From the IMG/VR virus record IMGVR_UViG_3300043427_002668: a stretch of 64,000 bases of DNA; one strand, written 5' to 3'. Under the pieces are notes generated by a model, which worked only from the letters and a program-made list of their open reading frames with translations, was not told the origin of the DNA and ran no database searches. Position 1 is the stretch's first letter. Each line of letters opens with the position of its first letter. The DNA is from a virus (lineage: Duplodnaviria; Caudoviricetes). Of the stretch, positions 1 to 64,000 are shown one piece after another. The position numbers were made by a program, and so were the translations under genes.

Positions 1-855
1 GAAGAGGCAATTGAGTATGCTTTAACTGAAGCAACTGTAACCTACGGTCATGATACTCCAACTGGAGAGAAGAAGAGAAAAAATCTTGTGGGAGCAGTAG
101 CAAGACTTGCAAGACAAAAACTTTCTAGTAAAGTTCGTGGTGCTAAGAAAGCAGCAAAACAAGCAGTAGCAACTGGTGCAAGAAAAGTTGCTAAGGGTGC
201 ATTGGGTGTTGCACGTAAGATGGAAGGCGGAGACAAAAAACCACATACTGCAGCAAGAAAACCATCAACCTATCGTGGTGCTGGTGCAGGTCAGAAGGAA
301 AAAGTAAGCAGTGGATCTTATACTCCACCATCTAAAAAGAAAGCAGAAAAATCACCAGATCCCTGGGCTGGAAGTGAGACAACTCCACCAAAAGCAAAAG
401 CAAAAACTAAAAAAGCAGCAGCACCAAAGGCAAAGGCAACTACTGCACCAAAAAGAAAGAGAAAGTCAAAGTTAGATGATTTGCTTGCATCTGTAAGAAG
501 TGAAAGCGTTCAGATTGATGAAAAGGTCTTAAGTACTGCTGAAACAAAAGAAAAGGAAAGAATTGTAAAGTCGATGAAGTCAAAAGCACCAGACTTTGAA
601 AAGAGATATCCTGGTCGTGGTAAAGAAGTGATGTATGCTACTGCTACTAAAATGGCTAAAAGAATGGCAGAGCAGGCAATGGAAATTCAACCAAAAACGC
701 AGGCTCAACCTCAACAGTCTCAACAAGCAAATCAGGACGCAAAGGCAAAAGCAGCAGCACAAAGAGCAAAATCAGCAGCAGTAACTCTTAAGACGAAGGA
801 ACTACAAACCCTTAGACAAACTCCAGCTGGAACTTCAGTATCTAGTTTTGGGTGA
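1..855 (+). CDS. 5'-truncated Lys/Ala-rich basic protein of unknown function
   Basis: Frame 1 is open from base 1 (EEAIEYALTEATVTYGHD...) into the 88..855 ORF, so the start lies upstream of the window. Low-complexity KAKA tract. Confidence 0.75.
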   Translation, partial: EEAIEYALTEATVTYGHDTPTGEKKRKNLVGAVARLARQKLSSKVRGAKKAAKQAVATGARKVAKGALGVARKMEGGDKKPHTAARKPSTYRGAGAGQKEKVSSGSYTPPSKKKAEKSPDPWAGSETTPPKAKAKTKKAAAPKAKATTAPKRKRKSKLDDLLASVRSESVQIDEKVLSTAETKEKERIVKSMKSKAPDFEKRYPGRGKEVMYATATKMAKRMAEQAMEIQPKTQAQPQQSQQANQDAKAKAAAQRAKSAAVTLKTKELQTLRQTPAGTSVSSFG

Positions 856-898
856 AAAAATCCTAAATAGTTTTAGGTTATACTTATAGGAGGTCATT

Positions 899-1084
899 AT
901 GTCAATTGGAGCACTACTTGCTTTTTATAAAGCAAATGAAGCAGCAATTTTAACGATTCTACTTATTATTTCTGAGTTTCTTGGCGCGAATCCAAAAGTC
1001 AAAGCAAACGGAATCCTTTCATTTATTTTGCAACAAGTTCGCAAAAAGGCGGAAGATGGTGGTGCAGTTGATCCAACTCCTTGA
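899..1084 (+). CDS. small membrane protein (possibly holin-like)
   Basis: 61 aa, AGGAGG SD upstream, hydrophobic segments. Confidence 0.65.
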   Translation: MSIGALLAFYKANEAAILTILLIISEFLGANPKVKANGILSFILQQVRKKAEDGGAVDPTP

Positions 1085-1105
1085 TATTTCTTTATAAACT
1101 CTTAA

Positions 1106-1136
1106 AGAGACCTCATTTTTGGGGTCTCTATTTTTT
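1106..1136 (+). terminator. intrinsic terminator
   Basis: AGAGACCTC/GGGGTCTCT stem followed by a T-run. Confidence 0.7.
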
Positions 1137-1143
1137 ATAAATA
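1136..1143 (+). promoter_or_regulatory. T4-type late promoter TATAAATA
   Basis: Exact T4 gp55 consensus upstream of the 1177 gene. Confidence 0.7.
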
Positions 1144-1176
1144 TTTCTACGAATAAATTTAGAAAAGGTAAAAAGA

Positions 1177-1941
1177 ATGGCACTCTGGGGAAACAATGAC
1201 AATGTTGGTTCTGGTGGTACAGTATCATTAAATTATAGTACTCTTGAGGTCACTGGAACCGGAACTACTTTCGGAAGAGTTGGTGCGGCTGCAACTGGAG
1301 ATGTGATTAGATTTGGTATTCGTGGTGGCGGTGGCACCTACTTCGGAGATGCTGTGATCGTTGGTATTACAAGTGATACATTATTAACTATTGGATCTAC
1401 TGCAGGACTAAGTGGAGCAGCAATTGCAGGAACATCTTTCTATATTAGCGAACTTCCTAGTTACACAGTTCTAGACAGTACCTTTAGTAATGCTAATGAT
1501 GCTGCCCCATCATTAGCAACTTTAGCTATTACGGGAACAGCAACTACAAATGCTAATATTGGAACTTCAGTTATTCCTGTTGTTCCTCCATCTGGTTTGA
1601 TTGCTGGCGATTTACTTTTAAATAACTCAAGCAACATTCGCATTTCTGTTGTTGGAGTTACCAGCATTACTCTTGCATCTACAATTTCTGCTGGAATTGC
1701 GACGGGAGATACTCTGACATTTAAGAGATATACTGATGGATATGACCGTCAAGTTTATGGAATTTCTACAACAACTGATTATGTTGCAGTTGGATACAGT
1801 GGGTACGCTCACGCTGGATGGGTTGGAGTAACAACCTACATTGACTGCCAAGGAAACTTCAGAGTTAAGACTGAAACTTTAGTTGCAATGTCTGGAATTA
1901 CAACTGGATCTGACGGAATTCTTTATCCAACTCCTGTCTGA
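1177..1941 (+). CDS. putative virion structural protein (Gly/Thr-rich)
   Basis: 254 aa MALWGNND... type seen in cyanomyoviruses; late promoter upstream. Confidence 0.6.
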   Translation: MALWGNNDNVGSGGTVSLNYSTLEVTGTGTTFGRVGAAATGDVIRFGIRGGGGTYFGDAVIVGITSDTLLTIGSTAGLSGAAIAGTSFYISELPSYTVLDSTFSNANDAAPSLATLAITGTATTNANIGTSVIPVVPPSGLIAGDLLLNNSSNIRISVVGVTSITLASTISAGIATGDTLTFKRYTDGYDRQVYGISTTTDYVAVGYSGYAHAGWVGVTTYIDCQGNFRVKTETLVAMSGITTGSDGILYPTPV

Positions 1942-1947
1942 TAATAT

Positions 1948-2340
1948 ATGATTTTTAATGAATTGAATGAGAGTAATTTTCTCTTATTTGCTATTAAACA
2001 TTATGAGAACCCACAAGCGGTTACAAAAGAAGACTTTGAAAAAGATTTAAATCATTTTAAATATATCAAAAGGTTGCTGAAGAGATACAAAAAATCAGGT
2101 GAGCTCAAAACTCACCTGATTTTAAATCATTTTATTGTCCTTTATAATATCTTTGGTGAAGCAGCAACTCCAATGTTGTTTTTTAAAATAGAAAAAGATC
2201 TTTGGTCTTCTATGAAAAGTTTTATAATATTCTTGAATAAACTTCCAGAGTATCCCAAGTGTTATATTCATAACATCCAAGTTGATTTATATTGCTTAGA
2301 ACAATTATATAAGATCTACAATGGAAAAGAAGAAGCTTGA
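1948..2340 (+). CDS. conserved T4-like cyanophage hypothetical protein
   Basis: 130 aa ORF, ELNESNFLLFAIKHYENP motif. Confidence 0.75.
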   Translation: MIFNELNESNFLLFAIKHYENPQAVTKEDFEKDLNHFKYIKRLLKRYKKSGELKTHLILNHFIVLYNIFGEAATPMLFFKIEKDLWSSMKSFIIFLNKLPEYPKCYIHNIQVDLYCLEQLYKIYNGKEEA

Positions 2341-2533
2341 TTGGATTGTTTCAATTATAAGAGAGCAAATGGTTGCAAATGCTCCAGGTGCTTCTGGTGG
2401 ATTTTCTGGTTCTGCGGATCCAAAGGGACCTGTTGCTGGATTTGATCCTTTGATGGGAAAAAAGAAGAAGGATGGAACAGTAGATTTTAGAAGAATCAAA
2501 CCAAATTATAGAAGATGGGTAAAGGATAAATAA
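2321..2533 (+). CDS. hypothetical protein
   Basis: 70 aa ORF overlapping the previous stop; operon-like packing. Confidence 0.6.
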   Translation: MEKKKLDWIVSIIREQMVANAPGASGGFSGSADPKGPVAGFDPLMGKKKKDGTVDFRRIKPNYRRWVKDK

Positions 2534-2596
2534 TTTCAATACTACTTGAGGTTTTTGTTTCATAGAGGTAGTAGGAGAAATAATCACCTCAAAAAA

Positions 2597-3007
2597 ATGT
2601 TTAATCAAAATACATCTGCTGACACTAAAATTGCAGTATTGGAAGAGCGCCTTTCCGCTTATGAAACTATGATTAATAAGATTGATGAAGCAATACAGAT
2701 AATGGGAAAGGCAAGTCAAAATATTAATAAGATGCTCGCCGTTCATGAAGAAAGAATAGAGCAGTGTCACAAAACAGATGATTATATTGGTAGAGTTATT
2801 GAAGAATTAAGAGTTGAAAATAAAGATCAGCACGAAGAAGTATCAAAAAGAATAGAAAAGGTAGAAAATAAATTAGAAGAATTTGTAAAATATCGTTGGA
2901 TAATAGTTGGGGTTTTTGCGGTTGTTTCTTTTGCATTTTCACAATCTCATATGGTTGTTGATTTTTTAACTCCAGACACACCTCAAGTACAGATACGACA
3001 AAAATAA
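2597..3007 (+). CDS. coiled-coil protein with C-terminal transmembrane helix
   Basis: ATG 2597 preferred over the ORF-track start; heptad-rich body followed by YRWIIVGVFAVVSFAF. Confidence 0.7.
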   Translation: MFNQNTSADTKIAVLEERLSAYETMINKIDEAIQIMGKASQNINKMLAVHEERIEQCHKTDDYIGRVIEELRVENKDQHEEVSKRIEKVENKLEEFVKYRWIIVGVFAVVSFAFSQSHMVVDFLTPDTPQVQIRQK

Positions 3008-3033
3008 ATAGTTGAGTGTTGGCGTTAGAGCCA

Positions 3034-3141
3034 ATGAAAACTCAAAAGAAAGTTACTCTCTACACCCTACAAAAAACAACAAATTCTGTTGTGAAGTGGA
3101 CTGGAATCATCACTTCACTTTGCCTTGACAAGTCCAAATAA
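3034..3141 (+). CDS. 35 aa hypothetical peptide
   Basis: MKTQKKVTLYTLQKTTNSVVKWTGIITSLCLDKSK read manually. Confidence 0.4.
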   Translation: MKTQKKVTLYTLQKTTNSVVKWTGIITSLCLDKSK

Positions 3142-3152
3142 ACTGGTAGAAT
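3125..3152 (+). promoter_or_regulatory. sigma70-type early promoter for primase
   Basis: TTGACA-16 nt-TAGAAT with TG extended -10. Confidence 0.65.
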
Positions 3153-3176
3153 ACATCAACTGGATACTGTTTGATT

Positions 3177-4145
3177 ATGGACTTTGTTGATGTAAAGTAC
3201 ATCAATTTGATTTCTGCGCGATTTCAAAAGTTTAAGAAAGTAAAGCACAATCTCTACAACTTTCGCTGCCCTATTTGTGGAGACTCGCAGAAGAATAAGA
3301 ATAAAGCACGGGGATATTTGTATCAAGTCAAAAGTAATACAAACTTTAAGTGTCATAATTGCGGACTTAATATTTCCTTTAATAATTTTCTCAAACAATT
3401 AGATCCAGTAATTTACAAACAATATACATTCGAAAAATTTAAAGATGGAAATACTGGTAAAAACTTTATTGTAGATGAACCGAAATTTAATTTCGAAGCA
3501 CCGAAGTTTAAACCTAAGTTAGATTTACCGAAAGCATCTGAGAATTCCATAGCAAAATCTTACTTAGAAAAGAGAAAATTAAATCCGGATAAATTTTATT
3601 ATACCGACAAATTTAAGGAGTGGACTAATTCTCTCCAACAAACATTCGACAGCACAGAAAGAGATGAACCAAGGATTATTATTCCTTTGTTCTATCAAAA
3701 TACTCTAGTCGGATTTCAAGGAAGAGCACTTGGTCCAAATAAGATTAAATATATCACCGTGATGTTAAATGATGATGCCCCAAAAATCTATGGTCTCGAT
3801 GAAATACAAAAAACTGAAACTGTCTACATCACCGAAGGTCCATTTGACTCAACATTCATTCGCAACGCGATTGCTTTATGTGGAGCTGATGGTGATGTTA
3901 GTAAGTGGGGTATTGACAGGTGTGTTTGGATTTACGATAACGAACCACGTAATGCAGAAATCCATTCAAGAATCTCCCGCGTTATTGACAGAGGAGAAAG
4001 GGTCGTTGTCTGGCCTTCATCAATAAAAGAGAAAGACATTAATGAGATGGTACTATCTGGACTGGACGTTCAGTCTGTGATAGAATTAAATACTTATTCT
4101 GGATTAGAAGCAAAACTAAAATTTACTACTTGGAAGAAAATATGA
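3177..4145 (+). CDS. gp61: DNA primase (T4 gp61 family)
   Basis: Zn ribbon CPICGDS...CHNC; TOPRIM motifs ITEGPFDS and YDNEPRN. Confidence 0.95.
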   Translation: MDFVDVKYINLISARFQKFKKVKHNLYNFRCPICGDSQKNKNKARGYLYQVKSNTNFKCHNCGLNISFNNFLKQLDPVIYKQYTFEKFKDGNTGKNFIVDEPKFNFEAPKFKPKLDLPKASENSIAKSYLEKRKLNPDKFYYTDKFKEWTNSLQQTFDSTERDEPRIIIPLFYQNTLVGFQGRALGPNKIKYITVMLNDDAPKIYGLDEIQKTETVYITEGPFDSTFIRNAIALCGADGDVSKWGIDRCVWIYDNEPRNAEIHSRISRVIDRGERVVVWPSSIKEKDINEMVLSGLDVQSVIELNTYSGLEAKLKFTTWKKI

Positions 4146-6442
4146 GCAACGGAACCAAAGTTAAAAAGCGTGATGGTCGAATTGAATCTCTTGACCTAGA
4201 TAAAATGCATTTGATGGTTGAAGAGGCGTGTAAGGGTCTTGCTGGAGTCTCTGCTAGTCAAGTTGAAATGACTTCTGGTATTCAGTTTTATGATGGAATT
4301 ACAACAGCAGAAATTCAGGAAATTTTGATTCGTTCTGCTTCTGACCTTATTGATTTGGATCATCCAAATTATCAGTATGTTGCTGCTCGTCTGCTTTTAT
4401 TTGCAGTCCGAAAGCAATTGTATGGAAGAATGAAAGAAATTCCAACACTAGAGCAACACATCTATACTTGTGTAAATGCTCAAGTGTATGATGATGATAT
4501 TTTTAACAAATACTCTAGAGAAGAAATTGAACGTGCCGATTCATATATCGATCATAGTCGTGATTATCTCTTCACTTATGCAGGTCTTCGCCAAGTAGTT
4601 GATAAGTACTTGGTTCAAGATCGTAGTGGTGGTGGAGTATATGAAACTCCTCAGTTCATGTATATGATGATTGCTCTGACTATTTTTGCAGAGTATCCAA
4701 AAGAAACCCGTATGTCATATGTTAAGAGGTACTATGACGCAATCTCAAAGCACAAAATCAACATTCCCACACCTATCATGGCGGGGGTTAGAACTCCACT
4801 TCGACAGTTTGCTAGCTGTGTTCTTGTTGATGTTGATGACACCCTCGATTCTATCTTTAGCTCTGATATGGCAATTGGTAGGTATGTTGCACAGAGGGCG
4901 GGCATCGGTATCAACGCAGGCCGCATCCGTGGCATCAACAGTAAAATCAGAGGTGGAGAAGTTCAGCACACAGGTGTTGTTCCATTCCTCAAAAAGTTTG
5001 AGGCAACTGTCCGATGCTGCACTCAAAATGGCATCCGTGGTGGATCAGCAACTGTCCACTTCCCAATCTGGCACCAAGAAATCGAAGACATCCTAGTGCT
5101 GAAAAACAATAAAGGTACGGAGGATAATCGTGTTCGCAAACTTGACTACAGCATTCAAATCAGCAAACTCTTCTATGAGAGGTTCATTCAGGATGGTGAG
5201 ATCACGCTTTTCTCCCCACATGATGTACCTGGACTATATGATCGTTTCGGATTCTCTGATTTTGATGATCTCTACGTTTCGTATGAAAAAGATCCGTCCA
5301 TTAAGAAAAAGACTATTAAAGCGCAAGAACTCATTCTTAACCTCCTTAAGGAACGTGCGGAAACGGGTCGTGTCTACATTATGAATATCGATCACTGCAA
5401 TTCACACTCTTCTTTCAAGGATAAAGTAAATATGAGTAATCTCTGTCAGGAGATCACTCTTCCAACAGATCCTATTCAGCATATTGATGATAATATGGGT
5501 GAGATCGCTCTCTGTATTCTCTCCGCTATTAACGTTGGCAAAGTAAAGTCTGATGAGGAACTTGAAGAACTCTGTGATCTTTCTGTTCGTGGATTGGATG
5601 AGTTGATTGACTATCAAAAATACCCCGTAGCAGCGGCAGAAATCGCCACTAAGGCACGTCGTTCTCTTGGTGTTGGGTTTATTGGATTGGCACATTATCT
5701 TGCTAAACTTGGATTTAATTATGATTCTCAAGAAGCATGGGATGCAGTTCATGGACTTTCTGAGTCTTTCCAGTACTACCTTCTGAAAGCATCCAATCAA
5801 CTTGCTAAAGAAAAAGGTCATTGTGAATACTTTGGACGTACTAAGTATGCTGATGGTATTCTTCCAATTGATACCTATAAAAAAGATGTAGACGAAATCA
5901 CTTCCATTGATTATGAACACGATTGGAAATCTCTTAGGTCATCGATCCTGGAGCACGGTCTCAGGCACTCAACACTGTCCGCACAGATGCCATCGGAGAG
6001 CAGTTCCGTTGTGTCAAACGCAACTAATGGAATCGAACCACCTAGAGATTACCTGTCCGTTAAAAAGTCCAAAAAAGGACCTCTCAAGCAGATTGTTCCA
6101 CAGTATCAAACCCTTAAGAACAATTATACGCTTCTGTGGGATATGCCTAGCAACCGTGGGTATATTAATATTGTTGCAGTTATGCAAAAATTCTTCGATC
6201 AAGCGATTTCTGGAAACTGGTCGTATAATCCAGAAAATTATGCCAACAATGAAGTTCCTACTTCAGTAATGGCAAATGATTTTCTGACTACATACAAGTA
6301 CGGATGGAAAACTTCTTATTATCAAAATACATATGATATTAAGACTGATGAAGTGGTAGAAGAGAAGAAGTCCGAATTGGAAAGTCTTCTTAATGAGTTA
6401 AGTTCAGTAGAGGAGGGAGAGTGTGAATCCTGCGCAGTTTGA
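4142..6442 (+). CDS. nrdA: ribonucleotide reductase class Ia alpha subunit
   Basis: N-terminal ATP cone (VKKRDG), QFASCVL, SNLCQEI, ALCILSAIN, C-terminal CESC; uninterrupted ORF. Confidence 0.97.
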   Translation: MSNGTKVKKRDGRIESLDLDKMHLMVEEACKGLAGVSASQVEMTSGIQFYDGITTAEIQEILIRSASDLIDLDHPNYQYVAARLLLFAVRKQLYGRMKEIPTLEQHIYTCVNAQVYDDDIFNKYSREEIERADSYIDHSRDYLFTYAGLRQVVDKYLVQDRSGGGVYETPQFMYMMIALTIFAEYPKETRMSYVKRYYDAISKHKINIPTPIMAGVRTPLRQFASCVLVDVDDTLDSIFSSDMAIGRYVAQRAGIGINAGRIRGINSKIRGGEVQHTGVVPFLKKFEATVRCCTQNGIRGGSATVHFPIWHQEIEDILVLKNNKGTEDNRVRKLDYSIQISKLFYERFIQDGEITLFSPHDVPGLYDRFGFSDFDDLYVSYEKDPSIKKKTIKAQELILNLLKERAETGRVYIMNIDHCNSHSSFKDKVNMSNLCQEITLPTDPIQHIDDNMGEIALCILSAINVGKVKSDEELEELCDLSVRGLDELIDYQKYPVAAAEIATKARRSLGVGFIGLAHYLAKLGFNYDSQEAWDAVHGLSESFQYYLLKASNQLAKEKGHCEYFGRTKYADGILPIDTYKKDVDEITSIDYEHDWKSLRSSILEHGLRHSTLSAQMPSESSSVVSNATNGIEPPRDYLSVKKSKKGPLKQIVPQYQTLKNNYTLLWDMPSNRGYINIVAVMQKFFDQAISGNWSYNPENYANNEVPTSVMANDFLTTYKYGWKTSYYQNTYDIKTDEVVEEKKSELESLLNELSSVEEGECESCAV

Positions 6443-7619
6443 TTTTAAAGTTTCTTCCACGGAAGACCAACAAACAAATATTAAAGGAATGACGGTATTT
6501 AATACTGAAAAGGTTGATACCAAAAAACAACCAATGTTTTTTGGCAAACCTCTTGGAATTCAAAGATATGATTCATACAAATACCCTATCTTTGATAAAT
6601 TAACAACTCAACAACTTGGATACTTTTGGAGACCCGAAGAGGTTTCTCTCCAGAAGGATCGTGGAGATTATCAGACTTTACGACCAGAACAAAAGCATAT
6701 CTATACTTCCAATTTGAAGTATCAGATTATGCTTGATTCCGTTCAAGGTCGTGGTCCTGGTATGGCATTTATTCCTTACTGTTCTCTTCCTGAACTGGAA
6801 GCCTGTATGGAAGTGTGGGGATTTATGGAAATGATCCATTCACGATCCTATACCTACATCATCAAGAATGTTTATTCCGACCCTTCTGAGGTCTTTGATA
6901 CCATCATCGGTGACGAGCGCATTCTAGAGCGTGCTAGAAGCGTTACAGAGTCATATGACGACTTCATTCAATCAGCACAAACTTATGGGACATCCAGTGA
7001 TTGGATGTTTAGACTTGAGGGAGTACAAACCGCAAAAGAGACACTCACAGATGTTAAACGAAAACTGTATAGAGCAGTCGCAAACGTTAATATTCTTGAA
7101 GGCATTCGCTTCTACGTTAGTTTTGCTTGTAGTTTCGCCTTTGGTGAACTCAAGCTCATGGAAGGATCAGCAAAAATTATTTCTCTTATTGCAAGGGATG
7201 AAAATCAACACCTAGCACTTACTCAGAATATTCTGAATAAGTGGAGAGAAGGTGATGATCCTGAAATGAAACAAATTGCTAAAGAAGAGGAAGAATGGGT
7301 TTATAAAATGTTCGATCGTGCTGTAAATGAAGAAAAGAAGTGGGCTGATTATCTTTTTAAAGATGGCAGTATGATTGGACTCAATGATAAACTTCTTCAG
7401 CAATATGTTGAGTGGATTGCTAATCGTAGACTTAAAGCGATTGGTCTTAAACCCCAATATGATATTTCTGCAAATAACAACCCACTTCCTTGGACCCAGC
7501 ACTGGATTTCTTCCAAAGGTCTTCAGGTTGCTCCACAGGAAACTGAGGTAGAATCCTATGTAGTTGGAGGCATTAAGCAGGATGTTACCAAAAATACTTT
7601 CGCAGGATTCCAATTATGA
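6423..7619 (+). CDS. nrdB: ribonucleotide reductase class Ia beta subunit
   Basis: FWRPEEV, EMIHSRSYTY, LEGIRFYVSF, RDENQH di-iron motifs. Confidence 0.97.
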   Translation: MNPAQFDFKVSSTEDQQTNIKGMTVFNTEKVDTKKQPMFFGKPLGIQRYDSYKYPIFDKLTTQQLGYFWRPEEVSLQKDRGDYQTLRPEQKHIYTSNLKYQIMLDSVQGRGPGMAFIPYCSLPELEACMEVWGFMEMIHSRSYTYIIKNVYSDPSEVFDTIIGDERILERARSVTESYDDFIQSAQTYGTSSDWMFRLEGVQTAKETLTDVKRKLYRAVANVNILEGIRFYVSFACSFAFGELKLMEGSAKIISLIARDENQHLALTQNILNKWREGDDPEMKQIAKEEEEWVYKMFDRAVNEEKKWADYLFKDGSMIGLNDKLLQQYVEWIANRRLKAIGLKPQYDISANNNPLPWTQHWISSKGLQVAPQETEVESYVVGGIKQDVTKNTFAGFQL

Positions 7620-7731
7620 TGAATGGTGCGAGGAAGCAATTCTAAATGCCTATAAAGAGGCAGCAGAATGCGATGAGTTTATGTTTGGAGATTATGACTT
7701 TTGTAGGGAATGGTTAGGTGCAAATGAATAG
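7582..7731 (+). CDS. 49 aa acidic hypothetical protein overlapping the nrdB 3' end
   Basis: MLPKILSQDSNYDEWCEEAILNAYKEAAECDEFMFGDYDFCREWLGANE read manually. Confidence 0.5.
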   Translation: MLPKILSQDSNYDEWCEEAILNAYKEAAECDEFMFGDYDFCREWLGANE

Positions 7732-7735
7732 ATAT

Positions 7736-7758
7736 AGGAGGTTATACCTCCTTTTTTT
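7736..7758 (+). terminator. intrinsic terminator
   Basis: AGGAGG/CCTCCT stem plus T-run. Confidence 0.6.
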
Positions 7759-7920
7759 ATGTCTAAGAATCAACTTACAAAAGATGAGTTAAAAGTTCGC
7801 GTTTTAAAACTAAAAAATAATTTGTATAATGAACATATTAGGCATGATATGGATATGAAAGGACTCGCTCATAAATATCTGAACGAAGTTCTTGATATTA
7901 TTGATGAGTACAGATATTGA
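7759..7920 (+). CDS. 53 aa hypothetical protein
   Basis: MSKNQLTKDELKVRVLKLKNNLYNEH... read manually. Confidence 0.55.
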   Translation: MSKNQLTKDELKVRVLKLKNNLYNEHIRHDMDMKGLAHKYLNEVLDIIDEYRY

Positions 7921-8347
7921 CTATGAAAACCCTTGGACCTATAATGGAAAGGTTTTTGAGTCTAGTGATATTCAAGATCATTTTGGTTTTGTTTATCATA
8001 TTCAAAACAATCTCAATGGTAGGGAATATATTGGTAGAAAATATTTTTGGAGTTTTAGAACTCCTAAGGGGAAAAAACGAAAAGTAAAATCCGAGTCCAA
8101 CTGGAAGGAGTATTATGGGTCTTGTCCGGAACTTAAAGAAGACATTGACAAATTTGGCAGAGAAAATTTTAGTCGAACTATCTTATCATTACATAAAACA
8201 AAGGGCAAAACAAACTTTGAGGAAACCAGACAGTTATTCGCCCATAACGTCCTTACCGAAGGACTTGACGACGGAACCCCAAGGTACTACAATAGCAACA
8301 TCCTCAACAGGTACTTCCGAAAAGATTATTATGAACGCAACGACTGA
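7904..8347 (+). CDS. GIY-YIG family endonuclease (Seg-like, free-standing)
   Basis: GFVYHI...YIGRK, conserved YYGS, FSRTIL, catalytic-type EE and YYNSNI. Confidence 0.8.
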   Translation: MSTDIDYENPWTYNGKVFESSDIQDHFGFVYHIQNNLNGREYIGRKYFWSFRTPKGKKRKVKSESNWKEYYGSCPELKEDIDKFGRENFSRTILSLHKTKGKTNFEETRQLFAHNVLTEGLDDGTPRYYNSNILNRYFRKDYYERND

Positions 8348-8504
8348 AGATATTGTTGCTCATGTGCGAGGGTGGTCTCTTGACCGTGCTGCGGATATGA
8401 GTATTGAAAAGGAAGATGCCCGTGCAATTCTTGCTGAGTTCTATGAGTGGATTGAACCAGAAGGAGATGAACTTGAAATTGTTTCCTTAGAACCAGAAGA
8501 TTGA
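8331..8504 (+). CDS. 57 aa acidic hypothetical protein
   Basis: MNATTEDIVAHVRGWSLDRAA...; ATG 8331 overlaps the previous stop region. Confidence 0.6.
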   Translation: MNATTEDIVAHVRGWSLDRAADMSIEKEDARAILAEFYEWIEPEGDELEIVSLEPED

Positions 8505-8529
8505 CAAACTCTAAATAAAAACTTATAAT
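8501..8529 (+). promoter_or_regulatory. sigma70 promoter (perfect consensus)
   Basis: TTGACA-17 nt-TATAAT. Confidence 0.8.
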
Positions 8530-8584
8530 GCTAAAATCCCTGTTATGAGCAGGGTTTTTTATTATGAGACTTTGATACTTGATT

Positions 8585-8651
8585 TAGAGCCGTGGAGACT
8601 GCCCCTTGAGAAAGGGGATGTGCGCTTTCTCTATACGGATGTAGAGTTCTA
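8585..8651 (+). ncRNA. candidate structured 5' leader RNA of the lysozyme gene
   Basis: CCCCTT-GAGA-AAGGGG and CTCTATA-CGGA-TGTAGAG hairpins closed by TAGAG/TTCTA, 9 nt before the ATG. Confidence 0.45.
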
Positions 8652-8660
8652 TTAATTTTA

Positions 8661-9284
8661 ATGCTTAACGTCTTTACTGTAGCCCTGCCCCTTCTGGCAT
8701 CGGTTACAACCATAACGGCAACACTGCCATCATCTGCAAGTGCTCCAAAATATTCTATTATTAAGGAGTTTGAACCAGAGAAGACAGCGATCCTAGAGGT
8801 TGCTCCCGAAAAGCCAAAAGAGAAAAGGCTAATTTGTAAAGGGTGTAATGAACATGAAAATGCTGCCCTGGCATATTTCCAGGACCGTGGTATTAAAGAC
8901 AGAAACGCCCTTGCTACCATCATGGGTAACATTCGTCAGGAATCAACTTTTATTCCTAACATTTGTGAAGGTGGTAGCAGAACCAGTTGGAATAACTGCG
9001 GCCGCGGTTATGGACTGATTCAATGGACATCTGCCGATCGTTATTATGGATTGGGTGATTTTGCTAAAAGGTATGGTGGTTCTCCATCATCACTTGATAC
9101 GCAACTTCGTTATCTTACAACTGAAGTCCAATGGAGACGAATTGAAGAAAGGATGAAAACTCCTGGCAAGTCTATCAATCGTTATATGGACTATGCGTAT
9201 AGTTGGATTGGTTGGGGGCATCATGGTGCCCGCACTTCGTATGCTCATGATTATGCCAACCGACTGATTCAGGTAGAAGTTTGA
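8661..9284 (+). CDS. phage tail-type lysozyme (Phage_lysozyme2-like) with N-terminal signal/TM
   Basis: ATIMGNIRQES and GYGLIQWT motifs; hydrophobic N-terminus. Confidence 0.8.
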   Translation: MLNVFTVALPLLASVTTITATLPSSASAPKYSIIKEFEPEKTAILEVAPEKPKEKRLICKGCNEHENAALAYFQDRGIKDRNALATIMGNIRQESTFIPNICEGGSRTSWNNCGRGYGLIQWTSADRYYGLGDFAKRYGGSPSSLDTQLRYLTTEVQWRRIEERMKTPGKSINRYMDYAYSWIGWGHHGARTSYAHDYANRLIQVEV

Positions 9285-9288
9285 TTGT

Positions 9289-9313
9289 AAGGGGAGTATA
9301 CACTCCCCTTTTT
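9289..9313 (+). terminator. intrinsic terminator
   Basis: AAGGGGAGT/ACTCCCCTT stem plus T-run. Confidence 0.7.
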
Positions 9314-9356
9314 AGTGCATATATACTTAATCCTAATTATTTTTTTGAGGGGTATT

Positions 9357-9554
9357 ATGTCTGAAACTGCACAACAAATTGCTGATGCATTTGCGACTTG
9401 GCAATCTGAGGATGAAAAATTTGCGAATGGAAACAGTGCTGCTGGCACCAGAGCCCGTAAAGCACTTCAAGAACTGACTAAACTTGCAAAAGCACGTAGG
9501 TCAGAAATCTCAGAAGAGAAGACTGCCAGAAAAGAAGCAAAGGCATCTGCTTGA
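9357..9554 (+). CDS. Hc1/histone-H1-like small basic protein
   Basis: 65 aa from ATG 9357 (GAGG SD); GNSAAGTRARKA matches the GNKAAGTRARK signature as recalled for Hc1-like proteins. Confidence 0.6.
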   Translation: MSETAQQIADAFATWQSEDEKFANGNSAAGTRARKALQELTKLAKARRSEISEEKTARKEAKASA

Positions 9555-9589
9555 TAAAATAAATAGAGGGGAGTGTATGCTCTCCTCTT

Positions 9590-9883
9590 ATGTCTATTGA
9601 TAATCTTCCACAAGAACCAGAAGACATAGTTAATATTGCTGCTAGAACAGGATATTTAAAAGTAGAAACTGATATAGGTGAAGTTAAATTAAACTCTTAT
9701 AATCAGGTAGAGATACAACCAAAAGGAACTCCATTTGGAACAAAGTTAAAAGTAGAAGCAGATGGGTCTATAACGCCGACTCTAACTTTTGATACCAAAA
9801 AGATGAGAGAACCTAGAAAGAAAATTGATCCAGAACAAATATTAGATGATGCTCTAGAGGATTTTTTTGATGAGCAACAGTAA
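9590..9883 (+). CDS. hypothetical protein
   Basis: 97 aa ORF, tight packing. Confidence 0.65.
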   Translation: MSIDNLPQEPEDIVNIAARTGYLKVETDIGEVKLNSYNQVEIQPKGTPFGTKLKVEADGSITPTLTFDTKKMREPRKKIDPEQILDDALEDFFDEQQ

Positions 9884-10151
9884 GTTTAATATCTTTGAAT
9901 TTAAGTTTGGTAAAGAAAAAAAATCTCTAAAGGAATGGATAAAGATAGGTGCAATTATTCACGGATCTTTAGACTTGATTTCTTTGATTCCTGGAGTTGA
10001 GAAAAGAAAGGCTTTTAATTTAATGGATGAGATTCAATTGAGAATCGGGACTATTGATGTTATTAATGATTATATTATTCAAGATGAAGAGTTATTAAAA
10101 TATCGTATAGATAGAGTTATTGATAAGTCTCTGGAGGAATATAATGATTAA
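9870..10151 (+). CDS. hypothetical protein
   Basis: 93 aa ORF overlapping neighbours. Confidence 0.65.
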   Translation: MSNSKFNIFEFKFGKEKKSLKEWIKIGAIIHGSLDLISLIPGVEKRKAFNLMDEIQLRIGTIDVINDYIIQDEELLKYRIDRVIDKSLEEYND

Positions 10152-10581
10152 ACTTTTCACTATCAAAGGTGGAAAAGTTAATATATTCGGTATTACTAAG
10201 GCGATGGTAATCGCTTTTATTACATCAAGTATTGTAGTTGCTATTGCGGGATATTTTAAATTATCTCAAGAAGATCTTTGGAAGTTTATTACGCTTATTC
10301 AACAGGAACTGGGAATTGAATTTGGAGAGGATTTGAATGAGAAGTTTAGGAATGATGAGAAGTTATTAGATTTTATCATCAAAAACAAAGTAGATCAAGC
10401 CATATATGACTATGAACGCTTGACAGGGGACTCTGGAACCCCTAGAATACCTTTGCCACGGTTGATAGAGAAGGCTCCAGAAGCTTCTATATGTTACACT
10501 GAAGAGTGTAAGAAACTAGGAGGAGAAATGAGACTTTGTGCTCCGTGGCTTGACACCTGTAAGGAAGAACCTGTAAAATAG
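10144..10581 (+). CDS. membrane-anchored protein with C-terminal four-Cys motif
   Basis: N-terminal TM; ICYTEECKKLGGEMRLCAPWLDTC. Confidence 0.65.
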   Translation: MIKLFTIKGGKVNIFGITKAMVIAFITSSIVVAIAGYFKLSQEDLWKFITLIQQELGIEFGEDLNEKFRNDEKLLDFIIKNKVDQAIYDYERLTGDSGTPRIPLPRLIEKAPEASICYTEECKKLGGEMRLCAPWLDTCKEEPVK

Positions 10582-10670
10582 AATATGTCGCGGTTTAAAC
10601 CTTAAGATAAGATCCAGTGGGGCACTTATTAAAAAGGTTTAATTTAGATTCACAACCACGCGACACTCAC

Positions 10671-10699
10671 TTGACGATCAAATCCTAACCTGGTATGAT
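10671..10699 (+). promoter_or_regulatory. sigma70 promoter for the tRNA array
   Basis: TTGACG-17 nt-TATGAT with TG extension. Confidence 0.7.
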
Positions 10700-10777
10700 T
10701 GTTTTGTTGGTTCGGAAGTCCTCTAACACTTCTGGTAATATACATAAGGCACTGTCTTATGCGTTTCCAACTTATAT

Positions 10778-10849
10778 GGGCTCATAGTTAAGCGGATATA
10801 ACCTTCGCCTTCTAAGCGAATGTCCCTGGTTCGATTCCAGGTGAGCCTG
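10778..10849 (+). tRNA. tRNA-Arg(TCT)
   Basis: Cloverleaf GGGCTCA/TGAGCCT; anticodon loop CT-TCT-AA; TTCGATT T-loop; no encoded CCA. Confidence 0.92.
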
Positions 10850-10933
10850 TTGGAGTTTATCTCCATATATAAAAGTAATAGAGAGTAAGTCTCTGTTATA
10901 TCCTTATGAGGTATATCACACTTACTCCATCTT

Positions 10934-11018
10934 GCCCGAATGGCGGAATTGGCAAACGCAATAGGTTTAGGTCCTATCGCCCTACGACGGCTTACAGGTT
11001 CAAATCCTGTTTCGGGCA
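10934..11018 (+). tRNA. tRNA-Leu(TAG)
   Basis: GCCCGAA/TTCGGGC; loop TT-TAG-GT; long variable arm. Confidence 0.92.
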
Positions 11019-11019
11019 C

Positions 11020-11048
11020 TTGACAATCAAACTCAAAAGGTTTATGAT
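11020..11048 (+). promoter_or_regulatory. sigma70 promoter inside the tRNA array
   Basis: TTGACA-17 nt-TATGAT, embedded in a GACAATCA/TGATTGTC inverted repeat. Confidence 0.65.
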
Positions 11049-11058
11049 TGTCTCATAA

Positions 11059-11129
11059 GCGGGTATAGTTTAGGGGTAAAATGCCATCCTTCCAAGTTGG
11101 AGTCACCGGTTCGATTCCGGTTACCCGCT
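11059..11129 (+). tRNA. tRNA-Gly(TCC)
   Basis: GCGGGTA/TACCCGC; loop CT-TCC-AA. Confidence 0.92.
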
Positions 11130-11149
11130 CTGAACCTTCGGGTTCTTAT

Positions 11150-11221
11150 TCCACAATGGCGCAGCGGTAGCGCAGAAGACTGTTAATCTTTTGGTCCCTG
11201 GTTCGAATCCAGGTTGTGGAG
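11150..11221 (+). tRNA. tRNA-Asn(GTT)
   Basis: TCCACAA/TTGTGGA; loop CT-GTT-AA. Confidence 0.93.
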
Positions 11222-11255
11222 TTGAAAGGGTTGGAAATGTCCGATTCTTTCATAT

Positions 11256-11453
11256 TGGTTCTGGGTGGAATTCCCAGCAGTTCCGTTAGGGACTGTCCTT
11301 TGTAGGTTCGATACCTACATCTTCCTTATGGGAGATAAGAACGGCTATTGGAAACCTTCGTAGGTGCCAAAACCTCTCCCCAGGTCGATGTTTAAACTGG
11401 TGCTTGGGTGAATGTAAAGAGTGGGGACATAGGTAAAGTCCCCAACACCTACC
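11256..11453 (+). ncRNA. ~200 nt multi-stem structured RNA, candidate manA RNA motif
   Basis: Four-hairpin junction closed by GTTCT/AGAAC, includes a T-loop, plus 3' pseudoknot. Size and tRNA adjacency fit the cyanophage manA motif; identity not verified. Confidence 0.5.
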
Positions 11454-11457
11454 ACAT

Positions 11458-11529
11458 CCTCTGGTAGTCTATTGGTAAGGACAGGCAGACAATGCACTTG
11501 GAAACTAGGTTCGATTCCTAGACAGAGGA
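11458..11529 (+). ncRNA. tRNA-like element with aberrant anticodon arm
   Basis: Acceptor, D and T arms are canonical; anticodon arm forms only a bulged stem with a 5-nt GACAA loop. Confidence 0.65.
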
Positions 11530-11535
11530 CCTTTT

Positions 11536-11608
11536 GCCCGATGACCCAGCTAGTGAAGGGACCTGCCTTACAAGCAGGCATCGGTAGGGGCGGAACCTAT
11601 ATCGGGCA
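11536..11608 (+). tRNA. tRNA-Val(TAC) with non-canonical T-loop
   Basis: GCCCGAT/ATCGGGC; loop CT-TAC-AA; T-loop GGCGGAA. Confidence 0.82.
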
Positions 11609-11638
11609 TACTTGATAAATAAATACAAAAAGAGTATA

Positions 11639-12073
11639 ATGGAAAAACTGTTTAAACTCTTAAGTGATGCTCAGTCATCACTTTTTGTTTTATTTCATAA
11701 AACTTGGGCGTTTCACTGGAATGTAGTTGGAGAAGATTTTACTCAACTACATCAACTCTTTGGCGGACAGTATGAAACGATGTTTGAAGAGATTGACAGA
11801 CTCTCCGAACATATGAGATACTTAAATGTAAAACCATTAAGTTCTCTTTCAAGAATGCTTGAGGTTACACAAATTAAAGAGGCAGCAAGTTCATCTGGAG
11901 CAAAAGATATGCTTCAAGAACTTCTGGATAATAACACTAAGTTTTGTGAGTTGATGGTAGAGATTTCGGAAGAAGCAGAGCAACAAAAGTCTTATGCAAC
12001 TGCTAATCTAGTTCAAGATTTAATGGAATCTCACGGTAAGTTTGTATGGCAATTAAGATCACATTTACAGTGA
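11639..12073 (+). CDS. dps: Dps family ferritin-like DNA-protecting protein
   Basis: HWNVVG..F..LH.LF..QY...IDRLSEHMR ferroxidase signature; C-terminal HGKFVWQLRS. Confidence 0.9.
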   Translation: MEKLFKLLSDAQSSLFVLFHKTWAFHWNVVGEDFTQLHQLFGGQYETMFEEIDRLSEHMRYLNVKPLSSLSRMLEVTQIKEAASSSGAKDMLQELLDNNTKFCELMVEISEEAEQQKSYATANLVQDLMESHGKFVWQLRSHLQ

Positions 12074-12088
12074 TGAGGATGAAGAACA

Positions 12089-12340
12089 ATGTTATCAATA
12101 AGATGCAAAGATTGTAATAGAGAACTAACAGGACACCACTCAAAAACAGTTACTTGTGGATGTCCGAATATGGCAACAATTCGTGGAGATAAGATTTCGG
12201 CACTTGACTTATCTCGCATTGTTATGCTAAACTCTTTAAAAGAAAATCAAAAAAAAGGTGTGCTGACTTCTCAAGATATTGCTTGGCAAGAAGCACGTCG
12301 CCAGCGTAAAGTTAGGCGTCTTGATTTTGAAGTTCGTTAA
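12089..12340 (+). CDS. small Zn-finger hypothetical protein
   Basis: CKDC...CGCPN motifs. Confidence 0.7.
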   Translation: MLSIRCKDCNRELTGHHSKTVTCGCPNMATIRGDKISALDLSRIVMLNSLKENQKKGVLTSQDIAWQEARRQRKVRRLDFEVR

Positions 12341-12352
12341 GAACTGAATATT

Positions 12353-12437
12353 GGAAAGGTGGTCGAGTGGTTGAAGGCTCCAGTCTTGAAAACTGGCGAT
12401 GTGAAAGCATCCGTGGGTTCGAATCCCACCCTTTCCG
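12353..12437 (+). tRNA. tRNA-Ser(TGA)
   Basis: GGAAAGG/CCTTTCC; loop CT-TGA-AA; long variable arm. Confidence 0.93.
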
Positions 12438-12549
12438 TTAAGAAGCATTAAAAATTTAAGATTCTCTTCAACAGTGTTACTCTTTGAACACAAATCGTTG
12501 ACGTTCAAAAGTCCAGAACTAGTATATAGTAGTAATACGAACTAGAAAA

Positions 12550-12699
12550 ATGGATCAACGCACCTATGATAATTGGGTGAAGATCAAAGAAACTTTTGAG
12601 GCTTCTGGTAACACTGATAATATGTTCTATAAAAGAGCAGTTGAGATAGTTAAAACCCGTAGAGATCCTCTTGCAAAATTTCTTGGAGATGAGAAGTGA
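12550..12699 (+). CDS. 49 aa hypothetical protein
   Basis: MDQRTYDNWVKIKETFEASGNTDNMFYKRAVEIVKTRRDPLAKFLGDEK read manually. Confidence 0.6.
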   Translation: MDQRTYDNWVKIKETFEASGNTDNMFYKRAVEIVKTRRDPLAKFLGDEK

Positions 12700-12899
12700 T
12701 GGAACCTCAAGACGAATTTATTACTCGTTCAGAAGTTCAGGAGATGATTGATGCAGCAATACGACGACACAACCGTAATGCTTCTATCATTAGTATGTGC
12801 GTCGGTTGGGTGGTTCTTGCTTTATTTGCTGAGGGACTACTGAGACTGATTGGTATTATTCCCCCACTCTTACCTTGGCTTAAGATCACGTTAAACTAA
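12699..12899 (+). CDS. small membrane protein
   Basis: ITRSEVQEMIDAAIRRHNRNAS followed by a TM helix. Confidence 0.7.
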   Translation: MEPQDEFITRSEVQEMIDAAIRRHNRNASIISMCVGWVVLALFAEGLLRLIGIIPPLLPWLKITLN

Positions 12900-13003
12900 T
12901 GTCAGAAGAAGATTTAGAAGAACTACTAAAAAGAGTTTTACAACAAAAGATGAATGAACTTTTTGAAGAACCTTCTACATACGAGGACGAAGACGATGAA
13001 TGA
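12899..13003 (+). CDS. 34 aa acidic peptide
   Basis: MSEEDLEELLKRVLQQKMNELFEEPSTYEDEDDE; overlaps both neighbours. Confidence 0.5.
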   Translation: MSEEDLEELLKRVLQQKMNELFEEPSTYEDEDDE

Positions 13004-13085
13004 CCGCATCTATACAGCACTCACAATCTTTGGTATAATAGGATTGTTAATCATTTGGTCCCTAGATCACGCATATATAAAATGA
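12996..13085 (+). CDS. 29 aa single-TM peptide
   Basis: MNDRIYTALTIFGIIGLLIIWSLDHAYIK. Confidence 0.5.
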   Translation: MNDRIYTALTIFGIIGLLIIWSLDHAYIK

Positions 13086-13198
13086 TTTTCCATATCGTAG
13101 AAGCACTCGCAGCAAATCCATTTTTTCTTTTTCTCTGCGGGTGCGGGTTGACAATCGTACCATTTGCTGGTATTATGTTTATACATAGAGACAAGTAA
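13082..13198 (+). CDS. 38 aa membrane peptide
   Basis: MIFHIVEALAANPFFLFLCGCGLTIVPFAGIMFIHRDK; ATGA overlap. Confidence 0.5.
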   Translation: MIFHIVEALAANPFFLFLCGCGLTIVPFAGIMFIHRDK

Positions 13199-13272
13199 CC
13201 GGGTTTAGCGCAGTTTGGTAGCGCATCTGCTTTGGGAGCAGAGGGTCGCAGGTTCGAATCCTGCAACTCGGA
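13199..13272 (+). tRNA. tRNA-Pro(TGG)
   Basis: CCGGGTT/AACTCGG; loop TT-TGG-GA. Confidence 0.92.
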
Positions 13273-13288
13273 CTCATAAAATCACTTT

Positions 13289-13522
13289 ATGAAAATGAAT
13301 CCAGAAATCGAAAAACTTCCATCCTTTACAATTGAAGAGTTTCAAGCAGATTTTGATAACCTTATGAATAGAGTAGAAAGCGGTGAGACACTACTCATCA
13401 AAAGTCAACACGGAAATGCAGTAATGGTTCCTTACAAAGAAGTGGTTAGTATATGTAACGAAGCAAATGTGGATCTTGAAGAGATAGTCAAGATTCACAC
13501 AGACCACGAAGAAGGGTCTTGA
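13289..13522 (+). CDS. Phd/YefM-like small protein (orphan antitoxin-like)
   Basis: FTIEEFQADFDNLMNRVESGETLLIKSQHGNAVMVP follows the Phd pattern; acidic tail. Confidence 0.45.
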   Translation: MKMNPEIEKLPSFTIEEFQADFDNLMNRVESGETLLIKSQHGNAVMVPYKEVVSICNEANVDLEEIVKIHTDHEEGS

Positions 13523-13547
13523 CAGAGCGTTCCAGGTCCGCTACTAT
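13519..13547 (+). promoter_or_regulatory. sigma70 promoter for tRNA-Ile
   Basis: TTGACA-17 nt-TACTAT. Confidence 0.7.
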
Positions 13548-13561
13548 AGATCTGGTCTTAA

Positions 13562-13633
13562 GGGACTGTCGCCTATGGGTTAAGGCCCACTGCTTATAAC
13601 GGTGTGAACTGAGTTCAAGTCTCAGCAGTCCTA
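13562..13633 (+). tRNA. tRNA-Ile(TAT)
   Basis: GGGACTG/CAGTCCT; loop CT-TAT-AA. Confidence 0.88.
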
Positions 13634-13635
13634 CT

Positions 13636-13783
13636 TTGCTTATCCATTTTGTAGTGGGTTTTTTAGGATAAGCAACAGAAAACCTACTTGAAAAAAGGAG
13701 AGTGAAAAACCCCAGCTGCAAGTCGGTGCGAAACAGACCTATGACTTGTATTGCGCTTCTGTTTCACTGTATGGATCTCTCCT
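13636..13783 (+). ncRNA. candidate structured RNA(s) between tRNA-Ile and the HNH gene
   Basis: 10-bp stem with pseudoknot potential (13636-13687), then nested stems AGGAGAG/CTCTCCT, GTGAAA/TTTCAC, TGCAAGTC/GACTTGTA. Confidence 0.5.
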
Positions 13784-13798
13784 CCAACATACATTTAT

Positions 13799-13806
13799 TA
13801 TAAATA
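13799..13806 (+). promoter_or_regulatory. T4-type late promoter TATAAATA inside an RBS-sequestering hairpin
   Basis: Exact consensus, flanked by ACATACAT/GTGTATGT. Confidence 0.7.
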
Positions 13807-13811
13807 GGTGT

Positions 13812-14252
13812 ATGTATACGTTCATAACCAAAATGATTATCTGTAAATCCTGCGGTAAAGAAGTTGAACAACATCCACGAAAAGGTGGAAGAGCAAAACT
13901 CTATTGTAATGAAACTTGCCGAATGAAATGGAGATATAGAAATGATCCTTGTGTTATGAACAGAAACACTTATACTGAACAAAAAGAACGTGCATATTCC
14001 AATAAATGGAAAGCACTTCAATATAAAGGTGCTAAGTGTCAAACTTGTGGTGAAGATAGGCCAGCAACTCTATGCTTTCATCATAGAGATCCTTCTCAAA
14101 AAGAATTAAAACTTGATGGAAGATCTTTTGCTAATAGGAAATGGGACACTATCAAAGAAGAAGTAGATAAATGTGATCTTCTTTGTCATAACTGCCATCA
14201 TATATTACATTATGGTGATAGTTGGGGAGAGTTTTTACAAACGCTGGTTTAG
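13812..14252 (+). CDS. HNH endonuclease (free-standing, in tRNA array)
   Basis: CQTCG...FHHRDP...KCDLLCHNCH; N-terminal CxxC/CxxxC; ATG 13812 follows an AGGTG SD; stop lies inside the tRNA-CAT gene. Confidence 0.85.
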   Translation: MYTFITKMIICKSCGKEVEQHPRKGGRAKLYCNETCRMKWRYRNDPCVMNRNTYTEQKERAYSNKWKALQYKGAKCQTCGEDRPATLCFHHRDPSQKELKLDGRSFANRKWDTIKEEVDKCDLLCHNCHHILHYGDSWGEFLQTLV

Positions 14253-14315
14253 CTCTCTGGCGAAAGCACTGCCCTCATAAGGCAAGATAGGTCGGTTCGA
14301 TCCCGACAACCAGCA
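14243..14315 (+). tRNA. tRNA-Met(CAT) (elongator Met or Ile2 not distinguishable by eye)
   Basis: GCTGGTT/AACCAGC; loop CT-CAT-AA. Confidence 0.85.
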
Positions 14316-14340
14316 TCAGACACTTCCCAAAGCGTCCTAC

Positions 14341-14369
14341 TTGACTTTCAAACATCAACACTCTATAAT
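14341..14369 (+). promoter_or_regulatory. sigma70 promoter
   Basis: TTGACT-17 nt-TATAAT. Confidence 0.75.
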
Positions 14370-14391
14370 AACAAGGTCAACAATCAAAACA

Positions 14392-14607
14392 ATGACTCTC
14401 ACTTCTAAATTCAAGAAAGACGTTCAAACCCTTCGCGGTGCAGCAAATGGTGATTTCTACCTTGATGTAAAGAATCCGAAACTCTACAAAAAGGTTCGCC
14501 GTTACTATGAAAACGAAGGTGTAGTGTTCTCGGGTGATCCTCTGGATGATTATGAAATGCTTATGGAATATGTTCTTGCCGATCTTGAATCCGTTGAAGT
14601 TGCATGA
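14392..14607 (+). CDS. conserved cyanophage hypothetical protein
   Basis: MTLTSKFKKDVQTLRGAANGDFYLDVKNPKLYKKV; ATG 14392 lies downstream of the promoter. Confidence 0.7.
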   Translation: MTLTSKFKKDVQTLRGAANGDFYLDVKNPKLYKKVRRYYENEGVVFSGDPLDDYEMLMEYVLADLESVEVA

Positions 14608-14837
14608 CAAAAGTTCTTCTGGAACGTGAAGGATATCGCTTCGTGGAAGCAGGTATCCTTGAAATCAACGGTAAACCTGATTATCGTTTACAGAAACAAA
14701 ATTACTATACCAAACGCTGGAACGACATTTATCTTTTTGATAATGGTCTTCAATGTACTACCGCTATGGAAGACATTGAGTATGCGAAATGGTTAGATCC
14801 AGATAGAGTTCCTTGTTATGTAAGGGATGATGATTAA
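14604..14837 (+). CDS. conserved cyanophage hypothetical protein
   Basis: 77 aa; ATGA overlap. Confidence 0.7.
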   Translation: MTKVLLEREGYRFVEAGILEINGKPDYRLQKQNYYTKRWNDIYLFDNGLQCTTAMEDIEYAKWLDPDRVPCYVRDDD

Positions 14838-14884
14838 ATAGTCACGGATGGACTTTAACAGCACTGGTCGGGAGCAAACCCCTA

Positions 14885-15112
14885 ATGTCAAAAACAAGTA
14901 TCTTACGATATCTTGGTAATCTTCTTCTCATTATTGGTTATCAAACTATGTTATGGGGAGATTTTAAATATGGTTTAATGTTAAAAGTTGTTGGGGGATT
15001 ACTCACAGTACCTTTTGCAATTAAACTTAAACTTTGGGATGTGCTATTCTTATGCGCTTTCTTTGGTATCTCCGAAATATCAAAGTTATCCCAACTTTTC
15101 TTAGTTTCATAA
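14885..15112 (+). CDS. small three-TM membrane protein
   Basis: 75 aa hydrophobic ORF. Confidence 0.65.
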   Translation: MSKTSILRYLGNLLLIIGYQTMLWGDFKYGLMLKVVGGLLTVPFAIKLKLWDVLFLCAFFGISEISKLSQLFLVS

Positions 15113-15178
15113 AACTAAGTGGTGGAGTCAACACGACCCCTTAAAACTAAATAAATTGAGAGTTTTTTACTAATAAAA

Positions 15179-15376
15179 ATGACAGTTAAAAAATCAACAT
15201 CTTCGGATAAACCTTATATGTCCGAATACGATAAAAGTGTTGAGACTCGTCTTCAAAATCTTGAAGAAAAGTTCAGCGATTCTAGTTCAGATAATATTGA
15301 TGAAGATAGACTTTCTGCTTTAGAAGCAAAGGTTAATAATCTTATTGAGAGACTTTCTAAAAAAATGTCTTTCTGA
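15179..15376 (+). CDS. short coiled-coil protein
   Basis: VETRLQNLEE...LSALEAKVNNLIERL. Confidence 0.6.
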   Translation: MTVKKSTSSDKPYMSEYDKSVETRLQNLEEKFSDSSSDNIDEDRLSALEAKVNNLIERLSKKMSF

Positions 15377-15377
15377 G

Positions 15378-15470
15378 TTTCCAATTTCTCTCAAGAATTG
15401 GTGGTGCGGATGGGGAATTCTTTCTCCGCCTGGTTTCCAATTTCCAGTTAAAGAATTGGTGGCGAGCCTG
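15378..15470 (+). ncRNA. probable wcaG RNA motif
   Basis: Two repeated CCAATT/AATTGG hairpins, each followed by TGGYG (TGGTGCGGA; TGGCGAGCCTG); located before a polysaccharide gene island, as known for the cyanophage wcaG motif. Confidence 0.6.
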
Positions 15471-15481
15471 AATTAATTATT

Positions 15482-15515
15482 GGAGGTTGACAACAACCTC
15501 CTTTTTTTGTATCAT
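15482..15515 (+). terminator. terminator hairpin overlapping a sigma70 promoter
   Basis: GGAGGTTG/CAACCTCC plus T7; contains TTGACA(15487)-17 nt-TATCAT(15510). Confidence 0.65.
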
Positions 15516-15541
15516 ATATAGATGGCGTTTAGTTATTTTCG

Positions 15542-16447
15542 ATGAATGTAATTGCTGGAAATTGTGCGGGAGTTTTTAGTGGATTTCTTCTGCAACTTGC
15601 ATGGATGGAAACCGCAGAAAGATCAGATGGAGAAATAAATCTTTCACTTCACACAAGAAATAAAACTCATTACCCCGGTAGCAGCTATTCAAACTATAGG
15701 TGGTTGAAGTCTTCTGAAGTAAATAATTTTGATGAGGTTTTGGAAAAAAACGTTCTTTTTGATTTTTTTGAACCAAATGAGTATATGGTAAAAGAATATC
15801 CAAAAGAGTTTACTTATTTTGAAGCTTATCCTGCAGATATAAAATCTGAACTAAAATTTTATCCAGAAGATACTCTAAAATATGATGGTAGAGGTAGTAA
15901 AAAAGAGCAGTATGTTGACCTGGAAAATATTAGCAAAACAAGAGTAGCTTTAAATCGACAGTGGAATAAGTTTAAACTTCTGGATCATTTTAATCAAAAA
16001 GCAAAAGAAGAAGAAAAACTAATAGAGGGAAAAAAAGTAATGTCTATTATGCTAAGGCATTCGGGGCATTATCAAGGAATAACCAACGTTGTAGAACATG
16101 CTATCGACTCAGTTAAGAGTAAAATAGATGATTATGATGCTGTTCTCTTAACCACAATGATTCAACCGTTTGTTGATGAGTTTAAAAGTGTTTTTGGTAA
16201 TAGGTGCATTTGTGCTGAAAGACCAAGACTTTCTACTGATATTGATTGGAAAGGTGGAAGACCTTCTAATCAGGAATCTATGACTGATGATGAGTATGCA
16301 ATTGAATATCAGAATGCCTTTCTAGATGTAATTTTATCCAGTAAAACCGATCTCATTATTGGTAGTAGTAGTAATATGTTTCTTTCTGCATTGTCTATGA
16401 ACCCAGATGTTTCATATGATCTTTTTTATTTTACTGATGGATATTGA
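15542..16447 (+). CDS. NodZ/O-fucosyltransferase-like glycosyltransferase
   Basis: IMLRH and LDVILSSKTDLIIGSSSNMF resemble GDP-fucose-binding motifs of GT23/GT11-fold enzymes. Confidence 0.55.
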   Translation: MNVIAGNCAGVFSGFLLQLAWMETAERSDGEINLSLHTRNKTHYPGSSYSNYRWLKSSEVNNFDEVLEKNVLFDFFEPNEYMVKEYPKEFTYFEAYPADIKSELKFYPEDTLKYDGRGSKKEQYVDLENISKTRVALNRQWNKFKLLDHFNQKAKEEEKLIEGKKVMSIMLRHSGHYQGITNVVEHAIDSVKSKIDDYDAVLLTTMIQPFVDEFKSVFGNRCICAERPRLSTDIDWKGGRPSNQESMTDDEYAIEYQNAFLDVILSSKTDLIIGSSSNMFLSALSMNPDVSYDLFYFTDGY

Positions 16448-16449
16448 TT

Positions 16450-17250
16450 ATGAAAAAAAAGTTTAACTTAGTTGGTAATACTTTTACCCATCTTACTAAT
16501 GGTAACAAGGGATATTCCGTTCATGGAAAAGAATCCAAATATATTGAGTGGGTTCAAGATGGTGGTGATGGAACTTTTTACATCGATGATACTATTAATA
16601 ATGGGATTAATGATAAAATGAAGGGACCAAAATATCTTTGGTTGCTTGAATCTAAATTCATTAAACCTGGACTTGTAGAAAGTATTATTGAAAATCGTGA
16701 GTTAGTTGAGAATACTTATGAGACTATTTTCACTCACGATCAGAGACTTTTAAATCTTGGTGATAAGTTTAAGTGGGTTCCCGCTCAGGGATTTTGGATT
16801 AAAGAACCTAAAATTTATGAGAAATCAAAAATGATTTCAATGATCTCTTCAAACAAAAGAATGTGTGAGGGGCATATTAAAAGGTTGGAATGGGTAGAGA
16901 GGATTGGAGAACAAGTTGACCTTTATGGTCGCGGATTTAAAGAAATTGCTGATAAAGAAGAAGGATTATGTGACTATATGTTCTCGGTAGCAATTGAGAA
17001 CGGTCAGTATGAAACATACTTTACAGAAAAACTTCTTGATTGTTTCGCAACAGGAACAATTCCTGTTTATCTTGGAGCACCAGATATTGGTAGTCATTTT
17101 AATACTGATGGTATTATTGTATTGAGTGAAGAGTTTGATGTTTCTGAAGAAATCTATTATAGTAAAATGGATGCAATTCAGGACAATTTGGAGCGTGCTA
17201 AAAAGATGGAAATTTTAGAAGATTTTATTTGGGAGAATTATTATGTTTGA
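16450..17250 (+). CDS. glycosyltransferase family 10 (alpha-1,3-fucosyltransferase-like)
   Basis: YMFSVAIEN...YFTEKLLDCFATGTIPVYLGAP. Confidence 0.85.
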   Translation: MKKKFNLVGNTFTHLTNGNKGYSVHGKESKYIEWVQDGGDGTFYIDDTINNGINDKMKGPKYLWLLESKFIKPGLVESIIENRELVENTYETIFTHDQRLLNLGDKFKWVPAQGFWIKEPKIYEKSKMISMISSNKRMCEGHIKRLEWVERIGEQVDLYGRGFKEIADKEEGLCDYMFSVAIENGQYETYFTEKLLDCFATGTIPVYLGAPDIGSHFNTDGIIVLSEEFDVSEEIYYSKMDAIQDNLERAKKMEILEDFIWENYYV

Positions 17251-17830
17251 TAAAAACAAATACTTCAAGAAGGTATATGCAAAAGAGTCTAAAAATATAC
17301 CAACTTGCGCTTTTCTGTTTAGGGATTTTGGAGTTAAACTTGGATGCAAATATTTTGTTGAAACTGGAACACATCTCGGACATGGAGTTCAGTACGCATT
17401 GGATCATGGATTTGAGTATGTTCTAAGTTGTGAGTTCATGCAGGATAGATATCAGCATTGTATGGATAGGTTTGCAAAAAATGATAATGTAAATCTTTAT
17501 CTTGGAACTTCATTAGAATGTATGCCTAAAATGCTGGAAGCAGTGAATGATAAAGCATGTTTTTGGTTAGACGCTCATGATGAGGGTGGTGGAGTTCCTA
17601 CATTTGAAGAACTTCAACTCATTAAAGATCATCCGATAAAAAATCACACAATTGTGATCGATGATATTCCAGTTTACTTTTCTGATAAGAAGGAAGAATT
17701 GGAAAATTTAATTTTTTCTATTAATAAAGATTATAAAATTGAATATGTCCCCGTATATTTTGGAATTGCTCCAGAATATACTTCTCATCGAGTTGTCGAT
17801 GATTATCAACTATTTGCATACGTGGAGTGA
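17243..17830 (+). CDS. SAM-dependent methyltransferase-like protein
   Basis: FVETGTHLG, FWLDAH, IVIDD. Confidence 0.6.
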   Translation: MFDKNKYFKKVYAKESKNIPTCAFLFRDFGVKLGCKYFVETGTHLGHGVQYALDHGFEYVLSCEFMQDRYQHCMDRFAKNDNVNLYLGTSLECMPKMLEAVNDKACFWLDAHDEGGGVPTFEELQLIKDHPIKNHTIVIDDIPVYFSDKKEELENLIFSINKDYKIEYVPVYFGIAPEYTSHRVVDDYQLFAYVE

Positions 17831-17834
17831 AACT

Positions 17835-18179
17835 ATGAGTAATTTCGGAGAACTGATTGATAAGTGTATTGAAGAAACAATTAATGAAGTTCTTTCTCGC
17901 AGAGAACTTCCTGATGTTGAATACATTGAAACTGACAATCTTGGGGAAGTAATTGAAAAACTTTCAATTCTTCATACTCGTATGTGGATGTTGGAAGATG
18001 CAATTCAAGAAGCAAAAACAGATGCAGAAATAGCAGAACTAAAAAAGAAAATTGACATTTGCTTTAAGGTTAAAAGACCACGTTTGGTTCAAGCTGTGAA
18101 TCTAATGGTAGATAATGCAATTTCCACGGGAAGAACTTTGAGGGAAGATTCTGTAAAACTTTATAAAGGTGTTGAATGA
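17835..18179 (+). CDS. helical hypothetical protein (DUF4254-like)
   Basis: DNLGEVIEKLSILHTRMW motif. Confidence 0.55.
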   Translation: MSNFGELIDKCIEETINEVLSRRELPDVEYIETDNLGEVIEKLSILHTRMWMLEDAIQEAKTDAEIAELKKKIDICFKVKRPRLVQAVNLMVDNAISTGRTLREDSVKLYKGVE

Positions 18180-18901
18180 AAATTTGTTTAATTAATCAAC
18201 CAGCAGGAATTGGTGATGTATTTTTTCTGCAATATGTTGCAAGAAAGTATCTTGAAATGGGATACAAAGTTATTTGGCCGTTAAGAGAAAGTATTCTTTG
18301 GATTAAAGATTATATTACTGATATTGATTTTTGCTCTCAAAATGATAATTTTCCTGGAAAGGAATATTATGGACAAATGGGAATTATTCAATCTCCTCAA
18401 TTTGTTTATCTTGGAATGGATATGATCCATTTTTGGAAAAATGATTTTGGAATTTCTGAGTCTGAAACGTGTATGTGTATGCACGCAAAGTATCTTCAAC
18501 TCTTTCTTGATTGGACTAAATGGTCTGAAGGATTTAAATTCACACGAAACATAGAAAGAGAAAATTATCTTTATTATGATGTATTGGGTCTGAAAGATGA
18601 TTCTGAATATGTGTACGTTAATCGTTATGCAAACACTGATCTCAAGAAAAACAACATTCTTAAATTTCCAGAATTTGATCTTCCAGTTGTAGAGAACGAT
18701 ATTAATTATTGTTTATTTGACTATTGCAAAGTACTTGAAAATGCAAAAGAAATTCATACAGTACATACATCGGTTCCTTACCTGATTGATGTTCTTGATA
18801 TTAAAGCTGAGAAATATCTAATGTATCAGGGAATTCATAATGATGATGTGAAGCACATTCCATTTCTAAATACAAATCCAATTTACATTCCAAATAATTA
18901 A
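18176..18901 (+). CDS. putative glycosyltransferase (GT-B-like)
   Basis: QPAGIGDVFF N-terminus; located in the sugar island. Confidence 0.5.
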   Translation: MKICLINQPAGIGDVFFLQYVARKYLEMGYKVIWPLRESILWIKDYITDIDFCSQNDNFPGKEYYGQMGIIQSPQFVYLGMDMIHFWKNDFGISESETCMCMHAKYLQLFLDWTKWSEGFKFTRNIERENYLYYDVLGLKDDSEYVYVNRYANTDLKKNNILKFPEFDLPVVENDINYCLFDYCKVLENAKEIHTVHTSVPYLIDVLDIKAEKYLMYQGIHNDDVKHIPFLNTNPIYIPNN

Positions 18902-18905
18902 AACT

Positions 18906-19244
18906 ATGTACGTAGAAGAAAGACCTTGGGGGATTTTTGAAAACTTATGTGATGAAGAGACCTATAAGGTAAAACGAATATATGTAAATCCAAATCAATC
19001 ATTTTCTCTTCAGTACCATAATAATCGTTGGGAAGATTGGATTGTGGTTCAAGGTAGTGGTATAATTAACGATGGTTTTGAAGTTAGAAATTGTATTGTT
19101 GGCGATAGGTTTCATATTCCACCAAAAAACATCCATAGAGCAACTGCTGGTCCGGAAGGATTAACTTTTATCGAAGTTCAACGTGGTGTTTGTGATGAAA
19201 ATGATATTGTAAGAATTGAAGATAACTACGGTAGAGTTGCATAA
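18906..19244 (+). CDS. mannose-6-phosphate isomerase, cupin type
   Basis: ERPWG...KVKRIYVNP...SLQYH...IEVQRG...DIVRIEDNYGR. Confidence 0.9.
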   Translation: MYVEERPWGIFENLCDEETYKVKRIYVNPNQSFSLQYHNNRWEDWIVVQGSGIINDGFEVRNCIVGDRFHIPPKNIHRATAGPEGLTFIEVQRGVCDENDIVRIEDNYGRVA

Positions 19245-19289
19245 CTTATTTTTTCATACTATAATTGCAATTAAGTATTAAGTAAAAAA

Positions 19290-20030
19290 ATGAATCGAAT
19301 TACAAATTACTCTGATCTTGAAACTCGCATTGTTTCTTGGTTAAAAGAATATGCCGAAAAATTTAATATTAAGGCATTTGTAATTGGTGTTTCTGGTGGG
19401 ATTGATTCTGCCGTTTCATCCACTCTTGCTGCTAAAACAGGTCTTCCAGTTTATGCTCTTGGAATGCCTATCCTTCAAAAGGAAGAACAGGAATCACTCT
19501 CTGATACCCATCTTGAATGGTTGCAAGCAAACTTTAGTAATGTCATCGTTCAAAAGTATGATCTCACTAAAGTGTTTGAGACCTTTAAGTTCACGATGAG
19601 AGAATTCGGTACTGATACTCATGCTCTTGCCAATACACGTTCTCGTATTCGTATGGTTACATTGTATCAAGTTGCCACTTCAGTTGGTGGTATTGTTGTT
19701 GGTACAGGAAACAAAGTTGAGGATTATGGTGTAGGATTTTATACTAAATATGGTGACGGTGGAGTTGATATTGCTCCTATCGCAGATCTCTATAAGACTG
19801 AGGTTTGGGAACTTGGTAGGCATTTTGGTGTAGATCAACGCATTATTGATGCCTCTCCTACTGATGGTCTCTGGGATGATGGAAGAACTGATGAAGATCA
19901 ACTCGGTGCTTCTTATTCTGCTTTAGAGGAAGCAATGGAACTTGGTACAGGTGATGCTGTAGAAGTTCTTAAAAAATTCAATGCTATAAACAGTCATAAA
20001 ATGAATCCTATTCCTACTTTTACTCTATGA
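19290..20030 (+). CDS. nadE: NH3-dependent NAD+ synthetase
   Basis: VIGVSGGIDSAV, NTRSRIRMVTLY, GTGNKVE, GFYTKYGDGGVD, PTDGLW, TDEDQLG; no glutaminase domain. Confidence 0.93.
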   Translation: MNRITNYSDLETRIVSWLKEYAEKFNIKAFVIGVSGGIDSAVSSTLAAKTGLPVYALGMPILQKEEQESLSDTHLEWLQANFSNVIVQKYDLTKVFETFKFTMREFGTDTHALANTRSRIRMVTLYQVATSVGGIVVGTGNKVEDYGVGFYTKYGDGGVDIAPIADLYKTEVWELGRHFGVDQRIIDASPTDGLWDDGRTDEDQLGASYSALEEAMELGTGDAVEVLKKFNAINSHKMNPIPTFTL

Positions 20031-20950
20031 GTGTTTGTCTTACTTTAAGTAATAAAATTTCCGATGATAGTTGGAAAAAAACTATTCCATTGATTGACGG
20101 ATTTGGAACAGAAGGAATAGGTTCCATGATGCAATATCATCTACTCCTGAGGTTTTTTACAGACCTCATCGGGGTAGATTTTACTTATCCTGGTTCTGCA
20201 AATTTTGCTCATCATTCTTACAGTGGATATTCTGAAAATGAATATATGAATTTGATTGATTCCTTTTTTAATTTTCCAAATTTAAAGAATAGTTGGGACG
20301 AAGTTTATAATATTACAGATATTAATTATGAATTATTTTCTTTGATCGAGAATCACAAAAATAGTGATAGGAAAATATTAATCAATCTTTCTAATTGTCA
20401 TAGGCAAATATCAAATATATGTCACCAAAAACTTGACGACATATTTACTAAAGATAGAATTGATCGAATTAGAGAAAAACTATCTTTTGATGGAGAAAAG
20501 TATTTTGATGATGGTGTAAATATTTGTTTGCATCTTAGAACATCAAATCCAAATGATATTCCTTCAGAGATTGCTTCTCCGTTGAGAGAATATTATGTTA
20601 GGGAACGTGAATTTTTTAGATATAAAAATCTCATTGATTTTTTAAAGAAAAATACTGAAAATCAAAAAACAACTCTTCACATTCATTCTCAAGGATTTAC
20701 GACAAATTTTGAAGAATTTTTAGAATTTAAAACTCACGATTTTAATATTCAACTTCATATTGACGATCATCCCATAAGTGATCTCTATCATATGTCAAAT
20801 TCTGATTTATTCATAATGTCTAATAGTTCATTTTCTTGGATAGCATCTCTTTTAAATAGCAATCAAAAGATAGTTAGAGATAATTTTACAAATGGACCTT
20901 TTGTGCCTAATTCATTAAAAGCAAACTACGATTATACTGAAATTATATGA
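20027..20950 (+). CDS. GT11-like glycosyltransferase
   Basis: LHLRT and DLYHMSNSDLFIMSNSSFSWIASLL. Confidence 0.6.
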   Translation: MSVCLTLSNKISDDSWKKTIPLIDGFGTEGIGSMMQYHLLLRFFTDLIGVDFTYPGSANFAHHSYSGYSENEYMNLIDSFFNFPNLKNSWDEVYNITDINYELFSLIENHKNSDRKILINLSNCHRQISNICHQKLDDIFTKDRIDRIREKLSFDGEKYFDDGVNICLHLRTSNPNDIPSEIASPLREYYVREREFFRYKNLIDFLKKNTENQKTTLHIHSQGFTTNFEEFLEFKTHDFNIQLHIDDHPISDLYHMSNSDLFIMSNSSFSWIASLLNSNQKIVRDNFTNGPFVPNSLKANYDYTEII

Positions 20951-21729
20951 AACCTACAATTAATGAAGTTAAGTCCTTCTGGGACAATAGACCTTGTAAT
21001 GTTAGGCATTCTAAAAAAGAAGTTGGAACTAAAGAATATTTTGATGAGGTGGAAAATAAAAAATTTTTTGTTGAACCTCATATTAAATCTTTTTCCAAGT
21101 TTAATGAATGGAATGGTAAGAAGGTTTTGGAAATTGGATGTGGTTTGGCTACCGCAGGAATTAATTTTGCTAGGTATGGTGCAGATTACACTGGAGTAGA
21201 ACTTTCCGAAGAAAGTCTTGCATTGGCACAAAGAAGATTTGAAGTTTACAATCAACGTGGTGAGTTCTATCAAGGAAATGCAGAAAATCTTTCTGACTTT
21301 CTTCCGGAAGAAAAGTATCATTTGGTTTATTCTTGGGGAGTAATCCACCATACTCCACATCCTGAAAAAGTAATCAAAGAAGTTAGTAAGTATATGAGTA
21401 AGGATGGTGTATTTAAGTTGATGATGTATGCATCCGAGTCCTGGAAGAATTATATGATTAGTATTGGACTCGATCAACCAGAAGCACAATATGGATGTCC
21501 TATTGCTTATACATATACTGAAGAAGAAATTTATGATTTACTTTCAGAAGATTTTGATGTAATTTCTATAGAAAGAGATCATATTTTTCCTTATCAAATT
21601 GAACCATACAAGGAAGGAAAATATATAAAACAACCTTGGTTTGAAGTTATGCCTGATGAAATGTTTGAAATTTTAGAAAAAAAATTGGGGTGGCATTTAT
21701 TAATTACAGCGAAACTTAAAGGAGAATGA
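20947..21729 (+). CDS. class I SAM-dependent methyltransferase
   Basis: VLEIGCGLA motif I; YSWGVIHH. Confidence 0.88.
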   Translation: MKPTINEVKSFWDNRPCNVRHSKKEVGTKEYFDEVENKKFFVEPHIKSFSKFNEWNGKKVLEIGCGLATAGINFARYGADYTGVELSEESLALAQRRFEVYNQRGEFYQGNAENLSDFLPEEKYHLVYSWGVIHHTPHPEKVIKEVSKYMSKDGVFKLMMYASESWKNYMISIGLDQPEAQYGCPIAYTYTEEEIYDLLSEDFDVISIERDHIFPYQIEPYKEGKYIKQPWFEVMPDEMFEILEKKLGWHLLITAKLKGE

Positions 21730-22898
21730 GTATGAAGATTGGAGTAATTGGAGCTGGGAGACTTGGAATTTGTTTTGCTCTTCTATGTGAAGCAGCAGGA
21801 TATGATGTTTTAGTTTCTGATATTAGGGAAGATTATGTTAATGGTCTAAATGACCGCAAGATTATTACAAATGAACCAGAAGTAGAAAACCTTCTTCGTG
21901 TTGCTAAAAACTTTAGAGCGACTACAGATAATAAAGAAGTAATTCGTGAGTGTGATTTAATTTACACACTTGTCGCAACTCCTTCACTTGAGGATGGTTC
22001 TTATGATGTTTCTGCTATTTGGAGTGTAGTAGAAGATATTAAAGAAGAAATCGAAGTAAATCCAAAGAAAAAATATTTTGTTGTTGGATGTACTACTAAT
22101 CCTGGTGACTGTGAAAACTTTAAAAAGCAACTTCCTTCCTGTGTAAGTGTCTTCTACAATCCAGAATTTATCGCACAAGGATCTATTATTAACGATCTTC
22201 GTACCGCTGATATGGTTCTTTTGGGGACAAATCCTTTTGAAGATAATGACAGAATTGTATCTGAAATTAAAAAGTTATACGATAAAATCCAGACTACTCG
22301 TGCAATCGTATGTACGATGTCAACAACCGCAGCAGAAATAACTAAGATTGCAATTAACTGTTTCCTGACGACTAAAATTAGTTACGCAAATATGCTTGGT
22401 GATGTTCTTCATCATTCTGGTTGTGGGGATGAAGTTTCTGCTGTTCTGAGTGCTGTAGGAACTGATAGTAGAATTGGCAGAAAGTATCTTGGATATGGAT
22501 TTGGTTATGGTGGTCCTTGTCTTCCAAGGGATAATAGATCCTTTGCTGCATTTGCTAAAAAGGTTGGACTGGAGTATAATTTAGGATCAGTAACTGATGA
22601 AATTAATAATCAACACGCAGGATTTATTTGTGATTATTATGAAAAAATGAATTCTGATAGAAAACCTTTCTATTTTGAATATATCACTTATAAGAAAGGA
22701 ACTGATATTCTTACCGAAAGTCAGCAATATCGTTTATGTATTGATTTACTAGATCGAGGACATACCGTTTACATTCTTAATGATAGTAGAGTTACTCCTC
22801 AAGTCTGTGATTACTTACTTGATACGTATGGGGAAAAAGTTAAATTTGTTGATGATAAAAAATACGTTACCGAATCAATTTTTATTATAAATTTATGA
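21726..22898 (+). CDS. ugd: UDP-glucose/GDP-mannose 6-dehydrogenase
   Basis: IGVIGAGRLG, YNPEF, AEITKIAIN, GYGGPCLPRD. Confidence 0.88.
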   Translation: MSMKIGVIGAGRLGICFALLCEAAGYDVLVSDIREDYVNGLNDRKIITNEPEVENLLRVAKNFRATTDNKEVIRECDLIYTLVATPSLEDGSYDVSAIWSVVEDIKEEIEVNPKKKYFVVGCTTNPGDCENFKKQLPSCVSVFYNPEFIAQGSIINDLRTADMVLLGTNPFEDNDRIVSEIKKLYDKIQTTRAIVCTMSTTAAEITKIAINCFLTTKISYANMLGDVLHHSGCGDEVSAVLSAVGTDSRIGRKYLGYGFGYGGPCLPRDNRSFAAFAKKVGLEYNLGSVTDEINNQHAGFICDYYEKMNSDRKPFYFEYITYKKGTDILTESQQYRLCIDLLDRGHTVYILNDSRVTPQVCDYLLDTYGEKVKFVDDKKYVTESIFIINL

Positions 22899-23989
22899 CT
22901 AAGTATATAAAAATTAGTTCTATTGATCAGATAAAACCGATTCTTAATTCGATTAATACTGAAGAATATTCATTAGTAAACTACATTTGGACTGAATATG
23001 GTTTTCTTGCATTGATGTTCAATGAAATGTTTATTGATTATTTTAAATCTACGGGACCAAAAATCGGATTTTGTTTTCCGGGTCATGAAATATTTTATGA
23101 AAAACACGTAGATATTTTAGTTACTCTCGATGGTTTTATTGATACTACGAAGGCATATAAAGACAATAAAGAAACAGAATTACTTTTAAATAATTTTAAA
23201 AACATATCTGATAGAGGAATTGCTTTCTGGCATACTATTCGTAATTTTGATGAAGATGCCTATGTTTCTATGTTTGATGGGTATGTATTTAAAAATGTTT
23301 TGTATCCAATAGGAAAGGAACTGCATTGGAGTTTGGGATGGCCTATTGGTCCTGGATATAAGTATGCTGAAGGTGAAGATGGTGTTTGGTATACTCCAGA
23401 CACAGAATGGAACAGAACGGGAACGGCAAATTGGGATTTAGACTTATGGGATTCTGATTTTATAAAGGGCGAAGAACTTAATATTGAAAATTACAATTGC
23501 TTTTTTGTAAAAAATTCTTGGAAAACTAGAAGACATTCTTCAACGAATATTGAAGATCTTTTAGTTGAAAGTGAAAGTTCTGCTGACTTTGGATTTGTTG
23601 GATTTGAACTTTATAGTAAAATTGTCAAGTATCATATTGATAACAAGATAAATTTAGTTGTCATTGATGATCTGGTTGAATTTCCTCATGTTGAAAGTGA
23701 GTACATTCATTATGTGACAATGACTAATTTTCTTGATGTCAGACTTCTGATGACAGTAGCAAATAAGTCTAATAACTTTATTAGTAGTGGCACAGGTCCT
23801 CAGGATTTGGCATTATATTATTGCGATACTAATCAGATTGTTGTTACCAACAGTGATTTTATATGTCAAAAAGTGCATTTCTTTGAAAAAATGCAAAAGA
23901 TAAGAAATAGAAAACAATTTTTCTACGATATGAGATGTGATAAACTTGATGACGTGTTGGAATTTTTAAGCGAAGAAACTATCTCATAG
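22895..23989 (+). CDS. hypothetical protein (sugar island)
   Basis: 364 aa ORF with ATGA overlap; no motif recognised. Confidence 0.7.
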   Translation: MTKYIKISSIDQIKPILNSINTEEYSLVNYIWTEYGFLALMFNEMFIDYFKSTGPKIGFCFPGHEIFYEKHVDILVTLDGFIDTTKAYKDNKETELLLNNFKNISDRGIAFWHTIRNFDEDAYVSMFDGYVFKNVLYPIGKELHWSLGWPIGPGYKYAEGEDGVWYTPDTEWNRTGTANWDLDLWDSDFIKGEELNIENYNCFFVKNSWKTRRHSSTNIEDLLVESESSADFGFVGFELYSKIVKYHIDNKINLVVIDDLVEFPHVESEYIHYVTMTNFLDVRLLMTVANKSNNFISSGTGPQDLALYYCDTNQIVVTNSDFICQKVHFFEKMQKIRNRKQFFYDMRCDKLDDVLEFLSEETIS

Positions 23990-23998
23990 GTTAAGTTT

Positions 23999-25003
23999 AT
24001 GAAAGTTGCACTTATTACAGGAATTACGGGTCAAGATGGTTCATATCTTGCGGAATTTCTTTTATCAAATGGATACCAAGTTCATGGTATTATTAGACGT
24101 TCATCATCTATTAACACGGATAGAATTGATCATATTTTTAATAAAATTACATTACACTACGGTGATCTAAATGATTCTACCAATATTATTAGAGTGATTC
24201 AGGATGTTCAACCAGATGAGATTTATAATCTTGGCGCTCAGAGTCATGTAAAAGTTTCTTTTGAAACTCCTGAATATACTGGTATGGTTGATGGTCTTGG
24301 AACTCTCCGCATTCTTGAAGCAGTTCGTCTTCTAGGAATGGAAAAGAAAACAAGAATCTATCAAGCATCTACTTCAGAAATGTTTGGTAAAGTTCAAGAG
24401 ATTCCTCAGAAAGAGACTACTCCATTTTATCCTCGTTCACCTTATGGTTGTGCCAAACTTTATGCATATTGGACTACCAAAAATTATCGAGAAGCATATG
24501 GAATATATGCCTGCTCTGGAATTCTCTTCAACCATGAATCTCCAAGAAGAGGAGAGACATTTGTAACACGTAAAATTACCCGAGGTCTCAAGGCAATGTC
24601 TGAGGGTAGGCAAACCGTTCTTAAACTTGGCAACCTGAACGCAAAACGTGACTGGGGACACGCTAAGGACTTTGTAGAAGCAATGTGGTTAATGCTCCAG
24701 CAAGATGAACCTGAGGATTATGTGATTGCAACTGGAGAACAATATTCTGTTCGTGAGTTTGTTGAAGAAGCGGCACCTTATTTTGATATGAATATTGAAT
24801 GGCAATTTACTGATGTTGGGACAGAAATTGGCGTTGATAAAAATTCTGGACTAGTAAGAGTTATTGTTGATGAAAAATATTTTAGACCTGCTGAGGTTGA
24901 TACTTTGCTAGGCGATGCTTCCAAAGCTAAAGAAAAGTTGGGTTGGAAACCAAGAATTTCTTTCAAAGAACTTGTTAAGGATATGTGTCTCAATGAAAAG
25001 TGA
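23999..25003 (+). CDS. gmd: GDP-mannose 4,6-dehydratase
   Basis: [48 protein letters not shown]. Confidence 0.97.
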
Positions 25004-25919
25004 TTCTAGAATCTTAGTTGCTGGTGCCAACGGAATGGTTGGTTCTGCAATTGTTCGAAATCTTGAAAGTAAAGGTTACACAAATATTATGAAAGGCACC
25101 CGTCATCTTGTAGATTTTACAAATCAACAAGCAACTGATGATTTTATTGAATCTGTAAGACCTGAGTATGTTTTTTTAACTGCAGCAAAGTGCGGTGGAA
25201 TACTGGATAATATTAACAATCCGGTGAATTATTTGTTGGATAATCTAAACATTCAAAATAATGTAATTTCATCTTCTCATAAGTATGATGTTAAGAAGTT
25301 AATGTTTTTTGCTTCTTCCTGCGTTTATCCTAAAGAAAGTCCTATGCCCATAAAGGAAGAAAATCTAATGATGGGTAACTTTCAAAAAACTCACGAGTTT
25401 TATTCAATTGCTAAAGTATCTGGAATTAAACTTTGTGAGGCATATCAAAAACAATATGGATCTGACTTTATTTCTGTGAATCCTTGCAACATATATGGAA
25501 TAGAAAATAAAGTCGATTCTCCAAACGCACACGTAATGTCAAGTTTGGTCTATAGAATTTGGAAAGCAAAAAAAGATAACGTTCCTCAAGTTGAATGTTT
25601 TGGTGACGGATCTCCAAAAAGAGAGTTTTTGTATTCTGATGATCTCGCTGATGCTGCAATATTTTTAATGACTCAAAAAACAGATTCGTTTATTAATATT
25701 GGAACTGGTATTGAAACTAGTATTGTGGAGTTAGTAGATGAGATTTGCAATATTATTGAATATAGTGGTAAAATAGTATGGGATACATCAAAACCAAACG
25801 GAGCACCAAGAAGAGTTTTGGATGTTAGTAAATTGAACTCTCTAGGGTGGAAACCAAAAACTTCCTTAAGAGGAGGTATTGTAAAAATTGTTAATCATTT
25901 AAATCAGAATTATGTCTAA
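24993..25919 (+). CDS. fcl: GDP-L-fucose synthase / GDP-L-colitose synthase family (Fcl/WcaG/ColC)
   Basis: [37 protein letters not shown]. Confidence 0.9.
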
Positions 25920-27078
25920 ATCAACTTGGCCACTGATGGAAAACACGATTACGTTTTCTGATCGTTTTAAGATGGCATTGTTTCTTCTCACTAGTGACAA
26001 ACTTACTAATGGACCAAAAGTTCGTGAATTTGAAAATAAGTGGTCTGAGTGGTTAGGTGTTAAACATTCTTTATATGTTTCTAGCGGCAGCACCGCAAAT
26101 ACTTTGCTTGTTTCTGCCGTAAAGGAATATTATGGATTAAAGGATGGGGATAAAGTTCTTGTTCCATCTTGTACTTGGATGACTAATATTGCTCCTGTAA
26201 TTCAAGCAAATCTTCAACCTATTTTTTGTGATATTAATCTTAGAAATTTTTCTTTTGATATTGATGAATTAAAGTATATTGCATCCGAACATCCGGATAT
26301 TAAAGCAGTCTTCATCACACATTTGATTGGACTTTCTTCTAATGTGGAAAAGGTTCGTGAAATTTTTCCAAACGTATTGGTTATGGAAGATATATGCGAA
26401 TCACATGGTGTACGAGGGCCTGATGGAAATAAACGTGGAATAAATTCTGTAGGATCGACTTTTAGTTTTTATTTCGGACATCATATTACAACAATCGAAG
26501 GTGGTGTTGTTTGTACGAATAATACCGAACTTTATGAGTTGATGAGAATGAAGCGTAGTCATGGTATGGCAAGGGAAGCATCTCCTCATATGTTTAAAAA
26601 GTATTCCGAAGAAAATCCAGATATTGATCCAACCTTTTTGTTTATGACAGAAGGGTTTAATCTTAGAAATCATGAGGTTTGTGCTGTTCTTGGATTGTCT
26701 CAGTTGAAAAAGTTGGATAAAAACATCCAGATTCGCAAAGAAAATTTTAAGTATTGGTGGGAAAAAATTTTTAAATCCGAGTCCTATTTTATCCCAGAAT
26801 ACCAAAGGGGAAATAGTAGTTTTTGTTTTCCTATTATCACCAAAGAAAGTTCTTCTATTTCCTTGGTGAAAGAAAAATTAAAAATGAGTGGCATAGAATA
26901 TCGCCCTATCATTAGTGGAAATATTCTTCTACATCCTGCATTTAAAAATTATAAACTTTGTACCAAAAAAGAAACTCCCAATGTCCTTACTCTTCACCAA
27001 AACGGTGTGTATGTTGGTAATAGTCAGTTCGTAAACAAAGAAAGAATTGATAAATTAATTTCAATAATGGATGTATAA
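25912..27078 (+). CDS. DegT/DnrJ-family PLP enzyme, ColD/E1-type sugar 3-dehydratase
   Basis: SSGSTAN, EDICESHG, FSFYFGHHITTIEGG with His at the usual Schiff-base Lys position. Confidence 0.8.
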   Translation: MSKSTWPLMENTITFSDRFKMALFLLTSDKLTNGPKVREFENKWSEWLGVKHSLYVSSGSTANTLLVSAVKEYYGLKDGDKVLVPSCTWMTNIAPVIQANLQPIFCDINLRNFSFDIDELKYIASEHPDIKAVFITHLIGLSSNVEKVREIFPNVLVMEDICESHGVRGPDGNKRGINSVGSTFSFYFGHHITTIEGGVVCTNNTELYELMRMKRSHGMAREASPHMFKKYSEENPDIDPTFLFMTEGFNLRNHEVCAVLGLSQLKKLDKNIQIRKENFKYWWEKIFKSESYFIPEYQRGNSSFCFPIITKESSSISLVKEKLKMSGIEYRPIISGNILLHPAFKNYKLCTKKETPNVLTLHQNGVYVGNSQFVNKERIDKLISIMDV

Positions 27079-27103
27079 TATATAAATCTGAACTAAATTA
27101 ATC

Positions 27104-28066
27104 ATGAACAAAACTATAAACTTTTTTAATGGATTTCACTGCGGTGATTTATTTTCTAGTAAAGAATTTGTCAGACAAATAACAACAGAATTAACTGGAT
27201 TCAATTTTGGATATTATCACGAAAATCATCCAAAGGTTTTATTGGATTTGAATATTCCTTGTTTGGGTCAATATAAGTTAGAACACAACGTACATAAATT
27301 TGTAGAAGAAGAGAATACTCTCAATATTAATACTTGGAGTGGAGCTTATTCTCCAGCTTGTTCTTTTGAACCTCCATATTTTCAAGTTGATGGTATTGGA
27401 ATAAGTTTGGATCTTCTTTGTCTGGAATGGGAGTTTATTTTTCAGAAAATTAATGATACTTTTGGGACTTCTTTGAAGTTAAAGGAAAAGTCTAATTATG
27501 TTCCTGAAATTAACTTTGAATGTTTTAATTTAGAAAATCATAAAAAGTTTTTGGAAGAAAGAGGAAACACCAAGAAAATATTATTTTGTAATGGATTTCC
27601 AATGTCAGGACAGTCAATTCCTGGTGATATGAAAGATATTATTTTGTATTTTGCCGAAAAGTATCCTGAGTATGATTTTATTTGTACTAAGAAATTTGAT
27701 AGTGAAATTAAAAATATATTGTTTACTGACGACATTACCGTCAAATATGATATTCCTATTCGCCTTAACATCCCTTGGAATGATAGAACAAATGGTATTT
27801 GTGATTTGAATGAAATTTCTTATTTGAGTAATTTTTGTGATCTTATAATCGGAAAGCAATCTGGTCCTTTTTGTTTTTGTGCCACAAAGGATAACTTTAT
27901 GAATAAGAATAAACATATAATTTCATTTAATAATAATCCCACTGATTCTCTTGCACATAATCTGGATGTTGAATGTGATTATTTTCTTTGCAGTGAATTT
28001 GAAAGATTTTGTAATGATACACAATACGTTATGGACATCATTGAGGAAAAAATAAATATAATTTAA
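27104..28066 (+). CDS. hypothetical protein, possible glycosyltransferase
   Basis: HCGDLF N-terminus; CDLIIGKQSGP. Confidence 0.6.
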   Translation: MNKTINFFNGFHCGDLFSSKEFVRQITTELTGFNFGYYHENHPKVLLDLNIPCLGQYKLEHNVHKFVEEENTLNINTWSGAYSPACSFEPPYFQVDGIGISLDLLCLEWEFIFQKINDTFGTSLKLKEKSNYVPEINFECFNLENHKKFLEERGNTKKILFCNGFPMSGQSIPGDMKDIILYFAEKYPEYDFICTKKFDSEIKNILFTDDITVKYDIPIRLNIPWNDRTNGICDLNEISYLSNFCDLIIGKQSGPFCFCATKDNFMNKNKHIISFNNNPTDSLAHNLDVECDYFLCSEFERFCNDTQYVMDIIEEKINII

Positions 28067-28123
28067 ATGTTTTCTTGACATTTTTGCTTTTACATATTAC
28101 TATACATAGAGGTTTTATTTTTT

Positions 28124-29209
28124 ATGAAAATGGGTCAATATAAAAAAACTGCTCTTGTTTGCGGTGCTGGTGGATTTATTGGAAGTCATATGGTTAAAAG
28201 ACTTCGTTCGGAAGGATACTGGGTTCGTGGTGTTGATATTAAGTATCCTGAGTATTCTAAAACACAAGCAAACGAATTTATTGTTGGAGATCTGACTGAT
28301 TTTGATTTTGTTACCAGAATTATTGAATATAAAGGTGAGTCTGGTAATTTCCACAATTTGGTTCCGGAAAAATATGTGGATTCTTTTGATGAGATCTATC
28401 AGTATGCTGCTGATATGGGTGGAGCTGGATATATTTTCAGTGGAGAAAATGATTCTGAGGTAATGTATAATTCTGCTACTATCAACCTCAATATTCTAAA
28501 AGCTCAACTGAATCTTAATACTCGAAAGGAAGTTAATAAGACTAAGATTTTCTACAGTAGCAGTGCATGTATGTATCCAGAGTACGCTCAAATGGATGTA
28601 AACAATCCTGGACTAAAAGAATCGGATGCTTATCCTGCTGGACCTGATTCTGAATATGGTTGGGAAAAACTATTCTCTGAGCGACTGTACTTGGCATTTA
28701 ATCGCAATCACGAAATTCCTTGCCGTATTGCACGTTTCCATAACATCTATGGTCCTGAGAGCACTTGGGAAGGTGGTAAAGAGAAGTCTCCTGCTGCAAT
28801 GTGTCGTAAAGTGGCATATGCAGAAGATGGCGGTGAAGTTGAGATTTGGGGCGATGGAGAACAAACTCGTTCATTCTTGTATATTGATGAGTGTCTGGAA
28901 GCAACACGTCGTCTAATGGAGTCTGACTTCTTGGGACCTATTAACATTGGTTCTGAGGAAATGGTTACGATTAATCAACTAGCAGATATTGCCGCTAAAG
29001 TTGCTGGTAAGACAATCACCAAAAAGCACATTGATGGTCCTCTTGGTGTTCGTGGTCGCAATTCAAATAATGATCTGATTCGTGAAAAACTTCAATGGGA
29101 TTATGGAATGTCTCTTGAGGAAGGTATTGCCAAGACTTATGATTGGATTTCATACCAGATTGAAAAAAAGGAAAGACTTGCTAATTGGGAACCACTTCCT
29201 AACTTCTGA
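28124..29209 (+). CDS. GDP-mannose 3,5-epimerase-like NAD-dependent epimerase
   Basis: GAGGFIGSH, AADMGGAG, YSSSACMYPE, YGWEKL, EKSPAAMCRK, GVRGRNS. Confidence 0.85.
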   Translation: MKMGQYKKTALVCGAGGFIGSHMVKRLRSEGYWVRGVDIKYPEYSKTQANEFIVGDLTDFDFVTRIIEYKGESGNFHNLVPEKYVDSFDEIYQYAADMGGAGYIFSGENDSEVMYNSATINLNILKAQLNLNTRKEVNKTKIFYSSSACMYPEYAQMDVNNPGLKESDAYPAGPDSEYGWEKLFSERLYLAFNRNHEIPCRIARFHNIYGPESTWEGGKEKSPAAMCRKVAYAEDGGEVEIWGDGEQTRSFLYIDECLEATRRLMESDFLGPINIGSEEMVTINQLADIAAKVAGKTITKKHIDGPLGVRGRNSNNDLIREKLQWDYGMSLEEGIAKTYDWISYQIEKKERLANWEPLPNF

Positions 29210-29231
29210 TATTAATAGTAGAGAGTAAACT

Positions 29232-30101
29232 GTGATTGGATATAATCGTCTTGGAACAAATGGACGTTTGGGAAACCAAATGTTTCAATATGCTGCTCTG
29301 AGAGGAATTGCATCAAACAATAACTTGGAATGGTGCATTCCTCCAGAGGATACTCCTACATATGCAAATTATGGTCTTTTTGAAGCATTTAAACTTACTA
29401 ATTTAAAACATACAGGTCTAGTTAATGGTCCAACTTATGATGAACCTGGATTTGAATTTGATGAAAAACTATTTAACGATTGTCCTGATAATGTAAATAT
29501 TGATGGATATCGTCAAAGTGAAAAATATTTCAAACATATTGAAGAGTCTATTCGTGAAGACTATCAATTTAAAGATGATATCTATGAACCTTGTGCTGAG
29601 TTTATGAGTCAGTTTAAGGGAGATATTACCTTACTTCACATTCGTAGGGGAGATAATACTGGTCGTCCAAATTGGTATCCAATGCCAACAATAGAACATT
29701 ATGAATATCTTTTTGAAAAATATTTCACGGACAATCAACCAGTTTTAATTTGTTCTGATGATCTTGACTGGGTAAAGGAACAAAAACTATTTCAAAGTGA
29801 TAGATTTTATCTATCTGAAACGAGGGTTTATTATCCTCATCAAACTTTAAATGGTGCAGGACAAATGGAAAGATCATTAGTTCCATTTTATGATCTATGT
29901 TTAATGTCTATGTGTAGTAATGCCATTATTGCAAATAGCTCTCTATCTTGGTGGGGTGCTTGGTTGCAAAAAAATTCAAACAAAAAAGTTATTACTCAAA
30001 CTCCTTGGTTTGGTAAAAATCTTTCATTTAATAATCTTAAAGATTTAATTCCAGAATCTTGGATCATTGAACCAATTCCAGAGGAGAGAATACAAAAATG
30101 A
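29232..30101 (+). CDS. glycosyltransferase family 11 (alpha-1,2-fucosyltransferase-like)
   Basis: GRLGNQMFQYA, GYRQSEKYF, HIRRGD, NSSLSWWGAWL. Confidence 0.9.
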   Translation: MIGYNRLGTNGRLGNQMFQYAALRGIASNNNLEWCIPPEDTPTYANYGLFEAFKLTNLKHTGLVNGPTYDEPGFEFDEKLFNDCPDNVNIDGYRQSEKYFKHIEESIREDYQFKDDIYEPCAEFMSQFKGDITLLHIRRGDNTGRPNWYPMPTIEHYEYLFEKYFTDNQPVLICSDDLDWVKEQKLFQSDRFYLSETRVYYPHQTLNGAGQMERSLVPFYDLCLMSMCSNAIIANSSLSWWGAWLQKNSNKKVITQTPWFGKNLSFNNLKDLIPESWIIEPIPEERIQK

Positions 30102-30904
30102 TGGACTTAACTTTTTTAATTCCAACTAGAATTGAGACTGAAGATAGATTGAGAAATATCATTTCTTCAGTCTCTTATTTGCTTAGACATATTCCTGCAA
30201 AGGTAATAGTCAAAGAAGTTTCAAGTCGTCCTACATTTCAGTTTAGAGCAGTTCCTGAAATTAGAAAATATGTGGATACTTCAAATCTTGAGTATTTGTA
30301 TGAAGAGTCTCAAGAACCCCTTTTTTGTAAAAGTAAAGTTTTAAATGATTTAATTGTTGCATCATCTACAAAAGTTGTTGCAAATTATGATGCTGATTGT
30401 ATTCTTCCAATCGATTCATATTATCAGGCATATACTGCAATTAATGAGGATCGAGTAGATGTAGTCTATCCTTATGGATGCGGAATTTATCAATGGAAAG
30501 CATCATACGGTCCAGAGATCTATGAGAGATTTGTAAGCACTTTGGATACCTCTATTTTAGATCAGAATAAATCACTTTCTAACTCCACTATTGGATGGAC
30601 TCAATTTGTAAACCGAAAGAAGTATATTGAGTCTTATATGATGAATGAAAACTTTATTTCCTGGGGATGTGAGGATGATGAATTTTATTATCGTATGAGC
30701 GTTCTTGGTAATCGTATTGGAAGAATTGATAATTATGTCTACCATTTAGAACACTCAAGAACTCATAATTCTTGGTTTAGCAACCCCAACTTTAATAATA
30801 ACTACCATCTTTGGAATCAAATTAAAACATTTGACAGAAATCAATTGATGGGATATTATGAAAATCAGGACTATGTAAAAAATCGCAGAAGTCAAATACG
30901 ATGA
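30098..30904 (+). CDS. GT2/GT7-like glycosyltransferase
   Basis: YDAD DxD motif, ENFISWGCEDDEF, YHLEH. Confidence 0.8.
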   Translation: MMDLTFLIPTRIETEDRLRNIISSVSYLLRHIPAKVIVKEVSSRPTFQFRAVPEIRKYVDTSNLEYLYEESQEPLFCKSKVLNDLIVASSTKVVANYDADCILPIDSYYQAYTAINEDRVDVVYPYGCGIYQWKASYGPEIYERFVSTLDTSILDQNKSLSNSTIGWTQFVNRKKYIESYMMNENFISWGCEDDEFYYRMSVLGNRIGRIDNYVYHLEHSRTHNSWFSNPNFNNNYHLWNQIKTFDRNQLMGYYENQDYVKNRRSQIR

Positions 30905-31725
30905 TTGGTTTTAATGCACTAGGTAGAATGGGACGTTTGGCAAACCAAATGTTTCAGTATGCCTCACTTAAAGGAATTGCGAGAAATGTAGGAGCAGATA
31001 TTTGTATTCCAAATCATTCTCAAGCAGTTGATGATGGTATCGGCAACAAACTCAGAACAGAACTTTTTGATTCTTTTGATCTGAAAGTTAATGTTGGACT
31101 TCTGAATAACGGACATTCCCCTACCGTTCAAGAAAGATATTTTCATTTCGATGAGGAACTTTTTTCAATGTGTCCGGATCATGTGAGTCTTCAGGGATAT
31201 TTTCAGACAGAAAAATACTTTAAACATATTGAGTCGGAGATCCGCGAAGATTTTACTTTTAAGGATGAGATTCTTAAACCCTGCCAAGAAATGATTTCTT
31301 CTATTGAAAATCCTCTGGCACTTCACGTAAGAAGAACTGACTATATTGTAAATAGCGATAATCATTTTAATCTTCCACTTGAATATTATAAAGCAGCATT
31401 AAAGCATTTTGATAATGATCGAAGTGTGATTATTTTTTCTGATGATCCTGAATGGTGTAAGTCTCAAGAGATATTCTCAGATGATCGTTTTATGGTTTCT
31501 GAGAATACTGATAATCGAGTGGATCTTTGCTTGATGTCTCTCTGCAATGATTTTATTATTGCAAACTCTTCTTATTCTTGGTGGGCTGCTTGGTTATCTT
31601 CTAATGAGAATAAAAAAGTTATTGCACCCGTCCAGTGGTTTGGTAAAACTGGATATACAAAAGATCACAATACTAAAGATTTAATTCCCGATGACTGGAC
31701 AAGAATTATTGATGGACAAGAATAA
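30901..31725 (+). CDS. glycosyltransferase family 11 (second copy)
   Basis: GRLANQMFQYA, GYFQTEKYF, HVRRTD, NSSYSWWAAWL. Confidence 0.9.
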   Translation: MIGFNALGRMGRLANQMFQYASLKGIARNVGADICIPNHSQAVDDGIGNKLRTELFDSFDLKVNVGLLNNGHSPTVQERYFHFDEELFSMCPDHVSLQGYFQTEKYFKHIESEIREDFTFKDEILKPCQEMISSIENPLALHVRRTDYIVNSDNHFNLPLEYYKAALKHFDNDRSVIIFSDDPEWCKSQEIFSDDRFMVSENTDNRVDLCLMSLCNDFIIANSSYSWWAAWLSSNENKKVIAPVQWFGKTGYTKDHNTKDLIPDDWTRIIDGQE

Positions 31726-32509
31726 GTCTGCATATAAACTTAAAGGAATTCCGCAAATTTACTGGATCAACCTTGATGCAGATACTCACAGGCGTGAGTA
31801 TATGGAAACCCAATTTAAATATTGGCAAATTGAGAATCATACTCGTATTTCTGGATATGACGGGAGAGAGGATGATGTATCAAGTCATTTAAAAGGAAGA
31901 ATTCCTGATAATGTGTCACAAAATGAATTGGGGTGTTGTATGTCACATCTCAAAGCAATTAAACATTTCTATGAAAATAGTACAGATGATTATTGCTTGA
32001 TTCTTGAGGATGATGTTAATTTTGACATTGTTAGGTATTGGAATTTTACCTGGACTGATTTTTTTGTTGAAGTGCCATATGATTGGGATTGTGTTCAGTT
32101 AACTACAATTTGTACTGGAGATATCCATGTTAAGTTGCACTTAAAATTCATCAACGATTTTTCTGCTGCAATTTATTTGATTACTCGTCACCACGCTGCA
32201 AAGATGATGAAGCATCATATTCGTGGCGATAAGTACAAATTGGATAATGGTGTAAAACCTAGAGCGGTTTCTGAAGATACTATTTTAGAGACGGGTAAAA
32301 CTTATACTATTCCTCTTTTCCTTTATAACCTTGAAATGGGATCTGCAATTCATCCAGAACATCTTGGAATTTTCCATAAGGCACCTCACGATGCTCTGTT
32401 GAACTATTGGCAGCAAGCAGGATCTGATATTAATATTAAAGACTATATGAATTATGATCCTTACCTTGGGAGGATAACTGAAAACTCAGCAGCACAACAG
32501 ACCACTTGA
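31712..32509 (+). CDS. glycosyltransferase family 25
   Basis: YWINLD..THRR, GCCMSH, LILEDD. Confidence 0.85.
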   Translation: MDKNKSAYKLKGIPQIYWINLDADTHRREYMETQFKYWQIENHTRISGYDGREDDVSSHLKGRIPDNVSQNELGCCMSHLKAIKHFYENSTDDYCLILEDDVNFDIVRYWNFTWTDFFVEVPYDWDCVQLTTICTGDIHVKLHLKFINDFSAAIYLITRHHAAKMMKHHIRGDKYKLDNGVKPRAVSEDTILETGKTYTIPLFLYNLEMGSAIHPEHLGIFHKAPHDALLNYWQQAGSDINIKDYMNYDPYLGRITENSAAQQTT

Positions 32510-32534
32510 CACCAGATCAAATCTGGCGTACAAT
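32506..32534 (+). promoter_or_regulatory. sigma70 promoter for the porin
   Basis: TTGACA-17 nt-TACAAT. Confidence 0.75.
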
Positions 32535-32648
32535 AAATACGTTCTGGTGACGATACCTCAAATACTTGTTGACTCACTGAATAAACGGAGTTATGTCGAA
32601 ACTCCTTACATCCGCAGGAAAACTCTGCGAGAAAATATAGAGGTACTT

Positions 32649-34121
32649 ATGTTTAAATCCGCTTTCGCAGCAACCCTTGCTGCAACTCCACTGGTCGCTG
32701 GTGCTGCGTTCGCAGAACCCTATGGCACTTATGGACCTTATGTAGAATCTCAAGTTACGAGCATCTCACAGTTCTCTGATGTTCGTCCTACCGATTGGGC
32801 ATATCAAGCACTCAACAACCTTGTAGAGCGTTATGGTTGTGTTGCTGGTTATCCTAACGGCACTTATGGTGGTGGTCAGTCAATGACCCGTTATGAGGCA
32901 GCTGCTCTTCTGAATGCTTGCCTGGATCGTGTGACTGAAGTTACCGATGAACTGAAGCGTCTTCAGGCAGAGTTCGCTCAAGAACTTGCCGTTATCCGTG
33001 GTCGTGTAGATAAACTGGAAGCACAAGTCGGTCAACTGGAAGCAACTCAGTTCTCTACCACTACGAAACTTCGTGGTGAGGCTACCTTTGTTCTGGGTGG
33101 AGTTCCTGGACTTGAAACTAATGACGGTGGAAACGTTGGCGACACCGCATTTAATTATGATGTCCGTCTGAACTTCGATACCAGCTTCACTGGTAAGGAC
33201 CTGCTCCGTACTCGTCTGCGTTCTTCTAACTTCAGCACGGATCCTTTTGCTTCTTCGGGTTCCCTTTTCAAACTGGATAAAGCAGATAACACTTCTAGCG
33301 AAGTTGGCGATAACGTAGTTATTGATCGTCTGTATTATCAGTTCCCTGTGTTTAACGACACTACCACCATCACTGCTGGTGCTAAAGTCCGTAACACTGA
33401 GATTGCTTGGGTTCCTTCCGCATATAAGTCGGAAATCCTTGACTTCTTTGCTACTGCTGGTACTCCTGGTGTATATAATAAGGCACTCGGTGCTGGTTTC
33501 GGTATTCAGTATGCTGGTAATGGTGGATTTGTTGCTGGTCTGAACTATGTCGCTCAGGACGGTGATAACTCTTCTACTGGCGTCTTCAATGAAGATGGTG
33601 CTCTGAACCTGCTGGGTCAAGTCGGTTATCGTGGTAAGAACTGGGGTGTTGGTGTTGGATACCGCTATGGTACTGAAGGCACCCGTCCTCGCTCCTACAA
33701 CGGTCTCCTGGGTGCTACTGGTACTCTTGTAGACGGTCAGACTTCTAATGGTCTTGCAGTTAACGCTTACTGGCAACCCGAACAGTCTGGTTGGATTCCT
33801 TCAATCAGTGCTGGTTACGGTTACAACTGGGTTAATGGTACTACTGGTGTTACTGATGCTACTGATAGTCAGTCCTGGATGGCTGGTCTTCAGTGGAGCG
33901 ATGTCTTCCTCAAGGGTAACTCTGCTGGAGTTGCTGTGGGTCAAGCACCTACTGCTGATACCAAAGGTGTAGATGACGCCACTCTTGTTGAAATCTTCTA
34001 CAAGTTCCAAGTGTCTGATAACATCAGCATCACTCCTGCTCTGTTCTACGTTGATAACAATCAGCGTTATCAGGACTCTGCTAAGTGGGGTGGTGTAATC
34101 CAGACCAAGTTCACGTTCTGA
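32649..34121 (+). CDS. cyanobacterial SLH-domain outer-membrane porin (Som/OprB family)
   Basis: Signal peptide; FSDVRPTDWAYQAL..LVERYGCVAGYP SLH; coiled coil; QFSTTTKLRG; C-terminal QTKFTF. ATG 32649 has an AGAGG SD. Confidence 0.92.
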   Translation: MFKSAFAATLAATPLVAGAAFAEPYGTYGPYVESQVTSISQFSDVRPTDWAYQALNNLVERYGCVAGYPNGTYGGGQSMTRYEAAALLNACLDRVTEVTDELKRLQAEFAQELAVIRGRVDKLEAQVGQLEATQFSTTTKLRGEATFVLGGVPGLETNDGGNVGDTAFNYDVRLNFDTSFTGKDLLRTRLRSSNFSTDPFASSGSLFKLDKADNTSSEVGDNVVIDRLYYQFPVFNDTTTITAGAKVRNTEIAWVPSAYKSEILDFFATAGTPGVYNKALGAGFGIQYAGNGGFVAGLNYVAQDGDNSSTGVFNEDGALNLLGQVGYRGKNWGVGVGYRYGTEGTRPRSYNGLLGATGTLVDGQTSNGLAVNAYWQPEQSGWIPSISAGYGYNWVNGTTGVTDATDSQSWMAGLQWSDVFLKGNSAGVAVGQAPTADTKGVDDATLVEIFYKFQVSDNISITPALFYVDNNQRYQDSAKWGGVIQTKFTF

Positions 34122-34144
34122 TAAAACACTCATAGGTTGAGTGG

Positions 34145-34171
34145 AAGCACCCCTTTCTGGGGTGCTTTTTT
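34145..34171 (+). terminator. intrinsic terminator
   Basis: AAGCACCCC/GGGGTGCTT plus T-run. Confidence 0.75.
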
Positions 34172-34195
34172 GTGGAAATCCGAACAAATACCTAC

Positions 34196-34224
34196 TTGAC
34201 TTTTCTTAACAATCCCTATATAAT
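34196..34224 (+). promoter_or_regulatory. sigma70 promoter for the hli cluster
   Basis: TTGACT-17 nt-TATAAT. Confidence 0.75.
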
Positions 34225-34250
34225 ATTGTTGTAAATCGTTACAAAAGAAA

Positions 34251-34445
34251 ATGACTGTAACTTCTAATGAGTACGGCCAACAAAATATGTGGGCGAAAGA
34301 ACCCGTAATGTACTATCAGAACTACGGAATGCTGACCCCCAATCAAGTCAAGGAGAGAACTAATGGACGCTGGGCGATGGTCGGTTTTGTTGCTGGTGTT
34401 ATTTCTTATGCTATCACTGGTAACTTCTTCTTCGGTGTCTTCTGA
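34251..34445 (+). CDS. hli: high-light inducible protein
   Basis: ERTNGRWAMVGF (ExxNGRxAM chlorophyll-binding motif); NMWAKEP leader. Confidence 0.9.
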   Translation: MTVTSNEYGQQNMWAKEPVMYYQNYGMLTPNQVKERTNGRWAMVGFVAGVISYAITGNFFFGVF

Positions 34446-34531
34446 TGACTGAAACAATCTTCACCTTTACAGGGGTTGCTTTTTTAGTCCTCCTGAGTTA
34501 TGCTGTTGAGAAGGTCGTAGAAACTTACTGA
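34445..34531 (+). CDS. 28 aa single-TM peptide
   Basis: MTETIFTFTGVAFLVLLSYAVEKVVETY; TGATG overlaps at both ends. Confidence 0.55.
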   Translation: MTETIFTFTGVAFLVLLSYAVEKVVETY

Positions 34532-34806
34532 TGAGTGCTAATATGTTGGGGCAGTTTGCTCTTGCCCTTGAAAAACTTGGATGGGATACCGATGATGAAC
34601 TTTCTGTTGAAATCGGTGGTGTAGCAGTAACTGGAACTGCAACTCATCCAGATGCTAATGCAAAGTGGGCGAAACCATTTGGGACAGTAACATATCAAAA
34701 TGATTCTTTCATTGTGATTAAAAATAAAACCAGAAGTCCTATGGTTTTCTCGCAACCTAATCCAGAACTTAAACAACAACATCCATATCAAGGAGAAAAC
34801 AAATGA
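34531..34806 (+). CDS. conserved cyanophage hypothetical protein
   Basis: 91 aa; coupled to its neighbours. Confidence 0.7.
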   Translation: MSANMLGQFALALEKLGWDTDDELSVEIGGVAVTGTATHPDANAKWAKPFGTVTYQNDSFIVIKNKTRSPMVFSQPNPELKQQHPYQGENK

Positions 34807-34922
34807 ATAAACTGTTTACTGATGCTGCTGAAAAACTGAATGGTCGTGCTGCGATGATTGGTTTCATTGCTGCTACCGCTTCTTATCTCACGACAGGTCA
34901 AATCATTCCTGGTGTATTCTGA
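34803..34922 (+). CDS. hli: high-light inducible protein (second copy, 39 aa)
   Basis: AEKLNGRAAMIGF...TGQIIPGVF; below the ORF-track cutoff. Confidence 0.9.
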   Translation: MNKLFTDAAEKLNGRAAMIGFIAATASYLTTGQIIPGVF

Positions 34923-34938
34923 TTACTAGATTTTAATT

Positions 34939-35514
34939 ATGTTTAATTTTTTCAATAAAAAAGAAGAAAATACTATGGAGGTTAAAATGCGTAGCGAAGG
35001 TTATCAAATTCCTCAAGTAGAATTTGTGTTCCGTGAGGCAGGTGAGTTTGTAACTCGCACTTCTTCCGAACTCTTCAACGGAAAGCGTGTTGTGATTTTC
35101 TCACTTCCTGGTGCATTCACTCCTACTTGCTCTGCATACCAACTCCCTGGTTTTGAAGAGAAGTTTGAGGAATTCAAAGCACTTGGTATTGATGAAATCT
35201 ATTGTATCTCTGTGAATGATGGTTTCGTGATGAACGCTTGGGCTCAAGACCAAAATATTCAAAACGTAAAACTGATTCCCGATGGAAATGCATACTTCAC
35301 CCGTTCGATGGGTATGCTCGTCCGTAAGTCAAATCTTGGCTTCGGTGAGCGCAGTTGGCGTTACGCTGCTGTGGTAGATAATGGTGTGATTGAGAAACTA
35401 TTTGTTGAAGCAGGTCAGCGTGATAATGCTGATACTGATCCTTATGAGGAAACAACTCCAACAGCAGTTCTGGATTATGTGAAATCTACAATTCTAGAAA
35501 AAGAACTTGTGTGA
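34939..35514 (+). CDS. type II peroxiredoxin
   Basis: FSLPGAFTPTCS, CISVND.FVM.AW, RSWRYA; start codon uncertain (34939/34972/34987). Confidence 0.92.
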   Translation: MFNFFNKKEENTMEVKMRSEGYQIPQVEFVFREAGEFVTRTSSELFNGKRVVIFSLPGAFTPTCSAYQLPGFEEKFEEFKALGIDEIYCISVNDGFVMNAWAQDQNIQNVKLIPDGNAYFTRSMGMLVRKSNLGFGERSWRYAAVVDNGVIEKLFVEAGQRDNADTDPYEETTPTAVLDYVKSTILEKELV

Positions 35515-35520
35515 TTTAGA

Positions 35521-35545
35521 AGGAGGGTTAAAACCCTCCTTTTTT
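35521..35545 (+). terminator. intrinsic terminator
   Basis: AGGAGGGTT/AACCCTCCT plus T-run. Confidence 0.75.
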
Positions 35546-35575
35546 AATAAATAAATTTACTGAATAGGTAAAGAT

Positions 35576-36277
35576 ATGAAAATAGATCTCCATAATTTCT
35601 TTTTACACTACGATCCTAAAAATCCAAAGCACGTTGCAGCAGTAGAGCAGTTTGAAAAGGATTTGGAATCTAAAAATCCAGACTTGCTTGATGATGAAAC
35701 GAGTTGGATAAAAATTTATAGATCAAAAGTAGAACCAGTAGTTCCAGGAGTTCTTAATGTTCCTTGGTTCCCACAAACAGATAATTACAGAGATGCACAA
35801 AGAACCTGTAATTCATCTTCTTGTGCGATGTGTCTAGAGTATTTCAAACCAGGCACACTTCAAGGAGCAACAGGCGATGATGCCTATATTCAAAAGGTAT
35901 TCGCAATTGGTGATACGACTGATCACACCGTCCAAACAAAAGTTTTGGAAGGTTATGGTATTAAGTCACGATTTGTTTACAATCTTTCTTTTGCTGATCT
36001 TGATCGTGAGCTTGCCGCTGGGAGACCTGTCGTTATCGGGATTCTTCATCGCGGTTCTTTATCTGCACCTACTGGCGGGCACTTACTTGTAGTGATCGGT
36101 AAGAAAGGTGATGATTATGTTGTAAATGATCCTTATGGTTCTCTCAACGATGGATATACGGGACCAGTTACAAATGGTAAAGGTGCTGTATATAAGAGAT
36201 CAGATCTAATGCAACGATGGTTGGATAAAGGAAAAGATAGAACTGGATGGGGTCGTATTTTTGATGCAAAAAAGTAA
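35576..36277 (+). CDS. C39-like cysteine peptidase (putative endolysin domain)
   Basis: QTDN...CNSSSCAM, GGHLLVVIG, NDPYG (Cys-His-Asp). Confidence 0.85.
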   Translation: MKIDLHNFFLHYDPKNPKHVAAVEQFEKDLESKNPDLLDDETSWIKIYRSKVEPVVPGVLNVPWFPQTDNYRDAQRTCNSSSCAMCLEYFKPGTLQGATGDDAYIQKVFAIGDTTDHTVQTKVLEGYGIKSRFVYNLSFADLDRELAAGRPVVIGILHRGSLSAPTGGHLLVVIGKKGDDYVVNDPYGSLNDGYTGPVTNGKGAVYKRSDLMQRWLDKGKDRTGWGRIFDAKK

Positions 36278-36308
36278 TTAGTTCTATTCCAGTTAAAGGG
36301 GTAGAACT
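36268..36308 (+). promoter_or_regulatory. putative programmed -1 ribosomal frameshift signal
   Basis: In-frame A-AAA-AAG heptamer, 5-nt spacer, then 11-bp hairpin AGTTCTATTCC/GGGGTAGAACT. Confidence 0.7.
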
Positions 36309-36747
36309 GATAAAAGTATTTGAAGGTTGTAAATTAAGAGCATATCCAGATCCTTTGACTGGAGGTGCTCCAATCACAATAGGTTGGGGTTCTACTAGCA
36401 GAAAAGATGGAACTGGATTTATAATGGGTAATACCATTACACAACAGGAAGCAGATGATCTGTTAATGTTTGATATTGAAACAAAATTTATTCCTGCACT
36501 ACAAAAAATCCCTTATTGGAATGAGATGAATGAAAATCAACAAGGAGCACTTCTTTCTTTTGCTTATAATCTTGGTGCTAATTTCTACGGGGGTCCCAAT
36601 TTTAATACCATAACTAGAGTATTAAAGAATAAGGAATGGGATAAAGTTCCTGATGCTTTATATCTTTACCGAAATCCTGGAAGTAATGTAGAGGCAGGAT
36701 TAGCAAGAAGAAGAAAAGCAGAGGGTGATCTTTGGAAAAGAACTTAA
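36271..36747 (+). CDS. GH24 (phage lysozyme) domain with no in-frame ATG upstream of its catalytic Glu; probably made as a fusion
   Basis: LIKVFEGCKLRAYPDPLTGGAPITIGWG (E/D/T triad; Glu at 36322), LLSFAYNLG, GLARRRKAE. The ORF-track start at 36355 omits the Glu. Confidence 0.8.
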   Translation, partial: KVISSIPVKGVELIKVFEGCKLRAYPDPLTGGAPITIGWGSTSRKDGTGFIMGNTITQQEADDLLMFDIETKFIPALQKIPYWNEMNENQQGALLSFAYNLGANFYGGPNFNTITRVLKNKEWDKVPDALYLYRNPGSNVEAGLARRRKAEGDLWKRT

Positions 36748-36784
36748 AATAAATAACAATAGACTTTATTGAGGTGTTATTATT

Positions 36785-38029
36785 ATGGATGAATTTCAAC
36801 TTGAAGAACTGCAAAAGTCAAATCAGCAAATACAGGATACTATCCCTTATGATCCTAATGCTGCATCTAGGTATCCTAATGGATATACACCTGTAGGAAT
36901 TGGTGAAGATAATACTCCAGTCGAACAGGTTGATCCTGTAAACGTTCCTGAAGTAGAAGTAACATCTCCAATATTAAACGACATTATTCCTCAGGACGTT
37001 TATGGGTCTTCTGGGGACAATATTTCCTTTGCGAATAGAAATATTCCAGAGATTGAAAATACAAGAATAGATTCAACAACTCCTATAAGAAACGCAAATG
37101 TCGTTATTAGCAGTTTACCTGGGAATAATATTGTTCCTGATAGTTCTAGCAATAGTGATGGACCACCTATCGAAGAAGATGTGGTAGATCCTCCAGTTGA
37201 TCCAGAGCCTCCTGTAGACCCCCCAGTTGATCCTGAAGATCCACCACCACCTCCACCACCTGAAGAACCTGAAGATCCAGAGGAACCTGAAGAACCTGAA
37301 GAACCTGAAGATCCAGAGGAACCTGAAGAACCTGAAGAACCTGAAGATCCAGAGGAACCAGAGGAACCAGAAGATCCTGAAGATCCTGAAGATCCAGAGG
37401 AACCTGAAGAACCTGAAGATCCAGAGGAACCTGAAGATCCAGAGGAACCTGAAGAACCTGAAGATCCAGAGGAACCTGAAGAACCTGAAGATCCAGAGGA
37501 ACCTGGTGGGGGTAATCCTGGTAATGATAAAGATGTAGGCAATTCCCCTTGGGATGGTGAGACAGGAGCATCAGACAATCCAGGCAAAGGTAATCACCAA
37601 GATGGACAAGATCCCGAACCAAACCAACCTCCAGGCGATTCAAAGAATGATGGAGGACAAAATAATGATCCAAAAGATCCTCCTGGTAATGGAGGAAATG
37701 CTGGAAATGGTGGAGGAAAACCTGATGAACAGCAAAATAATGGATGGGGGAACGGAGATGATGATGCTCCAGGTAATTCCCTCAATCACAATAACGCTGA
37801 AAATGATCAGTCTCCAAGTGAACATTATGATGATTTTGTTGGAAGATTCTTAGAAGAAAATCCAGTAGATCTAAATGTTATTAATACTCACGAAATTCCT
37901 AACGAGCATCCTCTTGATAATTTTGATACTCATATTCCTGATGTTGTATTAGATAATCTCCCAGAGGTTCACTTCGATCACTTTGATCTTCCTACAGATC
38001 ATTTCGATCACGGACCTCATAGTATGTAA
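36785..38029 (+). CDS. acidic Pro/Glu-repeat low-complexity protein
   Basis: 414 aa; (PEE/PED)n tract; Gly/Asn/Asp-rich NNGWGNGD region. Confidence 0.75.
   Translation: MDEFQLEELQKSNQQIQDTIPYDPNAASRYPNGYTPVGIGEDNTPVEQVDPVNVPEVEVTSPILNDIIPQDVYGSSGDNISFANRNIPEIENTRIDSTTPIRNANVVISSLPGNNIVPDSSSNSDGPPIEEDVVDPPVDPEPPVDPPVDPEDPPPPPPPEEPEDPEEPEEPEEPEDPEEPEEPEEPEDPEEPEEPEDPEDPEDPEEPEEPEDPEEPEDPEEPEEPEDPEEPEEPEDPEEPGGGNPGNDKDVGNSPWDGETGASDNPGKGNHQDGQDPEPNQPPGDSKNDGGQNNDPKDPPGNGGNAGNGGGKPDEQQNNGWGNGDDDAPGNSLNHNNAENDQSPSEHYDDFVGRFLEENPVDLNVINTHEIPNEHPLDNFDTHIPDVVLDNLPEVHFDHFDLPTDHFDHGPHSM
37259..37504 (+). repeat. coding tandem repeat of 9-nt units
   Basis: Mixture of CCTGAAGAA, CCTGAAGAT and CCAGAGGAA units, often as a 27-nt superunit. 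Confidence 0.95.
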
Positions 38030-38358
38030 GGATACGCAATACCTTCATTTAACATTCTTTCATTTACAGTGACTGGATCTCCAACACAATAAAGAACTCC
38101 AAGTATTCTTCCGTACTTGTCTTCTTTATGTGTTTCGATAATCCAGTCACCTTCTCTTGCAAGTTCTTTTTCTAACCAAAGTCTTGCATCAATACCTTTT
38201 TTCTTTTCTTCTAAGTCTTTAGTTCTTGTCTCTGCTGCATCAATATCTTTGAGACGAACTCTTTGTCTGAGTGTAATGCTAAATCCTAAATCAATATCAA
38301 CGTCAACAGTGTCTCCATCAATGACCCTGTGAATCTTCTTTATTTTGTACTGATACAT
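38017..38358 (-). CDS. thermonuclease (SNase-like) family nuclease
   Basis: VIDGDTV, RVRLKDIDAAE, DKYGRILG; the frame extends upstream to 38451 as a hydrophobic leader. Confidence 0.85.
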   Translation of the reverse strand: MYQYKIKKIHRVIDGDTVDVDIDLGFSITLRQRVRLKDIDAAETRTKDLEEKKKGIDARLWLEKELAREGDWIIETHKEDKYGRILGVLYCVGDPVTVNERMLNEGIAYPYIL

Positions 38359-38454
38359 TTTCCTGATTTGCGATGAGTAGGATTTTGTAGATAGCCCAAG
38401 CAACACCAACCAAACAAATACCAAGAAGAATATTAACAGACCAAACGACATCTT

Positions 38455-38646
38455 TCATTTTCCCTCTTGCTTATGAATCCAAGTTTTAAGTTCGTGTAAG
38501 TATTGTCTCAGCATATCTGCTTTATGTAGATGCCAAACATCACCACTCTTAAAGTATTCTTGAGTGTGATTATCTATTGCTTTTAGAATGTTATGTATCG
38601 GTGCGTTCCAAGGCTCACGCTTGGGAGTATTCCATTCTCGCGGCAA
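38455..38646 (-). CDS. conserved cyanophage hypothetical protein
   Basis: MPREWNTPKREPWNAPIH... Confidence 0.7.
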   Translation of the reverse strand: MPREWNTPKREPWNAPIHNILKAIDNHTQEYFKSGDVWHLHKADMLRQYLHELKTWIHKQEGK

Positions 38647-38655
38647 GGTGACACC

Positions 38656-38757
38656 TCACTTTTTCTTACCACCATTTTTTGCTTTTTTCGCAGTCGCATT
38701 ACCTTGATTTTGTTTTGAAGGTCCTTTCTTGGACTTCTTGTTAGGCGACTTAGACAT
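38656..38757 (-). CDS. 33 aa Lys-rich peptide
   Basis: MSKSPNKKSKKGPSKQNQGNATAKKAKNGGKKK read manually. Confidence 0.5.
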   Translation of the reverse strand: MSKSPNKKSKKGPSKQNQGNATAKKAKNGGKKK

Positions 38758-38792
38758 TAGTAGTCCTTATGATGCAAGAGTATTTAGGGGGG

Positions 38793-38821
38793 TTGACAGG
38801 TTCTTCACGAACTGTTATGAT
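38793..38821 (+). promoter_or_regulatory. sigma70 promoter for psbA
   Basis: TTGACA-17 nt-TATGAT. Confidence 0.75.
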
Positions 38822-38865
38822 AAATACATCAACGGGTTAAGAAATGTAACAGGTTCTTAATCTTT

Positions 38866-38980
38866 GTGCTCCCGTTAACCGAGACCTATGGGAGGGTAAA
38901 TCACGTCTCTCATACCCACACTGGAGGGTGGTGTGGGGAATATTGTAACATCCAGAACCCCCTGGACTTTTACTTACCCT
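38866..38980 (+). ncRNA. structured psbA leader, probable PhotoRC-II motif
   Basis: CTCCC/GGGAG, GAGAC/GTCTC, CCACAC/GTGTGG and TCCAG/CTGGA pairings upstream of phage psbA. Confidence 0.6.
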
Positions 38981-38990
38981 TTAACGAAAA

Positions 38991-40070
38991 ATGACTGCTA
39001 CAATTTCACAACAACGTTCTACTTCCACTTGGGATCAATTCTGCGAGTGGGTTACTTCAACGAACAACCGCCTCTATGTTGGTTGGTTCGGTACTCTGAT
39101 GATTCCAACGCTGCTTGCCGCAACGATTTGTTTCATCGTCGCCTTCATTGCTGCACCTCCTGTAGACATTGACGGCATCCGTGAACCAGTTGCTGGTTCG
39201 CTAATGTACGGAAACAACATCATTTCAGGTGCTGTTATTCCTTCAAGCAACGCCATTGGCTTGCACTTTTATCCCATCTGGGAAGCTGCCTCTCTTGATG
39301 AGTGGCTTTACAACGGTGGTCCTTACCAACTGGTAGTCTTCCACTTCCTCATCGGTATTTTCTCTTATATGGGACGTGAGTGGGAACTCTCCTATCGTCT
39401 TGGTATGCGTCCTTGGATTTGCGTAGCATATTCTGCACCTGTTGCTGCTGCTACTGCTGTTTTCCTGGTTTATCCTTTCGGTCAAGGTTCTTTCTCTGAT
39501 GGTATGCCTCTGGGTATCTCTGGTACTTTCAACTATATGCTTGTGTTCCAGGCAGAGCATAACATTCTGATGCACCCCTTCCATATGCTTGGAGTTGCTG
39601 GTGTCTTCGGTGGTTCTCTGTTCTCTGCGATGCACGGTTCACTGGTGACTTCCTCGCTGGTTCGTGAAACCACTGAGAATGAGTCGCAGAACTATGGTTA
39701 CAAGTTCGGTCAAGAAGAAGAGACTTATAACATCGTTGCCGCACACGGTTACTTTGGTCGTCTGATCTTCCAATATGCTTCGTTCAACAACTCTCGTTCG
39801 CTGCACTTCTTCCTCGCTGCCTGGCCCGTTGTAGGCATCTGGTTCACTGCTCTTGGTGTTTCTACGATGGCTTTCAATTTGAATGGTTTCAACTTTAATC
39901 AAAGTATTGTTGATAGTCAGGGTAAGGTAATCAATACCTGGGCTGATGTACTCAACCGTGCCAATCTCGGGATGGAGGTGTCCCATGAGAGAAACGCACA
40001 TAACTTTCCATTGGATCTTGCAAGCGTAGAAGCAACTCCTGTTGCTCTTACCGCTCCTACAATCGGTTGA
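38991..40070 (+). CDS. psbA: photosystem II D1 protein
   Basis: Full-length D1 ([25 protein letters not shown]); intronless; Ser replaces the usual Met331. Confidence 0.99.
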
Positions 40071-40091
40071 TAAAAACTTCATAAGTTTTTT

Positions 40092-40124
40092 AGAGACCCG
40101 AAAGGGTCTCTTTTTTTATAAATA
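40092..40124 (+). terminator. psbA terminator followed by late promoter TATAAATA (40117-40124)
   Basis: AGAGACCC-GAAA-GGGTCTCT plus T7. Confidence 0.8.
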
Positions 40125-40150
40125 AGTATAGAAAATAAGCATTACAAAAA

Positions 40151-40522
40151 ATGAAAGTTTGTTCTAAGTGTAATCAATCTCTACCAGAAAGTTCTTTTCA
40201 TAAACGAACTTATTCTTCTGGTAGTGTTGGGTTGCAACCAAAATGTAAAAAGTGTTCTACTGAAAATCGTAGGCAATACTATAAACCTCACGAATTTATG
40301 CGTAGGAAGTTCAAACTTACCGAACAGCAATACGCAGAACTTATGAAAAATGAGAACTGTCAGATATGTAATGTGGAACTAACAAAGAAATGTATAGACC
40401 ACTGCCACTCTACAAATAAGGTTCGCGGTGTCCTCTGCAATAACTGCAATACTGCACTGGGTCTTGTTGGAGATAATATTCAAACACTTCAAAAAATGAT
40501 TGAATATCTAAATGCTTATTGA
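40151..40522 (+). CDS. endonuclease VII-like (F-CphI/DHHRN-type) free-standing homing endonuclease
   Basis: CQICN...IDHCHSTNKVRGVLCNNCNTALG; N-terminal CSKC...CKKC; directly downstream of psbA. Confidence 0.85.
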   Translation: MKVCSKCNQSLPESSFHKRTYSSGSVGLQPKCKKCSTENRRQYYKPHEFMRRKFKLTEQQYAELMKNENCQICNVELTKKCIDHCHSTNKVRGVLCNNCNTALGLVGDNIQTLQKMIEYLNAY

Positions 40523-40548
40523 TATAAAACTTAATAACTGATATAATT

Positions 40549-40575
40549 AAGAGGGTATAACAACCCTCTTTTTTT
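40549..40575 (+). terminator. intrinsic terminator
   Basis: AAGAGGGT/ACCCTCTT plus T-run. Confidence 0.7.
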
Positions 40576-40848
40576 ATGCTTTATCTTTTCTCAAAAACGG
40601 AATGCGGTCCTTGTATTCTAGTCAAAAAGTATTTCAAAACGATGAATGACCCAAGGACAGAACAAATTAAAGAAATTCTTCTTGATGATGGATGTGCCGA
40701 AGAAGATCTTCAATTTGCTAAAAAATATGGAGTTACCGCAACTCCTACTCTTCTAGTCATTAAAGATGATGAAGTAATCGAAGAGTATATTGGTGGAGTT
40801 CCTATTACACAGAACATTACCAAGATTTTAGGTAACTATACTGATTGA
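40576..40848 (+). CDS. thioredoxin/glutaredoxin-like protein
   Basis: CGPC active site; YGVTATPTL. Confidence 0.85.
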   Translation: MLYLFSKTECGPCILVKKYFKTMNDPRTEQIKEILLDDGCAEEDLQFAKKYGVTATPTLLVIKDDEVIEEYIGGVPITQNITKILGNYTD

Positions 40849-40873
40849 CTTCCTGATTAAGAAACATTACAAT
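40845..40873 (+). promoter_or_regulatory. sigma70 promoter for psbD
   Basis: TTGACT-17 nt-TACAAT. Confidence 0.7.
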
Positions 40874-40901
40874 AAATATTACAAATCATTACGGAGGATT
40901 G

Positions 40902-41963
40902 ATGGTTTCGTCAACACTTTCACAACCAATTTCACAAAGGGGGTGGTTCGATGTCTTGGATGACTGGCTTAAACGAGATCGCTTTGTATTTGTGGGCTGG
41001 TCTGGACTACTTCTTTTTCCCACTGCTTATTTGGCCCTTGGTGGCTGGCTTACTGGCACAACGTTTGTTACAAGCTGGTACACCCACGGGTTGGCGTCTA
41101 GTTACCTTGAGGGTGCTAATTTCCTCACAGCAGCTGTTTCGACGCCTGCAGATGCTATGGGTCATTCTCTTCTTCTACTTTGGGGTCCTGAGTCTCAAGG
41201 GGATTTCGTCAGGTGGTGCCAACTTGGGGGACTCTGGACTTTTGTGGCGCTCCACGGAGCCTTCGCTCTTATAGGTTTTATGCTTCGACAGTTTGAGATT
41301 GCTCGTCTTGTAGGCATCCGTCCTTACAATGCAATCGCATTCTCTGGTCCTATCGCTGTATTTGTTTCTGTATTCCTGATGTATCCACTGGGTCAATCCA
41401 GTTGGTTCTTTGCTCCATCCTTTGGTGTTGCTGCTATCTTTAGGTTCCTTCTGTTTCTTCAGGGTTTCCACAACTGGACCCTCAACCCCTTCCATATGAT
41501 GGGAGTTGCTGGTATACTGGGTGGAGCACTGCTCTGTGCGATTCATGGAGCAACTGTAGAAAATACATTATTTGAAGATGGCGAACAAGCAAACACTTTC
41601 AAGGCATTTGAACCGACTCAAGAGGAAGAGACTTATTCGATGGTTACTGCAAACCGATTCTGGTCGCAGATTTTTGGAATTGCTTTTTCCAATAAGCGTT
41701 GGTTACATTTTTTCATGCTTTTTGTTCCCGTTATGGGTCTCTGGACTAGTTCTATTGGCATTATTGGTTTGGCTCTCAATCTTAGGGCCTATGATTTTGT
41801 AAGTCAGGAAATTCGTGCTGCGGAAGACCCGGAATTTGAGACATTTTACACAAAAAATATATTATTAAACGAAGGCCTCCGTGCTTGGATGGCTCCTACA
41901 GATCAACCTCACGAAAACTTCCAGTTTCCTGATGAAATATTGCCGCGAGGAAATGCTTTATGA
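40902..41963 (+). CDS. psbD: photosystem II D2 protein
   Basis: [45 protein letters not shown]. Confidence 0.99.
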
Positions 41964-41969
41964 TATAAT
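41940..41969 (+). promoter_or_regulatory. promoter built into the last psbD codons
   Basis: TTGCCG-18 nt-TATAAT; the psbD TGA stop supplies the TG of an extended -10. Confidence 0.55.
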
Positions 41970-41986
41970 TAGTATTACTTGCGGTA

Positions 41987-42571
41987 ATGCTAATGGTTTG
42001 GAATAAAGGATTAAAAAATGACCCCCGATTAAAAGGGGGTCGCCCTAAATCAAGTCTCTCATATGTCGGTCAGACTTGTGGGAGACTTACTATTTTAGAA
42101 CAGTATAGTGATAAGAAAAGCATTTATTTTAAATGTGAGTGTGAATGTGGTAATATAAAGGACAAAATTCGTAAGGATTATATAATAGGATCTAAAGCAG
42201 AAATAAAATCTTGTGGATGTAGATTAAAAGAACTTCATCAAGAAAGGAGGGAGAAAGGTATTGATGAAGTATCTGCCATGTGGTCTAGAGCAAAATATAG
42301 AGCAAAGCAGAAAGGATTAGACTTCGCAATAGAACAAAAAGATATTATTATTCCAGATAAGTGTCCTCTTCTTGGAATACCATTAGAATGTCATCGTGGT
42401 AAGGGAAGTCAGCAAGGAAATTCTCCATCTTTAGATCGTATTGACCCCTCAAAGGGATACATAAAAGGTAATGTGTGGGTCATAAGTAATAGAGCAAACA
42501 CTCTCAAAAATGACGCCACCCTACAAGAACTTCAAACACTTTTAGAAAACCTCAAATTTTATGTCTCATAA
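41987..42571 (+). CDS. His-Me/HNH-like free-standing endonuclease
   Basis: GRLTI...CECECG...SCGC N-terminus; CPLLG...SLDRIDPSKGYIKGNVWVISNRAN. Confidence 0.78.
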   Translation: MLMVWNKGLKNDPRLKGGRPKSSLSYVGQTCGRLTILEQYSDKKSIYFKCECECGNIKDKIRKDYIIGSKAEIKSCGCRLKELHQERREKGIDEVSAMWSRAKYRAKQKGLDFAIEQKDIIIPDKCPLLGIPLECHRGKGSQQGNSPSLDRIDPSKGYIKGNVWVISNRANTLKNDATLQELQTLLENLKFYVS

Positions 42572-42680
42572 CCGCGATTACGAACCTATGGAGCCCTGGG
42601 TGGTTTGGGCTGGTGTAGGAATTATGATATTTACAGTTATTGTGTTTGTTGTATTCACTCTTTCGATGATGTACTTTTAA
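42561..42680 (+). CDS. 39 aa single-TM peptide
   Basis: MSHNRDYEPMEPWVVWAGVGIMIFTVIVFVVFTLSMMYF. Confidence 0.5.
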   Translation: MSHNRDYEPMEPWVVWAGVGIMIFTVIVFVVFTLSMMYF

Positions 42681-42891
42681 GCATATGTTCTTCATCCTTA
42701 CAGTCTTCATACTCTTTGGTATCTTTATGTTTGTAATTTCATTCATATGATATTGACAACTATGCAAAAATCGCATAGAATATCAACACTTCCCACAAAT
42801 GGGACTTGCGCTATATCTAAAGGTTTGTTATACTATGGTCAAGAAAGGGCACCAAGTGTAGTGTCTTTTTTATGTCCTTTACGATAAAAAA

Positions 42892-43317
42892 ATGAAACCT
42901 TTTTCATATTATCAAGAGACTTCGGTATCAATACCAAAGAAAGACGATTATATGACCATCTATTATTACCGAAAGGGAGTAATGGTAGGAATGAAAAGAC
43001 AGTTTGAAGATGATTTTGAACCTCCAAAGGGATGTGTAGAAGAGAAGGTTCTTGATGAGGTTTCATTTAATGCTCATATGAAACATTATCATGAAGAAAA
43101 CAAAAGATTGCAGGATGAGTTTCGTAGAGATCTCATTGAAGAATATGGAATGACAGGGCATCCAAAAGCAGATAAGATTTTTAATAAGGCTTGGGATATG
43201 GGATGCTCTTTGGGTTATCAAGCAATTCAAGATTACTTTGAAGATCTTGTAGAACTATTTGATAAAGAACTGGTGATTGACGAAAGCACAAATCTTTTTG
43301 AAGTAATGGTCAATTGA
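42892..43317 (+). CDS. hypothetical protein
   Basis: 141 aa; HPKADKIFNKAWDMG motif. Confidence 0.7.
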   Translation: MKPFSYYQETSVSIPKKDDYMTIYYYRKGVMVGMKRQFEDDFEPPKGCVEEKVLDEVSFNAHMKHYHEENKRLQDEFRRDLIEEYGMTGHPKADKIFNKAWDMGCSLGYQAIQDYFEDLVELFDKELVIDESTNLFEVMVN

Positions 43318-43517
43318 TATGGAAAAAAAAACAAAAAGAAATTGTTAGAACCCTTCAAGTTCTATTATGGTTATGGTTTGGTGTTATGACTTCATTTGTT
43401 TCAACTAATGTTGTAAATATTGCAAGACTTGAAACTGAAGTAAAAGTCCTTCACAAGGACATAGAAGATTTACAAAATCGCATTATATCCTTAAAGCAAC
43501 ATACTACATCAAAATAA
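43314..43517 (+). CDS. small TM plus coiled-coil protein
   Basis: 67 aa ORF. Confidence 0.5.
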   Translation: MIWKKKQKEIVRTLQVLLWLWFGVMTSFVSTNVVNIARLETEVKVLHKDIEDLQNRIISLKQHTTSK

Positions 43518-43521
43518 AATT

Positions 43522-43833
43522 ATGTCTCTTACTATTGAACAAATCGAACAACAGATTTCGGATCTCCAAAAAACTTTGGATGAACTGAAAAACCAAAAAC
43601 TCAAAGTATCCCGACACTTCTCTGGGCAATACTTTGAACCTTATCAAGGTAGACTGTATAGGCGAATGGAATCTGACGGAGTACCTCTTTGGGAAACCTA
43701 TCTTGATATTAAAAAAGAATGGGTTATTCTTGATGCAAAAGAAATGATGGAACTTGAAAAGACTTATTTAAATGATTGTGTTTCCTTGAATAAGGAACCT
43801 TCTTCAGAAAGTCTTGAAGAATTTATGAAATAA
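43522..43833 (+). CDS. hypothetical protein
   Basis: 103 aa ORF with N-terminal coiled coil. Confidence 0.7.
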   Translation: MSLTIEQIEQQISDLQKTLDELKNQKLKVSRHFSGQYFEPYQGRLYRRMESDGVPLWETYLDIKKEWVILDAKEMMELEKTYLNDCVSLNKEPSSESLEEFMK

Positions 43834-43873
43834 AAAATAAAGAGTGGTGCTGTAGCATCACTCTTTTAAAGTA

Positions 43874-44152
43874 TTAAGATACTGGAGGAATTGGTTCTAT
43901 TATCGGAACAACATCTGGTGGATTCTTAGAAGATTCTGGAGCAGGATGCATTGATTGATTAATCACAGAATCCTGAATTACATCAGTCATATCTCCAAAG
44001 TTATTAATACTTTGATCTACATCTGCAATCTGACTATCAATTATATTTTTTTGATAGTTGTAGTATGGATTGTAATAATATCTTCTATAATAATAAGGAT
44101 CAATATTATAATATCTCATATAATAAGGATATGGTTGATAGTGGTATTGCAT
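43874..44152 (-). CDS. Tyr-rich protein (92 aa)
   Basis: MQYHYQPYPYYMRYYNIDPYYYRRYYYNPYY...; AGGAG SD before ATG 44152. Confidence 0.7.
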   Translation of the reverse strand: MQYHYQPYPYYMRYYNIDPYYYRRYYYNPYYNYQKNIIDSQIADVDQSINNFGDMTDVIQDSVINQSMHPAPESSKNPPDVVPIIEPIPPVS

Positions 44153-44166
44153 TTTGAATCTCCTAC

Positions 44167-44304
44167 TTAGTAAGGATAGTACGGATAATAAGGATAATAA
44201 GGGCAATATCTATCGTAGTAAGGATAACGCCCATAATAATAAGGATCATAGTAGTCATAGTATCTTCTATGGCAATATGGGTAGTAAGGTCTCGGATAGT
44301 ACAT
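44167..44304 (-). CDS. 45 aa Tyr/Pro-rich peptide (CotT-like composition)
   Basis: 23 of 45 residues are Tyr and 9 are Pro; AGGAG SD before ATG 44304. Confidence 0.65.
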   Translation of the reverse strand: MYYPRPYYPYCHRRYYDYYDPYYYGRYPYYDRYCPYYPYYPYYPY

Positions 44305-45049
44305 TTGAGTCTCCTGTTTGGTTGGATATGTCAAAAGTCCAAATGTCGTATCCTTCTTGTTTGAGGTATTCAAAAGGAATCCAACAGTATCCCTTATCCC
44401 CCCAGCTAGTTCCAAAACTATTCTTTGCTAAGAATAATCTCTTTTCTAAATCATAACCAACCATACACATTGCGTGTCCACCAAGACTTTTTTCTTTTCT
44501 GGAAGGAAAATGTATAGTAGAAATACGTTCATTTAGATCCATAAAACTATCATAAATTTGCATTCCAAATACAACAGGTTTGTTGTTATTCAGCACTTCA
44601 GTAATATAATAAGCACTGATAAGTTTTTGATACTTTAGAACTGTTCTTTTCTTTGCGTCCTCATAGCATTCATCTGTTGGACGATCATCAAACTTGTCTA
44701 AATCATAAGGCCACAAAGATTCAGAACAAACTCCAAACTTTGCTAACGATTTCAAACCATCTCTGAGATAGATTCCATTATCTTCCTGAATATTTCCATA
44801 CTCAGCACGGGTGTTATAGTAAATAAACAACCGACTGAGATGTGTGAAATACTCTGGATATAATTGGTTTACTGATAGTTCATATGCATTAGTGAGTGCA
44901 TTGGAAGAACAACTGCTTAATGAATCTTGCGATTCAACAATCGTATCCCACTCACGAAGATCTACATATTCCCGAAAGGAACTTGTACTATCACTTCTAT
45001 AAATGTAATCTCTTTCATCTGGTTTAGATGGTTTGATGTTGAAGTTCAT
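44267..45049 (-). CDS. papain-family (C1A) cysteine peptidase
   Basis: QDSLSSCSSNA, GGHAMCMVGY, NSFGTSWGDKGY. Confidence 0.9.
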   Translation of the reverse strand: MNFNIKPSKPDERDYIYRSDSTSSFREYVDLREWDTIVESQDSLSSCSSNALTNAYELSVNQLYPEYFTHLSRLFIYYNTRAEYGNIQEDNGIYLRDGLKSLAKFGVCSESLWPYDLDKFDDRPTDECYEDAKKRTVLKYQKLISAYYITEVLNNNKPVVFGMQIYDSFMDLNERISTIHFPSRKEKSLGGHAMCMVGYDLEKRLFLAKNSFGTSWGDKGYCWIPFEYLKQEGYDIWTFDISNQTGDSNVLSETLLPILP

Positions 45050-45051
45050 TG

Positions 45052-45696
45052 TTATAATTTTGCTGAGATAATATACCAATCCCCTTCACGACAAAAAACA
45101 GTGATAACGCCATAAGGTGTAGTGATGATGTAATCATCAGCACCATCAATCAATGCTCCATCGGAAGTTGTGACGGTAACTTTACGATTTCCTAGTGGTG
45201 GTCCCATTTCTGCTTTTACAATGATCTCACAACAATCGGTACAGTTTTCAGGTAATGTAATAGTAACAGGTTCGTTGCTGTTGACGCCGATATAGTAATC
45301 ATCGCAAGTAGCAGCATAATCATCTGAAACCAAGATGCTTTTGCATTTGCAGGTACACACTCCTGGTTCCCCTGGGGGCCCCTGTGGTCCTGGTGGTCCT
45401 TGCTCCCCTGGAGGACCTTGTTCTCCTGCTTCTCCTGGTTCTCCTTGGGGTCCTGGAGGTCCTGGTGGTCCCTGCTCTCCTGGAGGTCCTGGTGGACCTG
45501 GAGGGCACTCATCGGGGCAGTTATCACCATCTATGACAATATTAATGTTGTCATTTCCACCACCACGACTATTCAGCATCTCCGTGATTTCTGCACGAAT
45601 AGACTGAATGTTTCCAAACAGATTTGGATCATTACTTCTCTGGTATTGTGCCAGAAGATTGTAAAGATCAATAAGTCTTCTTTCTGCTGAGTCCAT
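45052..45696 (-). CDS. collagen-like protein (15 Gly-X-Y triplets) flanked by Cys clusters
   Basis: CPDECPP-(GPP/GEQ/GEP)n-VCTCKCK; C-terminal beta-rich domain; AGGAG SD. Confidence 0.85.
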
Positions 45697-45708
45697 AGTT
45701 ACTCTCCT

Positions 45709-45743
45709 TTAAAAGAAGGGGGAGGAAGGTAAAAACCTCCCCC
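45709..45743 (-). terminator. intrinsic terminator (minus strand) inside the cassette
   Basis: GGGGGAGG/CCTCCCCC plus TTCTTTT on the minus strand. Confidence 0.7.
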
Positions 45744-45762
45744 TGATAACTACTGAACTAAA

Positions 45763-46590
45763 TCAGCGTACAGCATTGCTGGTTGATGACTGACCAACAC
45801 CAGCCATGGTTCCGAAGTTAACCATACCCTGACGGGTCTCAGCAATCTGACTGTTTAAAGCATTTAACTGAGAGTTAACTTGTGAAGACAGTGCTGCGAA
45901 CTGGCTATTGAAGAGACCATCTCTGGCACCCCAATAGTCGTGGCGGCAGTGGTTGAGGTCAGTGTTACGCTCAATCAGCATACGATTGAGTTCATCATTC
46001 TTGAGAGAATTGATGAGGTCACGGGTCTTCTCATTTTCATAAGAAACCTGCTTGCTGAGATCATACTTGCTCTCAGCAATCTCTTTGCTGAGTTGTGACT
46101 GTCCAAGTGCTACAGCAGCAGCAACCTTAGCGGACTCAAGTGCAGCAGCAGTAGCAGTCTTCTCAGTGGCAAGAAGAATTTCACTGCTGAGTTTCTGAGC
46201 AGCAAGGTCTTGAGTTGCTCTTAAAGCAGCAAGATCACGGGATTGATCAAAATCTCTTGCCTGACCAGAAATATAGAAATCAGTAGCTCTTTGCTGAATT
46301 TTATCAGCAGCTTCGTCTACTTTAACTGCTGTGTTATGTCCTACGTTCAGAACATCACGGTTGGTTGCTTCTGAATGCTCAGCAATAGCGTATCTGGTAT
46401 CACCAAAACCATTTGCTAATTCTCTACGAATATCGCCTTGACCGATAGCATTAGCATAACGGTTGTCAGCGGAACGAGTAGCAACATCGTAACGGATCTC
46501 ACCACGCTCTACAGAACCTTCTCTACGGATGTCTGAGTGCTGTGCTGAGAGTGCTGCCCAAGGATCGGGCATATAAACTGGATCTGCCAT
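45763..46590 (-). CDS. Ala-rich coiled-coil protein of unknown function
   Basis: 275 aa; repeated DIRRE/DTRY units; AGGAG SD. Confidence 0.8.
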   Translation of the reverse strand: MADPVYMPDPWAALSAQHSDIRREGSVERGEIRYDVATRSADNRYANAIGQGDIRRELANGFGDTRYAIAEHSEATNRDVLNVGHNTAVKVDEAADKIQQRATDFYISGQARDFDQSRDLAALRATQDLAAQKLSSEILLATEKTATAAALESAKVAAAVALGQSQLSKEIAESKYDLSKQVSYENEKTRDLINSLKNDELNRMLIERNTDLNHCRHDYWGARDGLFNSQFAALSSQVNSQLNALNSQIAETRQGMVNFGTMAGVGQSSTSNAVR

Positions 46591-46818
46591 TTTTTTCTCC
46601 TAAAGGTTAATCGGAGAGCAATACAATCCAATTCCTCCCTGACATAATGCCAGACGAATCGAGCCCACAGACGACCATAGGTGAATCGTCTGGGATTATT
46701 TCTCTTTGAAATCGGACTGTATTACCCGATTAGAGATGAAGCATTAATGAAAGAACCATTTTTGGAATCTTTTAGTAATACATCTTATCTCTAATGAGAG
46801 GATTGCTCCTCGCAAGAT

Positions 46819-46826
46819 TATTTATG
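46819..46826 (-). promoter_or_regulatory. late-type promoter (CATAAATA) for the inverted cassette
   Basis: Minus-strand ATAAATA about 230 nt upstream of the 46590 ATG. Confidence 0.5.
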
Positions 46827-46835
46827 TAAATAAGA

Positions 46836-46979
46836 TTATAACCAAGAAATTTCTACTTCACGAGGAACTACTACAATTGATACTTCTGGAAGTTGAGATT
46901 TAGTATTTGCAAGTAAAGTTGCAATTTGTTCTGCAGTGTAAGTGTCTGGTACTTTAAGTACTAATGTTTTTGAATTCAT
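46836..46979 (-). CDS. 47 aa hypothetical protein
   Basis: MNSKTLVLKVPDTYTAEQIATLLANTKSQLPEVSIVVVPREVEISWL read manually. Confidence 0.5.
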   Translation of the reverse strand: MNSKTLVLKVPDTYTAEQIATLLANTKSQLPEVSIVVVPREVEISWL

Positions 46980-47008
46980 AATTTTCAATAGAGTGTACAG
47001 ATTATATA

Positions 47009-47299
47009 TTAAGTTGAACGGTTTTTACGCTCACTTTGCCACTTTAAAAAACCTTCCATATTATTGGGATATTTTGGTTTCCCTCTACCTCTTGGTTTCT
47101 TCTGATTTTTCATTGCAATTTCATAGTTACTCCAACATAATTCAAGTTCTTCTGGACCATTATCGAAGTTATAAAAACCATCTATCCAAAAGTCAAACTG
47201 AGATTCGTTTTTCATATAATTGCACCACAATTTAAATGATGCAAATACGTATAACCATCCAAGTCTGAGTTTTGAAAAGAAGTCTTTGAGTGTAATCAT
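47009..47299 (-). CDS. hypothetical protein
   Basis: 96 aa ORF. Confidence 0.6.
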   Translation of the reverse strand: MITLKDFFSKLRLGWLYVFASFKLWCNYMKNESQFDFWIDGFYNFDNGPEELELCWSNYEIAMKNQKKPRGRGKPKYPNNMEGFLKWQSERKNRST

Positions 47300-47400
47300 A
47301 GATACTCCTTTAAACTCAGTATTATATATTTGCAGATCAAAACATAACAGTGCATTATAGGTATAACTTCTTATAATTACTTATGAGTTCTTTTTCTTTT

Positions 47401-48063
47401 ATGAAGATCTTTTTAGACACAGCAGATGTTTCGTTAATTGGTTCAGCATATGATACTGGACTATTGGATGGAGTCACCACAAATCCCACTTTGATTCTTA
47501 AAAGTGGAAGACAATTAAAAGAAGTTATCGAAAATATATCACAAGCATTTCCAGAGTTAGAAAGCATTTCCGCAGAAGTTGTCGCAGATGAAGCAGAGGA
47601 AATGCTTTCACAAGCACAAAAGTATTACTCAATTGCACCAGCAGTTACAATCAAAGTTCCTTGTACTGTAGAAGGACTGAAAGCGTGTAACTTCTTATCA
47701 AAGCAAGGTATCAAAACAAATGTAACTCTGGTGTTCTCTGTAGCACAAGCAATACTTGCTTCAAAGGCAGGAGCAACGTATATCTCACCATTCGTTGGTC
47801 GTTGGATGGATAATTCGATTGATGGTATTGAACTCATCAAGAATATTCGTAAAGCATTTGATTACTCAGGGACTAGCACACAGATTCTTGCAGCATCTCT
47901 TCGTGATGTGAGGCAGGTAGAACAATCCGCTCTTGCTGGTGCTGATGTAGTTACGATTCCTCCGACAGTATTTTGGGGAATGTATAAGAACATTATGACT
48001 GAAAAAGGTCTTGAATTGTTTCAAAAAGATTGGAATGAGGTACTAAAAAATGAAGAAGTTTAA
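47401..48063 (+). CDS. talC: transaldolase (TalC/Fsa type)
   Basis: MKIFLDTAD, GVTTNPTLI, IKVP, NVTLVFS, YISPFVGR, ILAASLR. Confidence 0.95.
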   Translation: MKIFLDTADVSLIGSAYDTGLLDGVTTNPTLILKSGRQLKEVIENISQAFPELESISAEVVADEAEEMLSQAQKYYSIAPAVTIKVPCTVEGLKACNFLSKQGIKTNVTLVFSVAQAILASKAGATYISPFVGRWMDNSIDGIELIKNIRKAFDYSGTSTQILAASLRDVRQVEQSALAGADVVTIPPTVFWGMYKNIMTEKGLELFQKDWNEVLKNEEV

Positions 48064-48550
48064 TAATTTTATTCTTAACATTACAATAGGAATTATTGAT
48101 TTTCTTTATTATGGATTACCAATTGAAAGGTTTTGGGTTCTTGAAACGATTGCAAGAGCGCCTTATTTTTCTTTTCTAAGTGTTCTTCATCTAAAAGAAT
48201 CACTGGGACTTAGAACAGAAGAGCATTATGATCTAATGAGAGAACACTTTGAGCAGACAGTCAATGAAACGGAACACCTCAGGGAAATGGAGTTACGTGG
48301 TGGAGCAGATCGCTGGTTTGATCGCTTTTTCGCTTATCATTTGGTTCTCATCTACTATTGGGTTATGGTTGTCTATTATCTTCTTGATCCTGTTTCTGCT
48401 TATCACCTGAATGCTGGTGTTGAACTTCATGCAACAGAAACATATCTAAACTATCTTTGGTTCCACCCAAAGGATGAAAAGATTTCTCAAATTGCTGTAG
48501 ATGAAATGAACCACTATATTGAACTTAAAAAAGCAATGGAGTTGGTATGA
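48050..48550 (+). CDS. ptox: plastoquinol terminal oxidase
   Basis: RFWVLETIARAPYF, NETEH, ELHATETY, DEMNH di-iron motifs. Confidence 0.92.
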   Translation: MKKFNNFILNITIGIIDFLYYGLPIERFWVLETIARAPYFSFLSVLHLKESLGLRTEEHYDLMREHFEQTVNETEHLREMELRGGADRWFDRFFAYHLVLIYYWVMVVYYLLDPVSAYHLNAGVELHATETYLNYLWFHPKDEKISQIAVDEMNHYIELKKAMELV

Positions 48551-49872
48551 AGGGGTTAGTTATATTCGGAGCAACTGGAGATCTTTGTAAAAAGAAATTG
48601 ATTCCAGCATTGTATTCTTTACATAAGAAAAGTCTTTTGCCAAAAGGACTAAAGATCATCGGTGCCTCCAGAACCCAACACACCAAAGAAAGTTGGGTAG
48701 AAGTATTGGGAAGCTATTCTCAAGAGTTTATCAAAAGACTTGAATATGTTCCCTGTGATTTAAGTGATGCCGAATCTCTTAAGTCATTACACGATTATGG
48801 GGATATGACATACTTTCTGTCAGTTCCTCCAGAACGATATGCTGATGCTATTACAAACCTAAAAGAAGCAGGTAAGTTAGATGACGCAGAAAAATCTAGA
48901 GTTATTATTGAGAAACCTTTTGGCACCGATCTTCAATCTGCTAATTATTTACAATCTGTGGTTTCTGGATATCTACGCGAAAAACAAGTTTATCGCATTG
49001 ACCATTATCTTGGTAAAGATACTGTTAATAACATTCTTGCCACTCGTTTTAGCAATATTCTTTTGGAACCACTATGGAATCGAAATTTTATAGAGGAAGT
49101 CCAAATCTTCGCAACTGAAACAATTGGATGTGAAGGTCGAGCACAGTATTACGATACTGCTGGTGCCGTAAGAGATATGCTCCAGAACCATATGCTTCAG
49201 GTTCTGGCACTGATTGCTATGGAACCACCTTGTAGAAATGATGCAAGGGAAATCCGTAGAGAGAAAGTTAAGGTTCTAGCAGCCACCAGATTAGGTGATA
49301 ATGTGGTCCTAGGACAATATGATGGATACAAGAGTGAGGAAGGTGTGAAGTATGACTCACAAACACCAACCTTTGTTGCTGGTGAGTTGTATATCGATAA
49401 CTGGAGATGGAAAGGAGTTCCTTTTCACTTTATGACTGGTAAGAAAATGCCAGTTGGATGTGTGGAAGTTGTGATTAAATTTAAAGCACCTCCACAACAA
49501 TTGTTTGAGGGTCACGAATGTAATGATCGAATTGTAATGAGATTACAACCAGATCCACACCTAGATATGCGTATTGATATTAAATCTCCAGGACTAAATG
49601 ATATGGTAGAACCAGCACTTCTTCAGTATCATTATCCTGTAGAGAAAGCAATTGATGGTTATGTGAAACTGTTTTATGATGCGATTAATGAAGATCAATC
49701 ACACTTTGTTCATGCGGATGAAGTGCTGGAGTCTTGGCGAATTGTTGATGATCTTCTTTGTACGGGAGATTATTGCCCTATTAATACAAGACCTTATTCT
49801 TATAAGGAAGGTGTTTGGGGACCAGAAGAAAAAGCAATTACAAAGTGGGATTATCCACTCAAATTAAAATAG
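48547..49872 (+). CDS. zwf: glucose-6-phosphate dehydrogenase
   Basis: GATGDL, IEKPFG, RIDHYLGK, RDMLQNH, WRWKGVPF. Confidence 0.97.
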   Translation: MKGLVIFGATGDLCKKKLIPALYSLHKKSLLPKGLKIIGASRTQHTKESWVEVLGSYSQEFIKRLEYVPCDLSDAESLKSLHDYGDMTYFLSVPPERYADAITNLKEAGKLDDAEKSRVIIEKPFGTDLQSANYLQSVVSGYLREKQVYRIDHYLGKDTVNNILATRFSNILLEPLWNRNFIEEVQIFATETIGCEGRAQYYDTAGAVRDMLQNHMLQVLALIAMEPPCRNDAREIRREKVKVLAATRLGDNVVLGQYDGYKSEEGVKYDSQTPTFVAGELYIDNWRWKGVPFHFMTGKKMPVGCVEVVIKFKAPPQQLFEGHECNDRIVMRLQPDPHLDMRIDIKSPGLNDMVEPALLQYHYPVEKAIDGYVKLFYDAINEDQSHFVHADEVLESWRIVDDLLCTGDYCPINTRPYSYKEGVWGPEEKAITKWDYPLKLK

Positions 49873-49882
49873 GAGAAAGACT

Positions 49883-50905
49883 ATGAAAGTAGGAATGATC
49901 GGACTGGGACGGATGGGAGAAGGAATGTCTCGTCGTATGATGAAGGCAGGTATTGAAGTTTGGGGATACCGCAGGAACTATGGGAAAGCAAAAGAAGCAT
50001 TTGAGAAAGGATATGTAAATGGGGTTACGACAACGATTGAAACTTTAGTTAGAGTTGTTAAAACAGAGAATAAACCAGGAATTTTCCAGATGGTAGTTCC
50101 TGCCGAAACAGTAGAGGAAACAATCAATGAGTTACTACGATTTTGTGGTGAAGGAGATATTATTATTGATCATGGCAATAGCAATTTTAAAGACAGTCGG
50201 AAGAGAGCAGAACGTTTGGCAAAGTTGGGTATCCAATATATTGATTGTGGCACTAGCGGGGGTGTTTATGGTCTGGATCGTGGATACTGTCTTATGGTTG
50301 GCGGTGGAGATACTGCAGTCGCCACTTGTAAAAGCATTTTTAATGCCCTCGCTCCAGGAGTACACGCTGCCGAGAGGACTGAGTTTGACTCACCTGTAAC
50401 CTCAGCAGAGCACGGTTGGTTGCACTGTGGTGGTCCAGGAGCAGGGCATTTTGTAAAGATGGTGCATAATGGCATTGAGTATGGTATTATGCAAGCATAT
50501 GCAGAAGGATTTAACATTATCAAGAATGCTAATAATGGAGCACAGTATGTTAGAGAAGGAGACGCTGAAGTTGCCCCTATGGCGGATCCAGAAAGTTACT
50601 GCTATGATATTGATGTTGCTGAGGTTGCTGAGTTATGGCGTCGTGGTAGCGTTGTTGGTTCTTGGTTACTTGACCTTACTGCTTCTGTGTTGCGCCACAG
50701 CCCACAGCTTTCTAACTTCTCTGGAGGGGTATCCGACAGCGGTGAAGGTCGCTGGACGGTTAATGCTGCTGTGGATCTGGGGGTTCCCGCTCCTGTTATC
50801 ACCACTGCTCTTTATGAAAGATTTAATTCACGCAATCTGGGTACTTTCGCAGCCAAGATTCTAAATGGTATGAGGTATATGTTTGGAGGACATCACGTTA
50901 GATGA
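49883..50905 (+). CDS. gnd: 6-phosphogluconate dehydrogenase (short type)
   Basis: GLGRMG, IDHGNS, DCGTSGG, GHFVKMVHNGIEYG, SDSGEGRW. Confidence 0.97.
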   Translation: MKVGMIGLGRMGEGMSRRMMKAGIEVWGYRRNYGKAKEAFEKGYVNGVTTTIETLVRVVKTENKPGIFQMVVPAETVEETINELLRFCGEGDIIIDHGNSNFKDSRKRAERLAKLGIQYIDCGTSGGVYGLDRGYCLMVGGGDTAVATCKSIFNALAPGVHAAERTEFDSPVTSAEHGWLHCGGPGAGHFVKMVHNGIEYGIMQAYAEGFNIIKNANNGAQYVREGDAEVAPMADPESYCYDIDVAEVAELWRRGSVVGSWLLDLTASVLRHSPQLSNFSGGVSDSGEGRWTVNAAVDLGVPAPVITTALYERFNSRNLGTFAAKILNGMRYMFGGHHVR

Positions 50906-51010
50906 TTACATCAACAACACCATATAAACTTGCTGAGATTATTCGGGATACTTGGCCTGGTCTTTACAGGAAACCTCAAGCGTCCTATAATACCCAAAAG
51001 ACTTCTAAAA

Positions 51011-51343
51011 ATGAAAAAATACAATGAAGAATATTTTTCTGTAATTGAAACCAAAACTGGCAGAAAGATTGTTGATTGTGGATTAGAGGAAGATGCACTC
51101 GCAATGGTTGCTCTTGATCCACAAAACAGAACTTATACTAGAAATAAGTTTTTGATGGGACCCGTGGTAGACATTGAAATACCAAAAGCATTACCAACAA
51201 ATGAAATTGTTGACTTAGGTGGTAAATGGGATGATCCAATCCCAGAGGGTATTGATCCTTATAATTTAAGGGGGAGACAACCTTTGCAACCAGTTAAAAA
51301 ACAATTACCAGAAGATCAACGAATTCCAGTAAATCCTAAATAA
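51011..51343 (+). CDS. conserved cyanophage hypothetical protein
   Basis: MKKYNEEYFSVIETKTGRKIVDCG... Confidence 0.65.
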   Translation: MKKYNEEYFSVIETKTGRKIVDCGLEEDALAMVALDPQNRTYTRNKFLMGPVVDIEIPKALPTNEIVDLGGKWDDPIPEGIDPYNLRGRQPLQPVKKQLPEDQRIPVNPK

Positions 51344-51363
51344 TTTTCAGATTAATAAGAAAT

Positions 51364-51600
51364 ATGAAGTTCACAGTTTATTCCAAAGAAGGTTGTCCTT
51401 ATTGCACTAAAGTACAACAAGTATTGCAATTAGCAAGTCTTGATCATGTTGTTTATAAACTTAATAAAGATTTTACAAGAGATCAATTTTATGCAGAATT
51501 TGGTCATGGATCTACTTTCCCTCAAGTAATTGTAAACGATCAACATATTGGCGGATGCACTGACACGGTTCAATATCTAAAGGAACAAAATTTGGTTTAA
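51364..51600 (+). CDS. glutaredoxin (NrdC-like)
   Basis: CPYC, TFPQV, IGGCTD. Confidence 0.92.
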   Translation: MKFTVYSKEGCPYCTKVQQVLQLASLDHVVYKLNKDFTRDQFYAEFGHGSTFPQVIVNDQHIGGCTDTVQYLKEQNLV

Positions 51601-51959
51601 TGGAAAGCACTCTTAATGAAATTTATAATGACGTAGAAAAGGCAATCGACTATGCCTTTCAAGGACATTTTGTATTGAAGTTTTATGATTATCTAAAAAT
51701 TCGCGGAACAAAAAGAATAGAAGTAAAGGAGTTTATTGAAAGCTCAACCGCAAGTGAAATAAGTAGTCTTGTAATGGACTTAGATGATTACTTAGAGGGA
51801 GGATCTGACGAGATCCATAAACAACTTCGTGAAGGTTACGGACATATTCCAAAGCCAGAAGCAAGAAAAATAAGAAATTATCTTTATAATATACTTGAAG
51901 ATGCGTGGAAATATGACCATGACAAAAAACCAGGGCGGCGGAAAAAGAAAACTAAATAA
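51600..51959 (+). CDS. conserved cyanophage hypothetical protein
   Basis: 119 aa; LREGYGHIPKPEARKIRNYL. Confidence 0.75.
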   Translation: MESTLNEIYNDVEKAIDYAFQGHFVLKFYDYLKIRGTKRIEVKEFIESSTASEISSLVMDLDDYLEGGSDEIHKQLREGYGHIPKPEARKIRNYLYNILEDAWKYDHDKKPGRRKKKTK

Positions 51960-52125
51960 CTCAGAACCTCAAATTAATAGAGGTGTTGAGTTATTACTTA
52001 GGAATAGGAGAAGAAAATCAGAAAAACCAAAGACTTTTCAAGTGAAATTTGGTAAAATGATTTCTCTTTTCCGTAGAGAGTTTCATTTTTTTATAGAATT
52101 TCACTTTGATGTTAGGAAAAAATAA
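51913..52125 (+). CDS. hypothetical basic protein
   Basis: INRGVELLLRNRRRK; overlaps the previous gene. Confidence 0.55.
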   Translation: MTMTKNQGGGKRKLNNSEPQINRGVELLLRNRRRKSEKPKTFQVKFGKMISLFRREFHFFIEFHFDVRKK

Positions 52126-52143
52126 ACTCTCTGGAGAAAACAA

Positions 52144-52374
52144 ATGGAAACAGCATATGTAATTACATTCACCGTAATGTTTACCTTGCTCTTTTTTATG
52201 GTAGGTAGTATAATAGGTTGGTTAACATATAGGCATTTACTTGAATCAAGACCTCCATATTTACATCCAGAGTTTTTTGATGAAAACGGACAAGTAATAC
52301 CGGACGAAATTGTATCAGTGAGATTTGAAAACGATTATGACTACACCGACGAAGACGAGGAAGAAGACAACTGA
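52144..52374 (+). CDS. single-TM protein with acidic tail
   Basis: GGAG SD; TM then LHPEFFDENG. Confidence 0.75.
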   Translation: METAYVITFTVMFTLLFFMVGSIIGWLTYRHLLESRPPYLHPEFFDENGQVIPDEIVSVRFENDYDYTDEDEEEDN

Positions 52375-52909
52375 AAACTCAGTTAATACTCTTCCAGTAA
52401 ATCCATTTGCATTTGAGGTTCTAGAATTTGCCTCAAAGCAAAGAAGTAATGCAAAAAAAGTAGAAGTCCTTAAGACATACGAACATGATTCTCTTAAGGC
52501 TATTTTTATTTGGAATTTTGATGATAGTGTTATTTCTCTACTTCCTGAAGGAGAAGTTCCTTATGCAAACGTAGATGAACAGTCTGTATATTCAGGAACT
52601 CTTTCTGAAAATCTTAGGATGGAAGCATCTGGAGGTGAGTTAGCCACAGGTCAAGATCTTGATGGCAGAGGAAAAACATCTCTTCGTAAAGAATGGCAAA
52701 ATCTTTATCATTATGTGAAAGGTGGAAATAATAGTCTTACTTCTATCCGTAGAGAAATGATGTTTATTAATCTTCTTAGAGGTCTTCATCCCAGAGAAGC
52801 TGATTTGTTGGTTCTTGTTAAGGATAAGAAGTTGACTGATAAATATAAGATCACTAAAGAAATCGTGAGCGAAGCATACCCAGACATTCAATGGGGAGGA
52901 CGTTCATGA
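52337..52909 (+). CDS. conserved T4-like hypothetical protein
   Basis: IFIWNFD...LLPEG.VPY, REMMFINLLRGLHPREA. Confidence 0.8.
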   Translation: MTTPTKTRKKTTENSVNTLPVNPFAFEVLEFASKQRSNAKKVEVLKTYEHDSLKAIFIWNFDDSVISLLPEGEVPYANVDEQSVYSGTLSENLRMEASGGELATGQDLDGRGKTSLRKEWQNLYHYVKGGNNSLTSIRREMMFINLLRGLHPREADLLVLVKDKKLTDKYKITKEIVSEAYPDIQWGGRS

Positions 52910-53244
52910 CAGTAGTTGTGGGGGAAAGAAAAAAAATGGCAGGATCATCAAAAAAAGAAAATCAAGTTCTGCCACATGAGTATGGATGTGAAGTTTTACT
53001 TGAAAAAACAACTATTGATAAAGTCAAGGATCCATCTTTTCCAAATGATGCATATTTAATTTGGTATACTTCTGATGGAGAAACTCATATAGATCTTGTC
53101 AGATGCCCCAAAAGAGTAAATTTATTTGATATGTACTATGACAAATATGGTCCAGGTGCAGTTCAAAAAATTGATTTTGGATATGGCAGAATAAATCCCA
53201 AACTTTGGGGATATAAACAACCTGAGAAAAAGAAAAGAAAATGA
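52906..53244 (+). CDS. conserved cyanophage hypothetical protein
   Basis: FDMYYDKYGPG...GYGRINPKLWG. Confidence 0.75.
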   Translation: MTVVVGERKKMAGSSKKENQVLPHEYGCEVLLEKTTIDKVKDPSFPNDAYLIWYTSDGETHIDLVRCPKRVNLFDMYYDKYGPGAVQKIDFGYGRINPKLWGYKQPEKKKRK

Positions 53245-53453
53245 GTGCTGGATTTGGTGGAGATCCTAATCAAGGTAGACTTGGAAAGGATGCAAAAATT
53301 ACTATTGATTTAGATAACATTGATCATGTTCTAAAAAAATATAAAAAGATTAAAAAATATATGAAGTCTCCTTTATATGCTGTTAAAACAATGGACGGCA
53401 CAGAAGAGATTGTGAGTTCATTGATTAAGGAAGCGGAGGAGAATCCACTGTAA
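53241..53453 (+). CDS. hypothetical protein
   Basis: 70 aa; ATGA overlap. Confidence 0.65.
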   Translation: MSAGFGGDPNQGRLGKDAKITIDLDNIDHVLKKYKKIKKYMKSPLYAVKTMDGTEEIVSSLIKEAEENPL

Positions 53454-53454
53454 A

Positions 53455-53781
53455 ATGGGGAAGCATTACTTACTTAACTTGTATGGATGCTCGTTTGTCC
53501 TTTTGGACGACGAGCGTTGTCTTATAGACTTATTAGAAAACGCAGCAGCTGCAAGTGGTGCTACTGTAGTTCAGACCATTTCAAAGAAGTTTCATCCACA
53601 GGGAGTCACTGTGATTTGCTTGTTGTCTGAAAGTCATATCAGTATCCATACATGGCCTGAGGAAGGTAAAGCAGCAGTGGATGTTTATACTTGTGGTGAT
53701 TGTAATCCAAAGATTGGTTGTGATATTATCATTCAGCAACTTTATGCATCTAATCATACATTGAGTTACATAGAACGGTAA
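53455..53781 (+). CDS. speD: S-adenosylmethionine decarboxylase proenzyme
   Basis: GKHYLLNLYGC, LLSE|SHISIHTWPE pyruvoyl cleavage site, DVYTCG. Confidence 0.93.
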   Translation: MGKHYLLNLYGCSFVLLDDERCLIDLLENAAAASGATVVQTISKKFHPQGVTVICLLSESHISIHTWPEEGKAAVDVYTCGDCNPKIGCDIIIQQLYASNHTLSYIER

Positions 53782-53791
53782 CAAATGTTAC
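53778..53791 (+). promoter_or_regulatory. NtcA-type binding site
   Basis: GTA-ACAAATGT-TAC = GTA-N8-TAC, extended to the GTAAC/GTTAC palindrome. Confidence 0.55.
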
Positions 53792-53799
53792 AAAGTTAG

Positions 53800-53828
53800 T
53801 TGCATATATAAACCAACGGGTCTATAAT
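53800..53828 (+). promoter_or_regulatory. sigma70 promoter
   Basis: TTGCAT-17 nt-TATAAT; predicted start about 53835, at the riboswitch 5' end. Confidence 0.7.
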
Positions 53829-53834
53829 GATCCT

Positions 53835-53920
53835 ACGTTCATCCCTATGGGACGGAAGTAAGCCGACGCGGAACGGAACGTTCATCGGGAAACCGACGCA
53901 AACGCCGACTGAAGGAACGC
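53835..53920 (+). ncRNA. glutamine-II (Downstream-peptide) riboswitch-like RNA with internal duplication
   Basis: CGTTCA...CGGAAGTAAG...GAAGGAACGC landmarks; second CGTTCATC copy at 53879. Confidence 0.75.
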
Positions 53921-53952
53921 TCTTTAACCTAAAAAACTAAGGAGAAAACCTA

Positions 53953-54090
53953 ATGTCTAAAGTAGTATATCGTGGCGTTGAATATGATACGCAAAAGCGT
54001 ATTGCATATCAACAGCAAATGATGCAACAACCCCAACAATACAACGAAACCTATCGTGGTGTTAAGTTTGTAAAGGAGGGACACAAATGA
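53953..54090 (+). CDS. DUF4278-like peptide (45 aa)
   Basis: MSKVVYRGVEYDT...ETYRGVKF, two YRGV motifs; AAGGAG SD. Confidence 0.8.
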   Translation: MSKVVYRGVEYDTQKRIAYQQQMMQQPQQYNETYRGVKFVKEGHK

Positions 54091-54188
54091 ACACTTACTT
54101 CGTTCGTTACCTTAAGAAAAAAGCAAAGAAGGAACAACTCCTTCATAACGCACAATTGAATATGGCTAAGCAACCACAAGTTGCTTAA
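54087..54188 (+). CDS. 33 aa basic peptide
   Basis: MNTYFVRYLKKKAKKEQLLHNAQLNMAKQPQVA; ATGA overlap. Confidence 0.55.
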   Translation: MNTYFVRYLKKKAKKEQLLHNAQLNMAKQPQVA

Positions 54189-54194
54189 TAAATC

Positions 54195-54224
54195 AGAGAG
54201 GGACTTGACTCCCTCTCTTTTTTT
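54195..54224 (+). terminator. intrinsic terminator
   Basis: AGAGAGGGA/TCCCTCTCT plus T-run. Confidence 0.75.
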
Positions 54225-54253
54225 ATGTATAATTACCTTTGTGAGGGTTAATC

Positions 54254-54493
54254 ATGATGGATAAAGAAAATCTTAAGTTAATCATCAGAAACCTAGAGTC
54301 TCTTGTAGACTGTTTGAAGTCAGAAGTCTATTCTGATGTTAATTCATATAAACCTCAGTATGAGGAGATTGCTCCTTATATTGATGATTATGATGAAGTC
54401 TTTTATGATGAAGAGGAAGATGATGTATTTGGATCAGTAAGGGTCAACAAAAAATACAAACTAACAAACGACGATGATGGAGATGGACTGTGA
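54254..54493 (+). CDS. hypothetical acidic protein
   Basis: LKLIIRNLESLVDCLKSEVYSD. Confidence 0.7.
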   Translation: MMDKENLKLIIRNLESLVDCLKSEVYSDVNSYKPQYEEIAPYIDDYDEVFYDEEEDDVFGSVRVNKKYKLTNDDDGDGL

Positions 54494-55212
54494 AGGACAT
54501 GTTTGAAGAATTCGAATTTATGAAACCAGAGGTAAAACTGGTGTCTGTTACCCCAGATGCAGAGAAACACATGGCGTATTGTGCCCGCGTTTCTAACCCA
54601 AAGAATCAGGACAATGAAAGTTTTGATGGATTGCTTAAGTATTGTATTAAACATCAGCACTGGAGTATCTTCGAGCAAGCATCTATGACTGTAGAAATCA
54701 ATACTACAAGAGGTATTGCAGCTCAGATTTTGCGTCATAGGTCATTCACTTTTCAGGAGTTTTCTCAACGCTACGCTGATACCAATCTTCTAAACGAATC
54801 TATCCCTCTTCCTGAACTTCGTCGTCAAGATACGAAGAACCGTCAGAACTCAATTGACGACCTTCCAGACTACATGAAGCTTACTCTACTGGAAGATATC
54901 CGCGTTCTATTCGAACAGTCTCAGAGGGTCTACAACCGCCTTCTGGAGAAGGGAGTAGCAAAGGAGTGTGCTAGGTTCGTACTACCCTTAGCGACCCCTA
55001 CACGCCTCTATATGACGGGTTCTGTGAGGTCTTGGATTCACTACATTGATTTGAGAGCAGGTCATGGTACACAGAAGGAACATATGGATATTGCTGAGGC
55101 AATTCGTTGTATTTTTACTTGTCAATTCCCAGCAGTTTCTGCTGCTCTTAATTGGAATCGTGATAACTGTGCTGATTGTGAAAGTATTCAACCATCAGTT
55201 CGTATAGACTAA
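54490..55212 (+). CDS. thyX: flavin-dependent thymidylate synthase
   Basis: HWSIFEQ, RHRSFTFQEFSQRY, KECARFVLP, HGTQKEH. Confidence 0.96.
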   Translation: MKDMFEEFEFMKPEVKLVSVTPDAEKHMAYCARVSNPKNQDNESFDGLLKYCIKHQHWSIFEQASMTVEINTTRGIAAQILRHRSFTFQEFSQRYADTNLLNESIPLPELRRQDTKNRQNSIDDLPDYMKLTLLEDIRVLFEQSQRVYNRLLEKGVAKECARFVLPLATPTRLYMTGSVRSWIHYIDLRAGHGTQKEHMDIAEAIRCIFTCQFPAVSAALNWNRDNCADCESIQPSVRID

Positions 55213-55241
55213 ATACTGACATATAAAATGGAGGAATAGAG

Positions 55242-55484
55242 TTGGCAATTTATCCAATCATTCATAAAGAAACGGGTGAAAAGAAAGTAATTGAAATGAG
55301 CGTTCATGAAATTACTCAATGGTATAAAGACAATCCAGAGTGGCAACGGGATTGGTCTGAAGGATGTGCGAGTCCAGGAGAAGTTGGAGATTGGCAAAAT
55401 AAGCTAATCTCCAAAAATCCTGGATGGAATGAAGTTCTTGGTCGTGCTGCCAAGATGCCTGGTTCAAAAGTCAAAAAAATCTAA
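55242..55484 (+). CDS. conserved cyanophage hypothetical protein
   Basis: TTG start with GGAGG SD; WYKDNPEWQRDW. Confidence 0.7.
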   Translation: MAIYPIIHKETGEKKVIEMSVHEITQWYKDNPEWQRDWSEGCASPGEVGDWQNKLISKNPGWNEVLGRAAKMPGSKVKKI

Positions 55485-55490
55485 TTACAT

Positions 55491-56246
55491 ATGGCAAGAA
55501 GAAAAAGAGTAGAAGACCAACCAATTGGTGTTGGACTTACCGCAAAACAAATGAAGCGTAAGAAACCAATCAATGCTGATTTGATACGAGAGATTGAACC
55601 TCTTACGGATAATCAAAAACTTCTCTACAAAGCATATGAAGCAAATCAAAATATCGTTGCTTATGGATGTGCTGGAACAGGTAAAACTTTCATCACACTC
55701 TATAATGCTCTCTGTGATGTATTGGACGAAAGAAGTCCTTATGAAAAAATTTATATCGTAAGGTCTCTTGTTGCCACCCGTGAGATTGGATTTCTTCCTG
55801 GAGATCATGAAGACAAGTCCTCTCTTTACCAAATTCCTTATAAGAATATGGTGAAGTATATGTTCCAACTCCCCACAGACGCAGATTTTGAGATGCTCTA
55901 TGGAAACCTCAAAACTCAAGGAACGATTAGTTTTTGGAGTACTTCTTTTATTCGCGGAACTACTCTGGATAATGCAATTATAATCGTAGATGAATTCCAA
56001 AATCTTAACTTCCATGAACTTGACTCTATCATCACTCGTGTTGGAGAAAACTCCAAGATTATGTTCTGCGGTGATGCAACTCAATCAGACTTGATTAAGT
56101 CAAATGAGAAGAATGGCATCGTTGACTTTATGAAGATTCTTCGGGTGATGCCCTCGATTGATATTATTGAATTTGGTGTTGAAGATATTGTTCGCTCTGG
56201 ATTCGTGAAGGAATATATTCTTGCAAAAATGGAAATGAATCTATGA
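55491..56246 (+). CDS. phoH: PhoH family ATPase
   Basis: GCAGTGKT Walker A, GFLPG, FIRGTTLD, IVDEFQN, CGD..QSD. Confidence 0.95.
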   Translation: MARRKRVEDQPIGVGLTAKQMKRKKPINADLIREIEPLTDNQKLLYKAYEANQNIVAYGCAGTGKTFITLYNALCDVLDERSPYEKIYIVRSLVATREIGFLPGDHEDKSSLYQIPYKNMVKYMFQLPTDADFEMLYGNLKTQGTISFWSTSFIRGTTLDNAIIIVDEFQNLNFHELDSIITRVGENSKIMFCGDATQSDLIKSNEKNGIVDFMKILRVMPSIDIIEFGVEDIVRSGFVKEYILAKMEMNL

Positions 56247-56923
56247 CATTTATTCATCATAATTTTCTAGGTGATATTGAATTAGAAAAGAAAGAACAGA
56301 ATGGCATCCGCCTCTACCATCTTCCTGACGGGCAGTGGGTGCCTTCTATCACTTCGGTCACTTCATTTTATAATCGTCAGATCTTTATTAACTGGCGAAA
56401 GAGAGTTGGACTAGAAGAAGCAAATCGTATTACGAAGAGAGCAACAACAAGAGGAACTGATTTTCACCAAGTCTGTCAAGACTATCTTGAAAACAAAGAA
56501 CTGAACTGGGATGATTATCAACCTCTGACAAAGTTTATGTTTCATCATTTGAAACCTGAACTTGATAAGATAAATAATATTCACGCAATTGAAAGAACTT
56601 TATACTCTCAGTATTTTGGACTTGCTGGACGAGTTGATTGTATCGCTGAGTATGAAGGTGAACTTGCGGTTATAGACTTTAAAACTTCAGAAAAAATTAA
56701 ACCAGAAGAATGGATTGAGAACTATTTCGTCCAAGAGATGTTTTATGCATCTGCTTATTATGAAATGACTGGTAAACCAATTAAAAAGTTAATCACATTA
56801 ATGGTGACTCCTGGTGGAGAAGTGAAAGTATTTGACAAAAGAAACAAAGGCGAGTATATTAAACTACTAGTTCGCTATATTAAAGAATTTGTATCTCACA
56901 GTACTAGGCCAGATGGAGAATGA
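56243..56923 (+). CDS. PD-(D/E)xK exonuclease
   Basis: VPSITSV, AGRVDCIAE, VIDFKTS, YFVQ. Confidence 0.85.
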   Translation: MTFIHHNFLGDIELEKKEQNGIRLYHLPDGQWVPSITSVTSFYNRQIFINWRKRVGLEEANRITKRATTRGTDFHQVCQDYLENKELNWDDYQPLTKFMFHHLKPELDKINNIHAIERTLYSQYFGLAGRVDCIAEYEGELAVIDFKTSEKIKPEEWIENYFVQEMFYASAYYEMTGKPIKKLITLMVTPGGEVKVFDKRNKGEYIKLLVRYIKEFVSHSTRPDGE

Positions 56924-57170
56924 GTTAGAGAAAGTACTAGAAAGTAAATTTTTCTGTCCTTCGCGGTTCGCTCAGGAGATTGAGAATCTCGTTCAGGTGA
57001 ATATCGAAATGAATTATATTGACGCGATTATTCATTTTTGCGAACATAATAATATCGATTTGGAATCAGTTCCTAAACTCATTTCAAAACCCCTGAAAGA
57101 AAAAATTAAGTATGAAGCAATGGAACTCAACTTCTTAAAAAAGAGTTCCCGTGCAAAACTACCTCTTTGA
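56913..57170 (+). CDS. gp33: late transcription coactivator
   Basis: MNYIDAIIHFCE, KEKIKYEAMELNFL. Confidence 0.8.
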   Translation: MENELEKVLESKFFCPSRFAQEIENLVQVNIEMNYIDAIIHFCEHNNIDLESVPKLISKPLKEKIKYEAMELNFLKKSSRAKLPL

Positions 57171-57173
57171 TGA

Positions 57174-57770
57174 ATGATGCCATTCGATTCTTATAAAACT
57201 TATCTGTCCTTGAAGAATCATTTCACCAAGGACAGTTATGATTACTTTAAATATTGTGGTAAAAGTCGTGCCACTCTTCAATCTTTTTACAAACGAAAAG
57301 ACCGAATGTGGTTTGAGAAAGTTGCAAGACAAAAAACAGATCAGGAAGTTGTAGATTTTTTTGTTGCTAATTTCGTCTCCTGTAATGATCCAGAAACTCT
57401 CTGGATTGGTGAGATGATTAAAGAAGGAGAAGATAGATATCAAAATTGGCAAAAGAAAATTCAATCTCTTTCTTATCTCTTTAAAGAAGAAAGTGAATCT
57501 TTATTTGAAGAAAATAAATTTCAAGAAGTTTTTAGTTGTTCCAAAGGACATCCTCCTCTTCTTAAAAAGTTTCTAACTGGTAAAGTAAGTTTGGAAACAC
57601 TTGTCATCTACGATAAAATCTTTTCTTACTCAAAGAATTTTGATAAGAAACTTAAGGATCCAGTGTGGGAAACCGTCAGTCGTAGGGTTAAAAAATATAA
57701 TCCATTTCTAAATATTGATGTATTTCGGTTTCGTAAAATTTTAAAAGAAATCGTTTTGGAGGGTTCATGA
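57174..57770 (+). CDS. gp59: helicase loader
   Basis: YLSLKNHF...YDYFKYCGK, FFVANF, KKYNPF; T4 gp33-gp59-gp32 synteny. Confidence 0.85.
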   Translation: MMPFDSYKTYLSLKNHFTKDSYDYFKYCGKSRATLQSFYKRKDRMWFEKVARQKTDQEVVDFFVANFVSCNDPETLWIGEMIKEGEDRYQNWQKKIQSLSYLFKEESESLFEENKFQEVFSCSKGHPPLLKKFLTGKVSLETLVIYDKIFSYSKNFDKKLKDPVWETVSRRVKKYNPFLNIDVFRFRKILKEIVLEGS

Positions 57771-58108
57771 GTTTCTTTAGTTCAGAAGTTGTCCGTGCTG
57801 AGATGACTGAAATATCAGAGATGCAAGAAGAAATTTATTCGAACATCTTCAAGTTTCCTACAATGACTAAGGAAGAACGACTGGATCATGTTGAACTTCT
57901 TGAACGTCTTTTAGAAAAACAAAAAGTTCTCTATACGAGAATGAGTTTGTCTGATGACCCCGAAGCACAGCAGATGAAAGATCGTATTGTTGAATCTGCA
58001 ATGATGATGGGTATGCCTCCGGGTACTGATATGAATATCATTCTTAACAATATGTCTAGGATGCTTGAGATGATGAAGGAACAGATTGACAAGCACGACC
58101 CAGACTGA
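57767..58108 (+). CDS. conserved cyanophage hypothetical protein (DUF1825-like)
   Basis: MSFFSSEVVRAEM...LYTRMSLSDDPEA. Confidence 0.7.
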   Translation: MSFFSSEVVRAEMTEISEMQEEIYSNIFKFPTMTKEERLDHVELLERLLEKQKVLYTRMSLSDDPEAQQMKDRIVESAMMMGMPPGTDMNIILNNMSRMLEMMKEQIDKHDPD

Positions 58109-58114
58109 TAGAAT
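58086..58114 (+). promoter_or_regulatory. sigma70 promoter for gp32
   Basis: TTGACA-17 nt-TAGAAT. Confidence 0.75.
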
Positions 58115-58178
58115 ATGGGCTGGACGATCCCTTAAGCAAAGTCCCAAAAGCCAAATCCAATTAATACGGAGAAATCTA

Positions 58179-59123
58179 ATGTCTTTTTCAGATCTAAAAA
58201 AGCAATCCAAACTTGGTTCTTTGACTGCTAAACTAGTCAAAGAAGTTGAAAAAATGAGTGCCACCAGCGGTGGTGAAGATGATCGTCTCTGGAAACCCGA
58301 ACTTGATAAAACTGGAAACGGTTTTGCAGTGATTCGTTTCCTTCCTGCTCCTGAGGGTGAAGATGTTCCCTGGGCAAAGATTTATTCTCATGGTTTTCAA
58401 GGTCCTGGTGGTTGGTACATTGAAAACTCTCTGACTACTCTAGGTCAGAAAGATCCTGTTTCCGAATACAATCGCAAACTGTGGAACAGTGGTAGCGATA
58501 AAGATAAAGAAACTGTTCGTAAGCAGAAGCGTAAACTGTCTTATTACAGCAACATTTATGTTGTAAAAGACCCTACCAATCCTCAAAACGAAGGTAAAGT
58601 CTTCCTGTTTAAATACGGCAAGAAGATCTTTGACAAGATTATGGAAGCAATGCAACCTGAGTTTGAGGATGAAACTCCTATCAATCCTTTTGACTTCTGG
58701 CAGGGTGCGAATTTCAAACTCAAAATCGTTAAGAAAGATGGGTACTGGAATTACGACAAGTCAGAATTTGGTTCTGTTGAACCACTACTGGATGATGACG
58801 ATGCTCTGGAAGCCATCTGGAAGAAAGAGTATTCTCTGGCAGCAGTAACTGCTCCCGATCAGTTTAAGTCCTATGAAGAACTGGAAGCACGTATGAACGT
58901 TGTTCTGGGTCTTCAAACTTCTTCTCCTGCACGTTCCCGTGCTGTAATGGAGGAGGAAGATGAGTATGAATCTTATGCAGAAAAACCGACTGCTGAGAGT
59001 CGTGTCGTAGAGGAACTGGAGCAATCTTATGCTCGTTCTAAGTCTCCTTCACTTCCTAAGATCGCTCAGGATGATGATGAGGATGATGCTCTCTCTTACT
59101 TCCAGCGTCTTGCTGAAGAGTGA
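58179..59123 (+). CDS. gp32: single-stranded DNA-binding protein
   Basis: GNGFAVIRFLP, HGFQGPGGWYIEN, YSNIYVVKDP, acidic C-tail. Confidence 0.96.
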   Translation: MSFSDLKKQSKLGSLTAKLVKEVEKMSATSGGEDDRLWKPELDKTGNGFAVIRFLPAPEGEDVPWAKIYSHGFQGPGGWYIENSLTTLGQKDPVSEYNRKLWNSGSDKDKETVRKQKRKLSYYSNIYVVKDPTNPQNEGKVFLFKYGKKIFDKIMEAMQPEFEDETPINPFDFWQGANFKLKIVKKDGYWNYDKSEFGSVEPLLDDDDALEAIWKKEYSLAAVTAPDQFKSYEELEARMNVVLGLQTSSPARSRAVMEEEDEYESYAEKPTAESRVVEELEQSYARSKSPSLPKIAQDDDEDDALSYFQRLAEE

Positions 59124-59789
59124 TTATTCAAAGAGTCTAATATTATCTCCTTTCTTAAGGTTCTCAGCAACATACTGCTGAGAACCTTTTTTGTATGGCA
59201 TAATCTCTGCAATATCATCAAATACAATACTTAAGTATCTTGATTTGAGAACGTAGATATTTCTTTTCTTTTCTTCCAACTCAACTTCATACTCGTAATT
59301 TGTGACTGGAATCGCAAAATCTTTTGCATCCTTATATTCACCGTTATCATAGTATTGAAGACTGAATTTTTCATCAACAATTAGACCTTCTGGAATAATT
59401 ATAGTTCCATTGGAGTCTATAATTTCTGTAGTCTTATAATATTTAATTCCATTATAAAGAGTATTATAGTCATTGTATTTGTCTAGGACATACTTATCAA
59501 ATGTTCTTTGAGTCATGGGCCATTCTGTTTTTACGTCAAGTATGTTATTGGAAAGAAGAACTATCCAATCTAGGGTTTCATCATCATAAATTTTGAATGC
59601 AACATTATCGGGTCTTTCATCTCCAATAATTTGATATTTTTCAAAGTATGCTAGATTTTGAAAAATATCATCACGAAGTTTTGCTCTTTTGAAAAGATTT
59701 TTTACAACAGTGTAATCTGAAAGATTTTTTTCATCTTTTACTCGATTAATATAAGCGAAGTTTGGAACTGATCTGAAGTAGAATGCCAT
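59124..59789 (-). CDS. gp53: baseplate wedge protein
   Basis: YFRSVPN, GDERPDNVA...WIVLLSNNI, EWP, VTNYEYE. Confidence 0.88.
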   Translation of the reverse strand: MAFYFRSVPNFAYINRVKDEKNLSDYTVVKNLFKRAKLRDDIFQNLAYFEKYQIIGDERPDNVAFKIYDDETLDWIVLLSNNILDVKTEWPMTQRTFDKYVLDKYNDYNTLYNGIKYYKTTEIIDSNGTIIIPEGLIVDEKFSLQYYDNGEYKDAKDFAIPVTNYEYEVELEEKKRNIYVLKSRYLSIVFDDIAEIMPYKKGSQQYVAENLKKGDNIRLFE

Positions 59790-59791
59790 TT

Positions 59792-61165
59792 TTAGTAACC
59801 TATTTCTGATTCAAATGTTGTTGATCCCTTACCATAGTCATCATCATAAACCGGTTCAAGTTCTGAGAATTGCATTGATATATCGTATTGCGTCATTGCA
59901 CCATCATAAAAAGTTGCATAGTTTCCTGCAGGAGTATAATTGACATTGAATGAAGTGAGAGCACATTCTTTGATTTTGTTAATCCAAGGATGTTCTTTTG
60001 TTCCTATCATATATTTAATCTCAAATGTGTTAGGTGATTTCAAGAATAGTCCAGTGCTTGCTCTTTTTACTGACATTCCTTGTTTAAAAAATCTAATAAT
60101 ATTTCTAATTCTTTTTGCTTCATCTGGTTCTCTAGCAGATAAACTGAATGTAAAGTTAAACCCTCTTAAATTTGGACCTTGGAATAAAAGTTCCATATTT
60201 GGATTTATAATTCCACCAGTGGTTCTTGTTAGAAGACCTTTTGTTCCTGCTGCTTTATCTGCAAAACCTGCAGCAAATGCAGTTTTTATATCTTGAGATG
60301 CTCCAGTTAAAAGATCTGCAGATGCTTGAATTGCTTGACCAGCTCCTTCTGCTCCTCCCGTAATTGTTCCTAAAGCACCTGCTGCAGCGATTGCCTGTGC
60401 GGCGTTCATTTCATCAGATCCCCATTGAACTGTATTTGAATCTGAAATACTTGGTTGAATTGGGAGAATTACTGAACTTCCTCTTCTTTTTCCTTCAGTT
60501 GATCTTTCTCCGAAAGGGTCTCCTTTTGCAATTCCAGTTAAATTTATATTTTTTGGAGCATATTCCAACATTGTAAATCTTATATAATCTTGTTTATTTG
60601 TATCTAAACCTATTGGGTACTTTAAGTATAGACCTGCTGGATATTCAGAAACTTTTCTTGTTTCACTGCTGTCTCCAATTGTTAATTTTTTCAAATTATC
60701 TTGAGCCTGATTTAAATCTACTGTTTGTTGAGGTTCATTCGTTGCTCCAGTACCTTCTGCAGTTGCTGCTGCATTCCCATTACTTAGTTGATTTAACTGT
60801 TGGGGAGAAGCACCATTTGCCTTTGCATCTATCTGAGCGGTGCTTTTTACTGCATTATTTAAAGCACCTCCTGGTTGAAGTGATTTTAATTGATCTTGTG
60901 TTAAAATATTATTTCCACTTGCGTCTTTTGTGGGAGACCATGATTTTCCTCCATCAGTAGAAGTAGCTAATGCTCTATCAGTCTTTCCGCTTCTTGCAGT
61001 AACACTGTCCTGAAGAGTTAATTTTGACGCTCCTACTTGACTGTTTGTTATATTGGTTTCTGTCTTTACTGTATAAATTGTTGTAGAGTTTCCTATTTTT
61101 AACGGAAATGGTTTGCTAGTACTTGTTTTAGAACCTTCAGAATTCCATTGTTGGCTACTAGGCAT
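59792..61165 (-). CDS. gp48: baseplate tail-tube cap
   Basis: INPNMELLFQGPNLRGFNF, IIRFFKQGM, CALTSFNVNYTP. Confidence 0.85.
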   Translation of the reverse strand: MPSSQQWNSEGSKTSTSKPFPLKIGNSTTIYTVKTETNITNSQVGASKLTLQDSVTARSGKTDRALATSTDGGKSWSPTKDASGNNILTQDQLKSLQPGGALNNAVKSTAQIDAKANGASPQQLNQLSNGNAAATAEGTGATNEPQQTVDLNQAQDNLKKLTIGDSSETRKVSEYPAGLYLKYPIGLDTNKQDYIRFTMLEYAPKNINLTGIAKGDPFGERSTEGKRRGSSVILPIQPSISDSNTVQWGSDEMNAAQAIAAAGALGTITGGAEGAGQAIQASADLLTGASQDIKTAFAAGFADKAAGTKGLLTRTTGGIINPNMELLFQGPNLRGFNFTFSLSAREPDEAKRIRNIIRFFKQGMSVKRASTGLFLKSPNTFEIKYMIGTKEHPWINKIKECALTSFNVNYTPAGNYATFYDGAMTQYDISMQFSELEPVYDDDYGKGSTTFESEIGY

Positions 61166-61244
61166 CAACCTCTCCTCCAAATTTCTGAAGGATTAAAGAT
61201 CTCAATTTTTTGTAGAGTATGAGACATTTATATGGAGAGGACTT

Positions 61245-61634
61245 TTATTTATTTAGACGGAATTTTCCATATTGCAATGAGACTAATTCGTCCAACTCGT
61301 TATACTTAACGACGTGAAGTTTTCCGATAACTTCCTCCCAAGTATATTGTCTTGCCTGTCTCCAGTGAAAATTAAATCCTTTAAATCCCCATCCATAAAG
61401 TTCAGTGCAAGCAATTAATGGATGTTGATCGTATTCAATATCTGGTGTTTTTGGGTTATAGATGAAAGTATAAAACTTTCCTGGTTCTGGATATAGAACT
61501 TCTTCTTTGAAGATATCCATAATAATTAACATGATATCTTCTGGATCTCCACTTCCCAATTGCTCTACTTTTTTTAAGAGTTCTTTTGTTCTTACTGTTC
61601 CAGTTCCTACGTACTTTCCAAAACCTTCTGCCAT
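61245..61634 (-). CDS. gp2-like DNA end protector (short form)
   Basis: PGKFYTFIYNPK...YDQHPLI...GFNFHW resembles the T4 gp2 core; adjacent to gp4. Confidence 0.5.
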   Translation of the reverse strand: MAEGFGKYVGTGTVRTKELLKKVEQLGSGDPEDIMLIIMDIFKEEVLYPEPGKFYTFIYNPKTPDIEYDQHPLIACTELYGWGFKGFNFHWRQARQYTWEEVIGKLHVVKYNELDELVSLQYGKFRLNK

Positions 61635-62077
61635 TACTTAATACCTAAGTCTTCTTCGGTGATTACTTTGAATTCTAACATTCTATCCGCACACCACTCT
61701 TGTGCCGCTTTCCACTTTGCTTGATTTACCGCATAAGTTTTACATTCGTGCAGATAAGATTTAGTTACTCTTGACTTTTGTTTTGGTGGGACGGTTTGTT
61801 TTTTCGGTTTTACCTCAATCACGTAAGTTTTAATTTTTCCAGACGCTTCTTTAACTTTGATTAAGTAATCTGGAAAATATCTATGCACTCTATTATCAAC
61901 CGGAGACACATACCCTATACAAAACTCTTCAGAAGCCCAAGAAATTATGCTTGGATTGTGGTCGCACCAATAACAGAACCTACGTTCCCAACTGCTTCTG
62001 CAGATAATATTGTTTGCGTCACCTTGATATTTTTCTGGATACGATGGTTTGTAGATACTTTTAATACTTTCTGCCAT
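61634..62077 (-). CDS. gp4: head completion nuclease
   Basis: KYQGD..NIICRSSWE, WASEE, RYFPD, IEVKP, VNQAKW. Confidence 0.9.
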   Translation of the reverse strand: MAESIKSIYKPSYPEKYQGDANNIICRSSWERRFCYWCDHNPSIISWASEEFCIGYVSPVDNRVHRYFPDYLIKVKEASGKIKTYVIEVKPKKQTVPPKQKSRVTKSYLHECKTYAVNQAKWKAAQEWCADRMLEFKVITEEDLGIK

Positions 62078-62115
62078 TTCCAGCATACATAATATAACAG
62101 TAAAAATATTTATAA

Positions 62116-63021
62116 ATGCCAGCTCCAACTCCAAGAGTAAGGGACGTATCGTTTTTAAAAACGAAGATAATGCAACCTGCATTAACTTCGAATTTTGAAT
62201 GTCATTTTGTCATACCACCAGAAGTAAACAAGCAGCTTGGATATAATGGAATATCTGGATCATCTCCTTTTACTACAGAGACATTAACAATTTCTTGTTC
62301 TGATGCGTCTCTTCCAGGTTCATCTCTTACAACTCATGAATTAAATAATGATTTTACTGGTGTTACACAAAGACATGCATATAGAAGATTATATGATGAT
62401 AGGGCAGATTTTACTTTTTATGTAAATAGAGATTACCTTCAGATAAGATTATTTGAAATTTGGATGAGGTATATTGCCGGAGAACAAGCATCATTTGGGG
62501 AAAGTAATACCGTATCATATAGAGTAAATTACCCAAAAAATTATAAAGCAAGTGCAATCTATATTACTAAATTTGAAAGAGATCTTGGATCAAAAAGTTC
62601 TCCTAATAATAAAACCTTAGTTTATACATTTGTAAATGCATTTCCAATTTCTATAACTTCAATCCCCGTTTCTTATGATAGTTCTCAACTTTTAAAGTGT
62701 ACTGTTTCCTTTACTTATGATAGGTATTTTGTGGGTAATGTGAAGGATAAATCGCCTACAGGAGACCCATCACAATCACTAGCAACTGGTGTTCCTAATC
62801 CAAATGATGTTACTTATTCCAGTGGTGTGGATCAAAATGCATTTACTGGAGATGCATCACTTACTAAAGATGTTACAAATACTTTAAATAATGTTTCTCC
62901 AAATCAATTAAATAGGCAACCAGCATTTACTCAATCCGAGATTACTAGTGCAATAGATGCTGAGAGACAACTTCAGTTAAATGGAGTTCCTGCAGATAGC
63001 GGTGCTTTAAACCTCTTTTGA
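62116..63021 (+). CDS. gp54: baseplate tail-tube initiator (gp54 / tube-like fold)
   Basis: CSDASLPG, FTFYV, FEIWM, YTFVNAFPISI, VSFTY. Confidence 0.7.
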   Translation: MPAPTPRVRDVSFLKTKIMQPALTSNFECHFVIPPEVNKQLGYNGISGSSPFTTETLTISCSDASLPGSSLTTHELNNDFTGVTQRHAYRRLYDDRADFTFYVNRDYLQIRLFEIWMRYIAGEQASFGESNTVSYRVNYPKNYKASAIYITKFERDLGSKSSPNNKTLVYTFVNAFPISITSIPVSYDSSQLLKCTVSFTYDRYFVGNVKDKSPTGDPSQSLATGVPNPNDVTYSSGVDQNAFTGDASLTKDVTNTLNNVSPNQLNRQPAFTQSEITSAIDAERQLQLNGVPADSGALNLF

Positions 63022-63062
63022 TCTTTTAATAAATAGTCACACCTGAATTGTTTTAGGAGATT

Positions 63063-63782
63063 ATGCCTTTACCAAAAATTGCAACTCCAACATATGAGTT
63101 GGAATTACCTTCGACTGGGGAAACAATTAAGTATCGTCCATTCTTAGTTAAAGAAGAAAAACTTTTAGTCATTGCCCTAGAATCTGAAGATACGAAACAG
63201 ATTACTACAGCAATAAAGACGGTTATTAAAAACTGTATTGAGACGAAGGGAATTAAAGTAGAAACTCTTCCAACATTTGATATTGAATATTTGTTTTTAA
63301 ATATTCGTGGTAAGTCCGTTGGAGAAGAGATAGAAGTTAATATTATCTGTCCTGATGATGGGGAGACTACAGTTCCTATTAAAATTAATGTTGATGATAT
63401 CAAAGTTCAAAAGAATGAAGATCATAATAATAAAATTAAATTAGATTCTCATTTGATGATGGAAATGAAGTATCCTTCATTGGATCAATTCATTAAAAAT
63501 AATTTTGATTTATCCAACAATAATGCATTGGAACAATCTTTTGAACTTGTTGCATCATGTGTAGATAAAATTTATAATGAAGAAGATGTTTGGTCTGCTG
63601 CAGATGTAACGAAGAAAGAACTTATGGAGTTTTTGGATCAAATGAATACGACTCAATTTAAACAGATTGAAAAGTTCTTTGAGACAATGCCTAAACTTTC
63701 TCATAAAGTTATGGTGAAAAATCCAAAGACAGAAGTTGAAAGTGAAGTCGTATTAGAGGGTCTCTCAAGTTTTTTCGCATAG
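63063..63782 (+). CDS. gp26: baseplate hub subunit
   Basis: MPLPKI..PTYEL.LPS, YRPFLVKEEK, IRGKSVGE, FFETMPKL. Confidence 0.92.
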   Translation: MPLPKIATPTYELELPSTGETIKYRPFLVKEEKLLVIALESEDTKQITTAIKTVIKNCIETKGIKVETLPTFDIEYLFLNIRGKSVGEEIEVNIICPDDGETTVPIKINVDDIKVQKNEDHNNKIKLDSHLMMEMKYPSLDQFIKNNFDLSNNNALEQSFELVASCVDKIYNEEDVWSAADVTKKELMEFLDQMNTTQFKQIEKFFETMPKLSHKVMVKNPKTEVESEVVLEGLSSFFA

Positions 63783-63793
63783 CACTGATCCAT

Positions 63794-63967
63794 ATGGATC
63801 TTGAAAACTATTTTCGTCTTAATTTTTCGTTGATGCAGTATCATAAATACTCATTGACGGAAATTGAAAATATGATTCCTTGGGAAAGAGACATTTATGT
63901 TGAACTTCTCAAGCAACATATAGAAGAAGAAGAGTTTAAACAAAAGCAACAAAGTAATGGCTGGTAA
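63794..63967 (+). CDS. gp51: baseplate hub assembly catalyst
   Basis: LMQYHKYSLTEIENMIPWERDIYV; 57 aa, below the ORF-track cutoff. Confidence 0.85.
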   Translation: MDLENYFRLNFSLMQYHKYSLTEIENMIPWERDIYVELLKQHIEEEEFKQKQQSNGW

Positions 63968-64000
63968 TCCTACTTTACCTACAGAGAATATAGATGAGGT
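63957..64000 (+). CDS. 5' start of the next gene (runs off the window)
   Basis: ATG GCT GGT AAT CCT... overlaps the gp51 stop; open to the window end. Confidence 0.4.
   Translation, partial: MAGNPTLPTENIDE

Follow-up and report, generated by a model that had tools for sequence, protein, structure and literature searches.

A putative programmed −1 ribosomal frameshift joins a C39-like peptidase to a start-less GH24 lysozyme in a freshwater T4-like cyanophage

A large proportion of the picocyanobacteria in marine and fresh waters is killed by T4-like cyanophages, whose lysis genes are poorly understood. In the stretch of DNA analysed here (64,000 nucleotides, referred to as the window), which derives from a freshwater T4-like cyanophage, a lysozyme reading frame without a start codon of its own follows a cysteine peptidase gene, which raises the question of how the lysozyme is expressed. 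The first-pass annotation had claimed a programmed −1 frameshift at this position, and the comparison with related loci strongly supports that claim. We consider a programmed −1 ribosomal frameshift of the classical bacterial dnaX/IS type, joining the peptidase to the start-less lysozyme, to be the probable explanation, with a probability of roughly 0.85.

The zero-frame peptidase open reading frame (ORF) taken from the ORF list is located at 35576–36277 on the plus strand and encodes 233 amino acids. Its 3′ end reads TTT GAT GCA AAA AAG TAA, the C-terminus of the protein (...FDAKK) standing directly before the TAA. The ORF consists of a helical N-terminal domain of ~50 amino acids followed by a C39-like papain-fold cysteine peptidase, and its Pfam match to Peptidase_C39_2 (PF13529; 4.4e-13, 50.5 bits, cut-off 24) spans profile positions 1–143 of 143. 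The AlphaFold model (pLDDT 79) has the C39-like peptidase 3erv as its top PDB match (E 1.6e-5), and the pseudomurein endoisopeptidase PeiR is also among the structural matches. Five residues, C78, C83, H158, H169, and D185, are invariant in 34 peptidase homologues, and the catalytic pair probably lies among them. By its profile match, its papain-like fold, and its conserved Cys and His residues, the ORF belongs to PF13529. The N-terminal helical module (aa 1–51; 35576–35728, plus strand), delimited by BLASTP and the AlphaFold model, contains helices at aa 17–33 and 43–50. It is 48% identical over 50 amino acids to the N-terminus of the lysozyme of phage DSL-LC03 (BLASTP, E 7e-13), and the lysozymes of phages DSL-LC02 and DSL-LC03, which are encoded separately, likewise begin with it.

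The −1-frame coding part, identified by translation and Pfam at 36274–36747 on the plus strand, comprises 157 amino acids and a stop; the linker VISSIPVKG is followed by a GH24 T4-type lysozyme. The match to Phage_lysozyme (PF00959; 1.2e-22, 81 bits, cut-off 22.3) spans profile positions 2–125 of 125 and is the sole PF00959 match in the phage's 115-kb record. The translation carries FEG...AYPD...TIGWG, whose residues we take to be the catalytic Glu-Asp-Thr triad of T4 lysozyme. On both profile and catalytic motif, the product belongs to GH24/PF00959, and the two domain assignments of the first-pass annotation, C39 peptidase and GH24 lysozyme, are borne out by the Pfam matches.

Translation of 36262–36747 shows that the lysozyme frame is closed just 5′ of the shift site by a TGA at 36262–36264 on the plus strand and is open from 36265 to the TAA at 36745–36747. 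The catalytic Glu codon is located at 36322–36324, and a direct reading of this frame from 36265 onward finds no ATG, GTG, or TTG before the TTG at 36355, which itself lies 3′ of the Glu codon. The ATG at 36264 belongs to the third frame, which is closed by the TAG at 36279. Translation therefore confirms the earlier claim that the −1 frame is exactly the lysozyme frame and has no ATG before the catalytic Glu at 36322, and the missing start codon is established.

At the junction, the heptamer A_AAA_AAG occupies 36268–36274 on the plus strand in X_XXY_YYZ phase with the peptidase frame and adjoins the zero-frame stop TAA at 36275–36277, as read from the sequence. A candidate stimulatory hairpin with a 14-bp stem and a 7-nt loop is located at 36277–36311 on the same strand, identified by folding and covariation. 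Its 11-bp core (36280–36290 paired with 36298–36308) begins 5 nt past the heptamer, with TAATT as the spacer, and the full stem (36277–36290 with 36298–36311) includes 3 G-U pairs. The hairpin folds at −17.1 kcal/mol compared with −4.9 ± 2.0 for shuffled sequences (z = −5.98), a stability matched by 0 of 200 shuffles. In addition, a Shine-Dalgarno (SD)-like GGGGT, a possible 5′ stimulator, is read at 36249–36253 (plus strand), 14 nt 5′ of the heptamer. This GGGGT falls within the codons for an invariant Gly-Trp-Gly-Arg that is also present in non-frameshifting relatives, and its conservation says nothing on a role in frameshifting because the conserved Trp-Gly codons dictate GGGG. On re-reading, the positions and sequence details first reported for the heptamer, hairpin, GGGGT, TGA, and ATG at 36264 all hold, and so do the lengths of the two predicted products, 233 and 390 amino acids. 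As judged from these letters and from the relatives described below, the site has the features of the bacterial −1 frameshift kind, with an in-phase heptamer, a predicted structure whose core begins 5 nt 3′ of it (about 5–9 nt being usual), compensatory changes in that structure, and a start-less −1 ORF that encodes a domain.

The alignment of homologous loci proposed in the first-pass annotation was carried out, and the heptamer is conserved and the hairpin covaries. We sorted 112 distinct junctions from cyanophage isolates and IMG/VR contigs, drawn from the best 80 matches per query of about 400 IMG/VR relatives; the junctions are related to one another and their counts do not represent independent events. 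The lysozyme had been expected always to lie in the −1 frame; this holds for 146 of 160 loci among the matches listed and not for all. Among the matches listed, 72 of the 112 junctions have an in-frame heptamer and neither a linker ATG nor a stop-overlapping ATG, GTG, or TTG for the lysozyme, and most of these have the hairpin; the isolates S-PM2 and S-CAM7 belong to this frameshift type. The heptamer is in phase in all of these start-less junctions (72/72 among the matches listed), being A_AAA_AAG in 70 and U_UUU_UUU in S-CAM7 and its relative L089, and the stop adjoins it in 66 of the 72. Synonymous Lys-codon variants of AAA AAG occur in 0 of the 70 listed A-type junctions, in which the preceding codon is GCA, GTA, ATA, ACA, or GAA and its third base is invariably A. 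About two-thirds of the unique heptamer junctions checked have zero ATG, GTG, or TTG before the catalytic Glu. In S-CAM7 and L089, which are placed among the in-frame fusions in the tree, an 8-bp hairpin follows a 5-nt spacer. Recurrence in 72 distinct junctions, as counted from sequence, places the arrangement far beyond what would be expected by chance.

The other junctions differ in kind. In all 13 heptamer-less junctions among the matches listed, the lysozyme has an ATG or GTG and the hairpin is absent; the start overlaps the peptidase stop in 12, and DSL-LC03 has a separate downstream ATG. The heptamer variants AAA AAA and GCA AAG occur, among the matches listed, only where the lysozyme has its own start. 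A further 14 listed junctions, outside the 72, combine a heptamer with a possible own start, and in 6 of them a TGA stop creates an overlapping GTG or TTG that could serve as one. S-SRM01, L146, and L159 have an overlapping ATG and keep the heptamer without the hairpin (the junction fold of S-SRM01 has z +1.1, that is, no hairpin). Since the heptamer persists in the hairpin-less S-SRM01 and L146 with their own ATG, part of its conservation may reflect ancestry or a preference for ...AKK. The concern that homologues might have an ATG in frame with the lysozyme is thereby answered, the own-ATG homologues being of a different kind in which the hairpin is absent. Finally, ACG-2014f and its relatives encode the peptidase and lysozyme as an in-frame fusion in one ordinary ORF, and two contigs with A7 instead of A6 read as an in-frame fusion (...KKVE...) in which the hairpin is kept.

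The stems fall into at least seven unrelated sequence families with loops of 5–39 nt across the junctions. Because MAFFT cannot align unrelated stems, pairs were counted inside two stem families and the rest were assessed by an alignment-free helix script. In the stem family of the window (17 cells with changes on both sides, in 5 of 12 pairs), 86% of cells are paired compared with 31–54% when the partner is slid, and the observed covariation score was reached by 0 of 500 shuffles; the second family shows compensatory double changes in 4 of 14 pairs. Among the matches listed, the median uninterrupted helix score of frameshift-type junctions is 10 and 89% score at least 8; of 2880 anchors placed at random within these genes, 5.8% do so, and the top score among heptamer-less junctions is 6.5. 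Only short uninterrupted helices are found in 8 of the 72 listed frameshift-type junctions, a measure that misses bulged stems, which are present in some of these eight. Conservation and covariation of the signals are thus established. In one clade, the complementarity between the loop and downstream sequence is significant compared with shuffled loops, with zero double substitutions; a pseudoknot was also considered for the window, where this pairing is absent.

In the proposed mechanism, the majority of ribosomes on the peptidase mRNA would terminate at the TAA at 36275, producing the 233-aa N-module and C39-like peptidase. A minority would pause over A_AAA_AAG, as we propose, because the hairpin at 36277–36311 sits at the mRNA entrance. 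The tRNA-Lys would then re-pair one base back. Tandem slippage and P-site slippage, the latter with the stop codon in the A site, would lead to an identical protein. No tRNA-Lys is found among the 9 phage tRNAs of the window; E. coli is without a tRNA-Lys with the CUU anticodon. Translation in the −1 frame would run through the linker VISSIPVKG into the lysozyme, and the shifted product would be a 390-aa N-module–peptidase–muramidase with the junction ...IFDAKK-VISSIPVKGVELIKVFEG. Lacking its own start, the lysozyme would be expressed solely through the frameshift, which would also fix the ratio of the peptidase to the fusion product. We infer that shifting occurs with some efficiency and that the fusion serves the phage as its lysin for peptidoglycan degradation; that both proteins are present at a set ratio is a possible consequence.

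The best surviving alternative, which we still regard as unlikely, is that the lysozyme is translated separately, by reinitiation after the peptidase stop or from a non-canonical start in the linker (ATT at 36277), and that no fusion is made. The peptidase stop overlaps the beginning of the open −1 frame, an arrangement similar to that of the ATGA relatives with translational coupling. An in-frame ATT is present at 36277–36279 in the window, and where the stop is TGA, the junction contains an overlapping GTG. However, the 72 distinct junctions among the matches listed lack a linker ATG and a stop-overlapping ATG, GTG, or TTG, and the ATT is not conserved, most junctions reading AAA AAA GTA GAA there. 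Reinitiation also leaves unexplained the strict choice of AAA AAG, the preceding third-base A, and a covarying hairpin in which the supposed start region would be buried. Furthermore, the in-frame fusions and the A7 variants show that a fused protein is viable.

A shift at the transcript level appears very improbable; in this reading, one A would be inserted into a fraction of the mRNAs by polymerase stuttering at the A6 run, or at T8 in S-CAM7. Transcriptional slippage is known in Thermus IS and dnaX genes, the site is a homopolymer run in which one added A gives the exact fusion frame, and A7 variants exist in DNA. Appreciable slippage in bacteria involves runs of about 8–9 nt or more, a threshold to which the T8 run of S-CAM7 comes near. 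In the window, as in 70 of the 72 junctions, the run consists of six A's and then a G, which falls short of this length. In addition, the X_XXY_YYZ phase, the terminal G, and the hairpin 5 nt 3′ are all conserved, although such slippage would require none of them. One metatranscriptome contig of 178 nt, from one of three RNA-labelled runs, maps to 36332–36509, inside the lysozyme, a position uninformative on transcript slippage; nothing from the three runs spanned the junction.

That the frame break is a homopolymer sequencing error in a truly fused gene or marks a lysozyme pseudogene, as a break within a homopolymer run and two A7 metagenomic contigs that read as in-frame fusions could suggest, is scarcely credible. 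Contigs of four independent metagenome studies carry the identical A6 junction gap-free, and an IMG/VR contig of 99% identity carries it too. Two independent S-PM2 sequences agree with each other at the site, and so do two S-CAM7 isolates. The lysozyme frame and catalytic motif (FEG, in some FED, FEK, or FEH) are intact in about 70 diverged junctions of 64–78% protein identity, and neither error nor decay would yield a covarying hairpin. The indel error that had been named as a possible refutation is not seen in independent assemblies, and sequencing error is excluded because these and the re-sequenced isolates show zero indels. No reads of one raw-read run mapped to the window.

If the programmed frameshift operates, a tentative and rather doubtful extension is that it sets the stoichiometry of a two-component lysin. 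The peptidase and the fusion, which share 233 residues, might form a hetero-oligomer, or a fixed low dose of muramidase might time lysis. In Gram-positive phage endolysins, a free C-terminal domain is added from an internal start, and the proposed hetero-oligomer would be the mirror image of this. As part of the same tentative reading, the arrangement may have been reached at least twice (A_AAA_AAG and U_UUU_UUU) and repeatedly exchanged with coupled-gene and fused-gene solutions; independent origins and exchange among solutions would then imply that the product ratio itself is under selection.

Among known systems, the site can be compared with several bacterial ones. The tau/gamma frameshift of E. 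coli dnaX uses A_AAA_AAG with an upstream SD and a downstream stem-loop and yields two products from one mRNA at a fixed ratio. The cyanophage site has the identical heptamer, a stem-loop a few nt 3′, an SD-like G-run upstream, and two predicted products from one mRNA. In dnaX, however, the shifted frame stops almost immediately and gives the shorter protein, whereas in the cyanophage the zero frame stops and the shift would add a catalytic domain; moreover, the cyanophage stop codon adjoins the heptamer, and the SD-like G-run is a candidate only. In the case of the IS3 family (OrfA/OrfAB of IS911, IS150, and IS3), A_AAA_AAG or A_AAA_G is combined with a hairpin or pseudoknot. The likeness lies in a start-less downstream catalytic ORF that is reached by a −1 shift on A_AAA_AAG close to the 3′ end of the upstream one, and in a structure that is a hairpin or pseudoknot depending on the member, one cyanophage clade having the loop-to-downstream complementarity. 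The product is a transposase there and a lysis enzyme here, and the sequences are unrelated. In Bacillus subtilis cdd, a −1 shift occurs at CGA AAG beside the stop, with an SD-like sequence ~14 nt 5′. In the cyanophage, the shift would likewise fall on the Lys codon adjoining the zero-frame stop, with an SD-like element ~14 nt 5′, but in cdd the extension is short and without known function and there is no stimulatory hairpin.

Phage gene classes with programmed frameshifting have so far been mostly tail chaperones and capsid proteins. The G/GT frameshifts of phage tail assembly chaperones and the capsid frameshift of T7 10A/10B are discussed in PMC10885494. These are also conserved frameshifts of tailed phages, whose overlapping ORFs yield one short and one long product, but they concern structural or assembly proteins, their extension is not enzymatic, and they use other heptamers (G_GGA_AAG etc.), often without strong structure. 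Within the relatives, the in-frame fusion of ACG-2014f has the same two catalytic domains and the N-terminal module, and its linker ...GWGRTFQAKVTAKKSEEGKLPSAGVELIKEFEG parallels the predicted trans-frame junction; the fusion lysin of S-CREM1 has the same domains in reversed order. Both differ from the present locus in being one ordinary ORF, which gives the fusion only and no free peptidase. For Alteromonas virus vB_AspP-H4/4, a slippery sequence and a −1 frameshift joining the endolysin to the next ORF have been predicted in genes 39/40 in a genome announcement (PMC5658483). There, the endolysin is the upstream, normally started gene and the downstream ORF is an internal virion protein; the prediction comes from a single genome without comparative support, in an unrelated family.

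The signal type is a known one, and the lysin gene context is new. A full-text search of the searchable literature found no description of a peptidase–lysozyme frameshift, and a literature search found no proteomic report on the trans-frame protein; PMC10885494 cites Shearman et al. 1994 for a lysin gene "known to contain a frameshift". The GenBank entries for the S-PM2 and S-CAM7 lysins are truncated, and since 2005 the annotation of S-PM2 has listed its "putative lysin" as a 73-aa fragment, for want of an identifiable start. If the frameshift is real, the S-PM2 product would be a two-activity lysin of ~390 amino acids that annotation pipelines have systematically missed, and a lytic enzyme would be added to the few kinds of phage gene known for programmed frameshifting. 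One group of relatives spans the frameshift, coupled genes, the in-frame fusion, the reversed fusion, and a duplicated N-module, and this range of solutions suits the group well to studying the importance of a fixed product ratio. As to the −1 frameshift stimulator, its numerous natural stem variants already amount to a mutagenesis data set.

As regards transcription signals, a sigma-70 promoter scan returned nothing between the peptidase and lysozyme ORFs. A separate lysozyme promoter and a T4-type late promoter were both considered and rejected, the exact TATAAATA being not enriched in the window and absent 5′ of the peptidase; AATAAATA sequences occur near 35547 and 36750. A terminator scan of 35300–36900 reported none, and a terminator-like GGAGGG-ttaaaa-CCCTCC followed by T6 is visible by eye at 35522–35545.

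The peptidase ORF at 35576-36277 encodes 233 amino acids and ends in TTT GAT GCA AAA AAG TAA, so that the heptamer A_AAA_AAG lies at 36268-36274 in the X_XXY_YYZ phase and is directly adjoined by the stop codon. A 5-nt spacer (TAATT) leads into an 11-bp stem core (36280-36290 with 36298-36308), and the full hairpin given by ViennaRNA comprises 14 bp and a 7-nt loop (36277-36311). Its energy is -17.1 kcal/mol versus -4.9 ± 2.0 for shuffled sequences (z = -5.98); none of the 200 shuffles was as stable. The -1 frame is closed by a TGA at 36262 and is thereafter open until 36747; the first ATG, GTG, or TTG within it is the TTG at 36355, which is preceded by the catalytic Glu codon at 36322. All that the first-pass annotation read from the sequence, including the ORF end, heptamer, hairpin, -1 frame, and missing start, was borne out on re-reading. 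In Pfam, the upstream ORF matches Peptidase_C39_2 (4.4e-13) and the -1 frame matches Phage_lysozyme (1.2e-22), both far over the curated cut-offs. The window lysozyme is the sole PF00959 match in the 115-kb IMG/VR record, which is an estimated 58% complete, and it appears to depend wholly on the shift.

We scanned IMG/VR three times, using the window, S-CAM7, and S-PM2 peptidases as queries and taking the best 80 relatives per query (of roughly 400). Together with the isolates, the matches gave at least 160 loci in which we could locate both domains, and 112 junctions once identical ones were merged. The lysozyme, expected always to occupy the -1 frame, does so in 146 of the 160 loci. Seventy-two of the 112 junctions are of the frameshift type, having an in-frame heptamer with neither a linker ATG nor a stop-overlapping ATG, GTG, or TTG; 14 possess a heptamer and a possible start, 13 have no heptamer, 11 are in-frame fusions, one is a reversed fusion, and one falls outside these kinds. 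The heptamer, predicted to be conserved among homologues, is exactly AAAAAAG in 70 of the 72 frameshift-type junctions and TTTTTTT in two. The Lys codons of the A-type junctions are always AAA AAG, with zero synonymous alternatives, and the preceding codon is GCA, GTA, ATA, ACA, or GAA, its third-base A constant while the amino acid varies. Synonymous or destroyed heptamers (AAA AAA at locus L159; GCA AAG at locus L180) are restricted to loci whose lysozyme starts at an ATG or GTG of its own. Such a start is present in all 13 heptamer-less junctions and overlaps the peptidase stop in 12, the classical translational-coupling arrangement; the exception is DSL-LC03, with a separate lysozyme ATG ~100 nt downstream.

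For the hairpin, we took as score the longest unbroken helix with a 5' arm beginning 0-10 nt past the heptamer. The median score is 10 in the 72 frameshift-type junctions (89% at 8 or more), versus 4.5 in the 13 heptamer-less junctions (maximum 6.5, none at 8 or more) and 5.5 at 2880 random anchors in the same genes (5.8% at 8 or more); helix onset is 2-8 nt past the heptamer in 69 of the 72. At least seven unrelated stem families exist, formed by AGTTCTATTCC, GACATCACA, AATCAACACCACA, GCCAACTAAC, ATCTCCCCG, CACCAATCG, and GTAGAACC, each with its complement. The codons for the earliest conserved residues of the lysozyme (G-V-E-L, C-G-V, or L-V-G) hold the 3' arm, and the 5' arm falls within the linker, which is unconserved in other respects and has evidently changed to fit the 3' arm. 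Within families the hairpins covary, as had been anticipated. The stem family of the window (19 sequences, 12 pairs) shows both-side changes in five pairs and 17 cells, with 86% of cells paired versus 31-54% with a slid partner; its covariation score was reached by 0 of 500 shuffles, a count that is not a probability as the sequences are related. The CAACACCACA family (16 sequences, 14 pairs) shows double changes in four pairs, with 99% of cells paired. The slid-partner control agrees with these counts, as do the unrelated stem families. A pseudoknot of H-type topology is also possible in the CAACACCACA family, where the loop (..ATCCCTCA..) could pair with the FEG codons that lie downstream (TTGAGGGAT) at loci L014, L016, L063, L009, L120, L127, and about 15 more (e.g., L016:2133-2212, with a loop of up to 14 nt). 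This pairing is significant versus shuffled loops and covers 97% of cells, with zero double substitutions; the window itself lacks it.

From these comparisons, we estimate a probability of about 0.85 for a genuine programmed -1 frameshift at the junction. By analogy with established frameshift mechanisms, the likeliest course would be a stall at the hairpin that leaves AAA in the ribosomal P site and AAG in the A site, whereupon both tRNA-Lys would slip back to pair in the -1 frame. In a second route, AAG occupies the P site, the A site holds a stop that is decoded slowly, and the tRNA in the P site may slip alone; either route would give the identical product ...A-K-K-V-I-S-S.... The zero-frame stop adjoins the heptamer in 66 of the 72 frameshift-type junctions (stops over all 72: TAG 64, TAA 7, TGA 1), which suggests that the P-site route contributes. 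Translation of the lysozyme through reinitiation or a non-canonical start is improbable, since it leaves the codon-level conservation and the hairpin unexplained, and the candidate ATT start of the window is unconserved among relatives. Still less probable is transcriptional slippage on the homopolymer run, conceivable especially on the T8 of S-CAM7, because it requires neither codon phase nor hairpin and A6 is a short run for it. A sequencing error or pseudogene is very improbable, and we rejected both: contigs of four independent metagenome studies cross the junction, where an indel had been the concern, with 0-11 substitutions and zero gaps, a 99% identical IMG/VR contig has the same junction, two independent S-PM2 sequences agree at the site, as do two S-CAM7 isolates, and the lysozyme frame and FEG-type catalytic motif stay intact where lysozymes share only 64-78% identity with that of the window.

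A blastn search of phage records recovered the locus from Synechococcus phages only, and the isolate junctions sort into five kinds. S-PM2 shares GCA AAA AAG TAA with the window, and its -1-frame lysozyme lacks a start; the arms of its hairpin (AGCTCTAC / GTAGAGCT) are set apart from those of the window (AGTTCTAC / GTAGAACT) by a compensated pair. In S-CAM7 the slippery run is instead GTT TTT TTT, followed after 5 nt by a perfect 8-bp hairpin (GTAGAACC / GGTTCTAC), and its lysozyme is likewise start-less in the -1 frame. S-SRM01 keeps AAAAAAG, yet its lysozyme ATG overlaps the peptidase stop (ATGA), and its junction has no hairpin (z +1.1 versus shuffles). Fusions make up the fourth kind: ACG-2014f encodes a single in-frame fusion of 405 amino acids, whose linker ...GWGRTFQAKVTAKKSEEGKLPSAGVELIKEFEG resembles the predicted trans-frame junction, and S-CREM1 (L003:559-1740) carries a reversed fusion with the lysozyme N-terminal and the C39 peptidase C-terminal. 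In the fifth, DSL-LC02 and DSL-LC03 possess two separate genes. In GenBank, the lysozymes of S-PM2 (S-PM2p157, L002:1557-1775) and S-CAM7 (L006:1342-1614) are C-terminal fragments of 73 and 90 amino acids starting at internal codons, both leaving out the catalytic Glu region, and no ribosomal-slippage join is annotated in the records examined for the locus.

Evolutionary statements are based solely on a quick, midpoint-rooted tree. The frameshift type runs through the main clade (101 rows), with own-start junctions nested in several parts of it; at least five changes are required by the starred branches. Two in-frame fusions inside this clade, L170 and L192 (junctions at about 2180-2290), have one extra A compared with their neighbours (A7, not A6; …AAAAAAAGTAG…), retain the hairpin, and read ...KKVE... 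exactly as predicted; the extra base may reflect either a true single-nucleotide insertion or a homopolymer error in those assemblies. The U_UUU_UUU site of S-CAM7 is placed within a marine clade of in-frame fusions. On this tree, it looks as if the solutions were exchanged repeatedly and a frameshift site arose twice, separately.

In the AlphaFold model of the 233-aa product (pLDDT 79), a papain-like core follows an N-terminal helical module. The PDB structures that match the model best are the C39-like peptidase 3erv, the PCAT/ComA peptidase domains, and the primitive phytochelatin synthase, and the cell-wall peptidase PeiR, a pseudomurein endoisopeptidase, is also among the matches. C78, C83, H158, H169, and D185 are invariant across 34 peptidase homologues. 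By tblastn, the peptidase also lies beneath "lysozyme" or "endolysin" annotations in cyanopodoviruses and cyanosiphoviruses, so the peptidase-muramidase lysin seems to be common in cyanophages; we infer that the predicted fusion is an endolysin, not a virion-borne lysin. The ~50-aa helical module (MKIDLHNFF...WIKIYRSK; window 35576-35728, L004:1252-1400, and L005:1440-1590) also heads the separate lysozymes of DSL-LC02 and DSL-LC03 as their own copy (48% identity, E 7e-13 in DSL-LC03), which suggests that each of the two catalytic domains needs it in cis; targeting or binding is our guess at its role.

A signal of the dnaX or IS3 type is a textbook -1 frameshift; what is new is the gene context, in which the shift-dependent downstream product would be a lytic enzyme. 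The wide spread, the quality of the comparative evidence, and the consequence for annotation give the case above-average interest. A full-text literature search found no description of such a peptidase-lysozyme frameshift. The closest items are a one-line prediction of an endolysin/internal-virion-protein frameshift in an Alteromonas podovirus (PMC5658483) and a citation of a 1994 lactococcal lysin study in the PRFect paper (PMC10885494).

Nine tRNA genes lie at 10777-14315 (Arg-TCT, Leu-TAG, Gly-TCC, Asn-GTT, His-ATG, Ser-TGA, Pro-TGG, Ile-TAT, and Met-CAT); tRNA-Lys is absent from this cluster, and the His anticodon call ATG is unusual. In the stretch 34803-35546, upstream of the peptidase, a high-light-inducible (hli) gene and a peroxiredoxin-like gene are followed by GGAGGG-ttaaaa-CCCTCC + T6 (35522-35545), which resembles an intrinsic terminator by eye and is absent from the terminator scan. 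The next gene downstream (36785-38029) encodes an extremely acidic protein of 414 amino acids with a long Pro/Glu/Asp repeat run (PEEPEEPEDPEE...) and a tail rich in Gly, Asn, and Asp; its homologue at that position in DSL-LC03 carries the annotation of an autotransporter-like protein. A riverine metatranscriptome contig from an RNA-labelled sequencing run (X19) matches 36332-36509, short of the junction; this match, with four differences in 178 nt, hints that the lysozyme region of a close relative may be present in RNA.

Follow-up and report, generated by a model that had tools for sequence, protein, structure and literature searches.

Probable intronless homing at a cyanophage psbA gene with a rewritten 3′ site next to an Endo VII-motif nuclease

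Introduction

Among the auxiliary metabolic genes of marine and freshwater cyanophages, psbA, which encodes the D1 protein, is the best known, and the mosaic 3′ end of phage psbA has so far been ascribed to host-phage recombination. [quoted passage not shown] 2018, PMC6083498). The locus studied here raises a different question. In the window (a 64,000-nucleotide stretch of the IMG/VR virus record IMGVR_UViG_3300043427_002668; Duplodnaviria, Caudoviricetes), a psbA gene without an intron is followed by a nuclease ORF, and the D1 motif EVMHERN reads EVSHERN. Why does a phage replace Met331 beside the Mn ligands H332 and E333, and why does this happen next to a nuclease gene? A sequence-only reading of the window had proposed that the nuclease spares its own psbA because the target has been recoded, which would be intronless homing. 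This idea was followed up by comparing about 170 related loci (labels up to L173). All of the data except those of S-SKS1 and S-PM2 are metagenome contigs, in which chimerism inside conserved genes is possible.

Results

The psbA-nuclease locus

The source record, an IMG/VR virus contig of 115 kb, was judged to be 58% complete, and the metagenome runs that best contain this stretch are labelled freshwater. RNA runs contained less than 10% of the sampled words. All of the features described here lie on the + strand. The psbA leader contains a PhotoRC-II RNA motif (38857..38951; Rfam RF01717, 80.1 bits, E 3.5e-13), which was also found upstream of psbA in L087, L103, and L106. The psbA gene itself (38991..40070 in the ORF list; Pfam Photo_RC, E 2.3e-91) encodes a D1 of 359 amino acid residues sharing 96% amino acid identity with the nearest IMG/VR alleles. 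It is intronless, as had been claimed; the ORF is uninterrupted, and no match to the group I intron family RF00028 was found by Rfam, either within 36000-44000 or anywhere else in the 115-kb record. Downstream of psbA there are a terminator-like hairpin followed by a T run (40092..40111; found in a consensus scan, with an 8-bp stem including 5 GC pairs), the octamer TATAAATA (40117..40124), and, 26 nt further on, the ATG of the nuclease ORF (40151..40522). A thioredoxin-like gene, psbD (40899-41963), and a second, HNH-like ORF (41987-42571) follow. The octamer had been read as the nuclease gene's own late promoter. It does match the T4-type late promoter consensus at that position, but it is not commoner than chance in the window (4 found versus 5.4 expected), so it is regarded here as a consensus match only.

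The nuclease ORF encodes 123 residues and was assigned to the Endo VII/DHHRN family from its letters, an assignment that was confirmed by a Pfam Endonuclease_7 match (PF02945, E 2.8e-18, residues 50-121) and by the conservation of the D, H, H, R, N, and Cys residues. It carries the sole Endo VII domain of the 115-kb record (58% complete). In an alignment with F-CphI, D83, H84, H86, R92, N100, and eight Cys residues (including C70, C73, C96, and C99) are invariant, C70 corresponding to C84 of F-CphI. Since C84, D101, H102, R110, and N118 of F-CphI are essential by mutagenesis (PMC6083498), every residue essential in F-CphI is present in the window nuclease according to this alignment. The protein consists of an N-terminal CxxC...CxxC zinc-ribbon-like module and a C-terminal catalytic domain, and the C-terminal position of the Endo VII motif (residues 50-121 of 123) matches the "endonuclease clade" of PMC6083498. 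The dN/dS values of 0.07-0.26 against seven relatives indicate purifying selection on the nuclease gene.

Is the enzyme an F-CphI, as the term "F-CphI-like" might imply? It belongs to the same family and is linked to psbA in the same way, but it shares only 31% identity with F-CphI (123 versus 142 residues). In a tree of 45 psbA-linked nucleases there are two deep clades, each with 100% SH-aLRT support, with F-CphI in one and the window protein in the other. On this tree, the window enzyme is placed as a family member in the sister clade of F-CphI and not as an F-CphI orthologue. Using the window nuclease as a query, I fetched 41 close homologues (63-91% identity, L082-L122), and psbA adjoins all of those with a flank available. 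The closest nuclease in a cultured phage is YP_007674393 of S-SKS1 (70% identity), which lies directly after psbA. As part of the overall explanation favoured below, the ORF is likely to be a free-standing homing endonuclease of the Endo VII-motif (DHHRN) kind.

An optional cassette and a mosaic psbA 3′ end

The nuclease gene sits between conserved genes, and its presence is polymorphic among close relatives. The IMG/VR contig L001 lacks exactly 40085-40518, its psbA stop codon running straight into the sequence that follows the nuclease gene in the window; in a blastn comparison, positions 4077-5064 of L001, directly after its psbA stop codon, align at 96% to 40519-41506. The missing cassette of about 435 bp comprises the hairpin, TATAAATA, and the nuclease ORF. 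An imperfect direct repeat of about 18 nt (TTGATA..AAACTT.ATAA) flanks the insertion on both sides, as was seen by comparing its copies with each other and with the psbA end of L001. The left copy (40067..40084) lies across the psbA stop codon and the right copy (40519..40537) across that of the nuclease gene. The empty site was also found in contigs from public runs, one each in X1 and X5, in which about 40066/40072 is connected to about 40519/40526. In contigs of X1 and X2, which come from two public freshwater studies, the TCC/AGA site of the window is continuous into the cassette with zero differences. Since both joint types occur among the X1 contigs, the filled and empty forms coexist in X1. 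One of the runs X1, X2, and X5 may be the window's own source. A low-depth joint 39859>39984 was also seen in public-run contigs, from which no interpretation was drawn.

Codon choice had been said to change abruptly near the 3′ end of psbA. A shift after codon 297 is real but modest in terms of codon usage; the two-fold NNY codons number 47 C : 19 T before it and 5 C : 11 T after it (Fisher p 0.0075), with GC3 dropping from 0.46 to 0.39. The abrupt change is clearest against the nearest relative, L001, where divergence from the window rises from 5.2% in the first 870 aligned nucleotides of psbA to 25.6% in the final 207 (Fisher p 3e-16). The switch occurs at about 39861 and precedes the start given in the sequence-only reading (39880) by some 20 nt. 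Thus, identity to L001 is 94.8% before alignment column 891, 74.4% after it (39861..40084, including the stop region), and 96% from 40519 onwards, and these flanks of about 95% around a psbA 3′ end of 74% mark out the cassette together with a co-conversion tract. The 3′/5′ divergence ratio is only 1.1 in 1485 pairs of nuclease-free psbA alleles. It is likely that 39861..40084 is a co-conversion or recombination tract gained with the nuclease cassette. In other words, most of the "recoded segment" of about 210 nt is such a tract, while the nuclease-linked footprint is only about 42 nt. A general AT-rich recoding was also considered as a class feature and was rejected, because the GC3 contrast between the 3′ and 5′ parts is alike in nuclease-adjacent and nuclease-free alleles (p 0.23).

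The nuclease-linked footprint

Which changes in psbA are linked with the nuclease? Dereplicated alleles were counted, and an allele was taken as nuclease-free when at least 700 nt of downstream sequence was free of a nuclease gene. An AGR codon at R334 is present in 21/23 alleles beside the window nuclease clade versus 10/57 without a nuclease (Fisher p 8e-10). The corresponding numbers are 15/23 versus 3/57 for Leu328 (p 4e-8) and 6/23 versus 1/57 for residues other than Met at 331 (p 0.002). As a single marker, the synonymous R334 CGY>AGR change is stronger than any other, M331S included. It had been pointed out that R334 has the sole AGA among the Arg codons of the window psbA; this is correct, AGA at 39990-92 being the only AGR codon and the other ten being CGT or CGC. 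A similar picture is seen in the 17 full-length nuclease-adjacent alleles, in which R334 is AGR in 15/17 and the other ten Arg positions are AGR in 0/159 codons. Codon usage thus does not account for R334 AGR.

When all 1098 alignment columns of the gene were scanned, the five most discriminating ones were R334 position 1, A336 position 3, F339 position 3, M328 position 1, and L341 position 1. The nuclease-linked signal is at background in codons 342-352, which are closer to the nuclease gene. This peak at codons 328-341 argues for site selection and against decaying linkage. In the window, the putative nuclease target or immunity footprint (codons 327-341, 39969..40013) contains M331S (TCC, 39981-83), R334 AGA, A336 GCA, H337 CAT, F339 TTT, and L341 TTG. 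The 60-mer substrate of F-CphI (PMC6083498 supplement) encodes the same psbA peptide as the footprint. A stretch of about 57 nt across the site is 100% identical between the window and L108, but identity in the flanks is only 75-85%.

Alternative changes were found at the same codons: S, V, I, or Q at 331; CTC, TTA, or CTA at 328; and AGA or AGG at 334. Nuclease subclade A, which holds the window protein, is mostly associated with a replaced M331 plus AGR, and subclade B mostly with L328 plus AGR. This suggests, but does not prove, that the two subclades may differ slightly in specificity. There are exceptions. L004 and L117 keep CGN beside window-clade nucleases, and several intronless partners of F-CphI-clade nucleases (L003, L005, L023, and L061) have an ordinary M328, M331, and CGN. 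A tree was built from the 5′ part of psbA alone, and it implies 13 changes in nuclease presence. It provides about 10 independent contrasts; AGR accompanies the nuclease in 6.4 of them and runs counter to it in 0.3 (median sign-test p 0.03), so the phylogenetically corrected association is only modestly significant.

Rarity of Ser331

The EVSHERN motif is as described, with Ser331 encoded by TCC at 39981-39983. Met331 had been called invariant, and it is nearly so; among the best 80 of more than 597 IMG/VR psbA relatives, there are 77 M, 1 V, 1 I, and 0 S, with one motif mismatch. A pattern scan of 2.9 million IMG/VR contigs yielded nine EVSHERN alleles, all of which have TCC together with an AGR codon at R334. 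One of them neighbours a window-clade nuclease, four neighbour F-CphI-clade nucleases (42-59% identical to F-CphI), and four have none, so the TCC+AGR patch occurs beside two deep nuclease clades. The four nuclease-free contigs (L165, L166, L168, and L171) are one lineage in which psbA runs directly into psbD; three of their sites are identical and that of L166 differs by one base. It had been reasoned that M331S should not be common in alleles lacking a neighbouring nuclease. It was found to be rare, and most M331S lineages have a neighbouring nuclease.

Across 185,579 prokaryote species (one genome each), S, T, C, R, or W at position 331 gave one match, which turned out to be a mis-binned phage contig of 1.4 kb that had been binned with a non-cyanobacterium. 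The psbA of this contig, L173, carries TCC+AGA and no intron, and the nuclease encoded behind it shares 89% identity with F-CphI. The patch is thus also found beside an orthologue of an enzyme whose target is experimentally known.

Group I introns at the same site

In S-PM2, exon 1 of psbA ends with R334 (CGT) and exon 2 begins with N335. The equivalent insertion site in the window is 39992|39993. F-CphI cleavage occurs at the intron insertion site (PMC2790892). It was found that the psbA partners of window-clade nucleases are either group I intron-bearing or intronless with distinctive changes in codons 328-341. As judged by Rfam RF00028, the introns of these partners occupy four positions within 20 nt of psbA: inside codon 331, AT|G (L096, L106, L084, and L090); at R334|N335 (L083, L085, L087, L089, and L122, likewise S-PM2 and S-SRM01); at A336|H337 (L103 and L105); and at H337|N338 (L084 and L090, leaving a 19-nt micro-exon). 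The 5′ exon of each intron ends in T. The combination of intron and nuclease, that is, the collaborative homing layout, is present in L083, L085, L087, L089, L122, L103, L084, L090, and L106. Introns and recoding would then be two different ways of shielding the same contested stretch.

A group I 5′ splice site requires U at position -1. The observation that intron alleles keep CGT was tried as a clean internal control and was downgraded for this reason; the splice-site U forces CGT in alleles with an intron at R334|N335, so they are not an independent control. Among the intron alleles free of the U constraint, only three have CGY, and two others (L096 and L106) have AGR.

Discussion

Taken together, intronless homing with target-site immunity is the best and most economical explanation of this locus, and I hold it to be probable on the strength of the comparisons. 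Self-immunity by recoding, as proposed in the sequence-only reading, is supported in that all of the comparative predictions tested came out as predicted. In a mixed infection, the enzyme would cut psbA alleles having the common sequence around codons 328-341, a hot spot that F-CphI also cuts and that contains the insertion sites of four different group I introns. The break would then be repaired from the nuclease-bearing genome, which would bring in the cassette (40085-40518) along with the adjoining psbA 3′ end (39861-40084). The psbA of the carrier would be spared by its rewritten target site, the shield probably consisting of R334 CGY>AGA, A336 GCT>GCA, H337 CAC>CAT, F339 TTC>TTT, L341 CTN>TTG, and the non-synonymous M331 ATG>TCC. 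Because the window enzyme is only 31% identical to F-CphI, I infer its target here; the enzyme would cut at this site, the changes would block cutting, and M331S would contribute to the block.

Could AGR, TCC, and L328 be neutral lineage markers that were dragged along by co-conversion and have no role in immunity? Self-protection, if needed, would then come from something else, or psbA would not be the target of the enzyme. The variants sit within sequence that evidently travels with the nuclease, the sharing of TCC+AGR by all nine EVSHERN contigs suggests one origin of the patch, and the tree-corrected test gives only p of about 0.03. I nevertheless consider such hitch-hiking rather unlikely, since the association peaks at codons 328-341 and falls to background nearer the nuclease gene, since several different mutations hit the same three codons, and since AGR is confined to R334 (0/159 Arg codons at the other ten positions). 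Moreover, the patch is common to divergent flanks and to two deep nuclease clades. A slightly less probable, and still unlikely, reading is that the changes protect against other elements, namely the introns or nucleases of co-infecting phages, while the resident nuclease may cut elsewhere. With TCC in codon 331, the AT|G insertion site is lost, and AGA deprives the R334|N335 site of the U that it requires at -1; counting A336|H337 and H337|N338, there are four intron sites within 20 nt, whose 5′ exons all end in T. Ten nuclease-free alleles have AGR, and one EVSHERN lineage has no nuclease. AGR without a nuclease would agree with loss of the nuclease or with resistance selected in trans, but is compatible with these rival readings too. 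What immunity against other elements leaves unexplained is the enrichment of about 50-fold (odds ratio) beside nuclease genes and the introns at exactly this site in the other partners of the same clade. It overlaps with intronless homing rather than excluding it.

Selection on the phage D1 for photosystem performance, with the nuclease link being incidental, appears very unlikely. Both of the replaced residues, M328 and M331, are reported photodamage or oxidation sites next to H332 (PMC13478394), which would suit such an adaptation. However, it accounts neither for the synonymous changes (R334 AGR, A336, H337, F339, and L341), which are the strongest signal, nor for the enrichment beside nucleases, and no cellular genome in the 185,579 species has S, T, C, R, or W at 331. 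Least credible of all is that the ORF encodes the Holliday-junction resolvase of the phage, an analogue of T4 gp49. The Pfam Endonuclease_7 match and the lack of a second such domain in the 58% complete record would agree with a resolvase, but the catalytic motif lies in the C-terminal part, after a zinc-ribbon-like module, an arrangement shared with the "endonuclease clade" and not with T4 Endo VII. In addition, the gene is precisely missing in a 95%-identical relative and in co-occurring variants, and its position beside psbA is fixed across the clade.

It is conceivable, at somewhat less than an even chance, that an arms race of selfish nucleases and introns, and not photosynthesis, dictates the sequence of the C-terminal tail of D1 in many cyanophages. 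On this view, the replacements M331S/V/I/Q and M328L, close to the Mn ligands H332 and E333, would have arisen as escape mutations in a site of about 42 nt over which at least two deep nuclease clades compete with one another and with four group I introns. The data point to a specific driver of psbA mosaicism, in that Endo VII-type homing nucleases may make the last 200 nt or so of psbA a recombination hot spot. Selection by these free-standing nucleases would favour altered target sequences, even where this means replacing a residue that cyanobacteria and phages otherwise keep invariant. Since M328 and M331 are the oxidation-prone residues of the tail, the escape alleles might alter photodamage of the phage-made PSII.

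Comparison with known systems

In the literature that was searched, no paper was found on an intronless psbA recoded beside such nucleases or on M331 variants, and the search for D1-M331 returned only the oxidation report (PMC13478394). Free-standing homing nucleases, co-conversion, and resistance by polymorphism (T4 Seg/Mob), as well as the F-CphI family and psbA as a homing target, are already known. As far as the searched literature shows, what is new is a sister clade of F-CphI fixed at psbA, a putative intron-free shield with a mapped footprint of about 42 nt, the recurrent replacement of Met331 and Met328, and the four intron sites within 20 nt.

The window resembles the F-CphI system of S-PM2 in that a free-standing Endo VII-motif nuclease is encoded directly after psbA, with the same catalytic and Zn-binding residues and the same psbA stretch involved. 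The closest relatives of the window enzyme are also found beside introns at R334|N335. In collaborative homing, an intron interrupts the target in the carrier, whereas the window psbA has no intron and its protection would come from exon base changes, one of them non-synonymous.

Intronless homing is reportedly carried out by the free-standing T4 endonucleases SegF at gene 56 and SegG at gene 32, as Belle et al. in 2002 and Liu et al. in 2003 are said to have described. In the T4 Seg/Mob systems, the resistance of the donor comes from sequence polymorphism. The free-standing T4 endonucleases of intronless homing also include MobE at nrdB (PMC2790892). Like SegF, SegG, and MobE, the window nuclease is optional between conserved genes and has its putative target in the neighbouring gene of genomes without the nuclease. 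The T4 systems show co-conversion of flanking markers, and the window shows a cassette, an empty site, and a divergent flank. The differences are that the window nuclease has an Endo VII motif, not GIY-YIG or HNH, that the target would be a photosynthesis gene, and that the changes linked to the putative immunity include the replacement of a near-invariant residue beside metal ligands. T4 Endo VII (gp49) itself has an N-terminal catalytic domain and a C-terminal dimerisation domain and is a core gene product, whereas the window motif is C-terminal and the gene is optional.

Phage S-SKS1 (NC_020851) has the same order of psbA, Endo VII gene, psbD, and a second endonuclease gene, and its psbA is intronless with L328, I331, and R334 AGG. 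It differs from the window in that residue 331 is Ile and not Ser, that an HNH gene and talC additionally separate psbA from psbD, and that the nuclease belongs to subclade B. The psbA-endonuclease VII locus of S-SKS1 has been annotated, and I know of no study of it. The recognition footprint at codons 328-341 is offered as a candidate for the uncharacterised sister clade of F-CphI, of which S-SKS1 provides a cultured carrier with this layout.

Nuclease cassettes beside psbA and psbD

In four of the compared loci (L004, L017, L091, and L093), the nuclease, a member of the same clade as the window's enzyme (the sister of the F-CphI clade), is encoded on the strand opposite psbA. In these loci, the nuclease 3′ end overlaps with the psbA 3′ end, and the overlap begins ~65-74 nt past the position corresponding to the intron site. 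Thus, both cassette orientations exist. In the window, a sigma-70-type promoter is predicted within 40519-40570, with a near-consensus sequence (TTGATA-17-TATAAT; 11 of 12 matches, with TG). A terminator-like hairpin immediately follows this promoter match in the same interval, ahead of the thioredoxin-like gene. The entire promoter-like and hairpin element is kept in L001, the close relative having no nuclease cassette, where it lies directly 3′ of psbA.

An endonuclease-like ORF of 194 amino acids (41987-42571), which had no Pfam match, lies directly 3′ of psbD (40899-41963). The downstream sequence is reached ~44 nt after the end of psbD in locus L005 but ~728 nt after it in the window, and homologues also lie 3′ of psbD in the cultured phage S-SKS1 (51%) and in L093 and L116 (42%). 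This ORF is a second optional endonuclease-like gene of the window. Thus, psbA and psbD, both encoding PSII core proteins, each have their own nuclease cassette.

Upstream of psbA, the central part of a 414-aa ORF on the plus strand (36785-38029) is an acidic Pro/Glu repeat (PEEPEDPEE...) that is long and highly regular. This repeat also produces long spurious ORFs in other reading frames and on the opposite strand. A staphylococcal-nuclease-like gene (38017-38451; Pfam SNase, E 2.8e-10) is also located upstream of psbA but on the minus strand, opposite to psbA, and its product has an N-terminal hydrophobic segment.

Introns and nucleases in related loci

Three or four group I introns per psbA allele were observed in L084 (2040-2360) and L090 (2060-2400). 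In both, a 19-nt micro-exon (G CAT GAA CGY AAC GCC CAT) between two of the introns encodes H332-H337, including the Mn ligands.

L173 (CAZRFN010000190.1; 1430 bp), binned in an 'Acidibacter' MAG, carries an EVSHERN psbA lacking an intron and a nuclease 89% identical to F-CphI. This contig is in reality a cyanophage fragment, and its 'Acidibacter' assignment is likely a binning error.

The R334|N335 psbA introns of S-SRM01 (L163) and L087 are 94% identical, while one of the two downstream nucleases belongs to the F-CphI clade and the other to the window's clade. Thus, the intron and the nuclease have been exchanged independently.

Follow-up and report, generated by a model that had tools for sequence, protein, structure and literature searches.

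A Conserved Rod, Collagen-like, and Tyrosine-Rich Protein Module of T4-like Freshwater Phages: A Possible Accessory Virion Appendage

Gene Organization of the Inverted Block

The window analyzed in this study is the whole 64,000-nucleotide stretch of a Caudoviricetes virus, a T4-like cyanophage from freshwater (IMG/VR record IMGVR_UViG_3300043427_002668). In a variable region between psbD and talC, away from the structural gene block, a run of minus-strand genes lies between plus-strand neighbours. The preliminary description of this DNA had reported five co-oriented genes here, and all five were present in the ORF list. In the direction of transcription, they encode a 275-aa rod protein (45763-46590), a 214-aa collagen-like protein (45052-45696), a papain-family (C1) cysteine peptidase of 260 aa counted from its ATG (44267-45049), a 45-aa Tyr/Pro/Arg-rich peptide (44167-44304), and a 92-aa Tyr-rich protein (43874-44152). 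The gene of the 45-aa peptide overlaps the 3' end of the peptidase gene by 38 nt and is kept in the cyanophage-clade loci.

The number of genes stood, but the size given for the inverted block did not, as two more minus-strand ORFs belong to it. A 96-aa gene (47009-47299) stands at its head, and 16 related loci have a relative of this gene (50-88% identity) immediately before the promoter and leader. Its product is hydrophobic at the N-terminus and contains the basic stretch PRGRGKPK, and no match was found among GenBank phages. The second, a 50-aa ORF (46836-46988), lies between the 96-aa gene and the promoter; because it was present in only two related loci, the case for its membership in the module is weak.

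The GC content of the rod and collagen genes is 45-46%, compared with 36.7% in the window. This was considered as a sign of horizontal acquisition and rejected, because Ala, Gly, and Pro codons account for it.

Transcription and Translation Signals

The late-type box proposed upstream of the module was found on the minus strand as CATAAATA at 46819-46826, and it matches the T4 late consensus TATAAATA at 7 of 8 bases. Of 18 distinct cyanophage-clade loci, 14 have the full consensus at an aligned position, at a distance of 183-310 nt before the start of the rod gene, and the TAAATA columns of the leader alignment are invariant. On the basis of this promoter box, the module is predicted to be a T4-type late transcription unit. 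The box is followed by a structured 5' leader of about 230 nt (46591-46818, minus strand) ending in an AGGAG Shine–Dalgarno (SD) sequence. The leader alignment has a mean column identity of 65%, and in its consensus fold, which includes a hairpin right after the promoter, 15 of the 56 pairs show compensatory changes. No Rfam family matched the leader.

As had been claimed, an AGGAG SD precedes four of the five genes, the peptidase gene being the one without it. The peptidase start lies 2 nt past the collagen stop codon, and from this arrangement the peptidase is predicted to be translationally coupled to the collagen gene.

A terminator had also been placed after the first gene, and the consensus scan agreed: a GC-rich hairpin with a T-run, which would act as an intrinsic terminator or attenuator, lies at 45722-45743 on the minus strand. 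Almost all related loci have a GC-rich hairpin and a U-run behind the rod-gene stop codon, and the stems are unrelated in sequence. At the other end of the operon, a candidate terminator with a 7-bp stem, a 13-nt loop, and a T-run was read from the minus strand at 43828-43865, facing a convergent plus-strand gene, and this candidate failed a stricter consensus scan.

The DNA sequencing runs that hold the module are freshwater metagenomes. Small shares of the module were also present in nine metatranscriptome runs, in which DNA carry-over is possible. Contigs from four metatranscriptome runs, belonging to relatives 80-90% identical, cover parts of the rod gene, leader, peptidase, collagen, and 45-aa genes; their depth cannot rank the genes and gives neither expression level nor stoichiometry.

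Distribution and Conservation

The module co-occurs in other phage genomes, as had been expected of a real gene set. The same order, namely rod, collagen, (paralogue), peptidase, and Tyr-rich genes, was kept in 51 IMG/VR loci from T4-like phages, and the rod and collagen pair was nearly universal among them. Gene order kept in dozens of loci indicates more than a chance neighbourhood. The carriers have T4 Gp23-type capsids. They include psbA cyanophages, one of them with a complete 258-kb genome, as well as phages of 250-400 kb without psbA, and the large phages have a gene for a LuxR/GerE-type regulator ahead of the module. All five genes are under purifying selection, with dN/dS values of 0.10-0.16. 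These sequence data support the view that the module is a coherent, co-inherited operon with a predicted late promoter.

The cassette had no GenBank phage match by megablast, and no cultured carrier was found in the collections searched. NCBIfam and PHROGs gave no informative names for the module proteins, and no description of the module was found in the literature.

Rod Protein

The 275-aa product had been called a coiled-coil protein. The gene was upheld, but a fuller description is one long helix with an 11-residue (hendecad) periodicity. The AlphaFold model shows a single long alpha-helix over residues 10-262 (mean pLDDT 80.7), the hydrophobicity periodicity peaks at 11.15, 5.45, 3.65, and 2.8 residues, and 72 of 115 homologues have a length of 275 plus or minus 11n. 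Together, the single-helix model, the periodicity, and the length quanta of 11 residues fit a register-sensitive rod. The C-terminal tail of 30 residues is nearly invariant in the alignment and disordered in the model. The rod family comprises at least 924 proteins, all hypothetical and none with a Pfam domain, and tblastn found no relative of the rod protein in GenBank phages. A predicted complex of three collagen end domains and three rod tails scored 0.00, which speaks neither for nor against binding.

Collagen-like Protein

From its N-terminus, the collagen-like protein runs through a helical hairpin, a Cys cluster, a stretch of 15 Gly-X-Y triplets, and another Cys cluster to a beta-sandwich at the C-terminus. 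The collagen run seen at first reading was confirmed as 15 triplets plus GVC at residues 67-114, flanked by the Cys clusters. It matches Pfam Collagen with an E-value of 7.7e-11 and is long enough for a triple helix, and the number of repeats differs among relatives. Studies have shown that Gly-X-Y collagen repeats in phages are a classic tail-fibre trait (PMC4621102).

The C-terminal domain was modelled at a pLDDT of about 90, and in the alignment its loop is nearly invariant and its Cys residues are conserved. Its fold matches were tailspike, CBA120 TSP4 gp10-like, KP1 baseplate, and Pa223 capsid-spike domains (Foldseek E 1.8e-6 to 1.7e-4). Superposition with VIA-align gave Z scores of 12.2 for 24qj, 11.8 for 7rej, 11.2 for 9f4a, and 10.1 for 9ny6, with rmsd values of 1.6-2.6. 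More than 433 viral proteins in BFVD matched the domain, including Gp9/Gp10 baseplate (E 1.2e-8), tail-fibre, and minor-tail entries, and an uncharacterised protein of the jumbo phage Atu_ph07 has the same fold. According to the model, the collagen end domain thus appears to adopt the gp10-like beta-sandwich fold of phage fibre and tailspike proteins. In sequence, it had one weak match among GenBank phages. In many loci there are also one to four paralogues, which share this end domain and carry fibre-like repeats; the fibre paralogue had no GenBank phage match by tblastn, and its profile found nothing meaningful in the PDB.

These results bear directly on the preliminary description, in which the block was read as a kit like that of spore coats or exosporia, taken en bloc from Firmicutes and forming a protective coat or matrix, cross-linked through dityrosine and disulfide bonds, around virions or infected cells. 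What speaks for this is composition only, that is, a collagen repeat between Cys clusters beside extremely Tyr-rich small proteins, together with the presence of a protease gene; a surface coat would also overlap with a virion appendage. In contrast, neither the rod nor the collagen C-terminal domain had a relative in motif scans covering 185,579 bacterial and archaeal species genomes, and the atlas neighbours were all viral, so a Firmicute origin was not borne out. A BclA-like end domain found no support either: at Z 10-12, the best fold matches came from phage tailspike, gp10-like, and baseplate domains, and BclA (1wck) was matched by sequence only via the collagen repeat and was absent among the fold matches listed. 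Likewise, the collagen profile matched PDB sequences through its Gly-X-Y repeats only. No spore-coat family in Pfam or NCBIfam matched, and the module contains no oxidase, peroxidase, or transglutaminase gene. We therefore regard a spore-coat copy as very unlikely, and accessory virion fibres fit the evidence better.

Peptidase

The assignment of the third gene as a C1 papain peptidase was confirmed by PF00112 (48.4 bits against a cut-off of 20.7, E 1.6e-12). The nearest solved chain is 3ois, with an E-value of 7.7e-37 over residues 7-238, and the catalytic Cys, His, and Asn motifs (SC..NA, GGHA..VGYD, NS.G) are conserved between them. Unlike secreted C1A enzymes, the phage peptidase has no prodomain or signal peptide: it begins about 40 residues before the catalytic Cys, and its residue 7 aligns with chain residue 37 of 3ois. 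The peptidase matches in GenBank phages lie in contexts unrelated to the module.

A role of the module at the host envelope, during lysis or entry, was also considered, with the C1 peptidase as effector and the fibrous proteins as carriers or targeting subunits. The annotated endolysin of the Alicyclobacillus phage MMB025, a protein of 753 aa, has a related C1 domain as its N-terminal part; the predicted late timing would suit such a role, and tailspike-like end domains often go with depolymerases. However, Pfam showed neither a cell-wall-binding nor a fibre domain in the peptidase itself, and about 40% of the loci lack the enzyme, even some in which several kb of sequence follow downstream, while rod and collagen persist nearly everywhere. 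We consider action on the envelope highly improbable.

Tyrosine-Rich Proteins and the Shared Motif

The composition reported for the 45-aa peptide, 23 Tyr and 9 Pro, was correct, and the peptide also contains 2 Cys; the 92-aa protein contains 16 Tyr. Both Tyr-rich ORFs behave as real genes under purifying selection, with dN/dS values of 0.105 (45-aa) and 0.127 (92-aa). Pfam had no match for either, and NCBIfam gave a single match at chance level, for the 92-aa protein (E 0.045, 12.5 bits against a cut-off of 450).

The 92-aa protein has a Tyr-rich N-terminal third, then the 30-residue motif of the rod tail, and then a fast-evolving Pro-rich end. The dN/dS values of these parts are 0.077, 0.20, and 0.49, respectively. 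A tail profile built from rod proteins alone matched the 92-aa protein (E 3e-6) and no other ORF in the 115-kb genome record, and the motif alignment of the rod and 92-aa families is gapless with five invariant positions. When 1.84 billion representative proteins were searched, 146 hits (clusters at 50% identity) carried the motif, and all but two fell into two architectures: proteins of 132-446 aa with the motif at the extreme C-terminal end, and proteins of 43-129 aa that are mostly Tyr-rich. In 94 representative small proteins, Tyr/Arg-rich low-complexity segments stand ahead of the motif. Because the rod and the 92-aa protein share this motif, they probably dock at the same site, or to each other. 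Whether the presence of the peptidase is tied to a C-terminal extension of the Tyr-rich protein was also considered, and no clear correlation was seen by eye across the loci.

The shared motif can also be read as belonging to a structure inside the infected cell. The hendecad rod would form a filament or scaffold to which the Tyr/Arg-rich proteins are recruited through the tail motif, as a condensate or assembly-factory matrix, and the protease would remodel it or host proteins. The low-complexity segments ahead of the motif fit this view, as do the peptidase without an export signal, the signals suggesting very high expression of the rod alone, the position of the module away from the structural genes, and its own LuxR/GerE-type regulator in large phages. 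Repeats of 11 residues are also known from surface- or lipid-binding amphipathic helices, which we counted in its favour. Against this, at least two proteins per locus with gp9/gp10-like end domains point to virion appendages, the Cys clusters beside the collagen helix are best suited to an oxidising, extracellular setting, and a late promoter suits virion parts. An intracellular structure is in our judgment unlikely.

Another view takes the motif as a co-assembly tag joining the abundant hendecad rod to the Tyr/Arg-rich disordered proteins. The product would be a new self-assembling sticky or cross-linked coat, hair layer, or condensate on or around the particles, trimmed or ligated by the papain-type enzyme, and of its components only the collagen end domain would have relatives among known virion proteins. 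To us this seems improbable.

Proposed Function

In this study, we tentatively favour the view that the module encodes a late-expressed, self-contained accessory virion appendage of large T4-like freshwater phages, most likely extra fibres, whiskers, or hairs on the virion. The Gp23-type carriers and the conserved gene order argue for this, as do the tailspike, baseplate, and capsid-spike folds of an end domain that recurs in the paralogues. The rod architecture, the shared motif, the conserved late promoter and terminator, and the purifying selection on all five genes point the same way. On the other side, no module protein has been seen in any virion, and cultured carriers are lacking in the collections searched. 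The location outside the structural block and the LuxR/GerE-type regulator also suit a non-virion accessory role, the rod and Tyr-rich proteins are unlike known virion proteins, and the same beta-sandwich fold occurs in some non-virion proteins, such as StcE at Z 7.7. In addition, no role in fibre assembly has been established for a protease that lacks both signal peptide and prodomain.

If the module is a virion appendage, transcription would begin at the T4-type late promoter, and the 5' hairpin, the structured leader, and the strong SD would give a high output of rod protein. The hairpin after the rod gene would let only part of the transcripts reach the other genes, so that the excess of rod protein proposed earlier may be produced in this way. 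The rod gene product would be a helical rod, about 38 nm long and periodic every 11 residues. Trimers of the collagen-like protein would be stapled by its Cys clusters, and its gp9/gp10-like C-terminal beta-sandwich may be an attachment or binding domain, as in tailspikes and baseplate proteins. The Tyr/Arg-rich segments could supply sticky or cross-linkable material. Finally, the papain-type peptidase, presumably cytoplasmic, may cut back one of the components, such as the 92-aa protein at its poorly conserved end.

The module is common in uncultured freshwater T4-like phages, including cyanophages, and is made of parts without a name or known function. If it forms extra virion fibres, it would be a candidate determinant of host range and adhesion for phages of freshwater cyanobacteria, and it would make the hair-like appendages of large myoviruses approachable at the level of genes. 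Whatever the function, a hendecad rod and Tyr-rich disordered proteins with one docking-type motif deserve attention, and so do the attenuator kept in position after the rod gene and the conserved structured leader before it.

Comparison with Known Systems

Bacillus spores carry a collagen-like surface filament (BclA) and the Tyr-rich protein CotT, and the module likewise combines a collagen-like protein with very Tyr-rich small proteins; proteolytic maturation is possible in both. In contrast, the end domain of the module best matches phage fibre folds, with no relatives in the bacterial genomes scanned and no family-level match in Pfam or NCBIfam, and the likeness seen between the Tyr-rich proteins and CotT is one of composition.

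The collagen-like fibres and tailspikes of phages (T4 gp9/gp10, CBA120 TSP4, and the baseplate of the Klebsiella phage KP1) share with the module a Gly-X-Y segment and a beta-sandwich at Z 10-12, and, as in branched phage fibre complexes, several paralogues share one domain. Unlike them, the module gene is part of a separate operon that also encodes a rod, a protease, and Tyr-rich proteins, and its end domain is distinguished by the nearly invariant loop, the conserved Cys residues, and the lack of a sequence-level relative in cultured phages beyond the single weak GenBank match.

T4 fibritin (wac), which forms the whisker and collar fibre, is also a long alpha-helical late rod, and in both proteins a short conserved stretch at the C-terminus could serve to start folding or docking. 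However, the periodicity of the module rod is 11 residues instead of a heptad, and its tail was modelled as disordered instead of as a foldon; no sequence similarity to fibritin was found, and no fibritin entry of Pfam or PHROG matched. The peptidase resembles the xylellain-type bacterial papain-family peptidase (3ois) in its catalytic motifs, but it lacks the N-terminal extension and is embedded in a fibre-type operon.

Studies have shown that vB_PcaM_CBB and PhAPEC6, jumbo phages of the T4 superfamily, bear hair-like tail appendages whose genes are still unidentified (PMC5259590). The rod protein had no relative in any GenBank phage record. By analogy only, the proposed appendage and these hairs may both be accessory fibres on large T4-related virions.

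Structure and setting of the operon

A T4-like cyanomyovirus (115-kb IMG/VR virus record) is the source of the window, whose DNA occurs in freshwater metagenomes. The region is flanked upstream by psbA and psbD and downstream by talC, a plastoquinol terminal oxidase gene and zwf; the closest DNA matches of these flanking genes are Synechococcus phages, at 70–85% identity. ORF calls returned all five minus-strand genes of the preliminary description, which encode a rod protein (275 aa), a collagen-like protein (214 aa), a C1 peptidase, and Tyr-rich products of 45 aa and 92 aa. Pfam matches bore out the collagen repeat and the assignment of the peptidase to the papain family. The residue counts also agree exactly: the 45-aa peptide contains 23 Tyr and 9 Pro, and 15 Gly-X-Y triplets separate the Cys clusters of the collagen-like protein. 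AGGAG was found at four of the five genes. The proposed late-type promoter box, CATAAATA, lies at 46819–46826, and the terminator predicted after the first gene is a GC-rich hairpin with a T-run at 45722–45743, immediately 3' of the rod gene (45763–46590). A candidate terminator, a further hairpin followed by a T-run, marks the operon end at about 43828–43865. The peptidase gene starts 2 nt past the collagen stop codon, and the peptidase is therefore translationally coupled.

The inverted block also includes ORFs of 96 aa and 50 aa upstream of the five genes. The 96-aa gene (47009–47299, minus strand) keeps the same place, just upstream of the module promoter, in 16 related cyanophage-clade loci and has no relative in GenBank phages. 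Its product, hydrophobic at the N-terminus, contains an AT-hook-like PRGRGKPK stretch, and the position of the gene is that of the LuxR-type regulator in larger phages.

Conservation and distribution of the module

When IMG/VR was scanned for the 275-aa protein, 51 loci were recovered, and tblastn and profile searches showed that the gene set does co-occur in phages, most loci having the order rod, collagen, peptidase, Tyr-rich. The rod and collagen pair was present in all loci except those ending at or just past the rod gene. The carriers have T4 Gp23-type capsid genes; one complete 258-kb carrier genome has psbA, and three more, one of them 400 kb in size, lack it. Close relatives compared in pairs gave dN/dS values of 0.105 (45-aa), 0.127 (92-aa), 0.130 (rod), 0.135 (collagen) and 0.155 (peptidase). 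Both Tyr-rich ORFs are thus under purifying selection and are therefore real genes. At least 924 proteins make up the rod family, every one "hypothetical" and without a Pfam domain, and only viral neighbours surround it in the atlas. Among GenBank phages, no relatives of the cassette, the rod or the paralogue described next were found.

Most loci carry one to four extra paralogues of about 205 aa, missing from the window, which join fibre-like repeats to the C-terminal domain of the collagen-like protein. In one large phage (L043, 6688–9285), four consecutive proteins share this C-terminal domain, a beta-sandwich, two of them having collagen repeats, which suggests a local expansion of the fibre set. 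In five large-phage loci (L033, L034, L038, L043 and L048), the Tyr-rich gene is separated from the paralogue or peptidase by the gene of a further conserved module protein (137–220 aa), helical in its N-terminal part and ending in a long, acidic tail of low complexity; the protein matched no family, its sole Pfam match being at chance level. In several relatives (L005, 9300–9722; L022, 9390–9812), the Tyr-rich genes are followed on the same strand by a gene for a DUF7201 coiled-coil protein that has a membrane segment at its C-terminus; the window has no counterpart of this gene.

Rod protein and the shared motif

The AlphaFold model of the rod is a single continuous helix over residues 10–262 (mean pLDDT 80.7). 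Its hydrophobicity pattern has an 11-residue period, with harmonics at 11.15, 5.45, 3.65 and 2.8 rather than the heptad 3.5, and 11-mers can be read by eye in the N-terminal third. The length equals 275 plus or minus 11n in 72 of 115 homologues; such quantised changes are compatible with a rod that needs its register kept.

The final 30 residues are nearly invariant among rods otherwise 35% identical, and the same motif, S-Q-(I/L)-x4-Q-x-(M/I)-x-N-(F/Y/S)-G-x-M-x2-V-x-Q-x-S-x2-N-x-(V/L)-R, lies C-terminal to the Tyr-rich third in the 92-aa family. Twenty-six sequences from both families align without gaps, with five invariant positions. A profile made solely from rod tails matched the 92-aa ORF (E 3e-6) as its single hit in the genome record, and across the loci it matched Tyr-rich ORFs of both clades. 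When 1.84 billion representative proteins were searched, the motif profile gave 146 matches, all but two in one of two architectures: proteins of 132–446 aa with the motif at the extreme C-terminus, or proteins of 43–129 aa, mostly rich in Tyr, Arg, Pro and Asp (median 14% Tyr). We infer from these sequences that the motif may serve a common docking or co-assembly function in the rod and the Tyr-rich proteins.

Transcription signals

In 14 of the 18 distinct cyanophage-clade loci, TATAAATA occurs at an aligned position, 183–310 nt upstream of the rod gene. The leader ahead of the rod gene (46591–46826, minus strand) exceeds much of the coding sequence in conservation. Its fold has three helices, with compensatory changes at 15 of 56 pairs, including a hairpin just past the promoter; the leader matched no Rfam family and may be a new mRNA-stabilising or regulatory element. 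In almost every locus the rod stop codon is followed by a GC-rich hairpin and a U-run, and the stem sequences differ considerably between loci. The conserved promoter, structured leader and post-rod hairpin argue, at the level of sequence, that rod output would exceed that of the downstream products, as first proposed.

In the psbA-lacking large phages (L033–L050), a LuxR/GerE-type HTH gene lies immediately upstream of the module, and about 60–75 nt before the rod gene start there is a conserved TAAGTA-N4-5-ATGAGAG element with a 5' hairpin immediately after it. These phages have in common an AAGTATA-like box further upstream. The two are possibly promoter types of this lineage.

Possible functions of the module

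The collagen-like protein has a conserved N-terminal helical hairpin, a Gly-X-Y run of varying length with Cys clusters on both sides, and a well-modelled C-terminal beta-sandwich (pLDDT about 90). Compared by Foldseek and VIA-align, this end domain matched a tailspike C-terminal domain at Z 12.2, the gp10-like domain of CBA120 TSP4 at Z 11.8, a baseplate protein of a Klebsiella phage at Z 11.2 and a capsid spike at Z 10.1, with T4 gp9 and gp10 ranked lower. In BFVD it had more than 433 viral matches, including Gp9/Gp10 baseplate, tail-fibre and minor-tail proteins and a protein of jumbo phage Atu_ph07. The Firmicute spore coat had been suggested as the source of the genes. The spore-surface protein BclA matches through Gly-X-Y repeats only, and pattern-based motif scans of one genome for each of 185,579 prokaryotic species gave neither the rod nor the end domain; thus, a Firmicute origin was not supported. 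Despite the Tyr-rich products and Cys clusters, we consider a spore-coat-like cross-linked coat improbable.

The nearest solved structure to the peptidase is the bacterial enzyme 3ois (E 7.7e-37), and the catalytic motifs are intact. Unlike 3ois, the phage protein lacks the N-terminal extension, and it has neither a prodomain nor a signal peptide. Roughly 40% of loci lack the peptidase, which makes it an accessory component of the module.

Virion appendages are the product that we tentatively favour for the module, given its end domain, its family of paralogues, its collagen segment and its late promoter. Against this stand the location of the module outside the structural genes, the dedicated regulator in the larger phages and the cytoplasmic-looking protease. 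That it forms an intracellular assembly instead is conceivable, though less likely, and an envelope-directed function of the protease seems quite unlikely. For the appendages that we favour, a parallel exists in those T4-superfamily jumbo phages known to bear hair-like appendages whose genes are unidentified (PMC5259590). These hair-bearing phages are without the rod family, so any relation between their hairs and the module is drawn by analogy only.
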